From Planctomycetota bacterium (GTDB lineage: Bacteria > Planctomycetota > UBA1135 > UBA2386), in the NCBI GenBank assembly GCA_020638735.1, contig JACKHZ010000009.1, positions 442,505-506,504 on the forward strand: a DNA stretch of 64,000 nucleotides, in the 5' to 3' direction. How positions within the stretch are numbered: the stretch's first letter is position 1; the number at the start of each line of letters is the position of its first letter. The notes below the pieces were generated by a model. The model was given only the letters and a program-made list of their open reading frames with translations, was not told the DNA's origin and made no database searches. Both the position numbers and the translations under genes were made by a program. Below, in pieces: positions 1 to 64,000 of this stretch.

Positions 1-424
1 CGACCGAGCCCTGCCGCGGGATCACCGGGATCAGGTCGGCGTTCCACAGCGCGAGCGCCTGCTCGATCAGCAGCGGCCGCACGCCAGAGTGACCGAGCGC
101 CAGGTTGTGGATGCGCAGCGCGAACGCCAACCGGCTCTGCTCGATCGACAGCGGCTCGCCGACGCCGGTGGCGTGGCTCAGCAGCAGGTTCTTCTGCAGC
201 TGACCGAGCTTCTGCGACTCGATGCGCACCCCGGCGAGCTTGCCGAAGCCGGTGTTGATGCCGTACATCGTGCGGCCGCTGCGCACGGCGGCGTCGACCT
301 CGGCGCGGCAGGCCGCGACGCGGCGCTTGCTGTCCTTGCCGAGCGCGATCGTGTGGCCGGGCCGACTGAGCGCGACGAGGGTGGCGAGCGGCAGGTCGGG
401 CTCGCCGAGCAGGATCTTGGTCAT
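1..424 (-). CDS. hutH: Histidine ammonia-lyase, N-terminal part (gene continues past window start)
   Basis: Not in ORF track because it runs off the window. Reverse translation from ATG (complement of 422-424) gives MTKILLGEPDLPLATLVAL...RTMYGINTGFGKLAGVRI...LLLSHATGVGEPL...IPVIPRQGSV. This matches the YGI(N/T)TGFG and SH motifs and the lead-in to the GS(V/L)GASGDL segment of aromatic amino acid ammonia-lyases. Confidence 0.8.
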   Translation of the reverse strand, partial: MTKILLGEPDLPLATLVALSRPGHTIALGKDSKRRVAACRAEVDAAVRSGRTMYGINTGFGKLAGVRIESQKLGQLQKNLLLSHATGVGEPLSIEQSRLAFALRIHNLALGHSGVRPLLIEQALALWNADLIPVIPRQGSV

Positions 425-498
425 CGGCCAGACCAATACCGCCGAAGGCTGTTCCGGCGCCACCTTGAACTGCCCCGCCGGGGCCGCACACTGCGCCG

Positions 499-846
499 AT
501 GGCCAAGAAGATCGACTGGTACTACCACCGCAAGGGCTGAACGAGCTGCAAGCGCTCCGACGCGTTCCTCGGGGACGCCGGAGCCACCGTCCGTGAGACG
601 GTGGATGCACAGAAGCAGCGGTTCGCGCCCGCGGACCTCGAACAGCTGTTCGCCGACGCGGCCAAGGTCGTCGTCGCCAGGGGCAAGAAGGTGCTGACGT
701 TCACCCCCGGCGCCGCCGACTTCGACCGCACGGCGTTCGAGACGGCGGTGATCGGACCGTCCGGCAACCTGCGCGCGCCGACCGCGCGCGTCGGCAAGAC
801 CTGGTACGTCGGCTTCAGCGACGAGGCCTACGCGCCGCTCGCCTAG
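499..846 (+). CDS. ArsC/Spx-family thioredoxin-fold protein with in-frame TGA read as selenocysteine (U-T-S-C redox motif)
   Basis: ATG at 499 and TGA at 538-540 lie in the same frame as track ORF 601..846. Translation is MAKKIDWYYHRKG-U-TSCKRSDAFLGDAGATVRETVDAQKQRF...GNLRAPT...VGFSDEAY. The TGA sits where the family has the first Cys of CxxC. The nearest upstream in-frame stop is 466-468. Confidence 0.65.
554..584 (+). promoter_or_regulatory. Candidate bacterial SECIS-like hairpin downstream of the in-frame TGA
   Basis: gcuccg (554-559) pairs with cggagc (579-584), and 561-562 pairs with 576-577, leaving a G-containing apical loop. The stem starts 14 nt after the UGA. An alternative pairing is gaacg (539-543) with cgttc (563-567). 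No model was run. Confidence 0.3.
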
Positions 847-1841
847 CGCGCGCGCCACACGCCGCCGCGCAGCAGCGGCAACCACTCGTCGGCGCGGTAG
901 ACCCGCTCGAGCACGGCGCTGCCGTCGGGCGCGCCGGCGAGCCGATACAGCGCTTCGGTGACGATCTTGCGCACGAAGGCGTCGTCGTCGAGCAGCAGGT
1001 GCCACAGCGGCAACGCGTCGTGCGGCGCGCGCGACAGCATCGCCAGCTTCTGGGCGAGCTTGCGCCGCTCTTCGGCGCTGCTGCCGCCGCGCACCGACTT
1101 GTCGTAGAGCCGAACCAGCTGCCGCACATCACCCGAGGCGTCGGCGAACAGCGGAGTCCCGACGAAGCCGTCGACGACGCGCGCGCCGGCGCCCGCCGGC
1201 ACCCATGCTTCGCGCGAACCGACGGCGACCGACACGGCGCCCTCCTGCACCGTCACGGCGACCTCTCCGACGCGCTCGACGTCCACCTCGAAGCGACAGC
1301 CTCGGTCGACGATGTCCACCGCCGCGCGTTCGCCGTTCGCCGACCCGATCGGCACCTCGACGACGAAGAACCCTGCGACGACGGCCGGCGGCTCGGCGAT
1401 GTCTGCCTGCAGGCGGCCGCGGCGCAGACGCAACCGCAGCTCGTCGTCGCGCCAGTGCACGAGCTCGAGCTCGCCGCCGACGGACAGCGTGACCGTCGCC
1501 AGTTCCCCCATCGCGAGGTGCAGCGCCTGCTGCCCGGCGACGAAGTGGCGGCCGGCGTCACCGGGCCGCAGCTCGCTGCCACGCCACCAGGCCGCGGCCC
1601 CCCACGCCAGCAGCAGCGCCGCAGCCGCAGCCGCAGCTGCGAACCAACGCCACGGCCGCGCGCCGCTCGCGCGCGCCGTCAACACGTGCTCGGGCGCCGA
1701 CGAGCCGGACCAGCGCAGCGGCGCCAGCGCGCGCTCGAGCGCGGCGACGTCGGGCTCGACCGGCGCGGTGGTGTCCCACAGGTAGTCGGGGTCCCACAGG
1801 TAGTCGGTGTCCCACAGGGAGTCGGCGTCGCGCTCGTTCAT
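843..1841 (-). CDS. ECF anti-sigma factor, FecR-like, single TM helix
   Basis: Its ATG overlaps the stop of the upstream sigma gene (ATGA at 1838-1841). It has a TM segment (WRWFAAAAAAAALLLAWGAAAWW) followed by a FecR-like beta-rich region (VTLSVGGELELV...GFFVVEVPIG...VDRGCRFEVDV...VTVQEGAVSV). Confidence 0.6.
   Translation of the reverse strand: MNERDADSLWDTDYLWDPDYLWDTTAPVEPDVAALERALAPLRWSGSSAPEHVLTARASGARPWRWFAAAAAAAALLLAWGAAAWWRGSELRPGDAGRHFVAGQQALHLAMGELATVTLSVGGELELVHWRDDELRLRLRRGRLQADIAEPPAVVAGFFVVEVPIGSANGERAAVDIVDRGCRFEVDVERVGEVAVTVQEGAVSVAVGSREAWVPAGAGARVVDGFVGTPLFADASGDVRQLVRLYDKSVRGGSSAEERRKLAQKLAMLSRAPHDALPLWHLLLDDDAFVRKIVTEALYRLAGAPDGSAVLERVYRADEWLPLLRGGVWRAR
1773..1826. repeat. 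3 x 18-bp tandem repeat inside the anti-sigma N-terminus
   Basis: The units are gtcccacaggtagtcggg / gtcccacaggtagtcggt / gtcccacagggagtcggc. On the minus strand they encode DSLWDT-DYLWDP-DYLWDT. Confidence 0.9.
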
Positions 1842-2434
1842 CGCCGCTCCTCCACGGCGTCGCCGAGCGCCGCGCGCAGCTGCGCCATGCCGCGCGTCAG
1901 GTTGACCCGCACCGAGCCGTGCGTCATGCCGGTGCGCTCGGCGATCTCGGCGCCCGACAGCCCGGCGACCAGCCGCAGCGTCAGCGTCTCGCGGTAGGCC
2001 TCCGGCAGCGCCGCGATCGCCGCCAACACCCGCGCAGCCAGCTCGCGCCCGGCAGCCCGTTCATCCGGCGCCGCCGCCGGGTCGACCGGGTCGCCCTGCC
2101 GTGCATCGAACGGCGCGGCCAAGGGCGCCCGCTGCCGCCGGCGCAGCACGTCGCGCGCGGCGTTGCGCGCTGCGGTGGCGACGAAGCCCGGGAAGGCGTC
2201 GGCATCACGCAGACGGGGCAGCGAGGCGAACACGGAGCAGAACACGTCGTGGGTCACGTCTTCGGCGACTTGCCGGCCGACGAGGGCCAGCACGATGCCG
2301 TGCACGACCGGCGCGAACGTCTCGTACAGCGCCGCGCGCGCGGCGCGGTCGCCGCCTGCCGCCGGGCCGACCTGCGCGCGCCATGCGCTGCGGTCGGTCG
2401 CCGGTCGAGGATTGCCGCCGGTCGGATCGGCCAT
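1838..2434 (-). CDS. ECF-type RNA polymerase sigma-70 family factor
   Basis: Trimmed from track ORF 1838..2875 to MADPTGGNPRP (complement of 2432-2434). Region 2-like segment: DVTHDVFCSVFASLPRLRDADAFPGFVATAARNAARDVLRRR. Region 4 HTH: LPEAYRETLTLRLVAGLSGAEIAERTGMTHGSVRVNLTRGMAQLR. Confidence 0.85.
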   Translation of the reverse strand: MADPTGGNPRPATDRSAWRAQVGPAAGGDRAARAALYETFAPVVHGIVLALVGRQVAEDVTHDVFCSVFASLPRLRDADAFPGFVATAARNAARDVLRRRQRAPLAAPFDARQGDPVDPAAAPDERAAGRELAARVLAAIAALPEAYRETLTLRLVAGLSGAEIAERTGMTHGSVRVNLTRGMAQLRAALGDAVEERR

Positions 2435-2576
2435 GCACACGAGGAAGGACGGAGCTCCCCCGACAGTGTTAGCAGAACGCGATCGTCGGGACCCGTCGCG
2501 AACGCGCGGGTGCTGCCTACCCGTCGCGCGGCGCCAGGCACGGTGGCCCTTCTGGACTGCTGCGCAGCTCAGTCGG

Positions 2577-3032
2577 TCACGCTGGCGACTCGAGCTGCAG
2601 CGGCGGCGCCGACGGCACCAGGAAGAAGCGGCCGACGTCCACCTCGAAACGGCTGCCGTCGTCGCGTTCGAAGGTGTAGCTGCCCTCCATCGTGCCCCAC
2701 TGCGTGCGCAGCGGACAGTAGCTGACGTAGCTGTAGCTCTCACCGATGCCGAGGTGCGGGAACTCGCCGACGACGCCGCGGCCGCGCACGTCCTCACGCC
2801 GCCCATCACCGTCGACGATGATCCAGTGCCGCGACAGCAGCCGCGCGGCGCCGTCGTGGTCACCGCCACCGACATTGGTCATCGTGATCTTGTAGCGGAA
2901 CACGAAGCTCTGCCGCTCCGCGTGGCCGCCGACCAGGAAGTCCTGCGGCAGCGCCTCCTGCGGCAGGAACTCGGCCGCCGCGTAGACGCGGATGCCGTTC
3001 GTGGTCGTGTCGGAGTGCGGCGATTGGGGCAT
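2577..3032 (-). CDS. apaG: ApaG (DUF525) protein
   Basis: Trimmed to MPQSPHSDTTTNGIRV. FVFRYKITMTNVGG...LLSRHWIIVDGDGRREDVRGRGVVGEFPHL..GESYSYVSYCPL....GTMEGSYTF is a typical ApaG pattern. Confidence 0.8.
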   Translation of the reverse strand: MPQSPHSDTTTNGIRVYAAAEFLPQEALPQDFLVGGHAERQSFVFRYKITMTNVGGGDHDGAARLLSRHWIIVDGDGRREDVRGRGVVGEFPHLGIGESYSYVSYCPLRTQWGTMEGSYTFERDDGSRFEVDVGRFFLVPSAPPLQLESPA

Positions 3033-3102
3033 GGCGGACAGAAGGGGTCGAGCGCCAGGATAGACCGGGCGGTGGGAAATGCGAGGCCCGCAGGCGTCGC
3101 CG

Positions 3103-3480
3103 CTAGTGACCGTGCGGGTCCTTGCCCTGGTGGAACTCGAGCTTGGTATCCGCCGCGCCGAGTTCGAGGTGGCCGTCGGCGAGCTTGCCGGTCCACTTGC
3201 CCGGCTTGCCCTTGCCCAGCAGCTCCGCATCGACGCTCACGGCGCCGGTCGCCGCGTCGAAGGTGTAGGTGCCATGGATGTGCTCGTGGCTGTCGTTCGC
3301 GTCGGGCGCCGTGTGCACCTGCAATCGCGTACCGCCCTCCTTGGTCTCGAAGCTGAGCGACATGCCGGGCTTGTGGTCCGGGGTCTCCTGCGACCAGCTG
3401 CCGGCGAGCGGGTGGCTGTCACCGCAGGCGGCGAGGGAGAGCGAGGCGAACAGGGTCAGGGCGCGGAGCTTCATGGTCAT
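3103..3480 (-). CDS. Small lipoprotein, unknown function
   Basis: Only the last 125 aa of track ORF 3103..4647 look protein-like: MTMKLRALTLFASLSLAAC (signal peptide plus lipobox Cys), then a His-rich soluble domain. Confidence 0.6.
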   Translation of the reverse strand: MTMKLRALTLFASLSLAACGDSHPLAGSWSQETPDHKPGMSLSFETKEGGTRLQVHTAPDANDSHEHIHGTYTFDAATGAVSVDAELLGKGKPGKWTGKLADGHLELGAADTKLEFHQGKDPHGH

Positions 3481-3663
3481 TCTCGTCGGACCATCATCGC
3501 CAGCCCCGCGCGCGGGTCCAGCCCGCGGCGACAGCCCGGGGCGGGATTCCCGAGCCGGACGAGCGCCTGCTACCGGGCCGGCCTGAGGCATGCAAGGCTC
3601 CGCCGGCAGCCGAGGTAGGTCAGACCATTCAGCGTCGACCGGGGAATTGCCGATGCCGATGCC

Positions 3664-4332
3664 ATGTCGACCCGGACGACGCTGACGCCGTGGATCCTCG
3701 CCGCCTGGTTCGGGCTGGCGGGCGCTGGCGCGTGGCAGCTGGTCGAACACGCGACCGCGGCCGGCACGGTCGGCGCGGTGCCACAGCAGCTCACCCGCGA
3801 CCAGGTCGCGGCGCTGCGCTGGCAGGGCAACCGCCCGCTGCTGGTGGTCGCCGCGCACCCGCAGTGCCCGTGCCTGCCCAGCACCCTCGACGGCCTCGCC
3901 CGCGTGCTGACCGAGCACCCGGAGGTCGAGCTGCGCGTGCTGGTCTACACGCCGAGCAAGCGGCCGCCGTCGTGGGACGAGGCGCAGAGCCGCACGCTGT
4001 GTGACGGCCTGCCGGACGGCGCCGTGGTGCGCGACCGCGACGGCCAGCTGGCCGCGTCGCTCGGCGCCGAGACCTCCGGCCACGTCAGTCTCTATGCCCC
4101 GGTCGGCGCGCTCGCGTTCGCCGGCGGCATCACCCAGGGCCGCGGCCACACCGGCGCCAACCAGGCCGAACGCGCGCTGCTGCGCGCGCTCGACGCCGCC
4201 TCGCCGCGCCGCGGGACCTCCAGCTCCGAGCAACCCGAGACCACCACCTCCGGCCCCGCGGTGCAGACCGCGGTGTTCGGCTGTCCGCTGACCGACGCAC
4301 CATCGACCTGCAATGAATGCCGCTCTGACTGA
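3664..4332 (+). CDS. Membrane-anchored thioredoxin-fold-like protein (CPC motif, Cys-rich tail)
   Basis: N-terminal TM helix ([15 protein letters not shown]). [15 protein letters not shown] and later GHVSLY...[13 protein letters not shown] resemble TlpA/MauD-like redox proteins. C-terminal tail is [13 protein letters not shown]. Overlaps the next gene by 20 nt. Confidence 0.45.
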
Positions 4333-5632
4333 CGATCCTCGCCAACGCCTCGCCACCGACCACCGGGCGTTCTGCGCCCAGGTCGACAACGGCATGATGT
4401 GGCTGGTGACGATCGAGGCCACGCTGGCGCTGCTGATCGCCTGGCTGTGGACGCCGCTGGCGTGGGCCGGCACCAGCACCGCGCCGCACACCCACCTGAT
4501 CGCCGCGGTGCTGATCGGCGGCAGTTCGGCGGCGGCGCTGCACTGGTTGTCGCGCGTGCATCCGGGCGAAGCGCTGACGCGGCACGCCACGGCCGCGGCG
4601 ACGATGCTGATGGCGTCGCTGTTCATCCACCTCGCCGGCGGCCGCATCGAGGCGCACTTCTCGGTGTTCGTGACGATGGGCTTCCTGGTCGCCTACCGCG
4701 ACTGGCGCGTGCTGATCACCGCCACCGTTGTCACCGCCGTCGACCACCTGGCGCGCGGCCTGTTGCTGCCCCGCTCGGTGTTCGGCAGCGACGTCGTCGA
4801 CCTGCTGCGCGTCGTCGAGCACGCCACCTACGTGGTCGTCGAGGTGGCGGTGCTGGTGGTCGTCTGCCGCATGGCGATGGCCGAGATGCTGCGCACGGCG
4901 ACCGCGCTGATCGCCGGCGAACAGGCCCGCGCCGACGTCGAGCGCGCCCACCAGGACCAGGCGATGCAGGTCGCCGCGGCCCGCGAGGAAGGCATCCAGC
5001 AGGTGCGCGCGATCCTCGACGAGTTCCGCAACGTCGGCGGCTCGATCGACGAGAGCGCGCAGATGGCGCTGCAGCTGCAGACCATCGGCGAGAGCAACCG
5101 CCAGCACGCGCGCGCCGGCAGCGAGGTGCTGGAGCGCACCGTCAAGCGCTTCGAGGCGCTGGCGTCGTCGGTGCAGCAGACCGGGACCAGCATCCAGGCG
5201 CTGGTCGACACCGGCAGCGAGATCGCCAAGGTCACCGGCTTGATCTCGAGCATCGCCTTCCAGACCAACCTGCTGGCGCTCAACGCGGCGGTCGAGGCGG
5301 CGCGGGCCGGCGAGCACGGCAAGGGCTTCGCCGTGGTCGCCGACGAGGTGCGCTCGCTGTCGGCGCGCACGACGGCGGCGACCCAGCAGATCGAGCAGTT
5401 CGCGCAGCAGGTGCAGCAGCGCGCGGCCGAGTTGGCGACCGTCACCGGCCGGGCCAACGAGGAGGCCAGCCAGGGCATGGCGTTGATCGACGACGCCGAG
5501 GCCTCGATCCAGTCGATCCAGAAGAGCGCCGACGAGCTCGGCGAAGTCGTCTGCGGCTCGCTCGAGGCCAACGCGCGACTGCAGGAGCAGAGCGAGCGGC
5601 TGCAGCGCGACGTGGCCGCGCTGGCGACCTGA
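4313..5632 (+). CDS. Methyl-accepting chemotaxis protein with multi-pass His-rich membrane N-domain
   Basis: The signalling hairpin [40 protein letters not shown] is diagnostic. The N-terminal ~190 aa contain several hydrophobic helices with conserved-looking His ([31 protein letters not shown]). Confidence 0.85.
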
Positions 5633-5752
5633 AGCCAGGGCACGGCACCCGCAAGGGTCTGCCCGCCGGCCGGATCGGCCCCCGCCGCGCGGCGCGGGAC
5701 GGAACAGGACATTCCGGAAACGGGTCGCGGTGGAGGATCGTCATCCTGGACG

Positions 5753-7825
5753 ATGCCGATCCCACCGATGCGCTCCCTCCCTCCCTGGTGCGACGCCGCA
5801 CTCGCAGCGCTCGCCGTCGCCGGCCTCGCCGCCGCGCAGTCCCCGACGTTCTCGACCGCGCTGTTCCCCGGCGACGGCGTGCAGCGATACGAAGGCGCCG
5901 AGTGGCTGTGCGTGCGCGTCGTCGACGTGATGACCGGGGCGCCGCTGCCGGGCGCCGAAGTGGCCCTGGTCGCCGAGTCGGGTCACCCGGTGCGCGGCGA
6001 GTTCTCGGCGCTGCAGCGGGCCACCGCCGACGCCGACGGCTTCGTGCGCCTGCCGAACGGAGCGCCCGCCGACGGCCGCCTGCACGGCTGGATGCTGGCC
6101 CGCGCGCCGGGCCACGGCCAGCGCATGGAGATGGGCTACCTCGGCGACGTCGTCGCGCTGGCGCCGGCGATCGACCTGCCGCTGGAGATCGTCGACCGCT
6201 TCGAGGAGCCGGTCGCCGACTGCCTGATCGGCATGTGCTGCGGCTGCGGCCACACGCCGGACATCGCCTGGGCCCGCACCGACGCCAAGGGCCAATGCAC
6301 GCTGCGCGGGGTCGACGACCGGCAGGGCATCCGCGACCTCTACCTCGAGCACCCGCGCCTCGGCCTGTTGTACGACGACCGCCAGTGGTTCCCCGGCGAA
6401 CCGCCGGTGCACGTCGTCGCCCCCTACGGCAACTGCTCGCAGGGCGTCGTCGTCGACGAGAACGGCAAGCCGGTCGCGGGCGCGTTCGTCGGCTACCTCG
6501 AGGTGCATCGCGGGCCGTGGACGCGCACCGCCGCCGACGGCTCGTTCCGGCTGTGCGGCACCGACGACGTGCCGACCGTGCTCTACGTCGACGTGCCGGG
6601 CGCCGACGGCGCGCAGCGCCGCATCGAGGTCGCCCTGAACGACCAGGTCCCGCTGCGGCTGCAGCTGCCGCCGGCGCCGCCGCCGGACGTCTCGCGGCGG
6701 CCCGGCTGGATCGAGTTCGTCGAGCTGCAGGAAGGCGAGCGGCCGCGCCGCGACGTGCCGCCCGGCTCGCAGCCGTGGCCGCCGGAGAGCGGGGCCGTGG
6801 CGAACGCCCCGGCGGTGACCGTGCGCACCGTCGACCTGCCGGCGGACGAGCACGTGACGCTGGTGACCGCGACGGCCGAACACGACCTCGACGACTACGT
6901 GAAGAGCGGCGCGCCGGTGCCGCTGCCGGACGAGCCGTTCGCGTTCGTGCTCGGCTCGGCCTACGGCCCCCACCGCACCTTCCGCTACACGCGGCAACAG
7001 GCGCTGGCCGAAGGCATCGTGCGGCTGCGCTGGTTCCGCCCGACGCGCATCGAAGGGCGCGTGATCGGCCCGGACGGCGCGCCGCGCGACGTCGAGCTGA
7101 AGCTGCTGACGCCGGCCGAGGCGCTGACGGTGCCCGACCTGCCGGGACGTGACGGCGCGCCGTGCCCCGGCGCGATCGCGCTCGAGACCGACCGCGAAGG
7201 CCTCGCCGTGCTGCAGGTCACCGACGGCATCGGCACCTTGCCGACGCGGCTGCTGACCTTCCTGCTGCCGCCGCGCGGCGACGACGTCGTGGTCGACGTC
7301 GGCACCGTGGAGCTGTCCGAGCGACCGCAGTTCCTGCTGCGCGACGTCGACGGCGAGGAGCTCGTCGACTGGCAGGTGGCGCTGCTGCGCCGCGGCTTCG
7401 TCGACGCCGAGCAGGTCGGCCACGTGCGGCTGCGCCGCGCCGGCCACACGCCGACGCTCGAGCTGCAACCGGGCGACGTGCTGCACGTCGAGCCGGTGGA
7501 GGAGCAGCCGCAGCTCGAGGACGGCAAGGCGATCTACCGCGTGCCGGCGCGCTTCGCGATCGACGGCGACGGGCCGTGGGACTTCACGTTGCCGGCCGGC
7601 GAGCTGTGGCTGCGCGCGCGCTGCGACGACGCGCCGACCGCGGCGATCGTGCTGTTCGTCGACGACCTGCGCATCGAGTTGAAGGAACCGCTGCTGCTGC
7701 GCGGCCTGACCGTCGGCCGCCACCGCCTGTTCGTCTGCGCCAAGGGCCACCAGACGGCGATCGTCGACGTCGACGTGCCAGCCGTTGGCATGGCCGAACT
7801 CGACCTCGTGCTGCCGCCGCGCTGA
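5753..7825 (+). CDS. Secreted protein with repeated CarboxypepD_reg-like beta-sandwich modules
   Basis: Signal-like N-terminus (AALAALAVAGLAAAQSP). Recurrent module such as VRVVDVMTGAPLPGAEVALV...TADADGFVRLP. The antisense 763-aa ORF is Arg/Ala junk. Confidence 0.6.
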   Translation: MPIPPMRSLPPWCDAALAALAVAGLAAAQSPTFSTALFPGDGVQRYEGAEWLCVRVVDVMTGAPLPGAEVALVAESGHPVRGEFSALQRATADADGFVRLPNGAPADGRLHGWMLARAPGHGQRMEMGYLGDVVALAPAIDLPLEIVDRFEEPVADCLIGMCCGCGHTPDIAWARTDAKGQCTLRGVDDRQGIRDLYLEHPRLGLLYDDRQWFPGEPPVHVVAPYGNCSQGVVVDENGKPVAGAFVGYLEVHRGPWTRTAADGSFRLCGTDDVPTVLYVDVPGADGAQRRIEVALNDQVPLRLQLPPAPPPDVSRRPGWIEFVELQEGERPRRDVPPGSQPWPPESGAVANAPAVTVRTVDLPADEHVTLVTATAEHDLDDYVKSGAPVPLPDEPFAFVLGSAYGPHRTFRYTRQQALAEGIVRLRWFRPTRIEGRVIGPDGAPRDVELKLLTPAEALTVPDLPGRDGAPCPGAIALETDREGLAVLQVTDGIGTLPTRLLTFLLPPRGDDVVVDVGTVELSERPQFLLRDVDGEELVDWQVALLRRGFVDAEQVGHVRLRRAGHTPTLELQPGDVLHVEPVEEQPQLEDGKAIYRVPARFAIDGDGPWDFTLPAGELWLRARCDDAPTAAIVLFVDDLRIELKEPLLLRGLTVGRHRLFVCAKGHQTAIVDVDVPAVGMAELDLVLPPR

Positions 7826-7830
7826 GAGCG

Positions 7831-10656
7831 CTACCGGCCGTCGAGCTCGCGCAGCGCACGGGCCGCGCGCTCGTGCAGCGGCCCGTGGTGCACCGCCGTG
7901 GTGACCCATTCGTAGCAGCGCCGCGCCTGGGCGGGATCGTCGGCGAACGCCAGCCGCGCGACGTCGCCGAGCAACAACGCGAGCCGCGGTTCCCCGGGGA
8001 ACCGGTCCAACGCCGCCTGCACCTCGCCGCACAACGCGCGCGCGACCTCGACGTCGCCGGCGGTGAGGCCACCCACCCGCATGCCGAGCCAGGCGACGAC
8101 GTCGACCGGCAGCGCCTCGCCGCGTCGGGCCTGCTCCTCGGCGAGCGACTGCAGCGCAGCCGCGGCGCCGGCGTCGGCGAGCGCCGCGTAGACCGCTTCG
8201 CGCAACGGTGCGTTGGCCGGCGCCGCGGCCAGCACCGGCGCCAGCACCGCCGTGTCGCCGGTCGCCAGCGCGGACCCGAAGCCAGCCGGAGCCAACACGC
8301 GCTCGCGCTGCTGCAGCGCGTCACCGTGCACCCCGATCAGCACCCGCAGCCCGTTGCCTCGCGCTTCGCGGAGGCGGGCCAGCCCGAAGGCACCTCCGTA
8401 GTCGTCCGACAGCTCGTCGGCGACGACCACCGCCGGCGCCACGCACAGCGCGAACGGCGTGCTCTCGCCGCTCCCGCGCGCCTCGTTCCAGGCGCTCCAG
8501 TCCGCGGCGTCCGCAGCGACGAACTCGCCGCCATCCGCGACCACCTGTCGCGCGGTCAGCAGCGCCAGCAGCGTGCGGCACGCGGTCGAGACCCGGGAAC
8601 CGTCCCCGGACCGGGAGCAACGGAACAGCACCGCGAGCTCGTCGGAGCCGGCGGCGAACGGGGCGCCACAACGACGCTGCGCCAGGTCGTCGGCGAGCCC
8701 GCAGGCCAGCGTCAGCTCCTGCGCGCTGCGCGGCGCCGCCACCGTCGCCATCAACTCCGCGCCGATCGCGTCGAGGTCGGCGGCCGAGAACGGCTGGCAC
8801 AGGCGGCCCCGTTCGCGACAGTCGGCCAGCGTCGCCCGCACGAAGTAGCTGGCGTCGCCGCCGTCGAACAGGAACTCGAGCCGATCGAACGGCTGCCCGA
8901 GCGGCTGCATGCGGTCGCCGCTCACCAGCAGTTCGCCCGGCCTGTCGTCGGCGAACAACCAGATGCCGGCCGCACCATCGACCGGCAAGCCGGCGACGAC
9001 GAAGCCATCGCGCGCCGGCGCGACCCCGGTCACCGAGGTCCACGCCCCGAGTTCGTGCACCACGCCGTCGGCGGCGACCCGCCAGACGACCGAGCGCCCG
9101 ACCTCGTCGCCGAACGCGCGGCGCTGGAACCCGTGCAGCGCGACGTCGCCGCGCCGATTGGCGATCATGCCGTCGATCGAGCACGCCCGCAGCCGCGCCC
9201 GTTCGACCGACGCTCCCTGAGCATCGACCTGGACCAGCAGACCGTCATGCCAGGGCCACCCCCGCGCGACCGCCGGCGGCGGCATCGCCGGCGTCGCATC
9301 GGCCGCACGGCGCCACAGCCAGAGGGTGTCGTCGTTGGCGGTCGCCAGCTCGGCGTCCTGCGGCGCCGGCCCGCTGCCTGCGCCGCCGTACGCACGCCAT
9401 GCACCCGGGTGCTGCACCCAGACCTGGCCACGCCACAGCACACCGGTCCCGCCGAGATCCTGCGACAGGTCCGCGAGGCGCGACGTGCCGTCCCAATCGA
9501 CCCGATCGAGCTGGCCCCAACCCCGCACCACGTAGCTCTGGTCCTGCAGCATCTGCACCGGCTGCGATCGCACGGCGGACGGCCCGGGGAACGTCCGGCA
9601 CGCATCGACGAACGCCGCCAGACGGTCGTCGATGCGGCGCGGAGAACGCTTCGGCAGCGGCGGCAGCTGTACGGCCTCGACGATCGGCACGAGCTGCACG
9701 GCCGCGAGCAACGCGTCGCGGTGCGGCCGCACCTCGTCGACCGCACCCGGCGCGCGGTAGCGCAGGACCAGGTAGCGCCCGGGTTCGGCTTCGACGCAGA
9801 CCGACCGGAAGCTGGTCTTGCCGGTGCTCGCGTCGAACACCTTGGCGTCGAGGCCGGCGAACGAAACGGCGCGCACCGGCGTCGCGACGAGGCTGTCGTC
9901 CCATCGCAGCAGCCCGCCCCGCTCCGCGCCCACCGCGGCATCGACGCTGGCGGCGGCGATGACGAAGCCGGTCAGGCGCTGGTCGCCGCCGACGCTCTCC
10001 AGCACCAGCGGCGCATCCCCGGTCACCGGCAGGCGCTGCCACACCGCCTCGGCGAACGGCACCACCACGCGCAACCCGCCGATGCGGAGCTCTGCCCGCG
10101 TCGGCGCCTCGCTGCTACCCCATTCGGAGTCGGCGCCGGGGAAGGCGAAGCCGTCGACCACCTGCGCGGCGCAGCTGGCGACCAGCGCCGCGTCGCTGCG
10201 ATCCGACCAGGACATCACGTGGTAGGCGAGCCCCGGCCGCACCAGCAGATCACAGCGCACGACCAGCTGGACGCCCTGCGAGACGACCTCGTACGTGCGC
10301 GTCGCATGCACGAAGGACGGCAAGCTCGCGATCTCGACCGGCGTCGCCGCCCCCGACGGGTTCCACGCGTCGAGCAGCCGCCGCAGATCGCCTTCGCCGT
10401 CGAGCAACGACCGCACCTCGCGCACCACGACCTGCGCCCGGCGCAGTCGACCGAACGCCGCGGCCCGGTGCCGCACCTCGAACTGGTCGCCGCCGTAGTC
10501 CTCGTCGTACTCGTCCTCGACGCGCCGCCGCCAATCGCCGTCGACCTCGACCGCGGCGCCGACCTTGCCGATCGCGAACGTCTGCCACTCCTGCGCCGCG
10601 GCCGCCGCGACCAGCAGCAGCGCCGCGACGACGCTGCGCGCAATCCGCACGTTCAC
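7831..10656 (-). CDS. Large secreted hypothetical protein (941 aa)
   Basis: Start trimmed to GTG ([24 protein letters not shown], signal peptide), which forms a GTGA overlap with the stop of the upstream MBL gene (10653-10656). No recognisable catalytic motif. Helical-repeat-like C-terminus. Confidence 0.6.
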
Positions 10657-11519
10657 ACCACTTCCCCGGTCAGCTCGGCGACCGGCCGGTCGGCGCCGAT
10701 CTGGCCGCGTTCGTCGCGCTGCAACGCGCAGCACGCCACCGCGGGGTCATGGGTGAAGAACAGTCGCCCGCCGCGCCGTTCGAGCTCGTCGAGCAGCGCG
10801 GTCTTCTCGTCGATCAGCTGCTCGGGGAAGCGGTCGTAGCCCATCGTGATCGCGCGGCGCACCCACGGCACGCCGGGGATCAGGTCGGCGCAGAACAGCA
10901 TCGGGCCAGCGACGCCGCCGACCTCCGCCAGCAGCATGCCCGGCGTGTGGCCGTCGCTGCGGTGCAGCCGGTAGCCGTCGCCGAGCGTGTCGCTGTGGGT
11001 GCCGTGCACCAGCTCCAAACGCCCGGTCGCCTCGAGCAGCGGCTGCAGCTCCGGCACGAAGCTGGCGCGGTCGCGCGGATGCGGCTCGAGCGCGCGCTGC
11101 CACGCCTCGGCGCCGGCCACGTAGCGAGCGTTCGGGAAGACCAGCGCCGGCGCCTCACCGTCGCGGTACTCCGTCAGCACGCCGCCGGCGTGGTCGAAGT
11201 GCAGGTGCGACAACACCACCACGTCGACCTGTTCGGGCGCGACGCCGAGCGCCGCCAGGTTGTCGAGCAGCACGTGCTGCGCCTCGTGCACGCCGAACCG
11301 TTCGCGCAGCGGCGGCGGAAAGAACGCGCCGATGCCGGCCTCGAACAGGATCGTTCGCCCGCCGTCCCGGATCAGCATGCAGCGGCACGCCAGCGCGATG
11401 CGGTTCTGCGCGTCGGGCTCGGCCCAGCGCGACCACATCGCCCGCGGCGCGTTGCCGAACATCGCGCCGCCGTCGAGGCGCTGCGAGTTGCCGAGCACCG
11501 ACCAGACGCGCTTCGTCAC
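10653..11519 (-). CDS. MBL-fold metallo-hydrolase
   Basis: Has the HLHFDHAGG (HxHxDH) motif and downstream His/Asp ligands. GTGA overlap with the upstream gene at 11516-11519. Confidence 0.85.
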
Positions 11520-12604
11520 TTGTCACCTGCCTTCGCCGCGGCGAACGCGAGTTCCCGGGCCAGGTCGCCGAGCCGCTGGCCTTCGAGGTTGCACAGCACC
11601 GCCACCGCGACGCCTTGCTCCGGCAGCATCAGCAGCGTGGTGCTGACCTGCGACTGCGCGCCGCTGTGCGACACGATCTGCACGCCGTCGTGCACCCCGA
11701 CGCCGAAGCCGAGGCCGTAGCCGGTGGCCTTGCCGCTCGCCGTGTGCTGCGTGGTCCACATCGTCGCCAGCGACTCCTTGTCCACCAGCGTGCCGGCCAT
11801 CAGCGCCTGCGCGAAGCGCACCAGGTCGGGCGCCGACGAACACAGACCACCGCCGCCGAGCTTGTAGCTGGAGTCCATCAGCCGGCTGTTCTGCAGCTCG
11901 TCGCCGAGCCTGACGTAGCCGGCGGCGCGATGCGGCACGACGCGCCGCACGTCGTCGTCCTGCAGCGACGCGGCCCCCGACGGCTCGGCGACGTGCTCCT
12001 TCACCGCCGCGGCGAACGCTTCGCCGGAGCGCGCCTCGACCACCGCCGCGACCAGGTTGAAGCCGAAGGTGCTGTACTGGTACTTCGACCCCGGCTCGTG
12101 CAGCAGCGGATCCGCCGCGAAGCGCTCGAGCGCGGCCGTCTGCGAGTCGTAGTGTTCGCAGCACTCGCCTTCGCCGTACTTGTAGTGGCGCACGCCGCCG
12201 AGGTGCCCGAGCAGCTGCCGTGTCGTCACCGGCCAGCGCTTCTCGGGCCACGCCGCGACCAGACCGTGCACGTCGACGTCGAGGTCGAGCTTGCCCTGTT
12301 CGACCAGCTGCATCGCCAGCACCGCGGCGATCGGCTTGGAGATCGATGCCAGCCGGTAGACCGTCGCGGCGGTCGCCGGCACGTCGTTCTCGAGGTCGGC
12401 TGTGCCGAAGCCCTCGGCGAAGACGATGCGCTCGCCGACGGCGATCGCGCACGACAGACCGGGGATGCCGTGTTGCTTGCGGAAGTCCTCGAGCTTGCCG
12501 GCGAAGTCCTGCGCCGGCGCTACGGCGGGGAACGCGACGAACGCACAGAGCACGGCGCCGAACGCGGCGCGGCGACGAGACGAAGGGCGGGCGGATCGGG
12601 TCAT
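11516..12604 (-). CDS. Serine hydrolase, beta-lactamase/PBP family (class C-like), secreted
   Basis: Signal peptide ([17 protein letters not shown]). SxxK motif in [13 protein letters not shown]. Typical length. Confidence 0.85.
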
Positions 12605-12631
12605 GCGGTCTCCGCCGCAGACGATAGCGGC

Positions 12632-14989
12632 TCAGCGTCCTTCCGGCTTCGTCGACTCCTCGACCTTCTTCCAGCGCAGCTCGACGACCACGTCGGCGCC
12701 GGCGACCTCGATCGTGTCCGGCGCGATGGCGAAGCCGTCGTTGCGCAGCTTCAACGTGTGCCGCCCGTCGGTCACGTGGCGCACGTCGCGGGCATCCTGC
12801 CGCAGCTGCACCACCCGGTTGGAGCCGAAGAAGCGCATGGTCGGCCGCTCGAACCCGGCGAAGCCCTCTTCGACGAGCTCGACGTCGAGCGCGCGCGGCG
12901 GCGGCGGCGCGTCGCTCGCGAGCCGCAGCGTCACGGTGTGCCCGACCGCCAGCTCGGCGTCGAGCTCGGTGTGCTCGCCGATCGTCAACGTGCGCCGGAG
13001 CGGCGCGTAGCCGTCGGCGCACAGCATCGCCTCGTAGTCGCCGCGCGGCAGCCGAGCGGTGCAGTAGCCGAGCTCGTCGGGCGGCTGCCTGCCGCGTACC
13101 GTCTCGCGCGCGGGGCCGCCGATCTCGCGCAGCAGGATCTGCACGCCGAGCACCGGCCCGTCGGGCCCGACGGTGCGAAAGCGCAGCTCGCCGTCGAGCG
13201 GCACGACGAAGTCGACGTCGGTCGCTCCCGACAGGACCTCCTGCTGGCCGGGCTGCGCGCGGCCCGAACAACGCACGACGACCTTCCTCAGCAGCTGCGG
13301 CAGCTCGATCGAATAACTGCCGTCCTCACCGGTGCTGGCGTCGAAGTAGAAGTCGGGACGGCCGGCGAACAGGTGGGTCCGGACCGCCGGCGTGCCGTCC
13401 GGGTGCCGCACGTGCCCCGCCACGGTCGTCATGTCGAGGAACACGTCGAGGTCCAGCTCGCGCTCCTGGCCTTCGCCGAGCTCGACGGTGAGCTGCAGCG
13501 AGATGCGCTCGGCCAGTCTGCCGCTGACGCGGCGGAACCGGTCCGGCAGCGCCGTCAGCTCGACGCGCCCCGCCGGCAGGTGCTCGATGCGGAAGCCGCG
13601 ACGCGTGTCGCTCCAGGCTTCGTCCTTGCGCCCGCCGACCTCGAAGCCGACGCGTCCCTCACAGATCTCGCCGTTGAGCCGCATCACGCCGCGCAGCACC
13701 GCGGTGCCGCGGCCAGCGGGGCGGCGCTGCAGCCGGATCTCGGCGACCGGCGCGTCGCGCGCGACCAGCGCCTGGACCCGTTCGCGCTGCTCTTCGAAGT
13801 CGCCGTGCGTCGCCCGCAGGCGGTAGTCGTCGCCCGGCACCACGCCATCGAGCACGAACTCGCCGCGCTCGTCGGTCCGGGTGCGCAGGTCCCAGTCGTC
13901 GGGGCCGACCTGGCAGTTCTCCGGCACGACGTCACGCCCGCCGCGCGTCTGCCGCGAAGGATCGATCGCGGCCCCCGCGATCGGCTCGCCGGAGGTCGCA
14001 CGCACCACGCCCCGCACCTGCAGCGCGCGCACCATCACGCAGTCACCGACCTCGCTCCGCTGCCAACGCCAGAGGTGCCGGCAGTAGCCTTCGCCGCGGA
14101 TCTCCGCGTGGGTCGTGCCGCCGACGTCGGGCAGCAGTCGCACCGCGAAGCTGCCGTCGGTCGCCGACCGCGTCAGCACCTCGCGCAGCGACGACACCGT
14201 CGCGCCGACCACCGGCTGGTGCGTCTCGAGGTCCACCACCCGCCCCCGGACGACGTGGCCCGCCCGCAGGGGGAAGGTGCAGTCGAGCGGCGCGCCGTCG
14301 CCGCGGAACTGCCGCCGGTCCCACTGCAGCGCGTAGTGCTCGCCGCGGAACACGAACGTCGTCTCGACGCCGCGCGGCACCGACGACAGCTCGAAGCGCC
14401 CGTCGGCGTCGCTGGTCGTGCGCTCCGGTTCGCACTGCTGACAGGCGTCGTGCTGCAGGGTGACGTCGATGCCGGCCAGCGGGGCGCCGCTGCGCACGTC
14501 GACGACGTGGCCGCGCAGCGGACCGGACCACGGCAGGCTGATCCGTTCGACACCGGCCCTCGGCGGCAGCAGCTGGCGTTGCACGTGCCGCGCACCCGAG
14601 CTGACCCGCAGCAGGTAGTGCTCCGCCCCGGGGTGGACCGGCAAGCGGCAGCGGCCGTGTCGGTCGCTGCGCACGACGAGCTGCGGACGCTCCATCGCAC
14701 GGACCTCGGCGTCGACGACCGGCTGGCGATCCGGGTCGATCACCAGCAGCTCGTAGACCAGCGCTCCGTCGTCGACCGGCTCCACCGCGGTGCGCGCCCC
14801 CCCCGCCTCGGCGGCGGCCGGTGCGTCGGAGCGCCCGGCGGCGTCACCGGTGTCGGCTTCTGCGACACCGCCGGCCGCCGCGCCGGCCGCCGCGCCGCGC
14901 GGCGACGACGGCGCGGACCGCTGCCAGGCGAGCCACAGCGCCACGCACGCCAAGGCCGTGACGACGCTCCCGAGGACCACTCGACGCAT
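12632..14989 (-). CDS. Membrane-anchored/secreted protein with many CarboxypepD_reg-like modules (785 aa)
   Basis: Trimmed from track ORF 12632..15910 (the N-terminal third is antisense of the MCP gene) to [21 protein letters not shown]. Repeated modules such as [21 protein letters not shown]...SDADGRFEL and [19 protein letters not shown]...TDGSFAV. Confidence 0.65.
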
Positions 14990-15115
14990 GACGCGAGATC
15001 GTAGCAGGCGACCTGCGGCGCAAACCGCCGACGGCACGGCACAGGGAAGTCCCCGACGCATTGCCTCAATCCCCCATGGCACAGCCGCCGAAATCCGGAG
15101 GTCCAAGGTTCCTCC

Positions 15116-15986
15116 ATGCGACTCGTCCAACTCGTCGTTCCCGGCCTCGCTGCAGTGTTGCCGACCGTTCTCGCCTGGCGCGCGTTCGCGTTCCGCGGCC
15201 ACGCGTTGCTGGTCCTCTGCTGCCTCGCGGCGCTCGGCGTCGGGGTCTGGAACGCGCTGTCGCAACGCCGCCGCGCCCGCGCCGCCGAGGCGGCCGCCGC
15301 GACGGCCCGCGGCGAAGCCGCCGCGGCGATCGCCGACGAACGCGCCCGCGCTGCCCGCGCGGTGGGCCGAGGCGCAGGCCGAAGCCGAGCGCCGGCGCGC
15401 GCCGGAGCGCGACGCCGACGACCGGGAGCTGCAGAACACGATCGACTCGTTCACGTCGGCGCTCGGCGACATGGAGCAGGCGATCGACGGCACCGCACAG
15501 GGCGCCAGCGAGGCCCGCACGCTGGCTGGGCGCGTCGAAGCCACGGCCGGGCTCGGCAGCGAGACGATGCGCCGCATGGCCGACGCGATGGACGCGATCG
15601 ACAAGTCGAGCGCCGAGATCACCCGCATCATCGACACGATCGACGAGATCGCGTTCCAGACCAACCTGCTGGCCCTCAACGCCGCCGTCGAGGCGGCGCG
15701 CGCCGGCGACGCCGGCAAGGGCTTCGCCGTCGTGGCCGAGGAGGTGCGCCGCCTGGCCGGACGCAGCGCCGAAGCCGCGCGCAACACCGCGCAGCTGGTC
15801 GCCGCGGCCAGCGAACGCGCCCAGCGCGGCGGCCAGCTGTCGCGCGAACTCGACGGCCACCTGGGCGACCTGGTCGACGCGACCGGCGGCTTCGCCGACC
15901 TGGTCGACACGATCGCCAGATCGACCGCCGAGCAGTCGCGAGGCGTGCGTCAGCTCCGCACCAGCCTCGATCGCCTGGGCGGCTGA
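15116..15986 (+). pseudogene. Methyl-accepting chemotaxis protein interrupted by an apparent +1/-1 frameshift near 15345-15365
   Basis: The frame of 15116 gives two TM helices plus an Ala-rich linker ([21 protein letters not shown]...[15 protein letters not shown]...[10 protein letters not shown]) and then degenerates. The frame of track ORF 14790..15986 is junk until ...[13 protein letters not shown]... It then gives a clean MCP domain ([43 protein letters not shown]). Confidence 0.55.
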
Positions 15987-16047
15987 TCGCGCGCGCGACC
16001 GCCGCGCCCTGTTGCGCCGGAAGCCGCGGTCCGGCACGCTCGCCGCC

Positions 16048-16548
16048 ATGGAACTGGCCGAGCCGCCGCGACCGACCGACCGCCTCGCCGGGCGGGTCGT
16101 GCCGTACTGGATGCTCGTCGACGGCATCACCTCGCTGCTGCTTGCCGTCGGCTTGTGGGCGTTCGCGCGGCCGTGGCTCGCCGACAACTGGCGGCACTGG
16201 TCGCCGGGGCTCGACTACGCCCTGCTCGGCGTCAGCGGCGGCCTGCTGGCGATGGCCGCGGTGATGCCGACGCTGAGCTACGCGCGCTGGCGCTACGGCT
16301 TCCTCGGCGACCTGCTGCTGATGCGCTACGGGGTCGTGTTCGTCGAAGAACGCGCCGTGCCGGTGCGGCGCATGCAGCACGTCGACCTGATGCGGGGCCC
16401 GGTCGAGCGGCTGTTCGGGCTGGCGACGCTGGTGGTGTTCACCGCCGGCAACGAGGGCTCGGCGTTCCGGGTGCCGGGACTGCCGCTCGAACGGGCGACG
16501 GAGCTGCGCGATCGCATCGTGCAGATGCGCGGTGACGGACGACTCTGA
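16048..16548 (+). CDS. Bacterial PH-domain (bPH_2/YdbS-like) membrane protein
   Basis: Last 166 aa of track ORF 15061..16548: MELAEPPRP..., two TM helices, then ...VPVRRMQHVDLMRGPVERLFGLATLVVFTAG, the typical YdbS pattern. Confidence 0.75.
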   Translation: MELAEPPRPTDRLAGRVVPYWMLVDGITSLLLAVGLWAFARPWLADNWRHWSPGLDYALLGVSGGLLAMAAVMPTLSYARWRYGFLGDLLLMRYGVVFVEERAVPVRRMQHVDLMRGPVERLFGLATLVVFTAGNEGSAFRVPGLPLERATELRDRIVQMRGDGRL

Positions 16549-18136
16549 GCTGCCGCCGGCCGCGGCGCCCGACGACGTGCCAGCGACCGCCGCGGCGCCG
16601 CGCGACGAGACGATCCTGGCGCAGGGCCACCTGCACCCGGCGGTGCTGCTGCTGCGCCTGCTCGACGCGATGCGTCAGGTCGCCGCGCCGTTGCTGATCG
16701 GACTCGCCGTACAACCCTGGTTCCTGGTGCTGGCGCTGATCGCCTTCGTGCTGCAGCTCGGCACGGCGGTGGCCCGCTACCTGACGCTGTCGTACCTGTT
16801 GACCGAGGACGAGCTGCGCATCCGCGAGGGCATCCTGCACCGCCAGGAACGCCGCATCCCGCTCGATCGCATCCAGGACCTCGGCTTCGAATCGACCTTG
16901 CTGCGGCGGGGCCTCGGGCTGGTCGTCGTGCTGGTCGAGACCGCGTCGGGTCGCGGCGTCGAGGCGCGCCTCGACGCGCTGTCGCGCGCCGATGCCGAGC
17001 ACCTGCGCGAGGTGCTGCTGGCGGCGCGCGGCGTGCGCGCCGCGGCGCCGGCGGTCGACGCGGAGCACGCGGCGGCGGCGCCCGGCGACGGCACTGGCGA
17101 CGCGACGCGCGAACCGCCCGCGTCGCCGACGCACGAACCCGAGTGGTACGTGCACCGCAGCACACCCGGCGAACTGCTGCTGCGCGGCGCCACCGACCTG
17201 CGCCTCGGCGCGTTCGTCGTCACCGGCTTCGCCGCGCTGGAGTTGGCCGACCAGCTCAAGCTGCTGTCGGGCGCGGTCGGCGTGCTCGACACCGTCGAGC
17301 GCTGGCTGACCAGCCTGTCGCCGGCGCTGCTCGGCGTCGTGCTGATGACCTTCCTGCTGGCGGTGCTGGCCTTCGGCGTCGTCACGTCGACGCTCGGCAA
17401 CCTGGTGCAGTTCCACGGCTTCACGCTGCTGCTGCGCGGCACGGTGCTGCAGCGGCGCTTCGGCCTGTTGACCACGCGGCAGAAGACCCTGCCGCGGGCG
17501 CGCGTGCAGCGGGTGACGATCGAGCAGACCTGGCTGCGCCGGCTGTGCGGGCTGGCGGTGGTCAAGGCCGACTCGGCCGGCGGTTCGCGCGGCGACGGCC
17601 AGGACACCAGCGGCGGCTGGGACGTGGTCGTGCCGTTGACGCGCCTCGGCACGGCGCACGCGATCCTGCCGGCGCTGCTGCCTGGCATCGAGAACGACTC
17701 GTTCACATGGCACAAGGGCTCCCCGCGGCTGGTGCTGCGCATGGCGCTGGTCGGCGTGCTGTGGGCGGCGGTGGCCACGCCGCTGCTGTGGTGGCGATTC
17801 GGTCCGATCGGCGCGGCCGGCCTCGGCTTCGTGCCGCTGTGGACGGTGCTCGGCGTGCTCGTCTACCGCAACCTCGGCTGGGCGGCCGGCGATTCGTTCT
17901 TCGCCTTGCAGCACGGCGTCGTCGGCCGCACCTTCGCCAGCGTGCCGACCGCCAAGGTGCAGGCGGTGGTCGTGCGGCAGAGCCCGCTGTCGCAGCTGCT
18001 CGGACTGGCCGAGCTGACGGTGTTCGTCGCCGGCGGCTCGCCGACGCGCCTGCCCGACCTGACGCTGGCCGATGCGCGACAGTTGAGCGCGTCGCTGGTC
18101 GAACGCGCGGCCCGCTCGGCCGCAGCGGACTGGTGA
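16532..18136 (+). CDS. YdbT-like membrane protein with three bPH_2 repeats
   Basis: Three repeats of TM pair plus ...IPLDRIQDLGFESTLLRRGLGLVVVLVETA / ...RARVQRVTIEQTWLRRLCGLAVVKADSAG / ...TAKVQAVVVRQSPLSQLLGLAELTVFVAG. 17-nt overlap with the YdbS-like gene. Confidence 0.75.
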   Translation: MTDDSELPPAAAPDDVPATAAAPRDETILAQGHLHPAVLLLRLLDAMRQVAAPLLIGLAVQPWFLVLALIAFVLQLGTAVARYLTLSYLLTEDELRIREGILHRQERRIPLDRIQDLGFESTLLRRGLGLVVVLVETASGRGVEARLDALSRADAEHLREVLLAARGVRAAAPAVDAEHAAAAPGDGTGDATREPPASPTHEPEWYVHRSTPGELLLRGATDLRLGAFVVTGFAALELADQLKLLSGAVGVLDTVERWLTSLSPALLGVVLMTFLLAVLAFGVVTSTLGNLVQFHGFTLLLRGTVLQRRFGLLTTRQKTLPRARVQRVTIEQTWLRRLCGLAVVKADSAGGSRGDGQDTSGGWDVVVPLTRLGTAHAILPALLPGIENDSFTWHKGSPRLVLRMALVGVLWAAVATPLLWWRFGPIGAAGLGFVPLWTVLGVLVYRNLGWAAGDSFFALQHGVVGRTFASVPTAKVQAVVVRQSPLSQLLGLAELTVFVAGGSPTRLPDLTLADARQLSASLVERAARSAAADW

Positions 18137-18185
18137 CGCGCGACGATTCCGTGTAACCGCGGCGCCGGACGCGCCACAGTCCCGT

Positions 18186-19727
18186 GTGGACCACGCGACG
18201 ATCACCATCGGCTGCGGCCTCGTGCAGGGCGTCGACGCGGTGCCGGTGCAGATCGAGGCGACGACCCGCAGCGCCGGCGACGGCACGCCGCGGCTGCTCG
18301 GGCTCGTCGACGCCTGCGTGCGCGAGGCCTACCACCGCGTGCTGCAGGCGTTCTTCGCGCTCGACCTGCCGTCGCCGCGCGGCGTCACCACCGTCAACTT
18401 CGCGCCGGCCTCGCTGAAGAAACACGGCAGCGGCTTCGACCTGCCGCTGGCGCTCGCGCTGGCCGGCGCCGCCGGCCTGTTCGCGCCGGAGCGGGCGCAG
18501 GGACTGTTCGCGTTCGGCGAGGTCAGCCTGCGCGGCCGCATCCTGCCGGCGCGCGGCGCGGTCAGCGTCGCGTTGGCGGCGCGGCAGCGCAGCGCGCGGG
18601 CGATGCTGTGCGGCGGCGACGACGCCGCGGCGTGCGCCGTGGTCGAGGGCCTGCCGTTGTTCGGCGCCGAGACGATCGCCGACGCGATCTACTGGCTGGC
18701 GGGGCGTCGCGAACTGCCGCCGCCCCCGCCGACGGCGGCGCCGCCCGCCCCGCCCCTGCCCGACCTGGGTGACCTGCGCGGCCACAGCACGCCGAAGCTC
18801 GCGGTCGCCGTCGCGGCCGCCGGCGGTCACAACCTGCTGCTGACCGGCCCGCCGGGCACCGGCAAGAGCGCGCTGCTGCGCCGCATACCCGGCGTGCTGC
18901 CGCCGATGACCGCTGACGAACGGCTCGGGGTGCTGCAGGTGCACGCCGCCGCCGGGCTGCCGCTGCCGCCGGGCGGGCGCCGACCGCTGCGCGCCCCGCA
19001 CCACACCAGCTCGGCCGCCAGCGTGCTGGGTGGCGGCGCCGACGTACGGCCCGGCGAGGTCACGCTGGCGCACTGCGGCGTGCTGTTCCTCGACGAGCTG
19101 CCGGAGTTCCGCCGCGACGTGCTCGAGGCGCTGCGCCAACCGCTCGAGGACGGCGTCGTCAGCGTCGGTCGGGCGCGCCAGACCGTGACGATGCCGGCGC
19201 AGTTCCTGCTGACCGCGGCGATGAACCCGTGCCCGTGCGGCTACCGCGGACACCGTACGCGGCCGTGCAACTGCACGCCGGCGGCCGTCGCCCGCTACCG
19301 CGGGCGGCTGTCCGGGCCGCTGTTGGATCGGCTCGACCTGCGCGTCGAGGTGCCTGTGCTGCTGCCCGAGGAGCTGCGGCAACCGGTCGATCCCGACGGC
19401 ACGACGAAGGCGCTACGCGAGAGGGTGCTGCTCGCGCACCAGCGCCAGCTGGCGCGGCAGCAGCGCTCCGGCACGACGCTGACCTTCACGCCGAACGGCC
19501 GCCTCGCCGACGCGGCGCTGCTCGCCGCCTGCGACGCCGACCACGCGGCGCTCTCGGCGCTCGACGACGTGCTGCGCCGCCACCACCAATCGCCGCGCGG
19601 CCGCGTGCGCCTGCTGCGCATCGCCCGCACGCTCGCCGACCTCGACGACCGCCCGGCGGTGGACGATGCACACGTGCTGCAGGCCGCCGCGCTGCGCGGC
19701 TTGGACCTCATGGGAGCGATGCGATGA
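18186..19727 (+). CDS. comM: YifB/ComM family Mg-chelatase-like AAA+ ATPase
   Basis: Lon-protease-like N-domain (LKKHGSGFDLPLALALA). Walker A LLLTGPPGTGKSAL. GVLFLDELPEF. Cys cluster NPCPCGYRGHRTRPCNC. Confidence 0.9.
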   Translation: MDHATITIGCGLVQGVDAVPVQIEATTRSAGDGTPRLLGLVDACVREAYHRVLQAFFALDLPSPRGVTTVNFAPASLKKHGSGFDLPLALALAGAAGLFAPERAQGLFAFGEVSLRGRILPARGAVSVALAARQRSARAMLCGGDDAAACAVVEGLPLFGAETIADAIYWLAGRRELPPPPPTAAPPAPPLPDLGDLRGHSTPKLAVAVAAAGGHNLLLTGPPGTGKSALLRRIPGVLPPMTADERLGVLQVHAAAGLPLPPGGRRPLRAPHHTSSAASVLGGGADVRPGEVTLAHCGVLFLDELPEFRRDVLEALRQPLEDGVVSVGRARQTVTMPAQFLLTAAMNPCPCGYRGHRTRPCNCTPAAVARYRGRLSGPLLDRLDLRVEVPVLLPEELRQPVDPDGTTKALRERVLLAHQRQLARQQRSGTTLTFTPNGRLADAALLAACDADHAALSALDDVLRRHHQSPRGRVRLLRIARTLADLDDRPAVDDAHVLQAAALRGLDLMGAMR

Positions 19728-19744
19728 ACCCGGTCCAGGCCCGC

Positions 19745-20434
19745 TCAATCCGGCGGATGGAAGTGCGGCGAACGGCTGCGCGCCCAGCGCAGCTTGACGA
19801 ACAAGAGGCCGAGGCCGACCGGCAGCACACCGAGCAGCGCCAACATCACGTTCGGCTGCTCGCCGGCCAGCAGCAGGTCGTAGCCGCCGTGCAGCGCCAC
19901 GGCGACGCAGAACCCGCCCACCACCCAGAGACCCCGCCGCACGCCGCGCGCGTCGAGCTTGGCCACCGCGAACGCGCCGCCGAGCAGGCCGGTGCAGACG
20001 GTGTGCAGCAGCGTCGCGGTGAACACCCGCTGCAGCGCCAGCGCGACGTCGCCGGTCGGCCCACAGAACAGCACGTTCTCGCAGGCGGCGAAGCCGAGCC
20101 CGACCGCGGAGCCGTAGACGACCCCGTCGATCGGTTCGTCGCATTCACGGTGGCGCAGCAGCGGCAGAAGCGCGACCAGCTTGCAGAGCTCCTCGAGCAG
20201 CGCGGTGACGACGAAGGCGTCGAGCGCCGCGCCGCGCGCGCCCGCGGCGCTGCCGGCCCACGCCTCGAGCCACGGCCGCAGCCACAGCACCAGCCACGGC
20301 GCGGCGGCGCCGAGCAACACGGCGAGCGCTACCAGGCTCCACGGTTCGCGCTCGTGGTCGTCGTGGCGCAGCACGGCGTCGAGCCAGAACAGGCACGGCG
20401 CGACCGCGAGCAGCACGGCGAGCAACTGCGACAC
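19745..20434 (-). CDS. PrsW-family intramembrane metalloprotease
   Basis: Multi-pass membrane protein with EELCK (EExxK), GLGFAACEN and LH motifs typical of PrsW. Confidence 0.75.
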   Translation of the reverse strand: MSQLLAVLLAVAPCLFWLDAVLRHDDHEREPWSLVALAVLLGAAAPWLVLWLRPWLEAWAGSAAGARGAALDAFVVTALLEELCKLVALLPLLRHRECDEPIDGVVYGSAVGLGFAACENVLFCGPTGDVALALQRVFTATLLHTVCTGLLGGAFAVAKLDARGVRRGLWVVGGFCVAVALHGGYDLLLAGEQPNVMLALLGVLPVGLGLLFVKLRWARSRSPHFHPPD

Positions 20435-20496
20435 GGCGACAACGATGGCGGGGCGACGGGTCGTACGCGAGGGGCAACCGCTAGACTCGGCGAGCG

Positions 20497-20982
20497 ATGG
20501 ACGAACACCGGAAGCTGCACGAGTTCTTCATGCGTTCGGCGATCACGCTCGCCGAGGTCGGCCTCTTTCGGGGCGACGGCGGCCCGTTCGGCTGCATCAT
20601 CACGCGCGGCGAGCGGGTCGTCGGTAGCGGGACCAATCAGGTCACATCGACCAACGACCCGACCGCCCACGCCGAGGTCGTCGCGATCCGCAGCGCCTGC
20701 CAGACGCTCGGCACGTTCGCGCTGCACGGCTGCGTGCTCTACAGCACCTGCGAGCCGTGCCCGATGTGCTTCGCCGCGGCGCACTGGGCCCGCGTCGAGG
20801 CGATCTGGTTCGGCAGCAGCCGCGACGACGCCGCGGCGATCGGTTTCGACGACGCGCTGCTGTACCAGCAGATCGCGCTGCCGAACACCGAACGCGCGCT
20901 GCCGATGCACCAGATCCTGCGCGACGAGGCGCAGCGCCCGTTCGCCGCCTGGCAGGCGATGCCCGACAAGACGCCGTACTGA
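20497..20982 (+). CDS. guaD: Guanine deaminase-like CDA-fold nucleoside deaminase
   Basis: GGPFGCIITRG...NDPTAHAEVVAIR...CVLYSTCEPCPMC...AAAIGFDD is near-collinear with Bacillus GuaD as I recall it (HAE and PCxxC zinc motifs). Confidence 0.8.
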   Translation: MDEHRKLHEFFMRSAITLAEVGLFRGDGGPFGCIITRGERVVGSGTNQVTSTNDPTAHAEVVAIRSACQTLGTFALHGCVLYSTCEPCPMCFAAAHWARVEAIWFGSSRDDAAAIGFDDALLYQQIALPNTERALPMHQILRDEAQRPFAAWQAMPDKTPY

Positions 20983-21021
20983 AGGCGCTCGCCGCCGCCG
21001 TCCGCGCTACCCTGACGCCCC

Positions 21022-23703
21022 ATGCCGCAGCCGCACAAGTCCTTCGTCCTGGCCGCATCCCTGTGCGCGACCGTCGCAGCTTCGCAGCAGTCCGCGGCAC
21101 AAGAGCCCACGGCCGAACAACCGATCGCCGTGCCGGTCGAGGCGCTGCACGCCCCGGACGGCCTCGAGGTCACGCTGTGGGCCAGCTCGCCGCAGCTGCT
21201 CAACCCGACCAACCTCGACATCGACCAGCACGGGCGCGTCTGGGTCACCGAGGGCGTCGACTACCGCGGCAAGGAACACCGCCGCCCCGACGGCGACCGC
21301 GTCGTCGTGCTGATCGACGAGGACGGCGACGGGCGCTGCGACACGTCGAAGGTGTTCGTTCAGGAACCGGCGCTGGTGTCGCCGCTCGGCATCGCCGTGT
21401 TCGACAACGTCGTCGTCGTCTCGCAGCCGCCGGACCTGATCGTCTACACCGATGTCGACCGCGACCTGCGCTTCGACCCAGCCGTCGACACGCGCGAGGT
21501 GCGCCTGACCGGCTTCCAGGGCAGGAACCACGACCACAGCCTGCACTCGGTGACCGCCGGCCCGGACGGCCTGTGGTACTGGAACTCCGGCAACTGCGGC
21601 GCGGTGTTCACCGATCGCTCCGGCAAGACCTTCCGCATCACCAGCGGCTACATGGACCCGCAGGGCGTGGCGGGCCAGCCGAGCGACGACGGCCACGTCT
21701 ACGTCGGCGGCTTCACCGCGCGCATGAACCCCGACGGCAGCGCTGTCGAGGTGATCGGCTTCAACTACCGCAACTGCTACGAGCAGGCGGTGACGTCGTT
21801 CGGCGACGTGTTCCAGAGCGACAACGACGACCCGCCGGCGTGCCGCGTCACCCACGTGCTCGAGTACGGCAACGCCGGCTTCGCGTCGCGCGACGGCCGG
21901 CGCGACTGGCGCGCCGACCAGCGCCGCGGTCAGACCACGCAGGTCGCCGAATGGCGGCAGGAGGACCCGGGCACGATGCCGGCCGGCGACGTCTACGGCG
22001 GCGGCTCGCCGACCGGCGTGGTGTTCTACGAGAACGGCGCGCTCGGGCCGCAGTGGCGCGGGCTCCTGCTGACCTGCGAGCCGGGCCGCAACACGATCTT
22101 CGGCTACCTGCCGCAGCGCCGCGGCGCCAGCTACGCCCTCGAACGCAGCGACTGGCTGACCAGCAACCCCGAACACAAGTTCGTCGGCTCGGACTTCACC
22201 GGCGGCCGCTGGGACGGCGCGCTGGCGACGCAGTTCCGCCCGGCGGACGTCGCGGTCGGCCCTGACGGCGCGATCTACGTCGCCGACTGGTTCGACGGCC
22301 GCGTCGGCGGCCACCAGACGCTCGACGACTCGCTGTCGGGCGCGATCTACCGCATCGCGCCGAAGGGCTTCGTGCCGCACGTGCCCGAGCTCGACCTCGA
22401 CACCGTCGACGGCCAGCTGCAGGCGCTGCAGAGCCCGGCGATCAACGTGCGTCACCTCGGCTTCGTGCGGCTGCGGACAGCGGGTGACGCCGTCTCCGAC
22501 GCGGTGGCAACGCTGCTGCACCACGACGATCCGTTCGTCGCCGCGCGCGCGGTCTGGCTGCTCGCGCAGCTCGGGCCGAACGGTCGCCGACAGCTCAACG
22601 CCTGCCTGACCGACGCCGACGCAGAGCGCCGCCTGACGGCCTTCCGCGCGCTGCGCCGCGCCGGCTCGCCGCTGCTGCCGCTCGCGAGCCGCCTCGCCTC
22701 CGATCCTTCACCGGCAGTGCGCGCCGCGGTCGCGACCGCGCTGCGCGACCAACCCGCCGGCGACGACACCACGTCCGTGCTGGTGCAGTTGGCCGCCGGC
22801 TTCGATGGCGCGGACCGCGCCTACCTCGACGCGTTCGGCATCGGCTGCACCGGCAAGGAAGAAGCGGTCTACCAGGAGCTCGCCAAAGGTGCCGGCGACC
22901 CGACGCAGTGGTCGCCGCGCATGGCGTGGATCGCCTGGCGCCTCGGCGCGCCGGGCTCGGTCGCTGCGCTCACCGCGCGCGCGGGCAGCGCGGAGCTGTC
23001 CACCGACGAACGCCGCCATGCGCTGACCGGCCTCGCGTTCGTGCACACCGCCGCGGCCGCCGAGGCGATGGCGACGCTCGCCGCCGACCCGACGTTCGCG
23101 CTGCGCGCCGACGCGGTCGCGTGGTGCATCGCCCGCATGGGCAACGAGTGGCGCGCGTTCGGCCTCGCCAACCGCCTGCGGGAGAGCGGCGTCTACGACC
23201 CGGCCAAGGTGCAGGTGGTGCCGATCGCGACCCCGACCGCGCCGGACGGAGCCCCCGCCGCGCCGAGCGTCGCCGACGTGCTCGCCTGCAGCGGCGACCC
23301 GACGCGCGGCGCCGTGCGCATGGCGGTCTGCTACACCTGCCACCAGATCGAACGCACCGGCGTCGCCTTCGGCCCCGACCTGACCGCATTCGGCCGCGCG
23401 CAGTCGCGCGAGGCGATCGTACAGGCGATCCTCGAGCCGTCGCAGACCATCAGCCACGGCTTCGAGGGCCGCACCGTCGAGACCGAGCAGGGCAACGTCG
23501 ACGGCATCGTGCACAGCGACGGCGACCCGGTGATCGTGCAGTCACAGGGCGGCGTGGTGCAGATGATCCCGCGCCAGCTGGTGAAGAAGATCCGCCGCCT
23601 CGACCATTCGCTGATGTGGCCGTTCGCGCTGTATGGGCTCGACGCGCAGGGCACAGCCGACGTCGTCGCCTACCTGCAGCAGGCGGGCGCGGCCACCAAG
23701 TGA
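21022..23703 (+). CDS. PVC-type membrane-bound dehydrogenase domain / HEAT repeat / cytochrome c (CxxCH) protein
   Basis: Signal peptide. PDGLEVTLWASSP.LLNPTNLDIDQHGRVWVTE and DRVVVL.D.DGDG are typical of the Planctomycetes/Verrucomicrobia dehydrogenase domain. Central HEAT-like repeats. C-terminal CYTCHQIERTGVAFGPDLT heme-binding domain. Confidence 0.8.
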   Translation: MPQPHKSFVLAASLCATVAASQQSAAQEPTAEQPIAVPVEALHAPDGLEVTLWASSPQLLNPTNLDIDQHGRVWVTEGVDYRGKEHRRPDGDRVVVLIDEDGDGRCDTSKVFVQEPALVSPLGIAVFDNVVVVSQPPDLIVYTDVDRDLRFDPAVDTREVRLTGFQGRNHDHSLHSVTAGPDGLWYWNSGNCGAVFTDRSGKTFRITSGYMDPQGVAGQPSDDGHVYVGGFTARMNPDGSAVEVIGFNYRNCYEQAVTSFGDVFQSDNDDPPACRVTHVLEYGNAGFASRDGRRDWRADQRRGQTTQVAEWRQEDPGTMPAGDVYGGGSPTGVVFYENGALGPQWRGLLLTCEPGRNTIFGYLPQRRGASYALERSDWLTSNPEHKFVGSDFTGGRWDGALATQFRPADVAVGPDGAIYVADWFDGRVGGHQTLDDSLSGAIYRIAPKGFVPHVPELDLDTVDGQLQALQSPAINVRHLGFVRLRTAGDAVSDAVATLLHHDDPFVAARAVWLLAQLGPNGRRQLNACLTDADAERRLTAFRALRRAGSPLLPLASRLASDPSPAVRAAVATALRDQPAGDDTTSVLVQLAAGFDGADRAYLDAFGIGCTGKEEAVYQELAKGAGDPTQWSPRMAWIAWRLGAPGSVAALTARAGSAELSTDERRHALTGLAFVHTAAAAEAMATLAADPTFALRADAVAWCIARMGNEWRAFGLANRLRESGVYDPAKVQVVPIATPTAPDGAPAAPSVADVLACSGDPTRGAVRMAVCYTCHQIERTGVAFGPDLTAFGRAQSREAIVQAILEPSQTISHGFEGRTVETEQGNVDGIVHSDGDPVIVQSQGGVVQMIPRQLVKKIRRLDHSLMWPFALYGLDAQGTADVVAYLQQAGAATK

Positions 23704-23737
23704 GGAGCGCCGGCACCGCCCGCGGGGCCGCCCGCCG

Positions 23738-24600
23738 TCACTCGATGACGTCGAACTCGCCGCCGAGCACGCGATCCAACCGGCCGCTGCGCCAGCCGCG
23801 CACGCGGTCGCGCACCTCCGGCGACGGCACCTCACGGTAGCGGCGCACGATCACCGGCGTCGACGCCGCGGCGGGTTGCAGCGCCGAACGCGCGAGCATC
23901 CGTTCGGCGTCGCCGGTCGCCGGCACCGGCGGCTGCGGCACGACGGTCACCCGCACGCGGCACGGGCGCACGCCGCCGCCGGCGCTGCCAGGGTCGCCGA
24001 GGTCGAACACGTGCAGGCCGTTCTCCAGCCGCAGCAGCGGCCACGCGGCGAAGCCGGTGACCGCCAACAGCGCGCCGCCGTCCGCCACGCCGCCCGCCAC
24101 GCCGCCCGCCGCGCCTCCCGCCGCGCCGCCGCCGCCCTCGAGCTCGCGCCACTGCATGCCGCGGCGCCGCGCCCAGGCCCGATACATGCCGACCAGCCGC
24201 GTAGCGAACGCGCGCGTCGCCGCCGCGTCGCCGTGCACGTCGTGCAGCGGCGCGATCGACAGGTAGGCGTCCTGCGGTTCGTCGTGCTCCACCGCGGCGA
24301 TCGCCAGCTGCAGCAGCAGCGCGCGCGCGGCGCGGTCGCGAACCTCGTCGGCGTTCGGCGCGCCGCGCTGCTGCAGCATGCCGGCGACGCGCTCGTGCGC
24401 GCCCTGCACGGCCTCTTCGATGCGGCTCTTCAGCTCGATCAGACCGAGCACCGCGTGGCGCCCGTCCGAGGTCCAGAAGTCGCGCCCGCCCATCGCCTCG
24501 TAGGCGTCGGCCTTGCGCCGCGTCCACGTCTCCTCGCCGACGCGCTGCAGCAGCTCGTCGAGCTCGCGCTGCACGGCGAGCAGCTCGTCGGCGCTGCCGA
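23738..24600 (-). other. RF2-like domain region (domains 1, 2 and 4 equivalents; catalytic GGQ domain absent)
   Basis: GRDFW resembles the RF2 PDVW/PDFW box. DAYLSIAP....AATRAFATRLVGMYRAWARRRGMQW resembles D.YL.I.AG.GG.EA.DWA.ML.RMY.RWAE..G. GFAAWPLLRLENGLHVFDL resembles G.YAYG.L..E.GVHRLVR. The end IVRRYREVPSPEVRDRVRGWRSGRLDRVLGGEFDVI resembles IR.Y......V.D.R.......VL.G.LD..I. There is no GGQ anywhere in the protein. Confidence 0.55.
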
Positions 24601-27178
24601 CCGCGTCGCGGGCCAGCTCGCGCAGGCCGCGCTGGCACGGCTCGAGCGCCGCCGCCGCGTCGGGCGCGACCTCGGCGTCGGGATCGACGAATTCGACCCG
24701 CACCGCGCGGCCGTCGCTGCGCACGAACAAGAACTGGTCGCCCGCCGGGGTGCAGTCGGTGACGATCGCAGAGGCCAGCGGCGCCAGCACGTGCCGTTCG
24801 ATCGCGCGGCGCAGCGGCCGCGCGCCGAGCGCTTCGCTGTAGCCCTGCTGCAGCAAGAACTGCAGCGCCGATTCGTCCCACTCGACCGCCCACGGCCGCG
24901 AGCGCAGGCCGCGCCGCTGCAGCACGAGGTCGAGCTCCTTCTTCAGCACGTCGCGCAGCGTGTCGCGATCGAGCGCGCGGAACACCACGACCCGGTCGAT
25001 GCGGTTCAGGAACTCGCGGCGGAACACCTCCTCGAGCGCGCGCTGCAGGTCCGGCCCGCCGCCGCCGAACCCGAGGCCGGCGCCCTCGAGGCTCTTGACG
25101 CCGAGGTTGCTGGTCAGGATCACGATCGTGTGGCGGAAGTCGGCGACGCGGCCGCGGCGATCGGTCAGCCGGCCCTCGTCGAACACCTGCAGGAACAGGT
25201 CGAACACCAGCGGGTGCGCCTTCTCGATCTCGTCGAGCAGCACCACCGAGAACGGCTGCTCGCGCACCTCGTGTACCAGCGCGCGGCGGCCGTGCACGTC
25301 GTCGGCGTCGCCGACCAGCCGCGCGATCGACTCGGGCTGCTGGAACTCGCTCATGTCGAGCCGCAGCAGCCGCTGCTCGCTGCCGAACAGGTAGGCCGCC
25401 AGCGCACGGCACAGCTCGGTCTTGCCGGTGCCGGTCGGCCCGGTGAACAGGAACACTCCGACCGGCCGCCGCGGATCGCACAGCCCGGCCTTCAGCATCG
25501 CGATGCGCTCGACGAGGCAGTCGACCGCCTCGGGCTGGCCCATGACCCGCGCCGCGAAGGCGCGCCGCACGCTGTCGAGGTCGAGGCCGTCGCGTTCGTC
25601 GAGCACGACCGGCGGCAGCCCGGTCAGTCGGCTGAGCAGCGCGATGACGTCGTCGAGCGTCGCCGGCCGCGCATTGCCGGCGCCGGCGGTGACGTGTTCG
25701 CGCAGCGCGGCGAGCGTCGACAGCAGGCTGCCGGGTCGCTGCTGGTCGACGACGTGCTGCTGCGCGCGCTGGAACACCTCGGCGAGCACCGCGTCGTCGC
25801 ACCACGGCGCGCCGCCAGCGGCGACGCCGCGCTGCAACCACTCGCGCGCCATCTGCAGCGTCTCCTCCGAGCCAGCCTCCCCGAGCCGCACGGTGACGGT
25901 CGCCTGGCGCAGCAGCGGCGACTGCCGCAGCAGCAGCTCCGCCGCCGCCGAGGTCATCGGCGCCAAGATGCGCAGCTCGCCGCGCACCAGGTGCGGCAGC
26001 AAGAGGTCGAGCAGGCCGGTCGGCGACTGCATCGTTCGGCCCGCGGTCAGGAACTCCGCGAGGTCCGGCGCCACCCACAACACCCGCGGCCGGCCGCCGA
26101 CGGCGCGCACCAGGTCGACGACGCGCTGCTCGAGCTGCCCGATGTAGCTCTGCCCGGCGAGCAGCTGCGTCGCGCCGGCGGTGAACACCGTCCAACCGTC
26201 GGCGCAGAGCTCGCGCGCCAGCCGCTCGGCGAGCACCGACTTGCCGACGCCGCGCGGACCGACCAGCAGCAGCGAGCGCGGCGGGTCGCGGTGCAGCGCG
26301 CGCTGCAGCTCGACGAACGCCTGCTCTTGCGTCGGGCTGCCGAGCGGCAGCCGGAACGACTCGTCGGCGTCGAGCACGGTCGCGAATCCGCGCAGCGCCT
26401 TGAGGTCGACGCCTGCCGCCGAGCGGTCGCCGAGCAGCGTCAGCAGCGCGCGCGCGGCGTCGCTGTCGAGCGGTTCGAGGGTGTCGCGCAGCCAACCGAC
26501 GTGGGCCTCGTCGAGACCGGTGAAGCGCCGGCGCACGGCCGGCTGCTGCAGCAGCTCGGCGTCGAGCCGTTCGCGCACGTAGCCGCGCAGCAGATCCCGC
26601 CCCATCGCCGAGCCCCACGAACCGTTGCTGGCCAGCAGCACCGCGATCGCGGTGTCGGGGGCGGCGCTGCGGGCGATGGTGCGCAGCAGGAACGTACGGG
26701 CGTAGATGCTGATGCCGTCCAGGCGCGGCACGAGTTCGTGTTCGCGCCCCTGCAGTTCGGCGCGGTGCTCGGTCGCGGCGGCGGCGGCGCAGGCCAGCGC
26801 CGAGTTGTCACCGACCAGGTAGCCGAACAGATCGTCGAGCGGCAGCGCGTCGCCGGACAGAAGCTCGACGGCGCGCGCGAACGACGGCTGGGTGCGCAGG
26901 TCGTCGGGGTGCGCGATCACCTCGTAGACGTCGTTGAGCTCGCGGGCGAGCTGCAGCAGCTGCTCGCGCGTCGCCCCGGACGAGGCCGCCGTCGCGTTCG
27001 CGGCAGCAGCGGGCGTTCCCGGCGCGCGCGACGCATCACGTTGCGACGCATCGAGGCGCGACGCATCGGGTCGCGGTGTCTCGCGACGCGGCGCCGCCGC
27101 GGCGAGGCCCTTCTTCTCCCCGAGCAGGAACCCGACGTAGCCGGCGAGGCCGGCCGCTGGCACGATCCACCACGACAT
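23738..27178 (-). CDS. Membrane-anchored double AAA+ (ClpA/B-like) ATPase fused to a GGQ-less release-factor-2-like C-terminal region
   Basis: N-terminal TM helix (WWIVPAAGLAGYVGFLL). AAA-1: LLLVGPRGVGKSVLAERLA, with weak Walker B VLWVAPDLAEF. AAA-2: FLFTGPTGTGKTELCRALA, VVLLDEIEKAHP, ARPLRRAIE. The C-terminal ~290 aa is PCRF/RF-like (see separate feature). Confidence 0.8.
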   Translation of the reverse strand: MSWWIVPAAGLAGYVGFLLGEKKGLAAAAPRRETPRPDASRLDASQRDASRAPGTPAAAANATAASSGATREQLLQLARELNDVYEVIAHPDDLRTQPSFARAVELLSGDALPLDDLFGYLVGDNSALACAAAAATEHRAELQGREHELVPRLDGISIYARTFLLRTIARSAAPDTAIAVLLASNGSWGSAMGRDLLRGYVRERLDAELLQQPAVRRRFTGLDEAHVGWLRDTLEPLDSDAARALLTLLGDRSAAGVDLKALRGFATVLDADESFRLPLGSPTQEQAFVELQRALHRDPPRSLLLVGPRGVGKSVLAERLARELCADGWTVFTAGATQLLAGQSYIGQLEQRVVDLVRAVGGRPRVLWVAPDLAEFLTAGRTMQSPTGLLDLLLPHLVRGELRILAPMTSAAAELLLRQSPLLRQATVTVRLGEAGSEETLQMAREWLQRGVAAGGAPWCDDAVLAEVFQRAQQHVVDQQRPGSLLSTLAALREHVTAGAGNARPATLDDVIALLSRLTGLPPVVLDERDGLDLDSVRRAFAARVMGQPEAVDCLVERIAMLKAGLCDPRRPVGVFLFTGPTGTGKTELCRALAAYLFGSEQRLLRLDMSEFQQPESIARLVGDADDVHGRRALVHEVREQPFSVVLLDEIEKAHPLVFDLFLQVFDEGRLTDRRGRVADFRHTIVILTSNLGVKSLEGAGLGFGGGGPDLQRALEEVFRREFLNRIDRVVVFRALDRDTLRDVLKKELDLVLQRRGLRSRPWAVEWDESALQFLLQQGYSEALGARPLRRAIERHVLAPLASAIVTDCTPAGDQFLFVRSDGRAVRVEFVDPDAEVAPDAAAALEPCQRGLRELARDAVGSADELLAVQRELDELLQRVGEETWTRRKADAYEAMGGRDFWTSDGRHAVLGLIELKSRIEEAVQGAHERVAGMLQQRGAPNADEVRDRAARALLLQLAIAAVEHDEPQDAYLSIAPLHDVHGDAAATRAFATRLVGMYRAWARRRGMQWRELEGGGGAAGGAAGGVAGGVADGGALLAVTGFAAWPLLRLENGLHVFDLGDPGSAGGGVRPCRVRVTVVPQPPVPATGDAERMLARSALQPAAASTPVIVRRYREVPSPEVRDRVRGWRSGRLDRVLGGEFDVIE
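24076..24137. repeat. Imperfect ~12-nt GC-rich tandem repeat encoding a Gly/Ala tract
   Basis: The DNA reads ...cgccacgccgcc cgccacgccgcc cgccgcgcctcc cgccgcgccgcc gccgcc... On the minus strand it encodes GGGGAAGGAAGGVAGGVADGG, inserted within the RF-like domain. Confidence 0.5.
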
Positions 27179-27217
27179 CGGCGCATCGTGGCGCGGCGCG
27201 CGGCGCGACGGAAGCGC

Positions 27218-28783
27218 TCAGTCGTGCTTCGGTTCGCTCGGGATGCGCACGTTCGGCACCGCGTCCGAGGTCGGCACCCGCTCCGCCGGCCCCGGCTTGG
27301 GCACGCCGATCGGCAGCGGGCCGCGGCCGCTGCGGCGCAGCGTGGTGCGCGCGTCGAGCGGCCCTTGCAGCTTGGGCGACAGCGCCTCGGGCTGCAGCTC
27401 GACCGCGCGACGCACGAAGGCGAAGTCGTCGGCCAGTTCGTCCCAGGCGCTGCGCGGCGCGAGGCAGATCAGCACCAGGAACGTCTCGCCGTCCGGGATC
27501 ACGTCGATCGCGGCGCGCGTCGCCCGCGGGCCGCTCGGCGTCGCGGCCTCGAGGCGCACGGTGACGCGGTCGCGCACGCGGCCGGGCACGCGGCACTCGA
27601 CCTTCAGCTCCGGGTGGAGCAGCGCGAACCAGCGCTGCACGGCGTCGACCGCGGTGTCGAGCGGCGTGCCGGGTTCCAGATGGTCGAGCAGCGACAGTCG
27701 CACCTCGGCGTCGTTGGCCGGGCAGCGCAGCAGGACGTGCCCGGCGGGCAACGGCGCCTCGACCTGCCAGGTCGGGTTGGGCAGCCACAGGCCGAAGCGC
27801 CCGTCGGCCTCCGCCACGACCGCGCTCGGGATCGTCGCCACGCCGACCGCGTGCCGCGCCGAGGCGGCGTTGCTGGGCACCGCGACCAGCGACGGGCCGG
27901 CGAGTTCGCGGCGCACGGTCTTCATGCCGGCGTCCACCCACTCGCGGTTCTGGCCGGCGGCGGTGGTCTCGGCGAGCTCGCCGACGCTGCGGCGTTCGCC
28001 GTCGATCAGCACGTGGCGCGCGCCGGTGCCGTCGAAGTGGCCGACCGCCAGCTCCTCGTTGGCAGGGTCGAACATCGTCACCGGGCCGATCTCGATCGAC
28101 GACTGCCGCGCCAGCGTGCGCGCCAGCAGCGGGAACGTCGCTTCGTCCGACCACGGCAGCTCGCGTTCGTCGCGGGACGTGCCGTCGAGGTGCTTGACGA
28201 CGAGCCGACCGGGCTGGCACTGCGCCTCGACGATGCGCTCGTCGACGACGCGTTCGCTGGCCGCCATCGGGTCGTCGGCGCTGCCGTGCTGCGCGGCCAG
28301 CATCGGCTCGCTGATGCGTTCGCGGAAGTAGCACGACTCGCCGCGGCCGTCGGCGTCGGCGGCGCACAGGTTGGTGATCTGGTAGCGACGCTGGCCGCTG
28401 GTGAACTCGTATTCCTCGTTCACCGCGAAGCCGCCGTCGCCGCGGGTGGTGACGACGGTGTGCAGCCAGCCCACCGCCTCGCCGTCGGCGTCGTGCAGCA
28501 CGAACCACGCGTCGTCGGCCGCGACCTTGGCGGCGAACTTCGGCGCGTCGACGGCGGCGCGGCGAACCGCCGCGACCATCGCCCGGCTGACGCCGATCAC
28601 CGCGCCGTGCTCGACCTCGATCTCGACGTAGCCGTCGAGTTCGCTGGTGACGCGACCGGTGAGTTGGTCGCCGTTCTTCAGCTCGACGACGTCGAGCCGG
28701 CCGGCGGTCCGGGGGGTGGGAGCCTGTTCGGCAGGTCGGGGATCCTGCAGCAGGCAGAGCAGCAGCGGCATCAGCGCGTTCAT
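27218..28783 (-). CDS. Secreted hypothetical protein (521 aa)
   Basis: Normal protein composition and a signal-like N-terminus (MNALMPLLLCLLQ). N-terminal LDVVELKNGDQLTGRVTSELDGYVEIEV beta-barrel-like motif. Lies 39 nt upstream of the AAA+/RF-like gene on the same strand. Confidence 0.6.
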   Translation of the reverse strand: MNALMPLLLCLLQDPRPAEQAPTPRTAGRLDVVELKNGDQLTGRVTSELDGYVEIEVEHGAVIGVSRAMVAAVRRAAVDAPKFAAKVAADDAWFVLHDADGEAVGWLHTVVTTRGDGGFAVNEEYEFTSGQRRYQITNLCAADADGRGESCYFRERISEPMLAAQHGSADDPMAASERVVDERIVEAQCQPGRLVVKHLDGTSRDERELPWSDEATFPLLARTLARQSSIEIGPVTMFDPANEELAVGHFDGTGARHVLIDGERRSVGELAETTAAGQNREWVDAGMKTVRRELAGPSLVAVPSNAASARHAVGVATIPSAVVAEADGRFGLWLPNPTWQVEAPLPAGHVLLRCPANDAEVRLSLLDHLEPGTPLDTAVDAVQRWFALLHPELKVECRVPGRVRDRVTVRLEAATPSGPRATRAAIDVIPDGETFLVLICLAPRSAWDELADDFAFVRRAVELQPEALSPKLQGPLDARTTLRRSGRGPLPIGVPKPGPAERVPTSDAVPNVRIPSEPKHD

Positions 28784-28831
28784 TGAGGGATCGACTCCGC
28801 CCCCCTCATCGAACGCGCCATGGCATCGGCT

Positions 28832-30592
28832 TTACCCGTCGGGCGAAGTTGTCGTGAAATCCGACGCCGCCAGACTCCGCCAGCCGCGCCACAGCGCCAG
28901 CACGGCGAGCAGCGCGACCGGCGTCAACAGCAGCCAGCTCGACACGCCGTAGAGGTCGGCCCAGAACCGCCACCACAGGTGCCGGCCCTGCCGGTCGGTC
29001 CAATGCAGCGGCCCGACGCCCTGCTCGGGCTGCACCGGCTCGACACCGAACACCGCGCCGATGGTCGCCGCGCCGTCGCGCACGACGTGTTGCTGCCGGT
29101 CCTCGAAGGCGCCGTTCCAGCACTGCGCGGCGTAGCGCCAGTTGCTCCACAGCGGCGAATAGCGCGGCTGCCACGACATCCGGTCGTCGGCGGCGTTGAG
29201 CAACGCCGTCGCCTCGTCGCGGCTCAGCGCGCCGTCGGCCAGCGCGCGTTCGGTCGCGGCGGTGTAGGCCTGGCGACCGAGCTGCAGCACGCCCCGCACC
29301 GGCGCGACGACGCTGGTCAGCGACACCAGGCAGCCGCAGGCGAACAGCGCGCGCCAGAGGCGCGGCCACCGCCGCCACGGCGCGACCTGCGGCAGCACGA
29401 TCGCCAGCAGGCCGACGACGCCGGGCGTGATGTAGCGCACACCCCAGCACTGGCCGCCCTGCCAGCCGTTGGCCTTGCAGAACAGCGCGACCGGCGTCAA
29501 CAGCAGCACCCAGGCCAGCCAGCGCAGCGCGAGGCGTCGGCGCGAACAGGCCAGCGGCAGCCCGAGCCACAGCAGCGGCGACAGCCACAGCGCGCCCCGA
29601 CCCGCGGCGAACAGCATCTTCAGCACGCCGAGATACCACGGCTGGTTCAGCCAATCGGCGGCGCTGGTGTAGCCGGTGTCCAACGGGTTGCCGAAACGCG
29701 CGTGGTCGACCGCCAACAGCACCACCAGGAACGGCGCGCCGCCGACGGCGAAGGCGAGCAACTCCCGATACCGGCCGCGGCGCCGCGCGGCGAGCGCCAG
29801 CACCGCGGCGAAGGCGAGGATCGCCAGCGCGCTCTGGTAGCGGACCAGCACCGCCGCCCCGCTCGCCGCGCCGGCCAGCAGCGCGTCGCGCACGGCGCCG
29901 CGCGCCCCGGGCGCCGCGAGGTGCAGCCGCACGACCGGCCACAGCGCCAGCAGCAACAGGGTCAGCCCCGGCCCGTCCGACAGCTGCTCGCGGCCGAGCG
30001 CGAACGCCTGGCTGGCGACGCCGATGCCTGCGGCGGTCCACAGCGCCCCGCGCCGATCGGCGCCGAGTTCGCGCGCGATGCGGAACAGCAGCCACAGCGA
30101 AGTCGCCAGACACAACGACGGCAGCAGCAACGCCACCAGCCCCTGCAGCACGGCCGGCGTGCCTTCGACGACGGTCGGTACGAACCCCGCGGCCTTCTGG
30201 GTCAGCCTCCGGTCGGCGTCGGGCAACGCGCGCTCGACGCCCGCGGCCAGCGGCACGAACGGCACCATCAGGTAGGTGTAGCCGATCGGAAACCACACGT
30301 AGGCGAGGCCGTTCTGCCCGAGCTTGCCGTCGACGCGCGCCCCGAGCCCCTGCTCTTCCCGACGCTGGCTGTCGGCGATGACGAACGCGCCGATCTTCTC
30401 GCCCTCGAGCTCGCCGCCCTGCGCGGCCGTGCGCAGCCCGCTGTCACCGCGCAGCCACAGGTTGCGCGCCGCGTGCATCGTGAAGCCGGCGTCGGTCGAC
30501 TCGAAGTTGCCGTGCGCGACGCAGACGAAGCACAGCCAGGCACCGAGCCACAGCAGCAGCCCGCCGCGCCGCGTCCGCGCGTCGCCGTTCAC
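28832..30592 (-). CDS. Polytopic membrane protein, GT-C-like (ArnT/PMT-like glycosyltransferase candidate)
   Basis: Trimmed from the 1085-aa track ORF to GTG (VNGDARTRRGGLLLWLGAW), which forms a GTGA overlap with the upstream transporter stop (30589-30592). About 10 or more hydrophobic helices. Function is assigned only by general resemblance. Confidence 0.45.
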   Translation of the reverse strand: MNGDARTRRGGLLLWLGAWLCFVCVAHGNFESTDAGFTMHAARNLWLRGDSGLRTAAQGGELEGEKIGAFVIADSQRREEQGLGARVDGKLGQNGLAYVWFPIGYTYLMVPFVPLAAGVERALPDADRRLTQKAAGFVPTVVEGTPAVLQGLVALLLPSLCLATSLWLLFRIARELGADRRGALWTAAGIGVASQAFALGREQLSDGPGLTLLLLALWPVVRLHLAAPGARGAVRDALLAGAASGAAVLVRYQSALAILAFAAVLALAARRRGRYRELLAFAVGGAPFLVVLLAVDHARFGNPLDTGYTSAADWLNQPWYLGVLKMLFAAGRGALWLSPLLWLGLPLACSRRRLALRWLAWVLLLTPVALFCKANGWQGGQCWGVRYITPGVVGLLAIVLPQVAPWRRWPRLWRALFACGCLVSLTSVVAPVRGVLQLGRQAYTAATERALADGALSRDEATALLNAADDRMSWQPRYSPLWSNWRYAAQCWNGAFEDRQQHVVRDGAATIGAVFGVEPVQPEQGVGPLHWTDRQGRHLWWRFWADLYGVSSWLLLTPVALLAVLALWRGWRSLAASDFTTTSPDG

Positions 30593-32184
30593 CTGCCACC
30601 CCCGAGCAGCGCCGTGGTGTCGACGCCGAGCAGCGGCAGCGCCCAGTACCAGAGCACGGGCAGCATCAGCACCGCCGACAGGATGTTGAGCCCGACGCCG
30701 GCCCTGGCCATCTGTCCGAAGCCGAGCTGCCGCGAGGCGAAGACGATGGTGTTGGGCGGCGTCGCGATCGGCAGCATGAAGCTGCACGACGCGCCGATCA
30801 CGACCGGCAGCATCAGCACCAGCGGGTCGATTCCGGCCGCCAGCGCGCCTTCGCGCACGATCGGCAGCAGCAGCGTCGCGATCGCCGTGTTGCTGGCGAC
30901 CTCCGACAGCGCGGAGACCGTGCAGATCACCAGGAACACCAGCAGCATCGGGTGCATCGAGCCGATCAGCGGCTTCAGCAGCTCGCCGAACGCCGCCGAC
31001 AGACCGGTCGGTCCGAACGCCTGGGCCATGGCGATGCCCGACCCGAGCAGCAGCAACAGATCGAACGGCATCTGCCGCGCCGTCTCCCAGTCGACCAGCC
31101 GCGGGCGCGCGCGTTCGCCGGTCGGGATGACGAACGCGGCGATCGCGACCAGTACCGCGACGCTGCCGTCGGCGACGAAGGTGTCGCGCGCGCCGGCGGG
31201 CACCAGCCAGTGCGCCCATCCGTGCAGCGCGTCGCCGCCGCCGAGCGGAATGTCGGCGCGCGTCGTCCACAGCAACACGGCCGCGGCGAACAGGGCGCCG
31301 GTGCGGCGCTCGGCCGTCGACCAGCGCGGCAGTTCGTGGGCCTCGCGCAGCAGCTCGTCGCCGTGCGACAGCCGCGCCTTCGGCAGCGGCATGGCGATGC
31401 GCGACAGCACGAACGCGCAGCCCACCGACAGCAGCAGCGAGTAGGGCGCGAAGCCGGCGACCCACAGCAAGAACGACACGGGCTCGTGCCCGGCCTTCTC
31501 CAGCGGCTCGTAGGCGGAGAAGAACAGCGCGTTGGGCGCGGTGCCGATCGGCGTGCCCATGCCGCCGATGGTCGCGCCGAAGGCGATCGCGCACATGATC
31601 GCGCCGCCGAAGTTTCGCTGCGCGCGCGGATCGAGGTCGCCGAGCTCGGCGGCGCGGCGCACCACGACCATGCCGATCGGCAGCAGCAGCAGCGCGATCG
31701 CGGTGTTGCTGATCCACATCGACGACAGCGTCGCGGCGAGACAGAAGCCGAGCACGAGGCGACGCGGGTAGGGTCCGAGCCGGGCCGTCAGGCGCAGCGC
31801 GAGACGCCGGTGCAGGCCGCAGCGCTCGACCGCCTGCGCCAGCACGAAGCCGCCGCCGAACAACCACAGGATCGGGTGGCCATAGCCGGCGGTCAGCGCC
31901 GCCGTCGACTGCACGCCGAGCATCGGCAGCAGCGCCAGCGGCAGCAGCGACGCGGCCGCGATCGGCAGCGCCGACAGCAGCCACGTGGAGGTCGTCAGGC
32001 CGACGACGAACAGCAGCCGGCAGGCAGCGGGGCCATTGGGCGGCTGCCCCGGAGCGGCCGCCGCGAAGGGCAGCCCGTGGCCCGCCCACCAGCAGGCGCA
32101 GCCGATCCCCAGCGCCAACAGCAGGCGCCAGGGACGCACTTCGTCGCGGTGGGTAGGTTCGTCGTGCGGGGCGGGCGGCGACAC
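30589..32184 (-). CDS. DASS/SLC13-family anion:sodium symporter
   Basis: SSMWISNTAIALLLLPI and the duplicated SEVASNTAIATLLLPI hairpin motifs. PIGTAPNALFF and PIATPPNTIVF (SNT/PPN signatures). Confidence 0.85.
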   Translation of the reverse strand: MSPPAPHDEPTHRDEVRPWRLLLALGIGCACWWAGHGLPFAAAAPGQPPNGPAACRLLFVVGLTTSTWLLSALPIAAASLLPLALLPMLGVQSTAALTAGYGHPILWLFGGGFVLAQAVERCGLHRRLALRLTARLGPYPRRLVLGFCLAATLSSMWISNTAIALLLLPIGMVVVRRAAELGDLDPRAQRNFGGAIMCAIAFGATIGGMGTPIGTAPNALFFSAYEPLEKAGHEPVSFLLWVAGFAPYSLLLSVGCAFVLSRIAMPLPKARLSHGDELLREAHELPRWSTAERRTGALFAAAVLLWTTRADIPLGGGDALHGWAHWLVPAGARDTFVADGSVAVLVAIAAFVIPTGERARPRLVDWETARQMPFDLLLLLGSGIAMAQAFGPTGLSAAFGELLKPLIGSMHPMLLVFLVICTVSALSEVASNTAIATLLLPIVREGALAAGIDPLVLMLPVVIGASCSFMLPIATPPNTIVFASRQLGFGQMARAGVGLNILSAVLMLPVLWYWALPLLGVDTTALLGGGR

Positions 32185-32191
32185 GGCGTCC

Positions 32192-32515
32192 TCATCGAAC
32201 CGAGTCGGCGACCCACTGCAGGTACGGCGCGTGACCTCCGGCGACCGGCAGCACCAGCACCTCGGGCACGTCGTAGGGATGCAATTCGACCAGCCTCTGC
32301 GACAGGCGGTCGGCGGCGGCGGCGGTCGTCTTGACGAGCAACAGCAGCTCCTCGGCGCGTTCGACGACCCCCTGCCAGCGGTAGACCGAGCGCACGGGCG
32401 CGCTGACGTTGACGCACGCGCACAGCTGCTCCTCGACCAGCTTGGTCGCCAACGCCTCGGCTGCCGCGGCCGGCGCGCTGCACAGCACCACCACGACGTC
32501 GGCGGGCGCCGTCAC
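32192..32515 (-). CDS. cutA: Divalent-cation tolerance protein CutA
   Basis: VVVVLCSAP...A..LA.KLVEEQLCACVN......SVYRWQG.....E.LLLVKT.......L...L.ELHPYDVPEVLVLPV is collinear with E. coli CutA as I recall it. Confidence 0.85.
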   Translation of the reverse strand: MTAPADVVVVLCSAPAAAAEALATKLVEEQLCACVNVSAPVRSVYRWQGVVERAEELLLLVKTTAAAADRLSQRLVELHPYDVPEVLVLPVAGGHAPYLQWVADSVR

Positions 32516-33261
32516 TTGCCGCGCGCCAGCCGTTCGGCGAGCGCCGGGTGCAGCCCCGCGGCGAGGATCTTGGCCTGCGTGCGGCGGAAGTCGTACGGCA
32601 CGCGCTCGATGGTCACGATGCGATCGCGCACCACGGCGAAGCTGGCGCGCGGGTCGCCGTCGCGCGGTTGTCCGACGCTGCCGACGTTGACGATGCAGGG
32701 CCCTTCGAGCGCGAACTCACGATCGTCGTCGGTCGCTTGGGTGAAGCGGTAGTCGGGGCGATGCACGCCGGGCCAGTGCGTGTGGCCGACGAAGCACGGG
32801 CCGTCGACGTACTGGAAGATCTGCGCCAGCTTCTCGGGCTCCAGGAAGCCGTCGCTCTTCAGCACGTACTCCATCACCGGGTCGCGCGGCGAACCGTGAT
32901 AGAACTTGAAGCCGAAGTCCTCCATGCGCTCCGGCAGGCCGCGCAGGAACTCGGTCGCCTGACGCCGCTTCGGCCGCAGGAACGACGGCCGCAGCTGCGC
33001 GCGCGCGTAGAGCAGCGCCTCGCGAGCCAGCGGGTTGAAGTCGTCCATGTCGTGGAACATGCCCCAGTCGTGGTTGCCCTGCAGCGTCCACTTGCAGCGC
33101 TGCATGACCATCAGCGTCACGGGCAGCGGGTCGGCGCCGTAGCCGACCACGTCCCCGAGACACACGACCTCGGGCACCGAGAGCTCGTCGATGCGCGCGA
33201 ACACCGCCTCGACCGCCTCGAGGTTGCTGTGCAGGTCGGAGATGATCGCGAACGTCGCCAA
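32512..33261 (-). CDS. Metallophosphoesterase (calcineurin-like/YfcE-type)
   Basis: ISDLHSN (DxH), CLGDVVGYG (GD), GNHDW (GNH[DE]), GHTH. GTGA overlap with cutA start at 32512-32515. Confidence 0.85.
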   Translation of the reverse strand: MATFAIISDLHSNLEAVEAVFARIDELSVPEVVCLGDVVGYGADPLPVTLMVMQRCKWTLQGNHDWGMFHDMDDFNPLAREALLYARAQLRPSFLRPKRRQATEFLRGLPERMEDFGFKFYHGSPRDPVMEYVLKSDGFLEPEKLAQIFQYVDGPCFVGHTHWPGVHRPDYRFTQATDDDREFALEGPCIVNVGSVGQPRDGDPRASFAVVRDRIVTIERVPYDFRRTQAKILAAGLHPALAERLARGK

Positions 33262-33282
33262 GGGTTCCTCGGTGCTCGGCGG

Positions 33283-34257
33283 TCAGGCGCCGCCTGCCAG
33301 GGCCGCGCCGACGGCGTCGGTGATCGCCGCCTCGGCCTCGTTCAGGGTCATCGCCAGCGTCGCGCCGGCGGCCTTCTTGTGCCCGCCACCGCCGAAACGG
33401 GCGACGATCGCCTGCACGTCGACGTCACCGCGCGCGCGCAGGGAGCACTTCACGCCGCCGTCGAAGCGCTCCTTGAGCAGCGCGACGACCTCGACGCCTT
33501 CGATCGAGCGCAGCGGCTCGAGCACCGCGTCGGTGTCGAAGTCGGCGCGCAGGCAGCGCTCGAGCAGCGGCTTGTCGATGCTCACCCGCGCCAGCTTGCC
33601 GCCGTGCAGCATCTGGTAGCGCTTCAGCGTCTCCGCCAACACCGCCGGCGAGTCGGGGTGGTTGCGGCGGTGGATCGCGTCGTAGACCCGGGACGCGTCG
33701 ACGCCGGCGCCGACCAGCTCGCCGGCCATCGCGAACACTTCTTCGTCGGCGTTGGAGTAGCGGAACCAACCGGTGTCCGAGACCAGCGACAGGAACACGC
33801 CCTCCGCAGCCGCGGCGCCCAGCGGCACGTCGAGCTCGCGGTAGAGGCGCCGCACCAGCGCGCCGGTCGCCGCCGCAGTCGGGTCGACGTAGCACACCGA
33901 ACCGTCGCCCGCGTCGCTGCCGACGTGATGATCGACGACCGCGATCGTGGCGCCGCTGGCGAGCAGCCGCTTGCCGAGCGCGCCCACCCTCGACAGCTGG
34001 CAGCAGTCGAGCAGGACCGCGACCTCGAACTCGGGCAAGGTCTCGCTCGTGCGCGCCGACGCGAACGGGGTGTGCTCGGCCAGGAAGTCGAACGCCTTCG
34101 CCATCGGGTCCGGGTTGACGATGTGCACCGTCTTGCCGAGCGCGCGCAGCAGGTGATAGAGCGCCACCTCGGCGCCGACACAATCCCCGTCCGGGTTCTC
34201 GTGACCGGTCAGCAGGAACGACGAACGTCGGCGCAGGAGCTCCAGGAAGGCAGTCAC
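33283..34257 (-). CDS. nrnA: DHH/DHHA1 phosphoesterase (NrnA-like oligoribonuclease/pAp phosphatase)
   Basis: HENPDGDCVGAE, VVDHHVGSD, and GGGHKKAAG (DHHA1 GGGH). Start set at GTG (VTAFLELLRRR). The track start 34323 would overlap the upstream gene by 32 nt with a junk-like N-terminus. Confidence 0.8.
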   Translation of the reverse strand: MTAFLELLRRRSSFLLTGHENPDGDCVGAEVALYHLLRALGKTVHIVNPDPMAKAFDFLAEHTPFASARTSETLPEFEVAVLLDCCQLSRVGALGKRLLASGATIAVVDHHVGSDAGDGSVCYVDPTAAATGALVRRLYRELDVPLGAAAAEGVFLSLVSDTGWFRYSNADEEVFAMAGELVGAGVDASRVYDAIHRRNHPDSPAVLAETLKRYQMLHGGKLARVSIDKPLLERCLRADFDTDAVLEPLRSIEGVEVVALLKERFDGGVKCSLRARGDVDVQAIVARFGGGGHKKAAGATLAMTLNEAEAAITDAVGAALAGGA

Positions 34258-34291
34258 GTGCCCGGCACTGTACGCCCCTGCGCAGCGGCGC

Positions 34292-35563
34292 TCAACGCTC
34301 GCCGACGCTCGACAGCGAAACACCCGCCAATCGGGTCTCCATCGGCGCCAGCTCGCCTTGCACGAACGAGGTCAACGTGGCATCCGCCGACGCGCGCGCC
34401 GGGACGACGAGGAAGTCCGCCGGCGCGCCGCGCCGCAGCTTCCCGCCGGTCACGCCGAGCGAGCGGGCGCCGTGCACGGTCGCCATCGCCAGCAGCTGGG
34501 CCGGCGACAGCGCCGGCCAGAAGCGGGCGGCGCGGCCGAGCTCGGCGACCATCGACAGCCCGGTGTTGCTGGCGCGCGAATCGGTGCCGAGCGCCACGGG
34601 CACGCCGCGACGCAGCCAGGTCGCGACCGGCGGTGGCGCACGTCGGAACCACTCGATCGTGCCGGGACAGACGACGATCGAGGCCCCTGCGGCGACGATG
34701 CGGGCGATATCGCCGCGCTCGAGTTCCTGACAATGAACGAGCTGTGTGGCCGGGCGCAGCACGCCGAGCCGCTCCAGCCAACGGACCGCGCCGCAGCCGC
34801 GCGCGCGATGGTCTTCGGGAAGGCGACCGAGTCGCGCCAGCAGCTCGGCGAACGGCCCCTCGCCGGTGTGCAGGAACTGCTGTTCCTCCGGCAGCTCGGC
34901 GCAGTGCACCGACAGGTGACGACTCGCGCGCGCCGCCGCACGCACGAGCGAGGCCGACACCGAATACGGCGCGTGCGGCGACAGGCCCCGGGCCGCGCGA
35001 AGCTGCGGTCGTGGCGCAGCGTTGCGCTGTCGGATCAGCGCGCGCGCGCCGACGTCGTCGAGGTGGTAGCCGACCAGCTCCTGGTAGCAACGGCCGCCGA
35101 GCGGCACGCGGCGCAACGCCGCCGGGCTCTGACCGGTCGAGTCGATCTCGCCGATCGCGGTCGTGCCGGTGCACCAGAGATCGCGCAGCGCGAGTTCGGC
35201 GGCGCGGCGATGCGCGGCCGGTGTCATGTCGCGGCGACTGGCCATCACCAGCCCCACCCACGGCAGGAAGCTGCGTTCGACGCGAGGCAGCGCGCCGAGC
35301 TGCAGGTGGACGTGGGCATCGACGAGCCCCGGCAGCACGGCCACGTCGGCGACGCGTGCGGCGGCGGCGCCGCGCAGCCGCCGCAACGAGGTCACCCGGC
35401 CGCGCGCGTCCCAGCGCACCAGCCCTGGCTCGAGCACCCGCTCTGGGTCGAGCCACACGTAGCGCGCGGCGAACTCACCGGCGCGCCCTGCGGCACCGCG
35501 CGGCGGCACGGCTCGCGACACACCGCGGTGCGGCCGGCCGACGTTCGTTCCGGGTCGGCTCAA
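34292..35563 (-). CDS. Amidohydrolase-superfamily protein (chlorohydrolase/aminohydrolase-like)
   Basis: LPGLVDAHVHLQL (HxH metal motif), later SPHAPYS and HC.EL, GTDS. The exact substrate is not inferable. Confidence 0.75.
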   Translation of the reverse strand: MSRPGTNVGRPHRGVSRAVPPRGAAGRAGEFAARYVWLDPERVLEPGLVRWDARGRVTSLRRLRGAAAARVADVAVLPGLVDAHVHLQLGALPRVERSFLPWVGLVMASRRDMTPAAHRRAAELALRDLWCTGTTAIGEIDSTGQSPAALRRVPLGGRCYQELVGYHLDDVGARALIRQRNAAPRPQLRAARGLSPHAPYSVSASLVRAAARASRHLSVHCAELPEEQQFLHTGEGPFAELLARLGRLPEDHRARGCGAVRWLERLGVLRPATQLVHCQELERGDIARIVAAGASIVVCPGTIEWFRRAPPPVATWLRRGVPVALGTDSRASNTGLSMVAELGRAARFWPALSPAQLLAMATVHGARSLGVTGGKLRRGAPADFLVVPARASADATLTSFVQGELAPMETRLAGVSLSSVGER

Positions 35564-35582
35564 GGCTGCGCGCCGCGCAGCC

Positions 35583-38291
35583 TCACGACTGCGCGTAGAT
35601 GCGCAGCGCCTTGACGACCATGTTCGGGTAGAGGCCCCGGTTGTAGGTCATCGTGAAGCGCACGGCGGTCACCGAGTCGAGGTTGATGCCCGGCCCGGCG
35701 CCGCCGCCGATGCCGGCGCGCCAGCCGCCTTCCGAGCCAGGGACGACAACGCCGCCGGTGTCGAGATCGGCACCCTGGAACTCGAGCTGCAGCGGCAGCG
35801 TGATCGGCCCGCCGAGCTCCCACGCGCGGCGCGTGCCGGGCGCGCCCGAGTCGGTGAAGGTCTCGTCGATCGTGCCATTGCCGTCGAGGTCCACGTCCAG
35901 CTCGTAGCGCTGCCAGGTCGGCGGGAACACCAGCCCCGTGCCGCGCCAGGTCGACGTGTCACCCGAACGGTCGTCGGAGTCGTTCAGCGTGCCTGCGTTC
36001 TGGGCCGGGACGTAGGCCGGCACGCCGACGCCGGGGAACGCCACGAAGCCCGCCGCCTCGAGGCGATAGAAGCCGTTCGAGCCGTCGCCGCCGTGACCAG
36101 GGACCTGGATCGCCATCGCCGACAAGGCGACGAGGGCGACGATGCTGCCGGTGCCGCCGCTGGTGTCGATGGAGCCATCGACCTGCAGATCCTGGCCCGA
36201 CTGCACGAGGAACGAACCACCGGAGCCGCCGCCGCCCGGCGAGGCGATGCCGGCGTTGATGTCCGCGGTGGTCGTCGAGGTCAGGTCGTCGCCGGTGATG
36301 TAGCAGCCGTTGCCGCCCTTGGCCTCGAGCGAGGCGCTCGCCCCGATCGTGACGTCACCGCCGGCGCGCAGCACGACGGCGCCGCCGCCGCCAGTACCGC
36401 CGCTACCCGCCATCCAGCGCTCGGTCGATCCAGTGAAGCCGTAAAGGCCGAAGCCGTGGCTGCCGCCGCCACCGCCACCCGAACCGCCGACCGCGTAGTG
36501 ATCGAGCGACTGGTAGCCCGAGGGCGGGCTGGTCGGATACTGCCACGGGAAGGCAACGCCACCGGTGGCTGCGGGCTCGGTGATGATCGGAATGGCCGAG
36601 GTCGGATCGCACACCACCGGAGTCCCGCCGGGCAGCACGTAGCCGCCACCCGCACCGCCGCTGCAATACAGCGGCTGGTAGATGTTGTTGATCATCTGCG
36701 TTTGGAGCAGGGTCGGCGCGATGCCGGTCGCCGGCACCTGCTTGCCGCCGCGACCACCCGTGTCGCCGGTCTGCGCGGCGTAGGCGTGGCTGGCGAAGAC
36801 GCGCACGTTCTCACCGGGCTCGCCGTCGTTGAGCGACACGCCGTTGACAATCTCGGGCCCCACGTTGTTGCCCTCCTTGCCACCGGCGCCGCCGCGTCCG
36901 GCGCCAACGCCGCCCGCAGTGCCAGGCTGTCCCAGCGCCTGCGACGTGGCGGGCACGCCGCGAGCGACGTACGTCGACACGCGCTGGCCATTGGCCGGAC
37001 CGATCGTCGCCACGGTCGACGGAGCGTCCGCGCCGTTGACCTCGATACGACCGTCGACGATCGCCCTGCCGCGAACGTGGATGACCGGCGGCACGCTGCC
37101 GGTGAAGCGCAGCGTCGTGCCAGCGGGCAGCACGAAGTCGGTGAAGAAGAAGCGCCCGTCGGTGACCAGGTATTCCTCGCCGGTCAGCGACGCCGAAGCC
37201 GGGATCGTGAAGCTGTCGGTGTTCCACTCGAACACGCCGCCACCCACCGGGGTGCCGAGTTGCGCGTTGAACGAGCCGTGGCGGCCGTCACCGCCGATCT
37301 GGCCCGGGCGAGCGCCCGGCCCCTGCGAGCCGCCCCACACACCGCCCGAGACCAGTTCTTCCTGACCTGCGGAGCTGGTGAACGTCTCGGTCAGCGTGAT
37401 CGGCACCGAGACGCCGGCCTCGGTGAGGAACGTGAACTTGGCCGGCGTCGCGCTGCGGCCCGACAGGTCGCGCAGGTCCGACGTGACCCGCACGGTGATG
37501 CAGGCGTGGCCGGGCAGCTGCACCGAAGGTTGCCAGGTGACGACGGTCACCTCGCGCGTGCCGACCGTCTCCGTCGACAGCAGCGGCACGCCGCCGAGCG
37601 GGATCCCTTCGGCGTCGGTGTCGCACGTCCCGTCCGGCAGCGTGCCGCGCAGCACGACCCGGATCGGCGAGGCGTCGCTCAGCGACACCTGCAGCGGCGT
37701 CGTGTCGATCAGCTCGGAGAAGCGCAGCACGACGGTCGGCTGGCTCGGGGCGTGCTCGAGGTCGCTGGGCGACAGCAACTCGACGGTCGGCGCCTCGCCG
37801 TTCTCGTCCTGGATGCCGAGCGAGGCGACGACGGTGCACGCGAAGTTCGAGGCGAGACGCTGCCCGGACAGGTTGCGCACGCTCTGCGCGCCCGCGGTCA
37901 GGGCGATGATGTAGCTCTCGTTGCGCACGAACCCGAACGTGCTGATGCCGTTCTCGGTCGTCACACTGGGCGCGAACGTCACCTCGTTCTCGCTGACCAG
38001 GAACTGCCCGTTCGGCGCGACGCCGGACGCGGTGCGGATCGAGATGCTGGCGCCGTTGACGCTCTTCGGGTCGACCCGGTCGGAGAAACGGAAATGCAGG
38101 CGCTGGTTCTCGGCGATCTCGGTCACCGAGCAGCCGGTGCTCGAGCAGCCGAGGTCACAGCTGACGATGCAGAACGTCGCGCCGTCGTTGCAGCGGACGC
38201 GCAGCGACGACAGCGAGTCGGTCGAACCGCCGGAACAGCCGCCGAACGCGAGCGCGCCGGCGAAGAGCACGAGGGAAGAGGCGATGCGCAT
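35583..38291 (-). CDS. Large lipoprotein, paralog A (902 aa): Cys motif + Ig-like (SbsA-type) domains + Gly-rich beta-helix-like core
   Basis: Lipobox LFAGALAFGGC. CNDGATFCIVSCDLGCSSTGCSV. FRFSDRVDPKSVNGASISIRT. IGGDGRHGSF, VTDGRFFF, GGGGSGGSFLVQSG. The antisense 1124-aa ORF is junk. Confidence 0.7.
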   Translation of the reverse strand: MRIASSLVLFAGALAFGGCSGGSTDSLSSLRVRCNDGATFCIVSCDLGCSSTGCSVTEIAENQRLHFRFSDRVDPKSVNGASISIRTASGVAPNGQFLVSENEVTFAPSVTTENGISTFGFVRNESYIIALTAGAQSVRNLSGQRLASNFACTVVASLGIQDENGEAPTVELLSPSDLEHAPSQPTVVLRFSELIDTTPLQVSLSDASPIRVVLRGTLPDGTCDTDAEGIPLGGVPLLSTETVGTREVTVVTWQPSVQLPGHACITVRVTSDLRDLSGRSATPAKFTFLTEAGVSVPITLTETFTSSAGQEELVSGGVWGGSQGPGARPGQIGGDGRHGSFNAQLGTPVGGGVFEWNTDSFTIPASASLTGEEYLVTDGRFFFTDFVLPAGTTLRFTGSVPPVIHVRGRAIVDGRIEVNGADAPSTVATIGPANGQRVSTYVARGVPATSQALGQPGTAGGVGAGRGGAGGKEGNNVGPEIVNGVSLNDGEPGENVRVFASHAYAAQTGDTGGRGGKQVPATGIAPTLLQTQMINNIYQPLYCSGGAGGGYVLPGGTPVVCDPTSAIPIITEPAATGGVAFPWQYPTSPPSGYQSLDHYAVGGSGGGGGGSHGFGLYGFTGSTERWMAGSGGTGGGGAVVLRAGGDVTIGASASLEAKGGNGCYITGDDLTSTTTADINAGIASPGGGGSGGSFLVQSGQDLQVDGSIDTSGGTGSIVALVALSAMAIQVPGHGGDGSNGFYRLEAAGFVAFPGVGVPAYVPAQNAGTLNDSDDRSGDTSTWRGTGLVFPPTWQRYELDVDLDGNGTIDETFTDSGAPGTRRAWELGGPITLPLQLEFQGADLDTGGVVVPGSEGGWRAGIGGGAGPGINLDSVTAVRFTMTYNRGLYPNMVVKALRIYAQS

Positions 38292-38315
38292 GATGCAACG
38301 GGGGACGGTTCGGGA

Positions 38316-41009
38316 TCAGTTCCGGTAGACGACGGTGACGCGATCGACGACCACGTCGGCCGCGAGCGCATGATCGATGAGCAGCATGAAGCGGAAGGCA
38401 TTGCGGCCGTCCGAGGCGATGCCGGTCTGGTTGCTGCTGCTGCGCACCGATGTGCGCCAGGCGGGCAACACGGGGTCGAGCACTTCGCCGGTGACGAGGT
38501 CGAGGTTGGCGGCCTGGAACAGCACGCGCAGCGGCGCACCGACCCCGGCCGCGAGATTCGACACCGCGGGGTCGTCGCTGAACAGCATCGGCGCGCCGTC
38601 GACCGTCGCCGAGATCTCGTAGCGCGCGAACTCGGGGCCGAAGATCAGGCCGGTCGAATACCACGTCGACCGCAGCGCGACGATGTCGTCGAGCTCGGTC
38701 AGCGCGCCGACGTTCTGCGTGGTGGCGGCCGGCGACATCGACGACAGCGCCGAGAGCTGCGGCTGGGTCGGCAGTTCGAACCGGACCATGCCGTTTCCGC
38801 CATTGCCACCGCGGATGTCGACGACACCACCGCCGGGCGCCGTGCCGCCGCCGCCGGTCTTGGTGAACACGCCGCCGAGGCCGCCGGAGACGTTGATCTC
38901 GCCCTCGAGGTCGGCGGTGCCGCCGCTCTGCAGCACGATCGACCCGCCGGCGCCACCGCCGGCCGGCGCGACCTGCGGGCCGGCCGCGACGCCGATGTTG
39001 CTGGCGGCGCCACCGCCGACGGCCAGGAGCTTGCCCGCCGGCGTCACCACCAGCGAACGGCCGGCGCGCAGCGCGAACGCGCCGCCACCGCCGCCGCCGC
39101 CGGCGCCCGGCGCCCACTGGCGCGACAGGGCGAGCGACAGCGTGCTGTTGCTGGCCGAGCCACCACCACCGCCGCCACCGGCGAGGAAGTGCAGCGAGCT
39201 GCGCAGCAGTCCGGTCGCCGGCGGGAACGGGAACAGCTGCACGGCCGAGCCGCCCGGCGCCACCGGGCCGAAGAAGGTCGTCTGATTGCTCATCGGCACG
39301 CCGTTCTGCTTGATGCTGAGCACGTAGCCGTCGCCGCCCGCGGTGAACAGACCGCCACCGGAGCCGCCGGCCACCGCGTTCAGCGCGTAGTGGAGCGGCG
39401 TGGTCGGCGGGGGCATGGTCGCGAACAGCATGTCCGCGTTGAGGCCCGACGCCGGGAAGAGGTCTGAGCCCCGACCGCCGGTGCTGGCCAACGAACCGAG
39501 GTAGGCGTGACCGGCGAGCAGACGGGCGTTGCCGCCGTCGTTGCCGTCGTAGTTGCCCAGGCTCGCGCCGAGGCCCAGGCACTTGTCGCCACCGGCGCCG
39601 CCGGAGCCGGCGAAGATCGCGCCGGCGCCGCCGGGTTGCCCGGGAGTCGTCGAGACGGTCGGCACCGTGGTCAGCGACTCGCCGGTCGCGTCGATGACGC
39701 CGAGCACCTCGATCTTGCCAGCGACCGTGACGACGGGCGCGGAGCTGCCCACGAACCGCAGGGCAACCGAGCTCGGCACGACCATCGACGAGAAGAAGAA
39801 CCGACCGTCGGTCACCGCCAGCGCGGCGCCCGTCGTCGTGTTCTCCGCCGGGATGATCGTGTTGTCGCAGTCGAGCTCGTAGAGGTCCTTGCCGTAGAGC
39901 TGGTTGCCGGTGTTGACGCACAGGGCGAGTGAGAACTCGCCGTGTCGACCGTCGCCGCCGATCTTGGCGAAGCTGGCGGTGCCGCTGCCCCACTCACCCG
40001 CCGAACCGTCGGCGTCGAAGTGCAGGTTGTCGTCGAAGCTCTCGGTGATCTCGAAGTCGGCCAACGGCACGACGACGGTCCGGAACACGAAGCTCTGCGG
40101 CATGGCCGGATGCCCCGAGAGGTCCGTGACGACGTCGGTCACGTTGATCTCGATGCAGACGTTGCCCGGCAGCGCCTGCGTCGGCGTGAACGTCAGGATC
40201 GACACGCTGCGCGCCGCGTCGAAGCTCAGCGACTGCGTGCCGCTGAGGGTCTGCAACGACGAGGTCGGGTCGCACTCGTAGCCGCCGCCACTGGCGGCGC
40301 GCGTGCGGCGCACGCCGAACTCGACCGGGCTCTGCGTGCCCGACAGGAACGGCGTCGCGTCGATCAGCTCGTTGAACTCGAGGCGGATCGCGGCGTCGAG
40401 CGGGGCGGCGTCGATCTGGCTGGTCGGCGGCGAAATGAGGATCGCCGACGGCGGCGACTGGTTGAGGTCCTGGATGCCGAGCACCGACCGCAGCGTGCAG
40501 GTCAGCGTCTGACCGAAGGGCTTGCCCGAGGTGCTGCGCACCACCGCCGGCTGGTTGTCGCCGCCGATGATGGTCATCGTGTAGGTCTCGCCCGTCGTGA
40601 AGCCGTAGAACGTCTGGCCGCCGGTGATCGACAGCGTCGGCACGAACTCGACCTGGTAGCCGTTGACGAAGAACTCGCCGACCGGCTCGTCACCGCTCGG
40701 GGTGCGGAAGCGGATCGACGAAGAGTTGACCGTGTTCTCGTCGACCGGCTCGCTGAACTGCAGCACGATGATCTCGTTCTGCGCGATGTCGGTGCGGGAG
40801 CAGCCGGTGGTCGAACAGCCCAGGTTGCAGTTCTGCAGGCACAGCACCCGCGAGCTCTGGCCGTTCACGTCGACGCACGAGAACCCCGTGCTGCGACCGA
40901 TCGCGGCGCCGCCGTTGGAGCAACCGCTCAGCCCCGCCCCGACAATCGGCAGCACAAGCCCAACCAGCGCAACGAGTAGTGAACGTCTCGGCCGAGCACC
41001 TACAGTCAT
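38316..41009 (-). CDS. Large lipoprotein, paralog B (897 aa), same architecture as paralog A
   Basis: Trimmed from track ORF 38316..41561 to MTVGARPRRSLLVALVGLVLPIVGAGLSGC (lipobox). GGAG lies 5 nt upstream of the ATG. CVDVNGQSSRVLCLQNCNLGCSTTGCSR. LQFSEPVDENTVNSSSIRFRT. IGGDGRHGEF, VTDGRFFF, GGGAGGSIVLQSG. Confidence 0.7.
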   Translation of the reverse strand: MTVGARPRRSLLVALVGLVLPIVGAGLSGCSNGGAAIGRSTGFSCVDVNGQSSRVLCLQNCNLGCSTTGCSRTDIAQNEIIVLQFSEPVDENTVNSSSIRFRTPSGDEPVGEFFVNGYQVEFVPTLSITGGQTFYGFTTGETYTMTIIGGDNQPAVVRSTSGKPFGQTLTCTLRSVLGIQDLNQSPPSAILISPPTSQIDAAPLDAAIRLEFNELIDATPFLSGTQSPVEFGVRRTRAASGGGYECDPTSSLQTLSGTQSLSFDAARSVSILTFTPTQALPGNVCIEINVTDVVTDLSGHPAMPQSFVFRTVVVPLADFEITESFDDNLHFDADGSAGEWGSGTASFAKIGGDGRHGEFSLALCVNTGNQLYGKDLYELDCDNTIIPAENTTTGAALAVTDGRFFFSSMVVPSSVALRFVGSSAPVVTVAGKIEVLGVIDATGESLTTVPTVSTTPGQPGGAGAIFAGSGGAGGDKCLGLGASLGNYDGNDGGNARLLAGHAYLGSLASTGGRGSDLFPASGLNADMLFATMPPPTTPLHYALNAVAGGSGGGLFTAGGDGYVLSIKQNGVPMSNQTTFFGPVAPGGSAVQLFPFPPATGLLRSSLHFLAGGGGGGGSASNSTLSLALSRQWAPGAGGGGGGGAFALRAGRSLVVTPAGKLLAVGGGAASNIGVAAGPQVAPAGGGAGGSIVLQSGGTADLEGEINVSGGLGGVFTKTGGGGTAPGGGVVDIRGGNGGNGMVRFELPTQPQLSALSSMSPAATTQNVGALTELDDIVALRSTWYSTGLIFGPEFARYEISATVDGAPMLFSDDPAVSNLAAGVGAPLRVLFQAANLDLVTGEVLDPVLPAWRTSVRSSSNQTGIASDGRNAFRFMLLIDHALAADVVVDRVTVVYRN

Positions 41010-41445
41010 GTTTGCTCCGTGTCGGTGGATGACACCGTATCGTGATCTGGCAGTCACTTTCTGTGCAGGATCGGGGTGGAAGGCAGCTGCCCGACTGCAC
41101 CCCACGCGCCGCGCAACGAGCGGCGCGGAGTCGGGAGATGCAGACGGAACGCCGTCCTTCGGGGCGGCAACCGTGAGGGGCTGACGGCGACCGGGGACGT
41201 GAGGGCAGAGGCTGGGCAAGGAAACCATACCGCAGGAGAAGCTGCAAGGTCGGCGTGTGCCGACGGATGGGGAGGGGCGGACCGGGGCGCACGCAACCGG
41301 GACAACTTCCATGCCGGTGGCGATGGACCGCGGCCCCACCGCACCGGACCTCGTCAACAGCCGGTGGCACTGGGCTTTGCATCCCTTCGCCGGGCCGGCA
41401 CCCCGCCGATCGGGAGCGCACACGGCGGGTGCGGGTGCAGTACGG

Positions 41446-41478
41446 CACGTCGTGTTGTTCGACATCGAACACGACGTG
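41446..41478. promoter_or_regulatory. Imperfect palindrome (possible operator) 34 nt upstream of the 41512 start
   Basis: cacgtcgt-gtt-gttcga-ca-tcgaac-acgacgtg: 8-bp and 6-bp inverted arms with a 3-nt bulge. Confidence 0.3.
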
Positions 41479-41511
41479 ACGCGCCACCTTCCCCGATCTA
41501 CCCTGCTACCG

Positions 41512-42513
41512 ATGACCGGCACCGCCCCTCGCCCACCCCGCGCAAGCCTGCTCGCCCCCATTGCCCTCGCCGCGCTGGCCGGCGTCGTCGGCTACACCGG
41601 CTACAGGGTGCTCCAGGTCGAGCGGCAGCTCGCCGCGCAGAACGAGACCCTCAGCGGCATGTTCGCCGAGGTGACCCGCATGCGCCTCGAGCAGAGCAGC
41701 GAGGGCCAGGGTCCGTCGGCGCTGCTCGAGAAGCTGCGGGTCTACGCGCCGATGAGCGTCGATTCCCAGGTGACCGAACCCGACTTCCAGAACGCGAGGA
41801 AGCAGATGGATGCGGTGTTGCGGGCGTTCGAGTCGCTCGGTCACGACGCCTACGCGCCGATCGTCGCGCGACTCGAGCAGGCGGACGTTCGCAAGGACCA
41901 CGACGAGATCACCTGGCTGCTCCGGGCCGCGGTGCGCGTCGACCCGGTCGCCGGCGAGCATCTCGTGCAGGAGATCCTGCTCGGCTACCGCCTGCCGTCC
42001 CCGCGGCTGCGCTGGTTCGCGGCATACCTGCTCACCCAGGTCAACAAGCCGCTGGCGCAGCAACTGCTCCGGCGCATCCTGCTGACCGAGTCCTGGCGCG
42101 GCCGCAACAACGAACGCGCGGCGCAGTACGACGCGAAGGTGCTCGACCCGGCCGCCTACGCGACCACTGGCTTCTACAACTTCGTCGCGCACTACATCCG
42201 CAGCGAAGACCCCGAGATCGACGACACCCTGCTGCAGGTGATGGGGCGCGCCGAACACGACCAGCTGACGATCAAGGAGTGCATCGAGGAGCTCGGACGC
42301 CGCAAGTGCGCGCGCGCCGCCGGGCCGATCGAGCAGTTCTACGCGCACCCGCCGGTGACGCAGGACGACCCGCTCTTCCTCAACGCCTGCCTCGACGCGC
42401 TGTTCGAGATCCGCGGCGCCGCGCTGAAGCCGTTCCTCGAGAAGGCGCTCGCCACCGCCAGCTCGGACGTGGTCCTGCGCCACGTCCAGTTCCTGCTCGA
42501 CAAGCTGAAGTGA
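41512..42513 (+). CDS. Membrane-anchored HEAT/ARM-like repeat protein, unknown function
   Basis: Start chosen at MTGTAPRPPRASLLAPIALAALAGVVGYTGY (N-terminal anchor). The rest is helical-repeat-like. The upstream 85 codons of the track ORF look non-coding. Confidence 0.55.
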   Translation: MTGTAPRPPRASLLAPIALAALAGVVGYTGYRVLQVERQLAAQNETLSGMFAEVTRMRLEQSSEGQGPSALLEKLRVYAPMSVDSQVTEPDFQNARKQMDAVLRAFESLGHDAYAPIVARLEQADVRKDHDEITWLLRAAVRVDPVAGEHLVQEILLGYRLPSPRLRWFAAYLLTQVNKPLAQQLLRRILLTESWRGRNNERAAQYDAKVLDPAAYATTGFYNFVAHYIRSEDPEIDDTLLQVMGRAEHDQLTIKECIEELGRRKCARAAGPIEQFYAHPPVTQDDPLFLNACLDALFEIRGAALKPFLEKALATASSDVVLRHVQFLLDKLK

Positions 42514-42531
42514 GGCGGTCCGCGGCCAGGA

Positions 42532-42999
42532 TCAGCCGAGGAACTCGATCGCGCCGCCGGGCAGGAAGTAGAGGATCAGCATGTGGCCGTCGGTGACCGT
42601 CGGCACGTGCTCGCTGCCCTTGCCGTAGACCACCCAGCCCTCCGGCTGGCCGTCGAAGCGGCCGTTGCCGTCGCCGGCGAAGCACAGATCGATCTCGCCG
42701 TTCGGGTGACGGTGCCGCGGCCCGGGTCGGTCCATCGACACGCAGTCGACGCTGAATCCGCACAGGTCCTTGGCGACGCGGCCGAAGCGGATGCCGCCTG
42801 CCTCCTTCGGCATCAGCCACTCACCGCCGGCGTTGGCGAACGTCGCCCGGCGGATCGCCGCGACCGACTCGCCGCCGAACGCCGCAGCGCGCTCGGCCTG
42901 CTGCGCCGCGTCGGGTGCGTCGACGTCGACGGCACGCAACGCCTCGGCCAGCGGGCGCAGCAACTCGACGAACTGTTCCTTGCTCAGCTTCTCGGACAT
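42532..42999 (-). CDS. Conserved hypothetical protein (small beta-barrel/cupin-like?)
   Basis: Normal composition (MSEKLSKEQFVELLRPLAEAL...HRHPNGEIDLCF...HVPTVTDGHMLILYFLPGGAIEF). No firm family assignment. Confidence 0.55.
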   Translation of the reverse strand: MSEKLSKEQFVELLRPLAEALRAVDVDAPDAAQQAERAAAFGGESVAAIRRATFANAGGEWLMPKEAGGIRFGRVAKDLCGFSVDCVSMDRPGPRHRHPNGEIDLCFAGDGNGRFDGQPEGWVVYGKGSEHVPTVTDGHMLILYFLPGGAIEFLG

Positions 43000-43032
43000 G
43001 GCTCGGGTTCTCCGACTCGGTGGCCCTCTCGT

Positions 43033-43566
43033 TCACTTGCCCTTCGGGCGGAACACCTGCACGACGTCCGGGTTGCCCTCGAGGCGCGGCCCGCCGATCA
43101 GGTCGATGCAATACGGGATCGCCGGGAACACCGCGTCCAGACAGACGCGGATCGAGGCGGGCTTGCCCGGCAGGGTGACGACCAGCGCGCGATCGAGGAT
43201 CGCCGCGGTCTGTCGCGACAGGATCGCCGTCGGCACCCCGGCCTGCAGCGACGCCGTCCGCATCTGCTCGCCGAAGCCGGGCAGCTCCTTGTGGCAGACG
43301 TCGCGGATCGCCTCGGGCGTGACGTCGCGCGGCGCCGGACCGGTGCCGCCGGTCGTGCAGATCAGGCAGCAGCCCGCGGCCGCGAGTTCGCGAAGGGTCG
43401 CGGCGATCACGTCGCGCTCGTCGGCGACACAGCGCTTCTCGAAGGCGCACGGCGTGGCCAGGTAGTCGCGCAAGGCCGCCTCGATCGCCGGCCCGCTCTC
43501 GTCGGCGTAGACGCCGAGCGTGGCGCGGTCGCTGACGGTGACGATGCCGATGCGCGGCTCGCTCAC
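43033..43566 (-). CDS. mogA: Molybdopterin adenylyltransferase MogA
   Basis: Start at GTG (VSEPRIGIVTVSDR), with a GTGA overlap with the upstream gene stop. LICTTGGTGPAPRDVTPEA and LPGKP motifs of the MoaB/MogA family. Confidence 0.85.
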   Translation of the reverse strand: MSEPRIGIVTVSDRATLGVYADESGPAIEAALRDYLATPCAFEKRCVADERDVIAATLRELAAAGCCLICTTGGTGPAPRDVTPEAIRDVCHKELPGFGEQMRTASLQAGVPTAILSRQTAAILDRALVVTLPGKPASIRVCLDAVFPAIPYCIDLIGGPRLEGNPDVVQVFRPKGK

Positions 43567-45251
43567 ACCGAGCCCGCGTCCGGCAGCGGCGCGTCCTCGT
43601 TGGTGGTGTCGCGACCGGCAGCGACCATGCTCTTGATGCGGATGCGGAACTCGCCGCGTTCCTCCGGCTCGGCGGGGCGCCAACGGCCCTGATGGCGGCG
43701 GCGTTCGATCGCCGCGCCCTGCATCACCACCGACGTGACGTGCTTGCCCTCGGGCGAGAACACGTGCACGCGTCCCTTCGGCCCGAGCACGACCACGGTC
43801 GCCTGGTCGATGTCCCAGAGGATCGCCTGGTCACTGGCCTCGGCGGCGTCCGGGTAGGCGCGCGACGTCGGCCGCTGGCCCTCCTCGCTGCGCTCGAGAC
43901 CGTGCTGGGTGCGCCGACCGGCGTTCCTGGTGCGGCTCTGCAGCTGGCGCGCGAGGTCCTGCAGCAGCGGCAGCACGAACGCCTCCTCGTCGACCTCGCC
44001 GTGCTTGAGCTGGCCCTCGAGCCGCAGCGCCTCGCCGTCGAGCTTGCGCTGGAACCGGCTGAGGATCTGCATCAGCGCAGGGTCGGCGAGGTCCATCGGG
44101 TCGACGGCCCCGACCGCGTGCAGGCGCAGCCGCACGCGGCCTTCGAGCGTCGACCCGCGCAGCAGCTGGAAGCTGAAGGCGCAGCGCCCCGCGTCGTTGA
44201 GCACGCGGAACAGGCCGGCGTCGACCTGACCGAGGATCTTGAACACCGGCGAGGCGCTGCCGAACTCGGCGAGCTGCTGGGTGCGCAGCACCCGGCCCAT
44301 CGTCACGTGCGTCAGGATCACCTCCTCGCCGGCCAGCAGCCGGTCGATGTTGGCGTCCTTGCGATCGATCGCCAGCGTCACGAAGTCGGCGAAGTTGGGC
44401 TTGCCGGTCGACGTGTAGCCGTCGAACACCTGACGCGGCTCCTTCGGCCGGCAACCCTCGGCGTGCGAGCTGTCGTCGAAGTAGCTGTAGACGGCGCCCG
44501 GGCGCAGCGCCTTCTCGTGCTCGCGCACGTCGCGCACGCGCTGCAGGATCTGCTCGACCGCAGTGCCGGCTGCGTGGCGGACGTCGTTGCCGCCGTCGAG
44601 CGGCACGCGCAGGTGCAGGTCGAGGTAACGCGGCATCGCCAACGGATCGACGCCCTCGACGCGCAACAACGCCTGCGCCATGTCGGCCAGCGCACGCACC
44701 GCCAGCATGGCGGAGTGCTGGGAGTCCTTGTGACCGCGACGGTCGCGACCGTGTTCCTTGCGCGGATGTTCGCGACCGCCTTCGCGGCGCTGCTTGCCCT
44801 GCTTCTGCTTCGGCTGGCGTTGCTGCTGGGGCCGCGGCGCGGCCTCGGCCTCGCCCTCGGCCGGAGCCTCGCCGGAGTCGACGCCTTCGGCCGTCTCGCC
44901 GCCTTCCGCGCCATCGCCACCGGCCTCGCCACCACCCTTGCGACGGCGGCGGCGGCGGCGGCGGCGCTTGCGGCCACCCTCCCCATCGCCTTCGCCGGTA
45001 GCGGCGCCTTCGCCACCACCATCGTGGTCGGCGCCATCGTGGTCGGCGCCATCGTCTGGACGATGCCCACCACCAGGATCACCACCGGGCGATGGCGACG
45101 ACGACGCGGCGACCTCTGCCTGGGGCTCGGTCGGGTGCGCCGGCTCGGCCGGCGGGACAGCTGCGGGATCGGACTCGTTCACGGGCCGGAAGACGATGCA
45201 GGGCGACCGCCGGACGGGCAAGCCGGCCGGGCAAGAAACACCGCAGCGCAC
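43563..45251 (-). CDS. Hypothetical protein with highly charged disordered N-terminus (poly-Arg) and conserved-looking C-terminal domain
   Basis: The N-terminal ~190 aa are Gly/Glu/Asp/Arg/Gln-rich (RKRRRRRRRRRK; QQQRQPKQKQGKQRREGGREHPRKEH). The C-terminal ~370 aa have ordinary globular composition. The start is uncertain; GTG at 45182 is an alternative. Confidence 0.55.
   Translation of the reverse strand: MRCGVSCPAGLPVRRSPCIVFRPVNESDPAAVPPAEPAHPTEPQAEVAASSSPSPGGDPGGGHRPDDGADHDGADHDGGGEGAATGEGDGEGGRKRRRRRRRRRKGGGEAGGDGAEGGETAEGVDSGEAPAEGEAEAAPRPQQQRQPKQKQGKQRREGGREHPRKEHGRDRRGHKDSQHSAMLAVRALADMAQALLRVEGVDPLAMPRYLDLHLRVPLDGGNDVRHAAGTAVEQILQRVRDVREHEKALRPGAVYSYFDDSSHAEGCRPKEPRQVFDGYTSTGKPNFADFVTLAIDRKDANIDRLLAGEEVILTHVTMGRVLRTQQLAEFGSASPVFKILGQVDAGLFRVLNDAGRCAFSFQLLRGSTLEGRVRLRLHAVGAVDPMDLADPALMQILSRFQRKLDGEALRLEGQLKHGEVDEEAFVLPLLQDLARQLQSRTRNAGRRTQHGLERSEEGQRPTSRAYPDAAEASDQAILWDIDQATVVVLGPKGRVHVFSPEGKHVTSVVMQGAAIERRRHQGRWRPAEPEERGEFRIRIKSMVAAGRDTTNEDAPLPDAGSV
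44945..44965. repeat. (CGG)7 trinucleotide microsatellite
   Basis: cggcggcggcggcggcggcgg on the + strand encodes part of the poly-Arg run of the minus-strand gene. Confidence 0.9.
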
Positions 45252-45319
45252 CTCACGGCGCAGGCGACGTTTCCCCTGGAGGCGCCGGTCTGCTTAGATC
45301 CACGGCAGCCACCAAGGTC

Positions 45320-46674
<1,355 letters not shown>

Positions 46675-46678
<4 letters not shown>

Positions 46679-47463
46679 GCATGAACTTCGGAAGGGAGCA
46701 GGCGCTGCTGAAGCAGCGCCTCGGGGCTGTCGCGACGCCCGCGCAGGCGGCGGAGAAGGAGGCGGAGCACGGCGGGGAGCAGAGCTACCTCGGCGCGCCC
46801 GACGCGGAGGTCGAAGCCGCGGCGATGGATCTCTGCGCCGCCTACCCCGAGATGGGGCGCGCGCAGATGACCGCGTTCGTGCGCACGCTGTGGCAGAGCA
46901 AGGTGCACGAGCTGCGCCAGGTCGGCGTCACGATCCTGGCCGAACGCGCGCAGCTGCTCGAGCCGCACGACCTGCCGTTCGTCGAGACGCTGCTCAAGGA
47001 CCAGAGCGGCTCGGCGCACACTGCCAGGCTCGCCGCGCAAGTGCTCGGCCCGCTGGTCGGCAAGAACAAGAAGCTGTGGAAGGACCTGCAGAAGCTCGCG
47101 CAGAGCGCCAACGAACGCCTGCGCCGCGCGGCCGTGCACGCGACCAAGGCGCCGCTCAGCAGCGACGGCACGGTGTTCGACCGCTTCGAGAAGCTGGTCA
47201 CGCCGCTGCTGGCCGAGGCCGACCAGTTGCTGCAGAAGGCGATCGACGACGTGCTGGTCGCGGCGGCCGCGCAGGCCGGAGACCAGGTGCGCGCGTTCGC
47301 CGACGAGCACGGGCGCAAGGTCAAGCTGCCGAAGGCGAAGCCCGCCAAGACCGTCGAGGTCGCGTCGCCCAAGGCGCCGCCCAAGGCGACCGCCAGGAAG
47401 GCCGCGCCGAAGAAGTCGGCCAAGAAGCCCGCCGCGCCGGCGCGCAGGAAGGCGGCGAAGTAG
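46675..47463 (+). CDS. DNA-alkylation-repair-like HEAT protein with Lys/Ala/Pro-rich histone-H1-like tail
   Basis: ATGA overlap with the CBS stop (46675-46678). The body resembles the AlkD/DNA_alkylation family (WQSKVHELRQVG..., ERLRRAAVHATK). The tail is KLPKAKPAKTVEVASPKAPPKATARKAAPKKSAKKPAAPARRKAAK. Confidence 0.5.
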
Positions 47464-47487
47464 CCGCCGCCGGGGCGCCGGACCACC

Positions 47488-49011
47488 TCAGTTGCCGATC
47501 GTCATCTCGGCGGCGTCCGAAGTCTCGAGCACGGGGAAGCCGAGCGCGTTGAGACCCTGCACATAGATCCTGGCGCCGACCAGCGAGGCGTGCAGCGGGA
47601 TGTTGATCGACTGGAAGCTGCTCATCGACGGGAACTGCAGATGGTCGGCCGACACGTAGAGCGTGCACGAGCTGGCGATCGTCTGCAGCTGCAGCGGCAG
47701 CGACATCCCGGCGTAGTCCGTGTCGGACGTGCCGAGGATCAGGAACTCGAACCCGGTCGGCGTGGTGAGGTTGTCGAAGCGGAAGCTGTAGGCGGTGCCG
47801 ATGTGCGGCAGCCCGATGCCGGGTCGGATGTGCGTGGAGGTGAAGTTGCAGGAGTTCCCGAACGGGCGGAACGAGCCGTCGCGCTCGCCAGCCGCCGCCT
47901 GCGCCAGCATCGTCAGCGAGCCCGCGGTCTGCGAGCCGTTGTAGGTGTTGCTCGCCCCGACCAGCACCACCGGACGCGTGGTCGGCCCGAAGGCCGGGTG
48001 CATCGCGACCGCGCGCCCCATGTCCTCGCCGGCCTCCTGGCCCGCGCGCTCGAACAACAACGAGCCGTCGGCGCCCGAATAGGCACGCACGCGCCCCTGC
48101 GGCGCGGCGGCCGGCTGGCCGACCGCGACATCGGCGAACCCGTCGCCGTCCAGGTCGACGCCGCCGCAGGCGCTCTCGCCGCCGGGCACGGTCAGCAACA
48201 CGGAACCGTCGAAGCCGGAGAGCACGTCCGCCGTAGCGCCGCCGCTGGCCGTGGCGATGACGTCGCCGATGCTGTCGCCGTCCAACCAACCGGCGTCGTC
48301 GACCCGCTCGTAGCCGCCCACCGTCCACACCATGCCCGACGGCTGATGGGCCGTCAGGCCGCCCGGCTCGCGCACCACCAGGTAGCGCGTCCAGACCGAC
48401 GGGCCAGCGATCGCCGCGACGCTCGTCACCGCGCTGCCGAGCGAGGCGATCGGGGCGCCGTTGCTGCCGGACACGACCTCGACGACGCCGCCGACGAGCC
48501 AGGCCAGGTCCGGCACCTGGTCGAAGTTCCAGTCGCCGGCCGCGACCAGCGCGTCGACCGCGACGGGGAACGCGTTCAACAGCGACGCGTCGGCGCCCGA
48601 GACGAGGTGCACGGCGCTCTGGGTGGCGACCAACACGTCGGGCACGAGGTCGCCGTCGACGTCGCCCGGCGCGGCGAGCAGCCGGCCGGCGCCGTCGACG
48701 CCGAGGACCGGCACATACGTATGCAGGATCGCGCCGTCGAGGCCGGACAGCAGGCTCACCTTGCCCCCGCCCACGGAGCCGGTGACGGGGAAATGGAACG
48801 GGTCGGCAACGGCGACGTCGCGCCAACCGTCGCCGTCGACGTCCCCGACCACCACGACGGCCCGACCGTAGCCGCCGCCGCCGAAGATGCCGTCGCCGAA
48901 CGTACGCAGCAGCTGCCGCGCGTGCTGCGACGGCAGCGCCGCAGCGAGTGCGGTCAGCACGAGCGGGAAGGTCGAGGCACCGACGATGGAGGCGAGGGGC
49001 GAGGTGTTCAT
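47488..49011 (-). CDS. Secreted FG-GAP/VCBS repeat (integrin-alpha-like propeller) protein
   Basis: Trimmed to MNTSPLASIVGASTFPLVLTALAAA. Repeats such as VGDVDGDGWRDVAV, GDVDGDLVPDVLV, VDLDGDGFADVAV. A C-terminal ~120-aa module ends ...IPLHASLVGARIYVQGL. Confidence 0.75.
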   Translation of the reverse strand: MNTSPLASIVGASTFPLVLTALAAALPSQHARQLLRTFGDGIFGGGGYGRAVVVVGDVDGDGWRDVAVADPFHFPVTGSVGGGKVSLLSGLDGAILHTYVPVLGVDGAGRLLAAPGDVDGDLVPDVLVATQSAVHLVSGADASLLNAFPVAVDALVAAGDWNFDQVPDLAWLVGGVVEVVSGSNGAPIASLGSAVTSVAAIAGPSVWTRYLVVREPGGLTAHQPSGMVWTVGGYERVDDAGWLDGDSIGDVIATASGGATADVLSGFDGSVLLTVPGGESACGGVDLDGDGFADVAVGQPAAAPQGRVRAYSGADGSLLFERAGQEAGEDMGRAVAMHPAFGPTTRPVVLVGASNTYNGSQTAGSLTMLAQAAAGERDGSFRPFGNSCNFTSTHIRPGIGLPHIGTAYSFRFDNLTTPTGFEFLILGTSDTDYAGMSLPLQLQTIASSCTLYVSADHLQFPSMSSFQSINIPLHASLVGARIYVQGLNALGFPVLETSDAAEMTIGN

Positions 49012-49199
49012 GCGCGGACTCTCCGAGGGACGGCAGAGCATAGCGGAGCACTGCGGGGGATCGCGCCGAGCTGACGGCGCGCCGCCGAGGCTCGGGGTCC
49101 GCCGCCCTGATCGGATTCCCCCGGCCAATGCTCACGATTCGACGCCTGCGGCTGTCGCGCGCCCATCGGCGCAGCTCGCACACCAGAAACCGAGGATCC

Positions 49200-51296
49200 A
49201 TGACCCGTCACACCCCAGCCACCCTGTTGGCGCTCGCCACCGCACTGTCCACCGCATCCGCCCAGAGCCTCCTGCAGCAGTACGGTGAGAACGTGCAGGG
49301 CTCCAACGAGACCGTCGCCGCCGGCGTGACGGTCGCTGCCTCGGCCGCCACCAGCGTCCCGGTGATGGACCTGGACGGCAACATCGTCTGGCGCGCCAAG
49401 CTGGCCGGCGCCTCGATCACCACGGCCAACGACTACGCGCTGTTCTACGGTCGCAACGGCAACGACCTGACGATGCTGTTCCAGGAAGGCGACGCGGACC
49501 CGTCGGGCACCTACGGCAACGCGACCGCCAGCGGCAGTCAGTGGGACAACCACCGGCTCAGCCCGGAGAACGACTTCCTCGTCTGGGGCACGTCGCTCGT
49601 GCAGGACGGGGCGACGATCGTCTCCACCAACGACACCCTGGTCTACTGGGGCCAGGTCGGCAGCGCGCCGCTGATCCTGATCCAGGAAGGCACCACCGTG
49701 ATGCCGAGCGGCGGCGCCGTCGCCAGCGGCACGCAGTCGGCCGCGCCCGGCCAGTTCGTGATGAACTCGACCGGCACGGCGATCTTCAAGGCCACGTTCG
49801 CCGGCGGCGACGTCGGCGTCTTCAACGGCATCAGCACTTGGGGCAACGACGCGCTGCTGGTCGGCACGCCGGGCAACCTGTCGTGGGTCTGCCGCGAAGG
49901 CGACCTGATCAACGGCGGCCAGCAGGCAATCGGCAACCTGACGTTCTTCGGCAGCAGCTCGCCGGTGACGATCGACGACCAGGGCCGGTCCGTTTTCGCG
50001 CAGGCGCTGTCGACGACCGAGGGCCTCAGCCCCGCGACCTCGAACGACGACGCCACGCTGCTGCTCTACACGCCCGGCTCAGGCCTGTCGCTGCTGATCC
50101 GCGAAGGTGACGCCGCAGCCGACACCAACCCGCCGCTCGGCGAGGGCAACCTCTACGGCACGCTGAACCTGCCCCGCGCCAGCCTGTCGCGCCACAACGG
50201 CCACGTGCTGTTCCTCAGCAACATGACCGGCGGCAACGTCACCGGCGCGAACGACGACATCGGCATCTTCGCCGGCCAGATCGGCGGCGGCTTCACCCGC
50301 GTCGCCCGCGAGAGCGAGGCCGCGCCGACCGGCGTGTCGGGTGAGACCTACAGCGCCTTCTTCACCAACGGCTCGCAGTCGATCAACGACAACGGCACCG
50401 TGATCTTCGTCGCCCAGCTCGGCAACGCCGCGAGCACCGCCTCGGACGTCGCGATCTTCCGCGCCGTGCCGCCCTACGGCCCCGGCGACGTGACGATGAT
50501 CCTGCGCGAAGGCGACGCCGTCGCCGGCCTGCCCGTCGGCTGGACGGTCAGCAACACGAACGGCGGCGGCATGGGCTCGAGCTCCACGCACCCGCTGCTC
50601 AACGACCGCGAGATGGTGCTGGTCAACGTCGCCGGTGTCGGTGATCCGACCCAGGCCAACTGGGGCACCCCGGGCACGATCTGCTGGGACCCGGAGCACG
50701 GCGCGCGCGCCTTCTACGTGCAGGGTGACACGTTCACCGTCAACGGCAACGTCTGGGCGACCTCGTCGGCCGCCGGCTTCAACGGCAGCAACAGCTACGC
50801 CTCGGGCGACGGCTGCATGATGCAGTTCAACAACAACGGCGACGTCTGCCTGAAGATGTTCAGCGGCTCGGAGAACGCGGTCGTGCGCGGCCACGTCGGT
50901 TCGATGATCTGCGAGCCGGCGTCGGTGCCCGCCGCCGGCGGCGTCGCGCACGACTTCCACATCGACTGCGGCCCCGCCCACGCCAACGAGTTCTACCTCG
51001 TCATCGCGTCGGGCGCCGGCACGCGGCCGGGCTTCCTCAACCCGCTCAACCCGAGCCTGCACGTGCCGCTCAACCCGGACTTCTGGCTGGGCGCGACGAT
51101 CGAGCTCCCGAACTCGACGATCTGGCAGAACAGCTTCTGGCTCACCGACGCGAACGGCGCGGGCAGCGCGTCCTTCCAGCTGCCGGCCGGCCTGCCCGGC
51201 GCGCTGGGGCTCGGCCTGCACCACGCCGCGGCGCTGTTCGACCTGTCGCTGACCGGCACGTTCGTCACCGAGCCGAGCAAGGTGCGCCACTACTGA
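49200..51296 (+). CDS. Secreted repeat protein (about 7 x N(D/N)xGxV(I/A)F-type blades), unknown function
   Basis: Signal peptide MTRHTPATLLALATALSTASAQS. Recurrent motifs MNSTGTAIFKATF, IDDQGRSVFAQAL, INDNGTVIFVAQL, FNNNGDVCLKMF. Confidence 0.6.
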   Translation: MTRHTPATLLALATALSTASAQSLLQQYGENVQGSNETVAAGVTVAASAATSVPVMDLDGNIVWRAKLAGASITTANDYALFYGRNGNDLTMLFQEGDADPSGTYGNATASGSQWDNHRLSPENDFLVWGTSLVQDGATIVSTNDTLVYWGQVGSAPLILIQEGTTVMPSGGAVASGTQSAAPGQFVMNSTGTAIFKATFAGGDVGVFNGISTWGNDALLVGTPGNLSWVCREGDLINGGQQAIGNLTFFGSSSPVTIDDQGRSVFAQALSTTEGLSPATSNDDATLLLYTPGSGLSLLIREGDAAADTNPPLGEGNLYGTLNLPRASLSRHNGHVLFLSNMTGGNVTGANDDIGIFAGQIGGGFTRVARESEAAPTGVSGETYSAFFTNGSQSINDNGTVIFVAQLGNAASTASDVAIFRAVPPYGPGDVTMILREGDAVAGLPVGWTVSNTNGGGMGSSSTHPLLNDREMVLVNVAGVGDPTQANWGTPGTICWDPEHGARAFYVQGDTFTVNGNVWATSSAAGFNGSNSYASGDGCMMQFNNNGDVCLKMFSGSENAVVRGHVGSMICEPASVPAAGGVAHDFHIDCGPAHANEFYLVIASGAGTRPGFLNPLNPSLHVPLNPDFWLGATIELPNSTIWQNSFWLTDANGAGSASFQLPAGLPGALGLGLHHAAALFDLSLTGTFVTEPSKVRHY

Positions 51297-52075
51297 TCGG
51301 CGCCCGCGAGCGTCTGCGCGCAGCGCAGCGCCCGCTCCAGACCGACGGCGAGGTGCGCGCCGTGCCAGCTGAAGTCGCGGCCGTCGCACAGCACCAGCTG
51401 CGCCGCGCCGAAGCGGCCCGACGCGCACAACGCGTCGCGCTGCGCCGCGTCGAACGCCCACGGCTCGCTGGCCAGCAGCACGACGTCGACGCCGTCCGCC
51501 CTCGCCTGCTCGGGTGAGAGCTCCGGATATCGGGCCGACGGGCCGTCGACGGCGGCGACGTTGTCGAGGCCGACCGCCGCCAGCACGTCGTGCACGAACG
51601 TGCCGGGCCCGACGGTCATCCAGGGCTTCGGCCAGATCGCGTAGTAGACGCGGCGACGCGGCCGGCCGCGGGTCGCGTCGTGCGCCTGTCGCCGCGTCGC
51701 GGCGATGCGGGCGACGACCGGCGTCGCCGCGTCTGGCGCGCCGAGCGCCGCCGCCAGCTCGACGAGCGCGGCTGAGGCTTCTTCGATCGTGACCGGCGTC
51801 TGCGCCAACACCGGCACCCGCGCCGCCAGCCACTCGAGGTCCTCGACGCGGTTCTCCTCGCGGTTCATCAGCACCAGCTCCGGCGCCAGCGCCAGCACCG
51901 CCTCGCGGTCCGGGTTCTTGGTGCCGCCGACGCGCGCCACACAGCGCAGCGCCGCGGCCGGCTCGCTGCAGTACCGCGTGCAGCCGACCAGTCGCGCGCC
52001 GGCGCCGAACGCCACCACCGACCCGGTCGTGCTCGGCACCAGGCTGACGATGCGCTGCGGGATCGCGTTCACCAC
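51290..52075 (-). CDS. Cobalamin/siderophore-type periplasmic-binding-fold protein (BtuF-like helical-backbone receptor), no obvious signal peptide
   Basis: RIVSLVPSTT..V.A.GAG.RLVG.T.YC..P, PDREAVLALAPELVL, W..PWMTVG.GTF..DVL is a typical class III PBP pattern. Confidence 0.65.
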   Translation of the reverse strand: MVNAIPQRIVSLVPSTTGSVVAFGAGARLVGCTRYCSEPAAALRCVARVGGTKNPDREAVLALAPELVLMNREENRVEDLEWLAARVPVLAQTPVTIEEASAALVELAAALGAPDAATPVVARIAATRRQAHDATRGRPRRRVYYAIWPKPWMTVGPGTFVHDVLAAVGLDNVAAVDGPSARYPELSPEQARADGVDVVLLASEPWAFDAAQRDALCASGRFGAAQLVLCDGRDFSWHGAHLAVGLERALRCAQTLAGADQ

Positions 52076-52097
52076 CGCACGCTACAGGAGCGGCGCG

Positions 52098-52976
52098 CTA
52101 CTGCCCCGCCTTCTGCTGCAGCTCCTGGTTGTTCGGGTGGCGACGCAGGCCGCGGCGCCAGATCTCCGCCGCGCGCTCGGGCTCGCGCTCGGCGAGCAGG
52201 TTGCCGAGGTAGAGGTAGGTCTGCGCCTGGTCGTCCTGCACCGGCATCGAGTCCTGCTGGTCGATCAGCGTCTCGAAGTGCGCGATCGCGTCCTTCTTCT
52301 TGCCGAGGAAGTCGGGGTAGAACGTGTAGCTGACCGCCTTGGTGAAGCGCGCCTCCCAGTGATGGTCGTCGAGCGCGAGCACCTTGTCGAACTGCTTGTC
52401 CGCCTTCATCGAGAACTGCCACTTGCTCTGGTCCATCTGCACGTACGACATGCAGGCGCGCGCCAGCTGCATCTGCGACTCCGGGTCGTTGGGATTGGCC
52501 TCGGCCAGCTCCTCGAACTTCGCGATCACGTCGTCCATGCGGCCGGCTTCGAACGCCTTCCGCCACAGCGCCGAGTCGCTCCAGAAGTTGGTGCCGGCCA
52601 ACTTGTCGAAGTCCCGCTCCAGGTCGAACGCCGCCTCGCCGCCGTCGCCGCCCGCCGCGGCGTCGGCCGCTTCGGCGCGTCCCGCGCGCTTCGACAGGTA
52701 GAGTTCGACCGCCGCGGCGATCATCTCCTGGGTGACCGGGGCGGCTTCGCGCCGCTGGACCGGCGCTGCGGCCACCGGCTCCGGGCGATCGCGCAGCGCG
52801 TCGAGTGCGCCGCGTAGCTCTTCGTTCGCCCGCTGCAGGTCCCCGAGGCGCGTCTCCACGTCGAGCAGCTTCATCGCCGCGGCGTCGTCGGCGGGCGGCC
52901 GCAACGCGAAGGAGACGCCGGCAGCGGCGGCGGTGGCGAGCACGGCGGAGACGACGACGACGGCGGTGGTGTTCAT
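52098..52976 (-). CDS. Membrane-anchored TPR-like protein
   Basis: N-terminal anchor (VVVVSAVLATAAAAGV), a coiled-coil, and TPR-like helices (AKFEELAEANPNDPESQMQLARACM...). Confidence 0.55.
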   Translation of the reverse strand: MNTTAVVVVSAVLATAAAAGVSFALRPPADDAAAMKLLDVETRLGDLQRANEELRGALDALRDRPEPVAAAPVQRREAAPVTQEMIAAAVELYLSKRAGRAEAADAAAGGDGGEAAFDLERDFDKLAGTNFWSDSALWRKAFEAGRMDDVIAKFEELAEANPNDPESQMQLARACMSYVQMDQSKWQFSMKADKQFDKVLALDDHHWEARFTKAVSYTFYPDFLGKKKDAIAHFETLIDQQDSMPVQDDQAQTYLYLGNLLAEREPERAAEIWRRGLRRHPNNQELQQKAGQ

Positions 52977-53036
52977 GGGCGCCCCGCTACTCTACCTTGG
53001 TCCACCTATTTTCCCGGCCCGCGCCCCGCCCGCCCC

Positions 53037-53786
53037 ATGCAGGTCTACGACACCCACTGCCACCTCGGCCTCGACGACCCGAGCACCGCCGACCAGGACC
53101 ACCACAACGCCGTCGCCGCGCGCGTGACGGCGATGCTGGTGGTCGGCATCGACCTCGCGACCAGCACCGCCGCGCGCGCGCTGACCCGCCTGCCCGGCGT
53201 GCGCTGGAGCGCCGGCCTGCACCCCAACGACGCGACGAGCTTCGACGCCGAGTGGCCGGGCCTGTGCGAGCTGGCCCGCGACCCGTCGTGCGCGGCGATC
53301 GGCGAGACGGGCATGGACTGCTTCCGCGACCGCACGCCGATCGACCAACAGGAACGCTCCCTGCGCGCCCACCTGGCGCTCGCCCGGGAGCTGGACAAGC
53401 CGGTCATCTTCCACTGTCGCGACGCGTTCGAGCCGATGTTCCTCGTGCTCGCCGACGAACCGCCGGTGCGCGGCGTCATGCACTGCTTCTCCGGCGGGGT
53501 CGCCGAGGCGCGGCGGGCGCTCGACCTCGGCTACCTGCTGTCGTTCGCCGGGCCGCTGACCTACCCGAAGAGCGACGCGCTGCGCGAGGCGTGCGCGTTC
53601 GCGCCGCTCGACCGCGTGCTGGTCGAGACCGACGCGCCCTTCCTGCCGCCGCAGTCGCGCCGCGGCAAGCGCAATGAGCCGGCGCTGGTCGTCGAGACGC
53701 TGCAGAAGCTCGCCGACGTGCGCGGCATCCCCCTCGCCGAGGCAGCCGAGGCGACGTTCGCCAACGCGCGGCGCTGTTTCGGCTGA
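53037..53786 (+). CDS. tatD: TatD-family metal-dependent hydrolase/DNase
   Basis: MQVYDTHCHL, GETGMD, PVIFHCRDA, GVMHCFSG, ETDAPFL. Confidence 0.9.
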   Translation: MQVYDTHCHLGLDDPSTADQDHHNAVAARVTAMLVVGIDLATSTAARALTRLPGVRWSAGLHPNDATSFDAEWPGLCELARDPSCAAIGETGMDCFRDRTPIDQQERSLRAHLALARELDKPVIFHCRDAFEPMFLVLADEPPVRGVMHCFSGGVAEARRALDLGYLLSFAGPLTYPKSDALREACAFAPLDRVLVETDAPFLPPQSRRGKRNEPALVVETLQKLADVRGIPLAEAAEATFANARRCFG

Positions 53787-53799
53787 GGCGCCGCGCCGT

Positions 53800-55653
53800 T
53801 CAGCGCGGCGGCGCCGCCAGCGAACGCACCAGGCCGAACACCGTCGCGTCGCCCGGGAAGTCGCGCTGCAGCGCGAGCAGCTCGTCGCGTGCCTCCTGCG
53901 CGCGACCGAGACCCTGCAAGGTCAGGAAGCGATCGGCGCGCACGCCGACCGGCGCCAGGCCGCGCGCGATGCTGGCGTCCAGCAGCTGCAACGCGCCCTC
54001 GTAGTCGCCGAGCCCACGGCGCGCGGCGGCGGCGAGCTGGTAGACGTAGCCCTTCGGCGGCGCGATCTCGAGGCACGACAGCGCGCGCGGCCCAGCCGTC
54101 TCGAAGTAGCGCGGGTCACCGAGCACCCGACCGGCCTGCAGTTCGGCCTGCACCCACAGCGTTCGCGCCCAGGGATCCTCGGGGCCCTGCGCGCACAGCC
54201 GCTGCGCGACGACCAGCGCTTCGTCGGGCCGCGCCAGCTCGTCCGGCAGCGACACGAGCGCCTCGGTGAAGTGGCGCAGCAGGTCGTAGTGCGCCGGGTA
54301 GAGCAGGTGCGCCGTGCGCAGCGGATCGACCGAGGCGACGACGTCGCCTTCGCGGCGCAGCGTGGCACCCAGCCCCCACCACGCGCGGAAGTCGTCGGGA
54401 TTGCGCGCCAGCTCCTGCCGCCACAGCGTGCGTTCGTCGCGGTAGTCGAGCGACCGCGACGCCGACCCGGCGACACCCAGCGCCAGCAGCACGCCGCACG
54501 CGACCGGCATCGCGCGCGGCGTGGCCCGACGACGCACGGCAGCGGCGAGCCGGGGCGACAACGCCGCGAGCACGGCCGCGAAGCCGACCATCGGCCCGTA
54601 CAGGCGGTGCTCGGCGAGCGGCATGTTGAGCGGCACGACGATCCACGGCGCGGCGATCGCCCACGCGAGCACGACACCGATGCGGGTCAGCCGAGCCGAA
54701 GGCGCGCGCCACAGCGCCGCGACCGTCAAGCCGCCGAGGCTCGCCCAGCCGAGCAGCGCGAACGGGTCGTCGAAGCCGGTGTAGTGCACCTCGGGGTTCA
54801 CCGACAACGTGGTCGGCGCGACGGCCTGACACAGCACGCGCGGCAGCAACGTGCCCATCGTCGCCAGCTGCGTCGACAGCGAGCGGCCGTAGCCGGACAG
54901 CGGGTCTTCGCCGCCGCGGCCGAGCAATTGCACCGTCGCCTGTCCGAGCAGCAGCTTGCGCGCGAGCAGGTAGGCCCCGACGACGGCGAGCACCGGCAGC
55001 ACTGCACCGGCGGTGCGCAGCCACTCACGGCGGTCCGGCCAGCGATGGCGGAGGCACGTCGCCTGCAGCAGCAGCAGCGCCGGTAGCACGACCCCGGTCT
55101 CCTTGCTGCCGACGGCGAGCACCGCGCCGAGCAGCATCGCCGCCAGCGCCGCGCCACCGCTCCGGCGACGCTGCCACGAGACGTGCGCGCACATCGCGAC
55201 CAGCACGCCGAACGTCGTCAGCAGCTCGCTGCGCGCCGAGACGAGGTTGATCGCCTCCGAGGCCAGCGGGTGCACTGCGAACAGCGCAGCGGCGACCGCC
55301 GCGGCGCGGCGCCGTCGCGACAGCTGCCACAGCCAGGCGCAGAGCAGCGCCGCGGTCGCCGCGTGCAGCAGCACGTTGCCGGCCTTGAGGCTCCAGGCCG
55401 CGGGGCTGATCCACAGGTTCAGCGCGAAGCTGGTCAGCAGCGCGGGGCGGTACATGCGCGACGCCGCGCCGCTGAACGCGCCCGGATCGACCCAGAACCG
55501 CCCGAGGTTGCCGAGGTCGTGCAGCGCCGGGTTGGCATCCACCGAGTGGATGTCGTCGAACACGTAGACGCCGGTCAGCGCGGCGCCGTAGGCGACCACG
55601 GCCAGCAGCGCGACGACGGCGAACAGCCCAAACGGAGTGCGGCGCGCGTTCAC
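53800..55653 (-). CDS. TMTC-like GT-C membrane glycosyltransferase (DUF1736-type) with C-terminal TPR repeats
   Basis: Start at GTG (VNARRTPFGLFAVVALLAVV), with a GTGA overlap with the GT4 stop (55650-55653). YVFDDIHSVDANPALHD matches the F(V/I)xDDxxA(I/V)xxNP signature of the TMTC/PMT_2-like family. About 10 TM helices, then TPRs. Confidence 0.7.
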   Translation of the reverse strand: MNARRTPFGLFAVVALLAVVAYGAALTGVYVFDDIHSVDANPALHDLGNLGRFWVDPGAFSGAASRMYRPALLTSFALNLWISPAAWSLKAGNVLLHAATAALLCAWLWQLSRRRRAAAVAAALFAVHPLASEAINLVSARSELLTTFGVLVAMCAHVSWQRRRSGGAALAAMLLGAVLAVGSKETGVVLPALLLLQATCLRHRWPDRREWLRTAGAVLPVLAVVGAYLLARKLLLGQATVQLLGRGGEDPLSGYGRSLSTQLATMGTLLPRVLCQAVAPTTLSVNPEVHYTGFDDPFALLGWASLGGLTVAALWRAPSARLTRIGVVLAWAIAAPWIVVPLNMPLAEHRLYGPMVGFAAVLAALSPRLAAAVRRRATPRAMPVACGVLLALGVAGSASRSLDYRDERTLWRQELARNPDDFRAWWGLGATLRREGDVVASVDPLRTAHLLYPAHYDLLRHFTEALVSLPDELARPDEALVVAQRLCAQGPEDPWARTLWVQAELQAGRVLGDPRYFETAGPRALSCLEIAPPKGYVYQLAAAARRGLGDYEGALQLLDASIARGLAPVGVRADRFLTLQGLGRAQEARDELLALQRDFPGDATVFGLVRSLAAPPR

Positions 55654-56792
55654 GCGACCTCCCGCGCGGCGACGCCGCCCAACTCGCGCCACAGCCTGCT
55701 GCAGCGCGTCGCCAACGCTCCGGTGCCGAAGTGCCGGTCGTAGGCGGGGCGCGCGGCCGTCGCGGCGGCACGCAGCGCCTCGGGTGACGCGGCGAGTTCG
55801 CGCAGCGTCGCGGCCAGCGCCTGCACGTCGCCGGCCGGCGTCAGCACGACGGCGCCAGAGCCGTCGAGCCAGCGGCGAACGGCCGGCGTGTCGGCGGTCA
55901 CCACCGGCCGTCCGGCGGCCAGCGCGTGCACGAGCTTGAACGGCACGACCCGCTGCGCCTTGCCGCCGTCGCCGAACACTCCGGCGACCAGCTGCGAATC
56001 GGCGAGCAGCGCGGCGAGCCGTTCGCGATCGACGAACTCGGGTTCGAGCGTCACGGTGTGGCCCAGCAGCCCGCGCGCCAGCGCGCGGTCGGCGGCCGTC
56101 CCGCCGACCAGCGTCAGTGCGACGTCCGGCACCTGGGCGACCGCGTGCAGCAGCGTGCGCAGGCCGTGCAGCGGCACGCCGGTGCCGAAGAACAACAGCC
56201 GCAGCGGACCGTCACCGCGCGCCCCGTGCGGCACGGGATGCTGCGGCGCGTCGGGGTCGTGCACCGGCAGCCACGCGAAGCGCTCGGCCGGCAGGCCGGT
56301 CAGGGACGAGGCGTAGAGCGCGTTCTCCGGCGTGTCGAGCAGCACGCGGTCGGCGGCGCTGCACGCGGCGCGGTCCAGGCGTTGCAGCCACGCCGCGCCG
56401 AGCGAGCCCGGCAGCACCAGGCGGCGGTCCTCGACGATCGTGTCGTAGGCGGACAGGAACAGATCGAGCACCACCGGCACGTCGACCGCTTCGCGCACGG
56501 CGCCGACGATCGCGTGGCCCGGATACGGCACCAGCACGGCGTCCGGGCGGTCTGCAGCGAGCGCGCGGCGCAGCATGCCCAGCAGCTCCTGTCGGGCACG
56601 GCGCTGCTCGAGCCACAGCCGGGGCCACCGCCACGGCGCGCGCAGCAGCCGCTGCTTGTCGCGGCCGAGCCCCGACACGCGGCAGTCGCGCACCGGCACG
56701 CCGGCAGCAGCGAAGCCCTGGCGCAGCGACCGCGCGCGCGGATAGCCCGGGCCCTCGTCCCAGGCGCCGCAGAACAGCAGTCCGCCGCTCAC
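55650..56792 (-). CDS. Glycosyltransferase family 4 (GT-B, GT1/GT4-like)
   Basis: GT-B two-domain pattern. The C-terminal half LLFFGTG.PLHG...L..........L.LVGG......... and E.FG...VVPFKLVHALAAGRPVVTAD is typical of Glycos_transf_1. GTGA overlap with the GT2 stop (56789-56792). Confidence 0.7.
   Translation of the reverse strand: MSGGLLFCGAWDEGPGYPRARSLRQGFAAAGVPVRDCRVSGLGRDKQRLLRAPWRWPRLWLEQRRARQELLGMLRRALAADRPDAVLVPYPGHAIVGAVREAVDVPVVLDLFLSAYDTIVEDRRLVLPGSLGAAWLQRLDRAACSAADRVLLDTPENALYASSLTGLPAERFAWLPVHDPDAPQHPVPHGARGDGPLRLLFFGTGVPLHGLRTLLHAVAQVPDVALTLVGGTAADRALARGLLGHTVTLEPEFVDRERLAALLADSQLVAGVFGDGGKAQRVVPFKLVHALAAGRPVVTADTPAVRRWLDGSGAVVLTPAGDVQALAATLRELAASPEALRAAATAARPAYDRHFGTGALATRCSRLWRELGGVAAREVA

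Positions 56793-64000: not shown

What the first reader, a model, noticed from the sequence alone, without database searches (positions are those of the whole stretch)
499..846. Selenocysteine (in-frame TGA) in an ArsC/Spx-family redox protein that the ORF track truncates
Track ORF 601..846 starts at an internal Met. In the same frame, ATG 499 opens MAKKIDWYYHRKG, then TGA (538-540), then TSCKRSDAFLGDAGATVRETV, and the frame runs without another stop into the 601 ORF. A beta-strand followed by CxxC at the extreme N-terminus defines ArsC/Spx/YffB-type thioredoxin folds. Here the first Cys column is the TGA, giving U-T-S-C. The nearest upstream in-frame stop is 466-468, so 499 is the first ATG. 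A GC-rich hairpin (554-584) starts 14 nt after the TGA, where a bacterial SECIS is expected. ArsC-family selenoproteins are a known class, so this is a recoding/annotation catch rather than a new family. It does imply that the host decodes Sec.
Basis: partly seen in the sequence, partly recalled or inferred. Interest (0 to 1): 0.65.

Follow-up and report, generated by a model that had tools for sequence, protein, structure and literature searches.

The report
Mis-annotated ArsC-like selenoprotein gene
A small redox-protein gene in a Planctomycetes genome contains an in-frame TGA that almost certainly encodes selenocysteine, so public annotation cuts the protein to 81 of its 115 residues; the protein family and this kind of error are already well known.

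Summary
ATG 499 opens a 115-codon frame that reads U-T-S-C at TGA 538-540 and ends at TAG 844-846.

- **Family.** With Cys in place of the TGA, the protein matches NCBIfam NF041106, "ArsC family (seleno)protein", end to end (122.5 bits, cutoff 85).
- **Recoding.** Of 97 related loci from genomes and metagenomes, 87 have TGA at this column, 10 have TGC/TGT and none has TAA/TAG. The 13 upstream codons are under protein-level purifying selection. TGA is the normal stop in this genome (31 of 39 genes), so the recoding is local.
- **Hairpin.** The 554-584 hairpin exists. At least 6 bp of it recur at the same position in 13 of 14 close relatives and in 0 of 10 Cys-type genes. Its folding energy is not exceptional for GC-rich coding DNA, and its loop lacks the canonical G. 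Most of the family instead uses a textbook GUU-loop SECIS 23 nt after the UGA.
- **Not tested.** No Sec machinery lies in the 64 kb window, and the rest of the genome could not be searched.

UxxC ArsC-like selenoproteins were described in 2008, so this is an annotation fix and not a discovery. The biochemical function remains unknown.

The parts
499..846 (+). Full gene for an ArsC-related (seleno)protein. It has 115 sense codons, including the Sec codon, followed by the stop TAG at 844-846.
   Evidence: The frame is open apart from TGA 538. The match to NF041106 covers the model end to end at 122.5 bits against a cutoff of 85. GC3 is 0.94-1.0 on both sides of the TGA.
499..537 (+). N-terminal 13 codons (MAKKIDWYYHRKG, the first beta-strand) that the public annotation omits.
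   Evidence: W, Y, R and D are invariant in 81 distinct Sec-type loci while their codons vary synonymously. Variability by codon position 1/2/3 is 0.70/0.58/1.15.
538..540 (+). In-frame TGA, read as selenocysteine. It is the first position of the U-T-S-C redox motif (538-549).
   Evidence: The same column holds 87 TGA, 9 TGC, 1 TGT and 0 TAA/TAG in 97 loci. It aligns with the first Cys of CxxC in full-length homologs and in solved ArsC and Spx structures.
554..584 (+). Candidate SECIS: a two-tier hairpin. The outer stem is 554-559/579-584, the AC bulge is 560-561, the inner stem is 562-568/572-578 and the loop UCG is 569-571.
   Evidence: Searches give -19.5 kcal/mol, with 28 nt between the UGA and the apical loop. 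A stem of at least 6 bp is centred here in 13 of 14 clade members, 0 of 10 Cys genes and 5 of 77 other Sec genes. Five pairs show changes on both sides. The loop lacks a G in its first two positions.
555..574 (+). Alternative conformer of the same region: a 6-bp stem (555-560/569-574) with the 8-nt loop CGCGUUCC (561-568). It exposes GUU (564-566) at the position that is canonical for the family.
   Evidence: It meets all four bSECIS model constraints at -16.4 kcal/mol with 20 nt spacing. Only 1.4% of synonymous recodings give a stem this long. It is not conserved in the closest relatives L001, L022 and L002.
585..603 (+). Second conserved hairpin (CACCGUC-CGUGA-GACGGUG) over the codons T-V-R-E-T-V. 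Its role is unknown.
   Evidence: It is 95% paired across the clade. It includes a C-G to U-A compensatory change at two synonymous third-codon positions. It is the only helix that RNAalifold keeps for the clade. Its apical loop lies about 51 nt after the UGA, outside the 16-37 nt SECIS range.
601..846 (+). The truncated ORF (GTG start, 81 aa) as it appears in the ORF track and in the public record.
   Evidence: P0001, an 81-aa NCBI 'hypothetical protein H6835_07075 [Planctomycetes bacterium]', is 99% identical.
2..424 (-). Divergent neighbour: the N-terminal part of an aromatic amino-acid (histidine/phenylalanine) ammonia-lyase, which runs off the window. Context only.
   Evidence: Pfam PF00221, E=5.6e-41.
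843..1841 (-). Convergent neighbour ORF (332 aa, no Pfam match). Its stop overlaps the gene's TAG in the palindrome CTAG at 843-846. Context only.

Best explanation
Positions 499-846 are one gene. It encodes a 115-residue thioredoxin-fold protein of the ArsC/Spx-related family NF041106. Its N-terminal redox motif is Sec-Thr-Ser-Cys.

**Proposed mechanism.** The UGA at 538-540 is decoded as selenocysteine by Sec-tRNA(Sec), delivered by the elongation factor SelB. SelB is recruited by an mRNA stem-loop lying immediately downstream inside the coding sequence. The best candidate for that stem-loop is the hairpin at 554-584. The mature protein would cycle between a selenol/thiol state and a selenenylsulfide state (U14-C17) and act as a small oxidoreductase. 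Its substrate is unknown.

**What is shown.**
- The frame is continuous across the TGA.
- The codon at this column alternates between TGA and Cys codons across the family.
- The peptide upstream of the TGA is under purifying selection.
- TGA is otherwise a normal stop in this genome.
- The protein belongs to NF041106.
- A position-specific hairpin is present.

**What is inferred.**
- That selenocysteine itself is the residue inserted.
- That SelB binds this particular hairpin.
- That the genome carries selA, selB, selC and selD.
- The redox chemistry.
For: **Family.** NF041106 matches at E=1.1e-35, 122.5 bits against a cutoff of 85, over model positions 1-107 of 107.

**Sec/Cys alternation.** The column holds 87 TGA, 10 Cys codons and 0 TAA/TAG in 97 loci. 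Eighty of those loci were seeded only on the C-terminal GP[ST]GNLRAP motif. Full-length homologs read CxxC there.

**Upstream codons are translated.** W, Y, R and D are invariant while their codons vary synonymously (R uses CGC/CGG/CGT/CGA; Y uses TAC/TAT). GC3 is 1.0 upstream of the TGA.

**The code is not reassigned.** TGA ends 31 of 39 predicted genes in the window.

**Family-wide SECIS.** A stem of at least 6 bp is centred on +26..28 in 62 of 77 non-clade Sec genes and in 0 of 10 Cys genes. It averages 6.9 bp natively against 3.8 bp after synonymous recoding. GUU occupies the loop position in 76 of 86 Sec loci and 1 of 10 Cys loci. This hairpin satisfies the published bSECIS model (model taken from PMC13188914).

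**Window-clade hairpin.** A stem of at least 6 bp is centred on +30..33 in 13 of 14 clade members and 0 of 10 Cys genes, Fisher p=5.6e-6. There are compensatory changes.

**Superfamily.** The family profile hits ArsC 2m46 at 1e-10 and Spx at about 1e-7, with CxxC aligned on CxxC. A confident model of a 57%-identical Cys homolog (pLDDT 93) has ArsC, Spx and YffB structures as its 16 best fold matches.

**Literature.** PMC2398784 lists 'Arsenate reductase 2, UxxC'. PMC13188914 lists NF041106 as a selenoprotein family.
Against: - No selA, selB, selD or tRNA-Sec lies in the 64 kb window, and the rest of the genome could not be searched.
- The window's minimum-energy hairpin has loop UCG with no G in the first two loop positions. 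It therefore fails one of the four bSECIS model constraints. Its closest relatives have no fully compliant hairpin at all.
- Folding energy does not discriminate. For the window, 13.5% of synonymous recodings fold as stably, and Cys-type genes give similar z-scores (Mann-Whitney p=0.84).
- RNAalifold finds no consensus SECIS, either across the 23 genome-derived loci or for helix 1 within the clade.
- No Rfam family matches the region.
- There is no experimental evidence for selenium incorporation in any member of this family.
Confidence: 0.9

Rival explanations
1. The public annotation is right. TGA 538 is a true stop that ends a 13-residue leader peptide or an untranslated stretch, and the real product is the 81-aa protein starting at GTG 601.
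For: NCBI annotates exactly this 81-aa product (P0001). No obvious Shine-Dalgarno sequence precedes ATG 499. Sec machinery has not been demonstrated for this genome.
Against: An 81-aa product would lack the first strand, the first helix and the whole CxxC motif of the fold. The upstream 13 codons are conserved at the protein level across 81 distinct loci with synonymous variation. Ten homologs have Cys codons in place of the TGA and read straight through. Codon 601 is an internal Val in every full-length homolog, and no Shine-Dalgarno sequence precedes it either.
Confidence: 0.03
2. The UGA is read through, but with a standard amino acid and not selenocysteine. This could be Cys or Trp from a near-cognate or suppressor tRNA, or a reassigned genetic code.
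For: One database homolog (P0002, JGI) is translated with Trp at this column. Sec-specific factors were not found in the window.
Against: TGA is the dominant ordinary stop in this genome, ending 31 of 39 genes, which excludes global reassignment. The codon alternates only with Cys, at the redox-active first position of CxxC, which is the classic Sec/Cys pair. A position-specific hairpin accompanies TGA forms and is absent from Cys forms. The family is curated as a selenoprotein family (PMC13188914). The Trp in P0002 is most simply an artefact of the genetic code the gene caller used (not checked).
Confidence: 0.05
3. In this particular genome the gene is a decaying pseudogene or carries a sequencing or assembly error. 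For example, it could be a relic left after loss of the Sec trait.
For: The source is a metagenome-assembled genome. The Sec trait is frequently lost in bacteria (PMC1794560).
Against: The TGA recurs in 87 independent loci, so it is not an error. The window's frame is intact on both sides with a GC3 of 0.94-1.0. The protein scores well above the family cutoff with no frameshift or other stop. The hairpin is retained.
Confidence: 0.02

Closest known systems
NCBIfam NF041106 'ArsC family (seleno)protein' (ArsC_rel_Se_1). This is the 'Arsenate reductase 2 / arsenate reductase-like protein, UxxC' of the Global Ocean Sampling selenoproteome (PMC2398784; listed in PMC13188914).
   Same: The HMM matches over its full length, above the cutoff. 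The protein has the U/C-x-x-C motif after the first strand, the conserved GP[ST]GNLRAP motif and a length of about 115 aa. Sec and Cys forms coexist. The window's gene is a member.
   Different: Nothing at the protein level. The window's clade (peptide KRSDAFL) has a SECIS-like hairpin about 4 nt further downstream with a CUC or UCG loop, where most of the family has the GUU loop.
Spx (Bacillus subtilis; PDB 1z3e, 3gfk) and YffB (1rw1) of the ArsC/Spx superfamily (PF03960, COG1393)
   Same: Both share the N-terminal strand followed by CxxC at the start of the first helix, the thioredoxin-like core and the size. Spx is hit by the family profile at E about 1e-7 and is among the top fold matches.
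   Different: Pfam PF03960 does not hit this protein. The fold match is only TM 0.5-0.55. The model shows a beta-hairpin (residues 54-67) in the middle of the protein, where I recall Spx and ArsC carrying a helical insert; that comparison was not tested here. Nothing suggests binding to RNA polymerase. Spx uses Cys and not Sec.
Glutaredoxin-coupled arsenate reductase ArsC (plasmid R773 type) and its selenoprotein form 'ArsC 1, UxxS' (PMC2398784)
   Same: It belongs to the same superfamily and has its catalytic residue at the same N-terminal position. A Sec variant exists.
   Different: ArsC uses a single nucleophile (C/UxxS) plus an arginine triad. Here the motif is a dithiol-type UxxC, which points to selenenylsulfide exchange. 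Arsenate reduction is untested and is not supported by gene context at this locus.
Bacterial SECIS consensus model (bSECISearch; E. coli fdhF as the paradigm), as summarised in PMC13188914
   Same: It is a stem-loop inside the coding sequence just 3' of the UGA. The spacing is 28 nt (allowed range 16-37), the upper stem is 7 bp, the loop is 3 nt, and the energy is far below -7.5 kcal/mol.
   Different: The minimum-energy loop (UCG; CUC in relatives) has no G in its first two positions. Only an alternative conformer, found in the window alone, meets that rule.

Membership tests
NF041106 ArsC family (seleno)protein | HMM score above the curated cutoff over the full model | tested here: met
   122.5 bits against a cutoff of 85, model positions 1-107 of 107, E=1.1e-35, with Cys substituted for the TGA.
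NF041106 ArsC family (seleno)protein | U/C-x-x-C motif directly after the N-terminal strand, with Sec and Cys forms aligned at the same column | tested here: met
   The window reads U-T-S-C. The column holds 87 TGA and 10 Cys codons. CxxC is nearly invariant in 64 full-length homologs.
NF041106 ArsC family (seleno)protein | Conserved C-terminal core motif GP[ST]GNLRAP | tested here: met
   The window has GPSGNLRAP. The motif is invariant or nearly so in alignments A2 and A4.
ArsC/Spx/YffB superfamily (Pfam PF03960) | Match to the Pfam ArsC model | tested here: not met
   There is no Pfam hit at E<=1 for either the full or the truncated protein. Some homologs do carry precomputed PF03960 hits.
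ArsC/Spx/YffB superfamily (Pfam PF03960) | Profile-level homology to solved members, with the active-site motif aligned | tested here: met
   The family profile hits 2m46 at 1.1e-10, Spx (3l78, 1z3e) at about 1e-7, YffB 1rw1 at 2e-3 and 3gkx at 4e-3. The matches are full length and CTTC aligns on CTTC/CTSC.
ArsC/Spx/YffB superfamily (Pfam PF03960) | Thioredoxin-like ArsC/Spx fold | tested here: met
   An AlphaFold2 model of the 57%-identical Cys homolog P0006 has pLDDT 93.3. The 16 best Foldseek PDB hits are all ArsC, Spx or YffB, at TM 0.44-0.56 and E of 2e-3 to 2e-2. This was tested on a homolog and not on the window protein itself, and the similarity is moderate.
Arsenate reductase (functional class) | Catalytic arginine triad and arsenate-dependent activity, or an ars operon context | not tested
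   No ars genes lie nearby. The arginine triad was not mapped. Activity cannot be tested with these tools.
Bacterial selenoprotein gene (SelB/SECIS recoding) | In-frame UGA aligned with Cys in homologs, with conserved coding sequence on both sides | tested here: met
Bacterial selenoprotein gene (SelB/SECIS recoding) | Downstream bSECIS that meets the consensus model: loop of 3-9 nt, stem of 4-16 bp, G in the first two loop positions, 16-37 nt spacing, and MFE of -7.5 kcal/mol or lower | tested here: inconclusive
   The conserved minimum-energy hairpin 554-584 meets every constraint except the loop G. An alternative conformer (555-574) meets all four, but it is not conserved in the nearest relatives. 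The hairpin is specific in position to Sec forms but unexceptional in energy.
Bacterial selenoprotein gene (SelB/SECIS recoding) | The genome encodes selA, selB, selD and tRNA-Sec | not testable with these tools
   None is present in the 64 kb window.
Bacterial selenoprotein gene (SelB/SECIS recoding) | Selenium physically incorporated at the UGA position | not testable with these tools
   This needs 75Se labelling or mass spectrometry.

The most novel reading that the evidence does not exclude
The window's Planctomycetota clade has replaced the family's canonical SECIS. That element has a 7-8 bp stem and a GUU loop 23 nt after the UGA.

The clade instead has a structurally different element: a two-tier hairpin with an AC bulge or internal loop and a G-less CUC or UCG apical loop 27-28 nt after the UGA. 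It may act together with the conserved second hairpin at 585-603.

That would imply lineage-specific co-evolution of SelB and SECIS, and a class of bacterial SECIS outside the current consensus model.
Probability: 0.25. Interest if true: 0.35.

Novelty: new member of a known kind. Interest (0 to 1): 0.17.

Why it matters
**For annotation.** The public record for this gene, and for dozens of relatives of 81-102 aa, is an N-terminally truncated "hypothetical protein" with its active site missing. Restoring the Sec codon gives the correct 115-aa redox protein. It also marks the organism as a probable selenium user.

**For biology.** The value is modest. Family NF041106 has been known as a selenoprotein family since the 2008 ocean metagenome survey, and its function is still unknown.

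**What this analysis adds.**
- In this sample the Sec form greatly outnumbers the Cys form (87 to 10).
- The family-wide SECIS is a sharply defined GUU-loop hairpin, and it also constrains the encoded peptide to A-Q-G-F-L.
- One clade, which includes this window, carries a shifted hairpin that does not fit the consensus SECIS rule.

Tried and rejected
- **RNAalifold, 23 genome loci.** It gave no consensus structure because the pairing register differs between clades. On the clade alone it kept only the second hairpin.
- **Rfam.** Scans at gathering threshold and at E<=10 gave only chance miRNA and sRNA hits.
- **Generic folding-energy tests.** These were dinucleotide-shuffle z-scores, a within-gene control region and synonymous recoding of the MFE. 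None separates Sec genes from Cys genes, so I reject stability as evidence. A position-specific stem test did work.
- **Other selenoprotein candidates in the window.** I looked for same-frame segments joined by a single TGA. All seven junctions are ordinary gene ends.
- **Sec machinery.** A Pfam scan of about 40 predicted genes in the window found none (one search failed on a frame error and was repeated).
- **Conserved neighbours across 100 loci.** The two largest clusters were antisense shadow ORFs of the gene itself. No neighbour is conserved across the family.
- **Source contig lookup.** The look-up of encoding contigs for P0001 found nothing on record.

Full report
**1. The observation**

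The sequence reads exactly as described.
- An in-frame TGA sits at 466-468, and no alternative start codon lies before ATG 499.
- ATG 499 opens MAKKIDWYYHRKG. TGA follows at 538-540, then TSCKRSDAFLGDAGATVRETV. The frame stays open until TAG 844-846.
- The listed ORF 601-846 is in the same frame. It begins at a GTG, which in the full-length protein is an internal Val and not an internal Met.
- The 13 codons before the TGA have GC1/GC2/GC3 of 0.38/0.31/1.00, and the 101 codons after it have 0.67/0.53/0.94, in a 72% GC window. Both sides therefore look coding in this frame.
- RNA folding of 530-610 gives the hairpin 554-584 and a second hairpin at 585-603.

**2. What the protein is**

With Cys in place of the TGA, the 115-aa product matches NCBIfam NF041106, "ArsC family (seleno)protein". 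The match covers model positions 1-107 of 107 at 122.5 bits against a curated cutoff of 85.

Pfam's ArsC model PF03960 does not hit it, so I tested superfamily membership independently.
- A profile built from 14 full-length Cys homologs hits a putative arsenate reductase (2m46, E=1e-10), Spx (3l78, 1z3e and others, about 1e-7), YffB (1rw1) and ArsC-related structures. The matches are full length, and CxxC aligns on CxxC.
- An AlphaFold2 model of the 57%-identical Cys homolog P0006 is confident (pLDDT 93.3, pTM 0.84).
- The 16 best Foldseek PDB hits for that model are all YffB, Spx or ArsC-family proteins, followed by glutaredoxins. TM is only about 0.5-0.55.
- The model has a beta-hairpin at residues 54-67. 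From memory, Spx and ArsC carry a helical insert in that region; I did not test this comparison.

The protein is therefore a divergent ArsC/Spx-related thioredoxin-fold protein, as the NCBIfam name says.

**3. Is the TGA decoded?**

A database search returned 389 homologs. They fall into a class of about 114-120 aa with G-C-x-T/S-C, and a class of about 81-102 aa that begins just after that motif. The best hit, P0001, is the public annotation of this very gene: an 81-aa "hypothetical protein H6835_07075 [Planctomycetes bacterium]".

I fetched 23 genome loci and 80 metagenome loci. The metagenome loci were seeded only on the C-terminal motif GP[ST]GNLRAP, so they are unbiased with respect to the N-terminus.
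- Of 97 classifiable loci, the column holds TGA in 87, TGC in 9, TGT in 1, and TAA or TAG in none.
- Upstream of the TGA, across 81 distinct sequences, W, Y, R and D are invariant while their codons vary synonymously. Arg uses all four CGN codons and Tyr uses TAC and TAT. Variability is concentrated at third codon positions.
- Five further truncated database proteins close to the window were traced back to their DNA. All have the same upstream TGA and N-terminus.
- TGA ends 31 of 39 predicted genes in the window, so the genetic code is not reassigned and the recoding must be local.

Taken together, this is the classic Sec/Cys signature at the first position of a CxxC redox motif.

**4. The hairpin**

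This is the part that needs nuance.

*What did not work.*
- A single consensus fold across the 23 genome-derived loci does not exist.
- Rfam has no match.
- Folding energy is uninformative in this GC-rich coding context. Dinucleotide-shuffle z-scores do not separate Sec from Cys genes (Mann-Whitney p=0.84).
- Synonymous recoding does not separate them either. Mean z is -0.84, -0.62 and -1.01 for the window clade, other Sec genes and Cys genes. For the window, 13.5% of recodings fold as stably as the native sequence.

*What does discriminate is position.*
- In most of the family a 7-8 bp stem closes a GUU loop that starts exactly 26 nt from the U of UGA, for example GCCCAGGG-GUU-CCUUGGGC.
- A stem of at least 6 bp centred there occurs in 63 of 86 Sec loci and 0 of 10 Cys loci (Fisher p=8e-6). 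GTT sits at +26..28 in 76 of 86 Sec loci against 1 of 10 Cys loci.
- The native stem averages 6.9 bp against 3.8 bp after synonymous recoding. It is individually significant in 46 of 77 loci.
- This element meets all four constraints of the published bSECIS model as summarised in PMC13188914: loop of 3-9 nt, stem of 4-16 bp, G in the first two loop positions, 16-37 nt spacing and MFE of -7.5 kcal/mol or lower. Compliance is 62 of 86 Sec loci against 3 of 10 Cys loci.

*The window belongs to a clade that does something different.* The clade has 14 distinct sequences with the peptide TSC[KQ]R[SA]DAFL.
- It has a two-tier hairpin with an AC bulge or internal loop and an apical loop (CUC, UCG or CUGAA) at about +30.
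- A stem of at least 6 bp centred on +30..33 occurs in 13 of 14 clade members, 0 of 10 Cys genes and 5 of 77 other Sec genes (Fisher p=5.6e-6 and 5.9e-11).
- Column-wise, the window's own structure is 72% paired across the clade, with 5 pairs changed on both sides. The register drifts by 1-2 nt between subclades.
- Under synonymous recoding the stem is not individually significant (median P 0.28). It is largely written into the clade's conserved peptide, so RNA-level and protein-level selection cannot be separated here.
- The loop lacks a G in its first two positions, so the conserved hairpin meets three of the four bSECIS constraints.
- The window alone also has an alternative conformer (555-574, loop CGCGUUCC, -16.4 kcal/mol) that meets all four and exposes GUU at the family-canonical position. 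Its nearest relatives cannot form it.
- The second hairpin (585-603) is 95% paired, with a compensatory change at two synonymous sites. It lies too far from the UGA for the SECIS model, and its role is unknown.

**5. Sec machinery and context**

The window contains no tRNA at all and no Rfam family at gathering threshold. Among about 40 predicted genes none is SelA, SelB or SelD. Same-frame TGA junctions elsewhere in the window are ordinary gene ends.

That the host decodes Sec therefore remains an inference.

The neighbours are a divergent aromatic amino-acid ammonia-lyase and a convergent ORF with no family match. Neither suggests a function. Across relatives no neighbour is conserved family-wide. 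A ThiF/MoeB-rhodanese gene lies directly upstream in 9-11 loci, and a SAM methyltransferase lies downstream in 5.

**6. Comparison with what is known**

- ArsC-like selenoproteins were reported in bacterial genomes in 2006 (PMC1794560).
- The 2008 Global Ocean Sampling selenoproteome lists "Arsenate reductase 2, cd03032, UxxC" with 42 Sec and 238 Cys sequences (PMC2398784).
- Reviews from 2022 and 2026 list "Arsenate reductase-like protein, COG1393 / NF041106, UxxC" (PMC9312934 and PMC13188914).

The window's gene is a member of that family, and public annotation truncates it. No member has been characterised experimentally, so the redox role of the U-x-x-C couple is inferred from the superfamily.

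**7. Verdict**

This is a true recoding and annotation catch in a known selenoprotein family.
- Novelty: new member of a known kind.
- Interest: low, about 0.17.
- The only mildly unusual point is the clade-specific SECIS-like hairpin that does not fit the consensus rule.

Noticed in passing
L095:104-1408 (+), L090:1790-2647 (+); also L036, L038, L046, L054, L075, L018 and L019: In 9-11 related loci a ThiF/MoeB-rhodanese gene (PF00899 + PF00581) lies directly upstream of the ArsC-like Sec gene. In most of them it is on the same strand. In 5 loci a Methyltransf_11 gene lies downstream. MoeB is itself a known selenoprotein family, so a link to a sulfur or selenium relay is possible. Neither gene is present at the window's locus.
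   Followed up: partly
window 585-603: A second hairpin (CACCGUC-CGUGA-GACGGUG over the codons T-V-R-E-T-V) is 95% paired across the clade. It includes a C-G to U-A swap at two synonymous third-codon positions. It lies too far from the UGA for the SECIS model, and its function is unknown.
   Followed up: partly
L025-L103, +18 to +36 from the UGA: The family's GUU-loop SECIS forces the peptide A-Q-G-F-L-G/E onto Sec-type proteins. Cys-type homologs are variable over the same residues (for example AEEYRT, AQTAIG, AKAYTE). This is a clear case of an RNA element constraining protein sequence.
   Followed up: partly
P0001, P0003-P0015 and many others: Dozens of database proteins of 66-102 aa in this family look like N-terminally truncated gene calls of Sec forms. 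All five distinct ones checked at the DNA level are. One JGI entry (P0002) shows Trp at the Sec column, probably because the gene caller used a genetic code in which TGA encodes Trp.
   Followed up: partly
window 843-846: The plus-strand gene's stop (TAG 844-846) and the stop of the convergent minus-strand ORF (843-845) overlap in the palindrome CTAG.
   Followed up: no
window 1773-1829 (- strand ORF 843-1841): An 18-nt tandem repeat (3.2 copies, 92% matches) encodes a repeated D-x-D-Y-L-W-D motif at the N-terminus of the convergent 332-aa ORF. That ORF has no Pfam match. By eye, an ECF-sigma-like ORF follows it, which I did not verify.
   Followed up: no
window 23741-27217 (-): A large ORF of 1159 aa combines AAA_16/nSTAND-like NTPase signatures (residues about 300-380) with a ClpB-type AAA_2 domain and a D2-small domain. 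This is an unusual domain combination.
   Followed up: no
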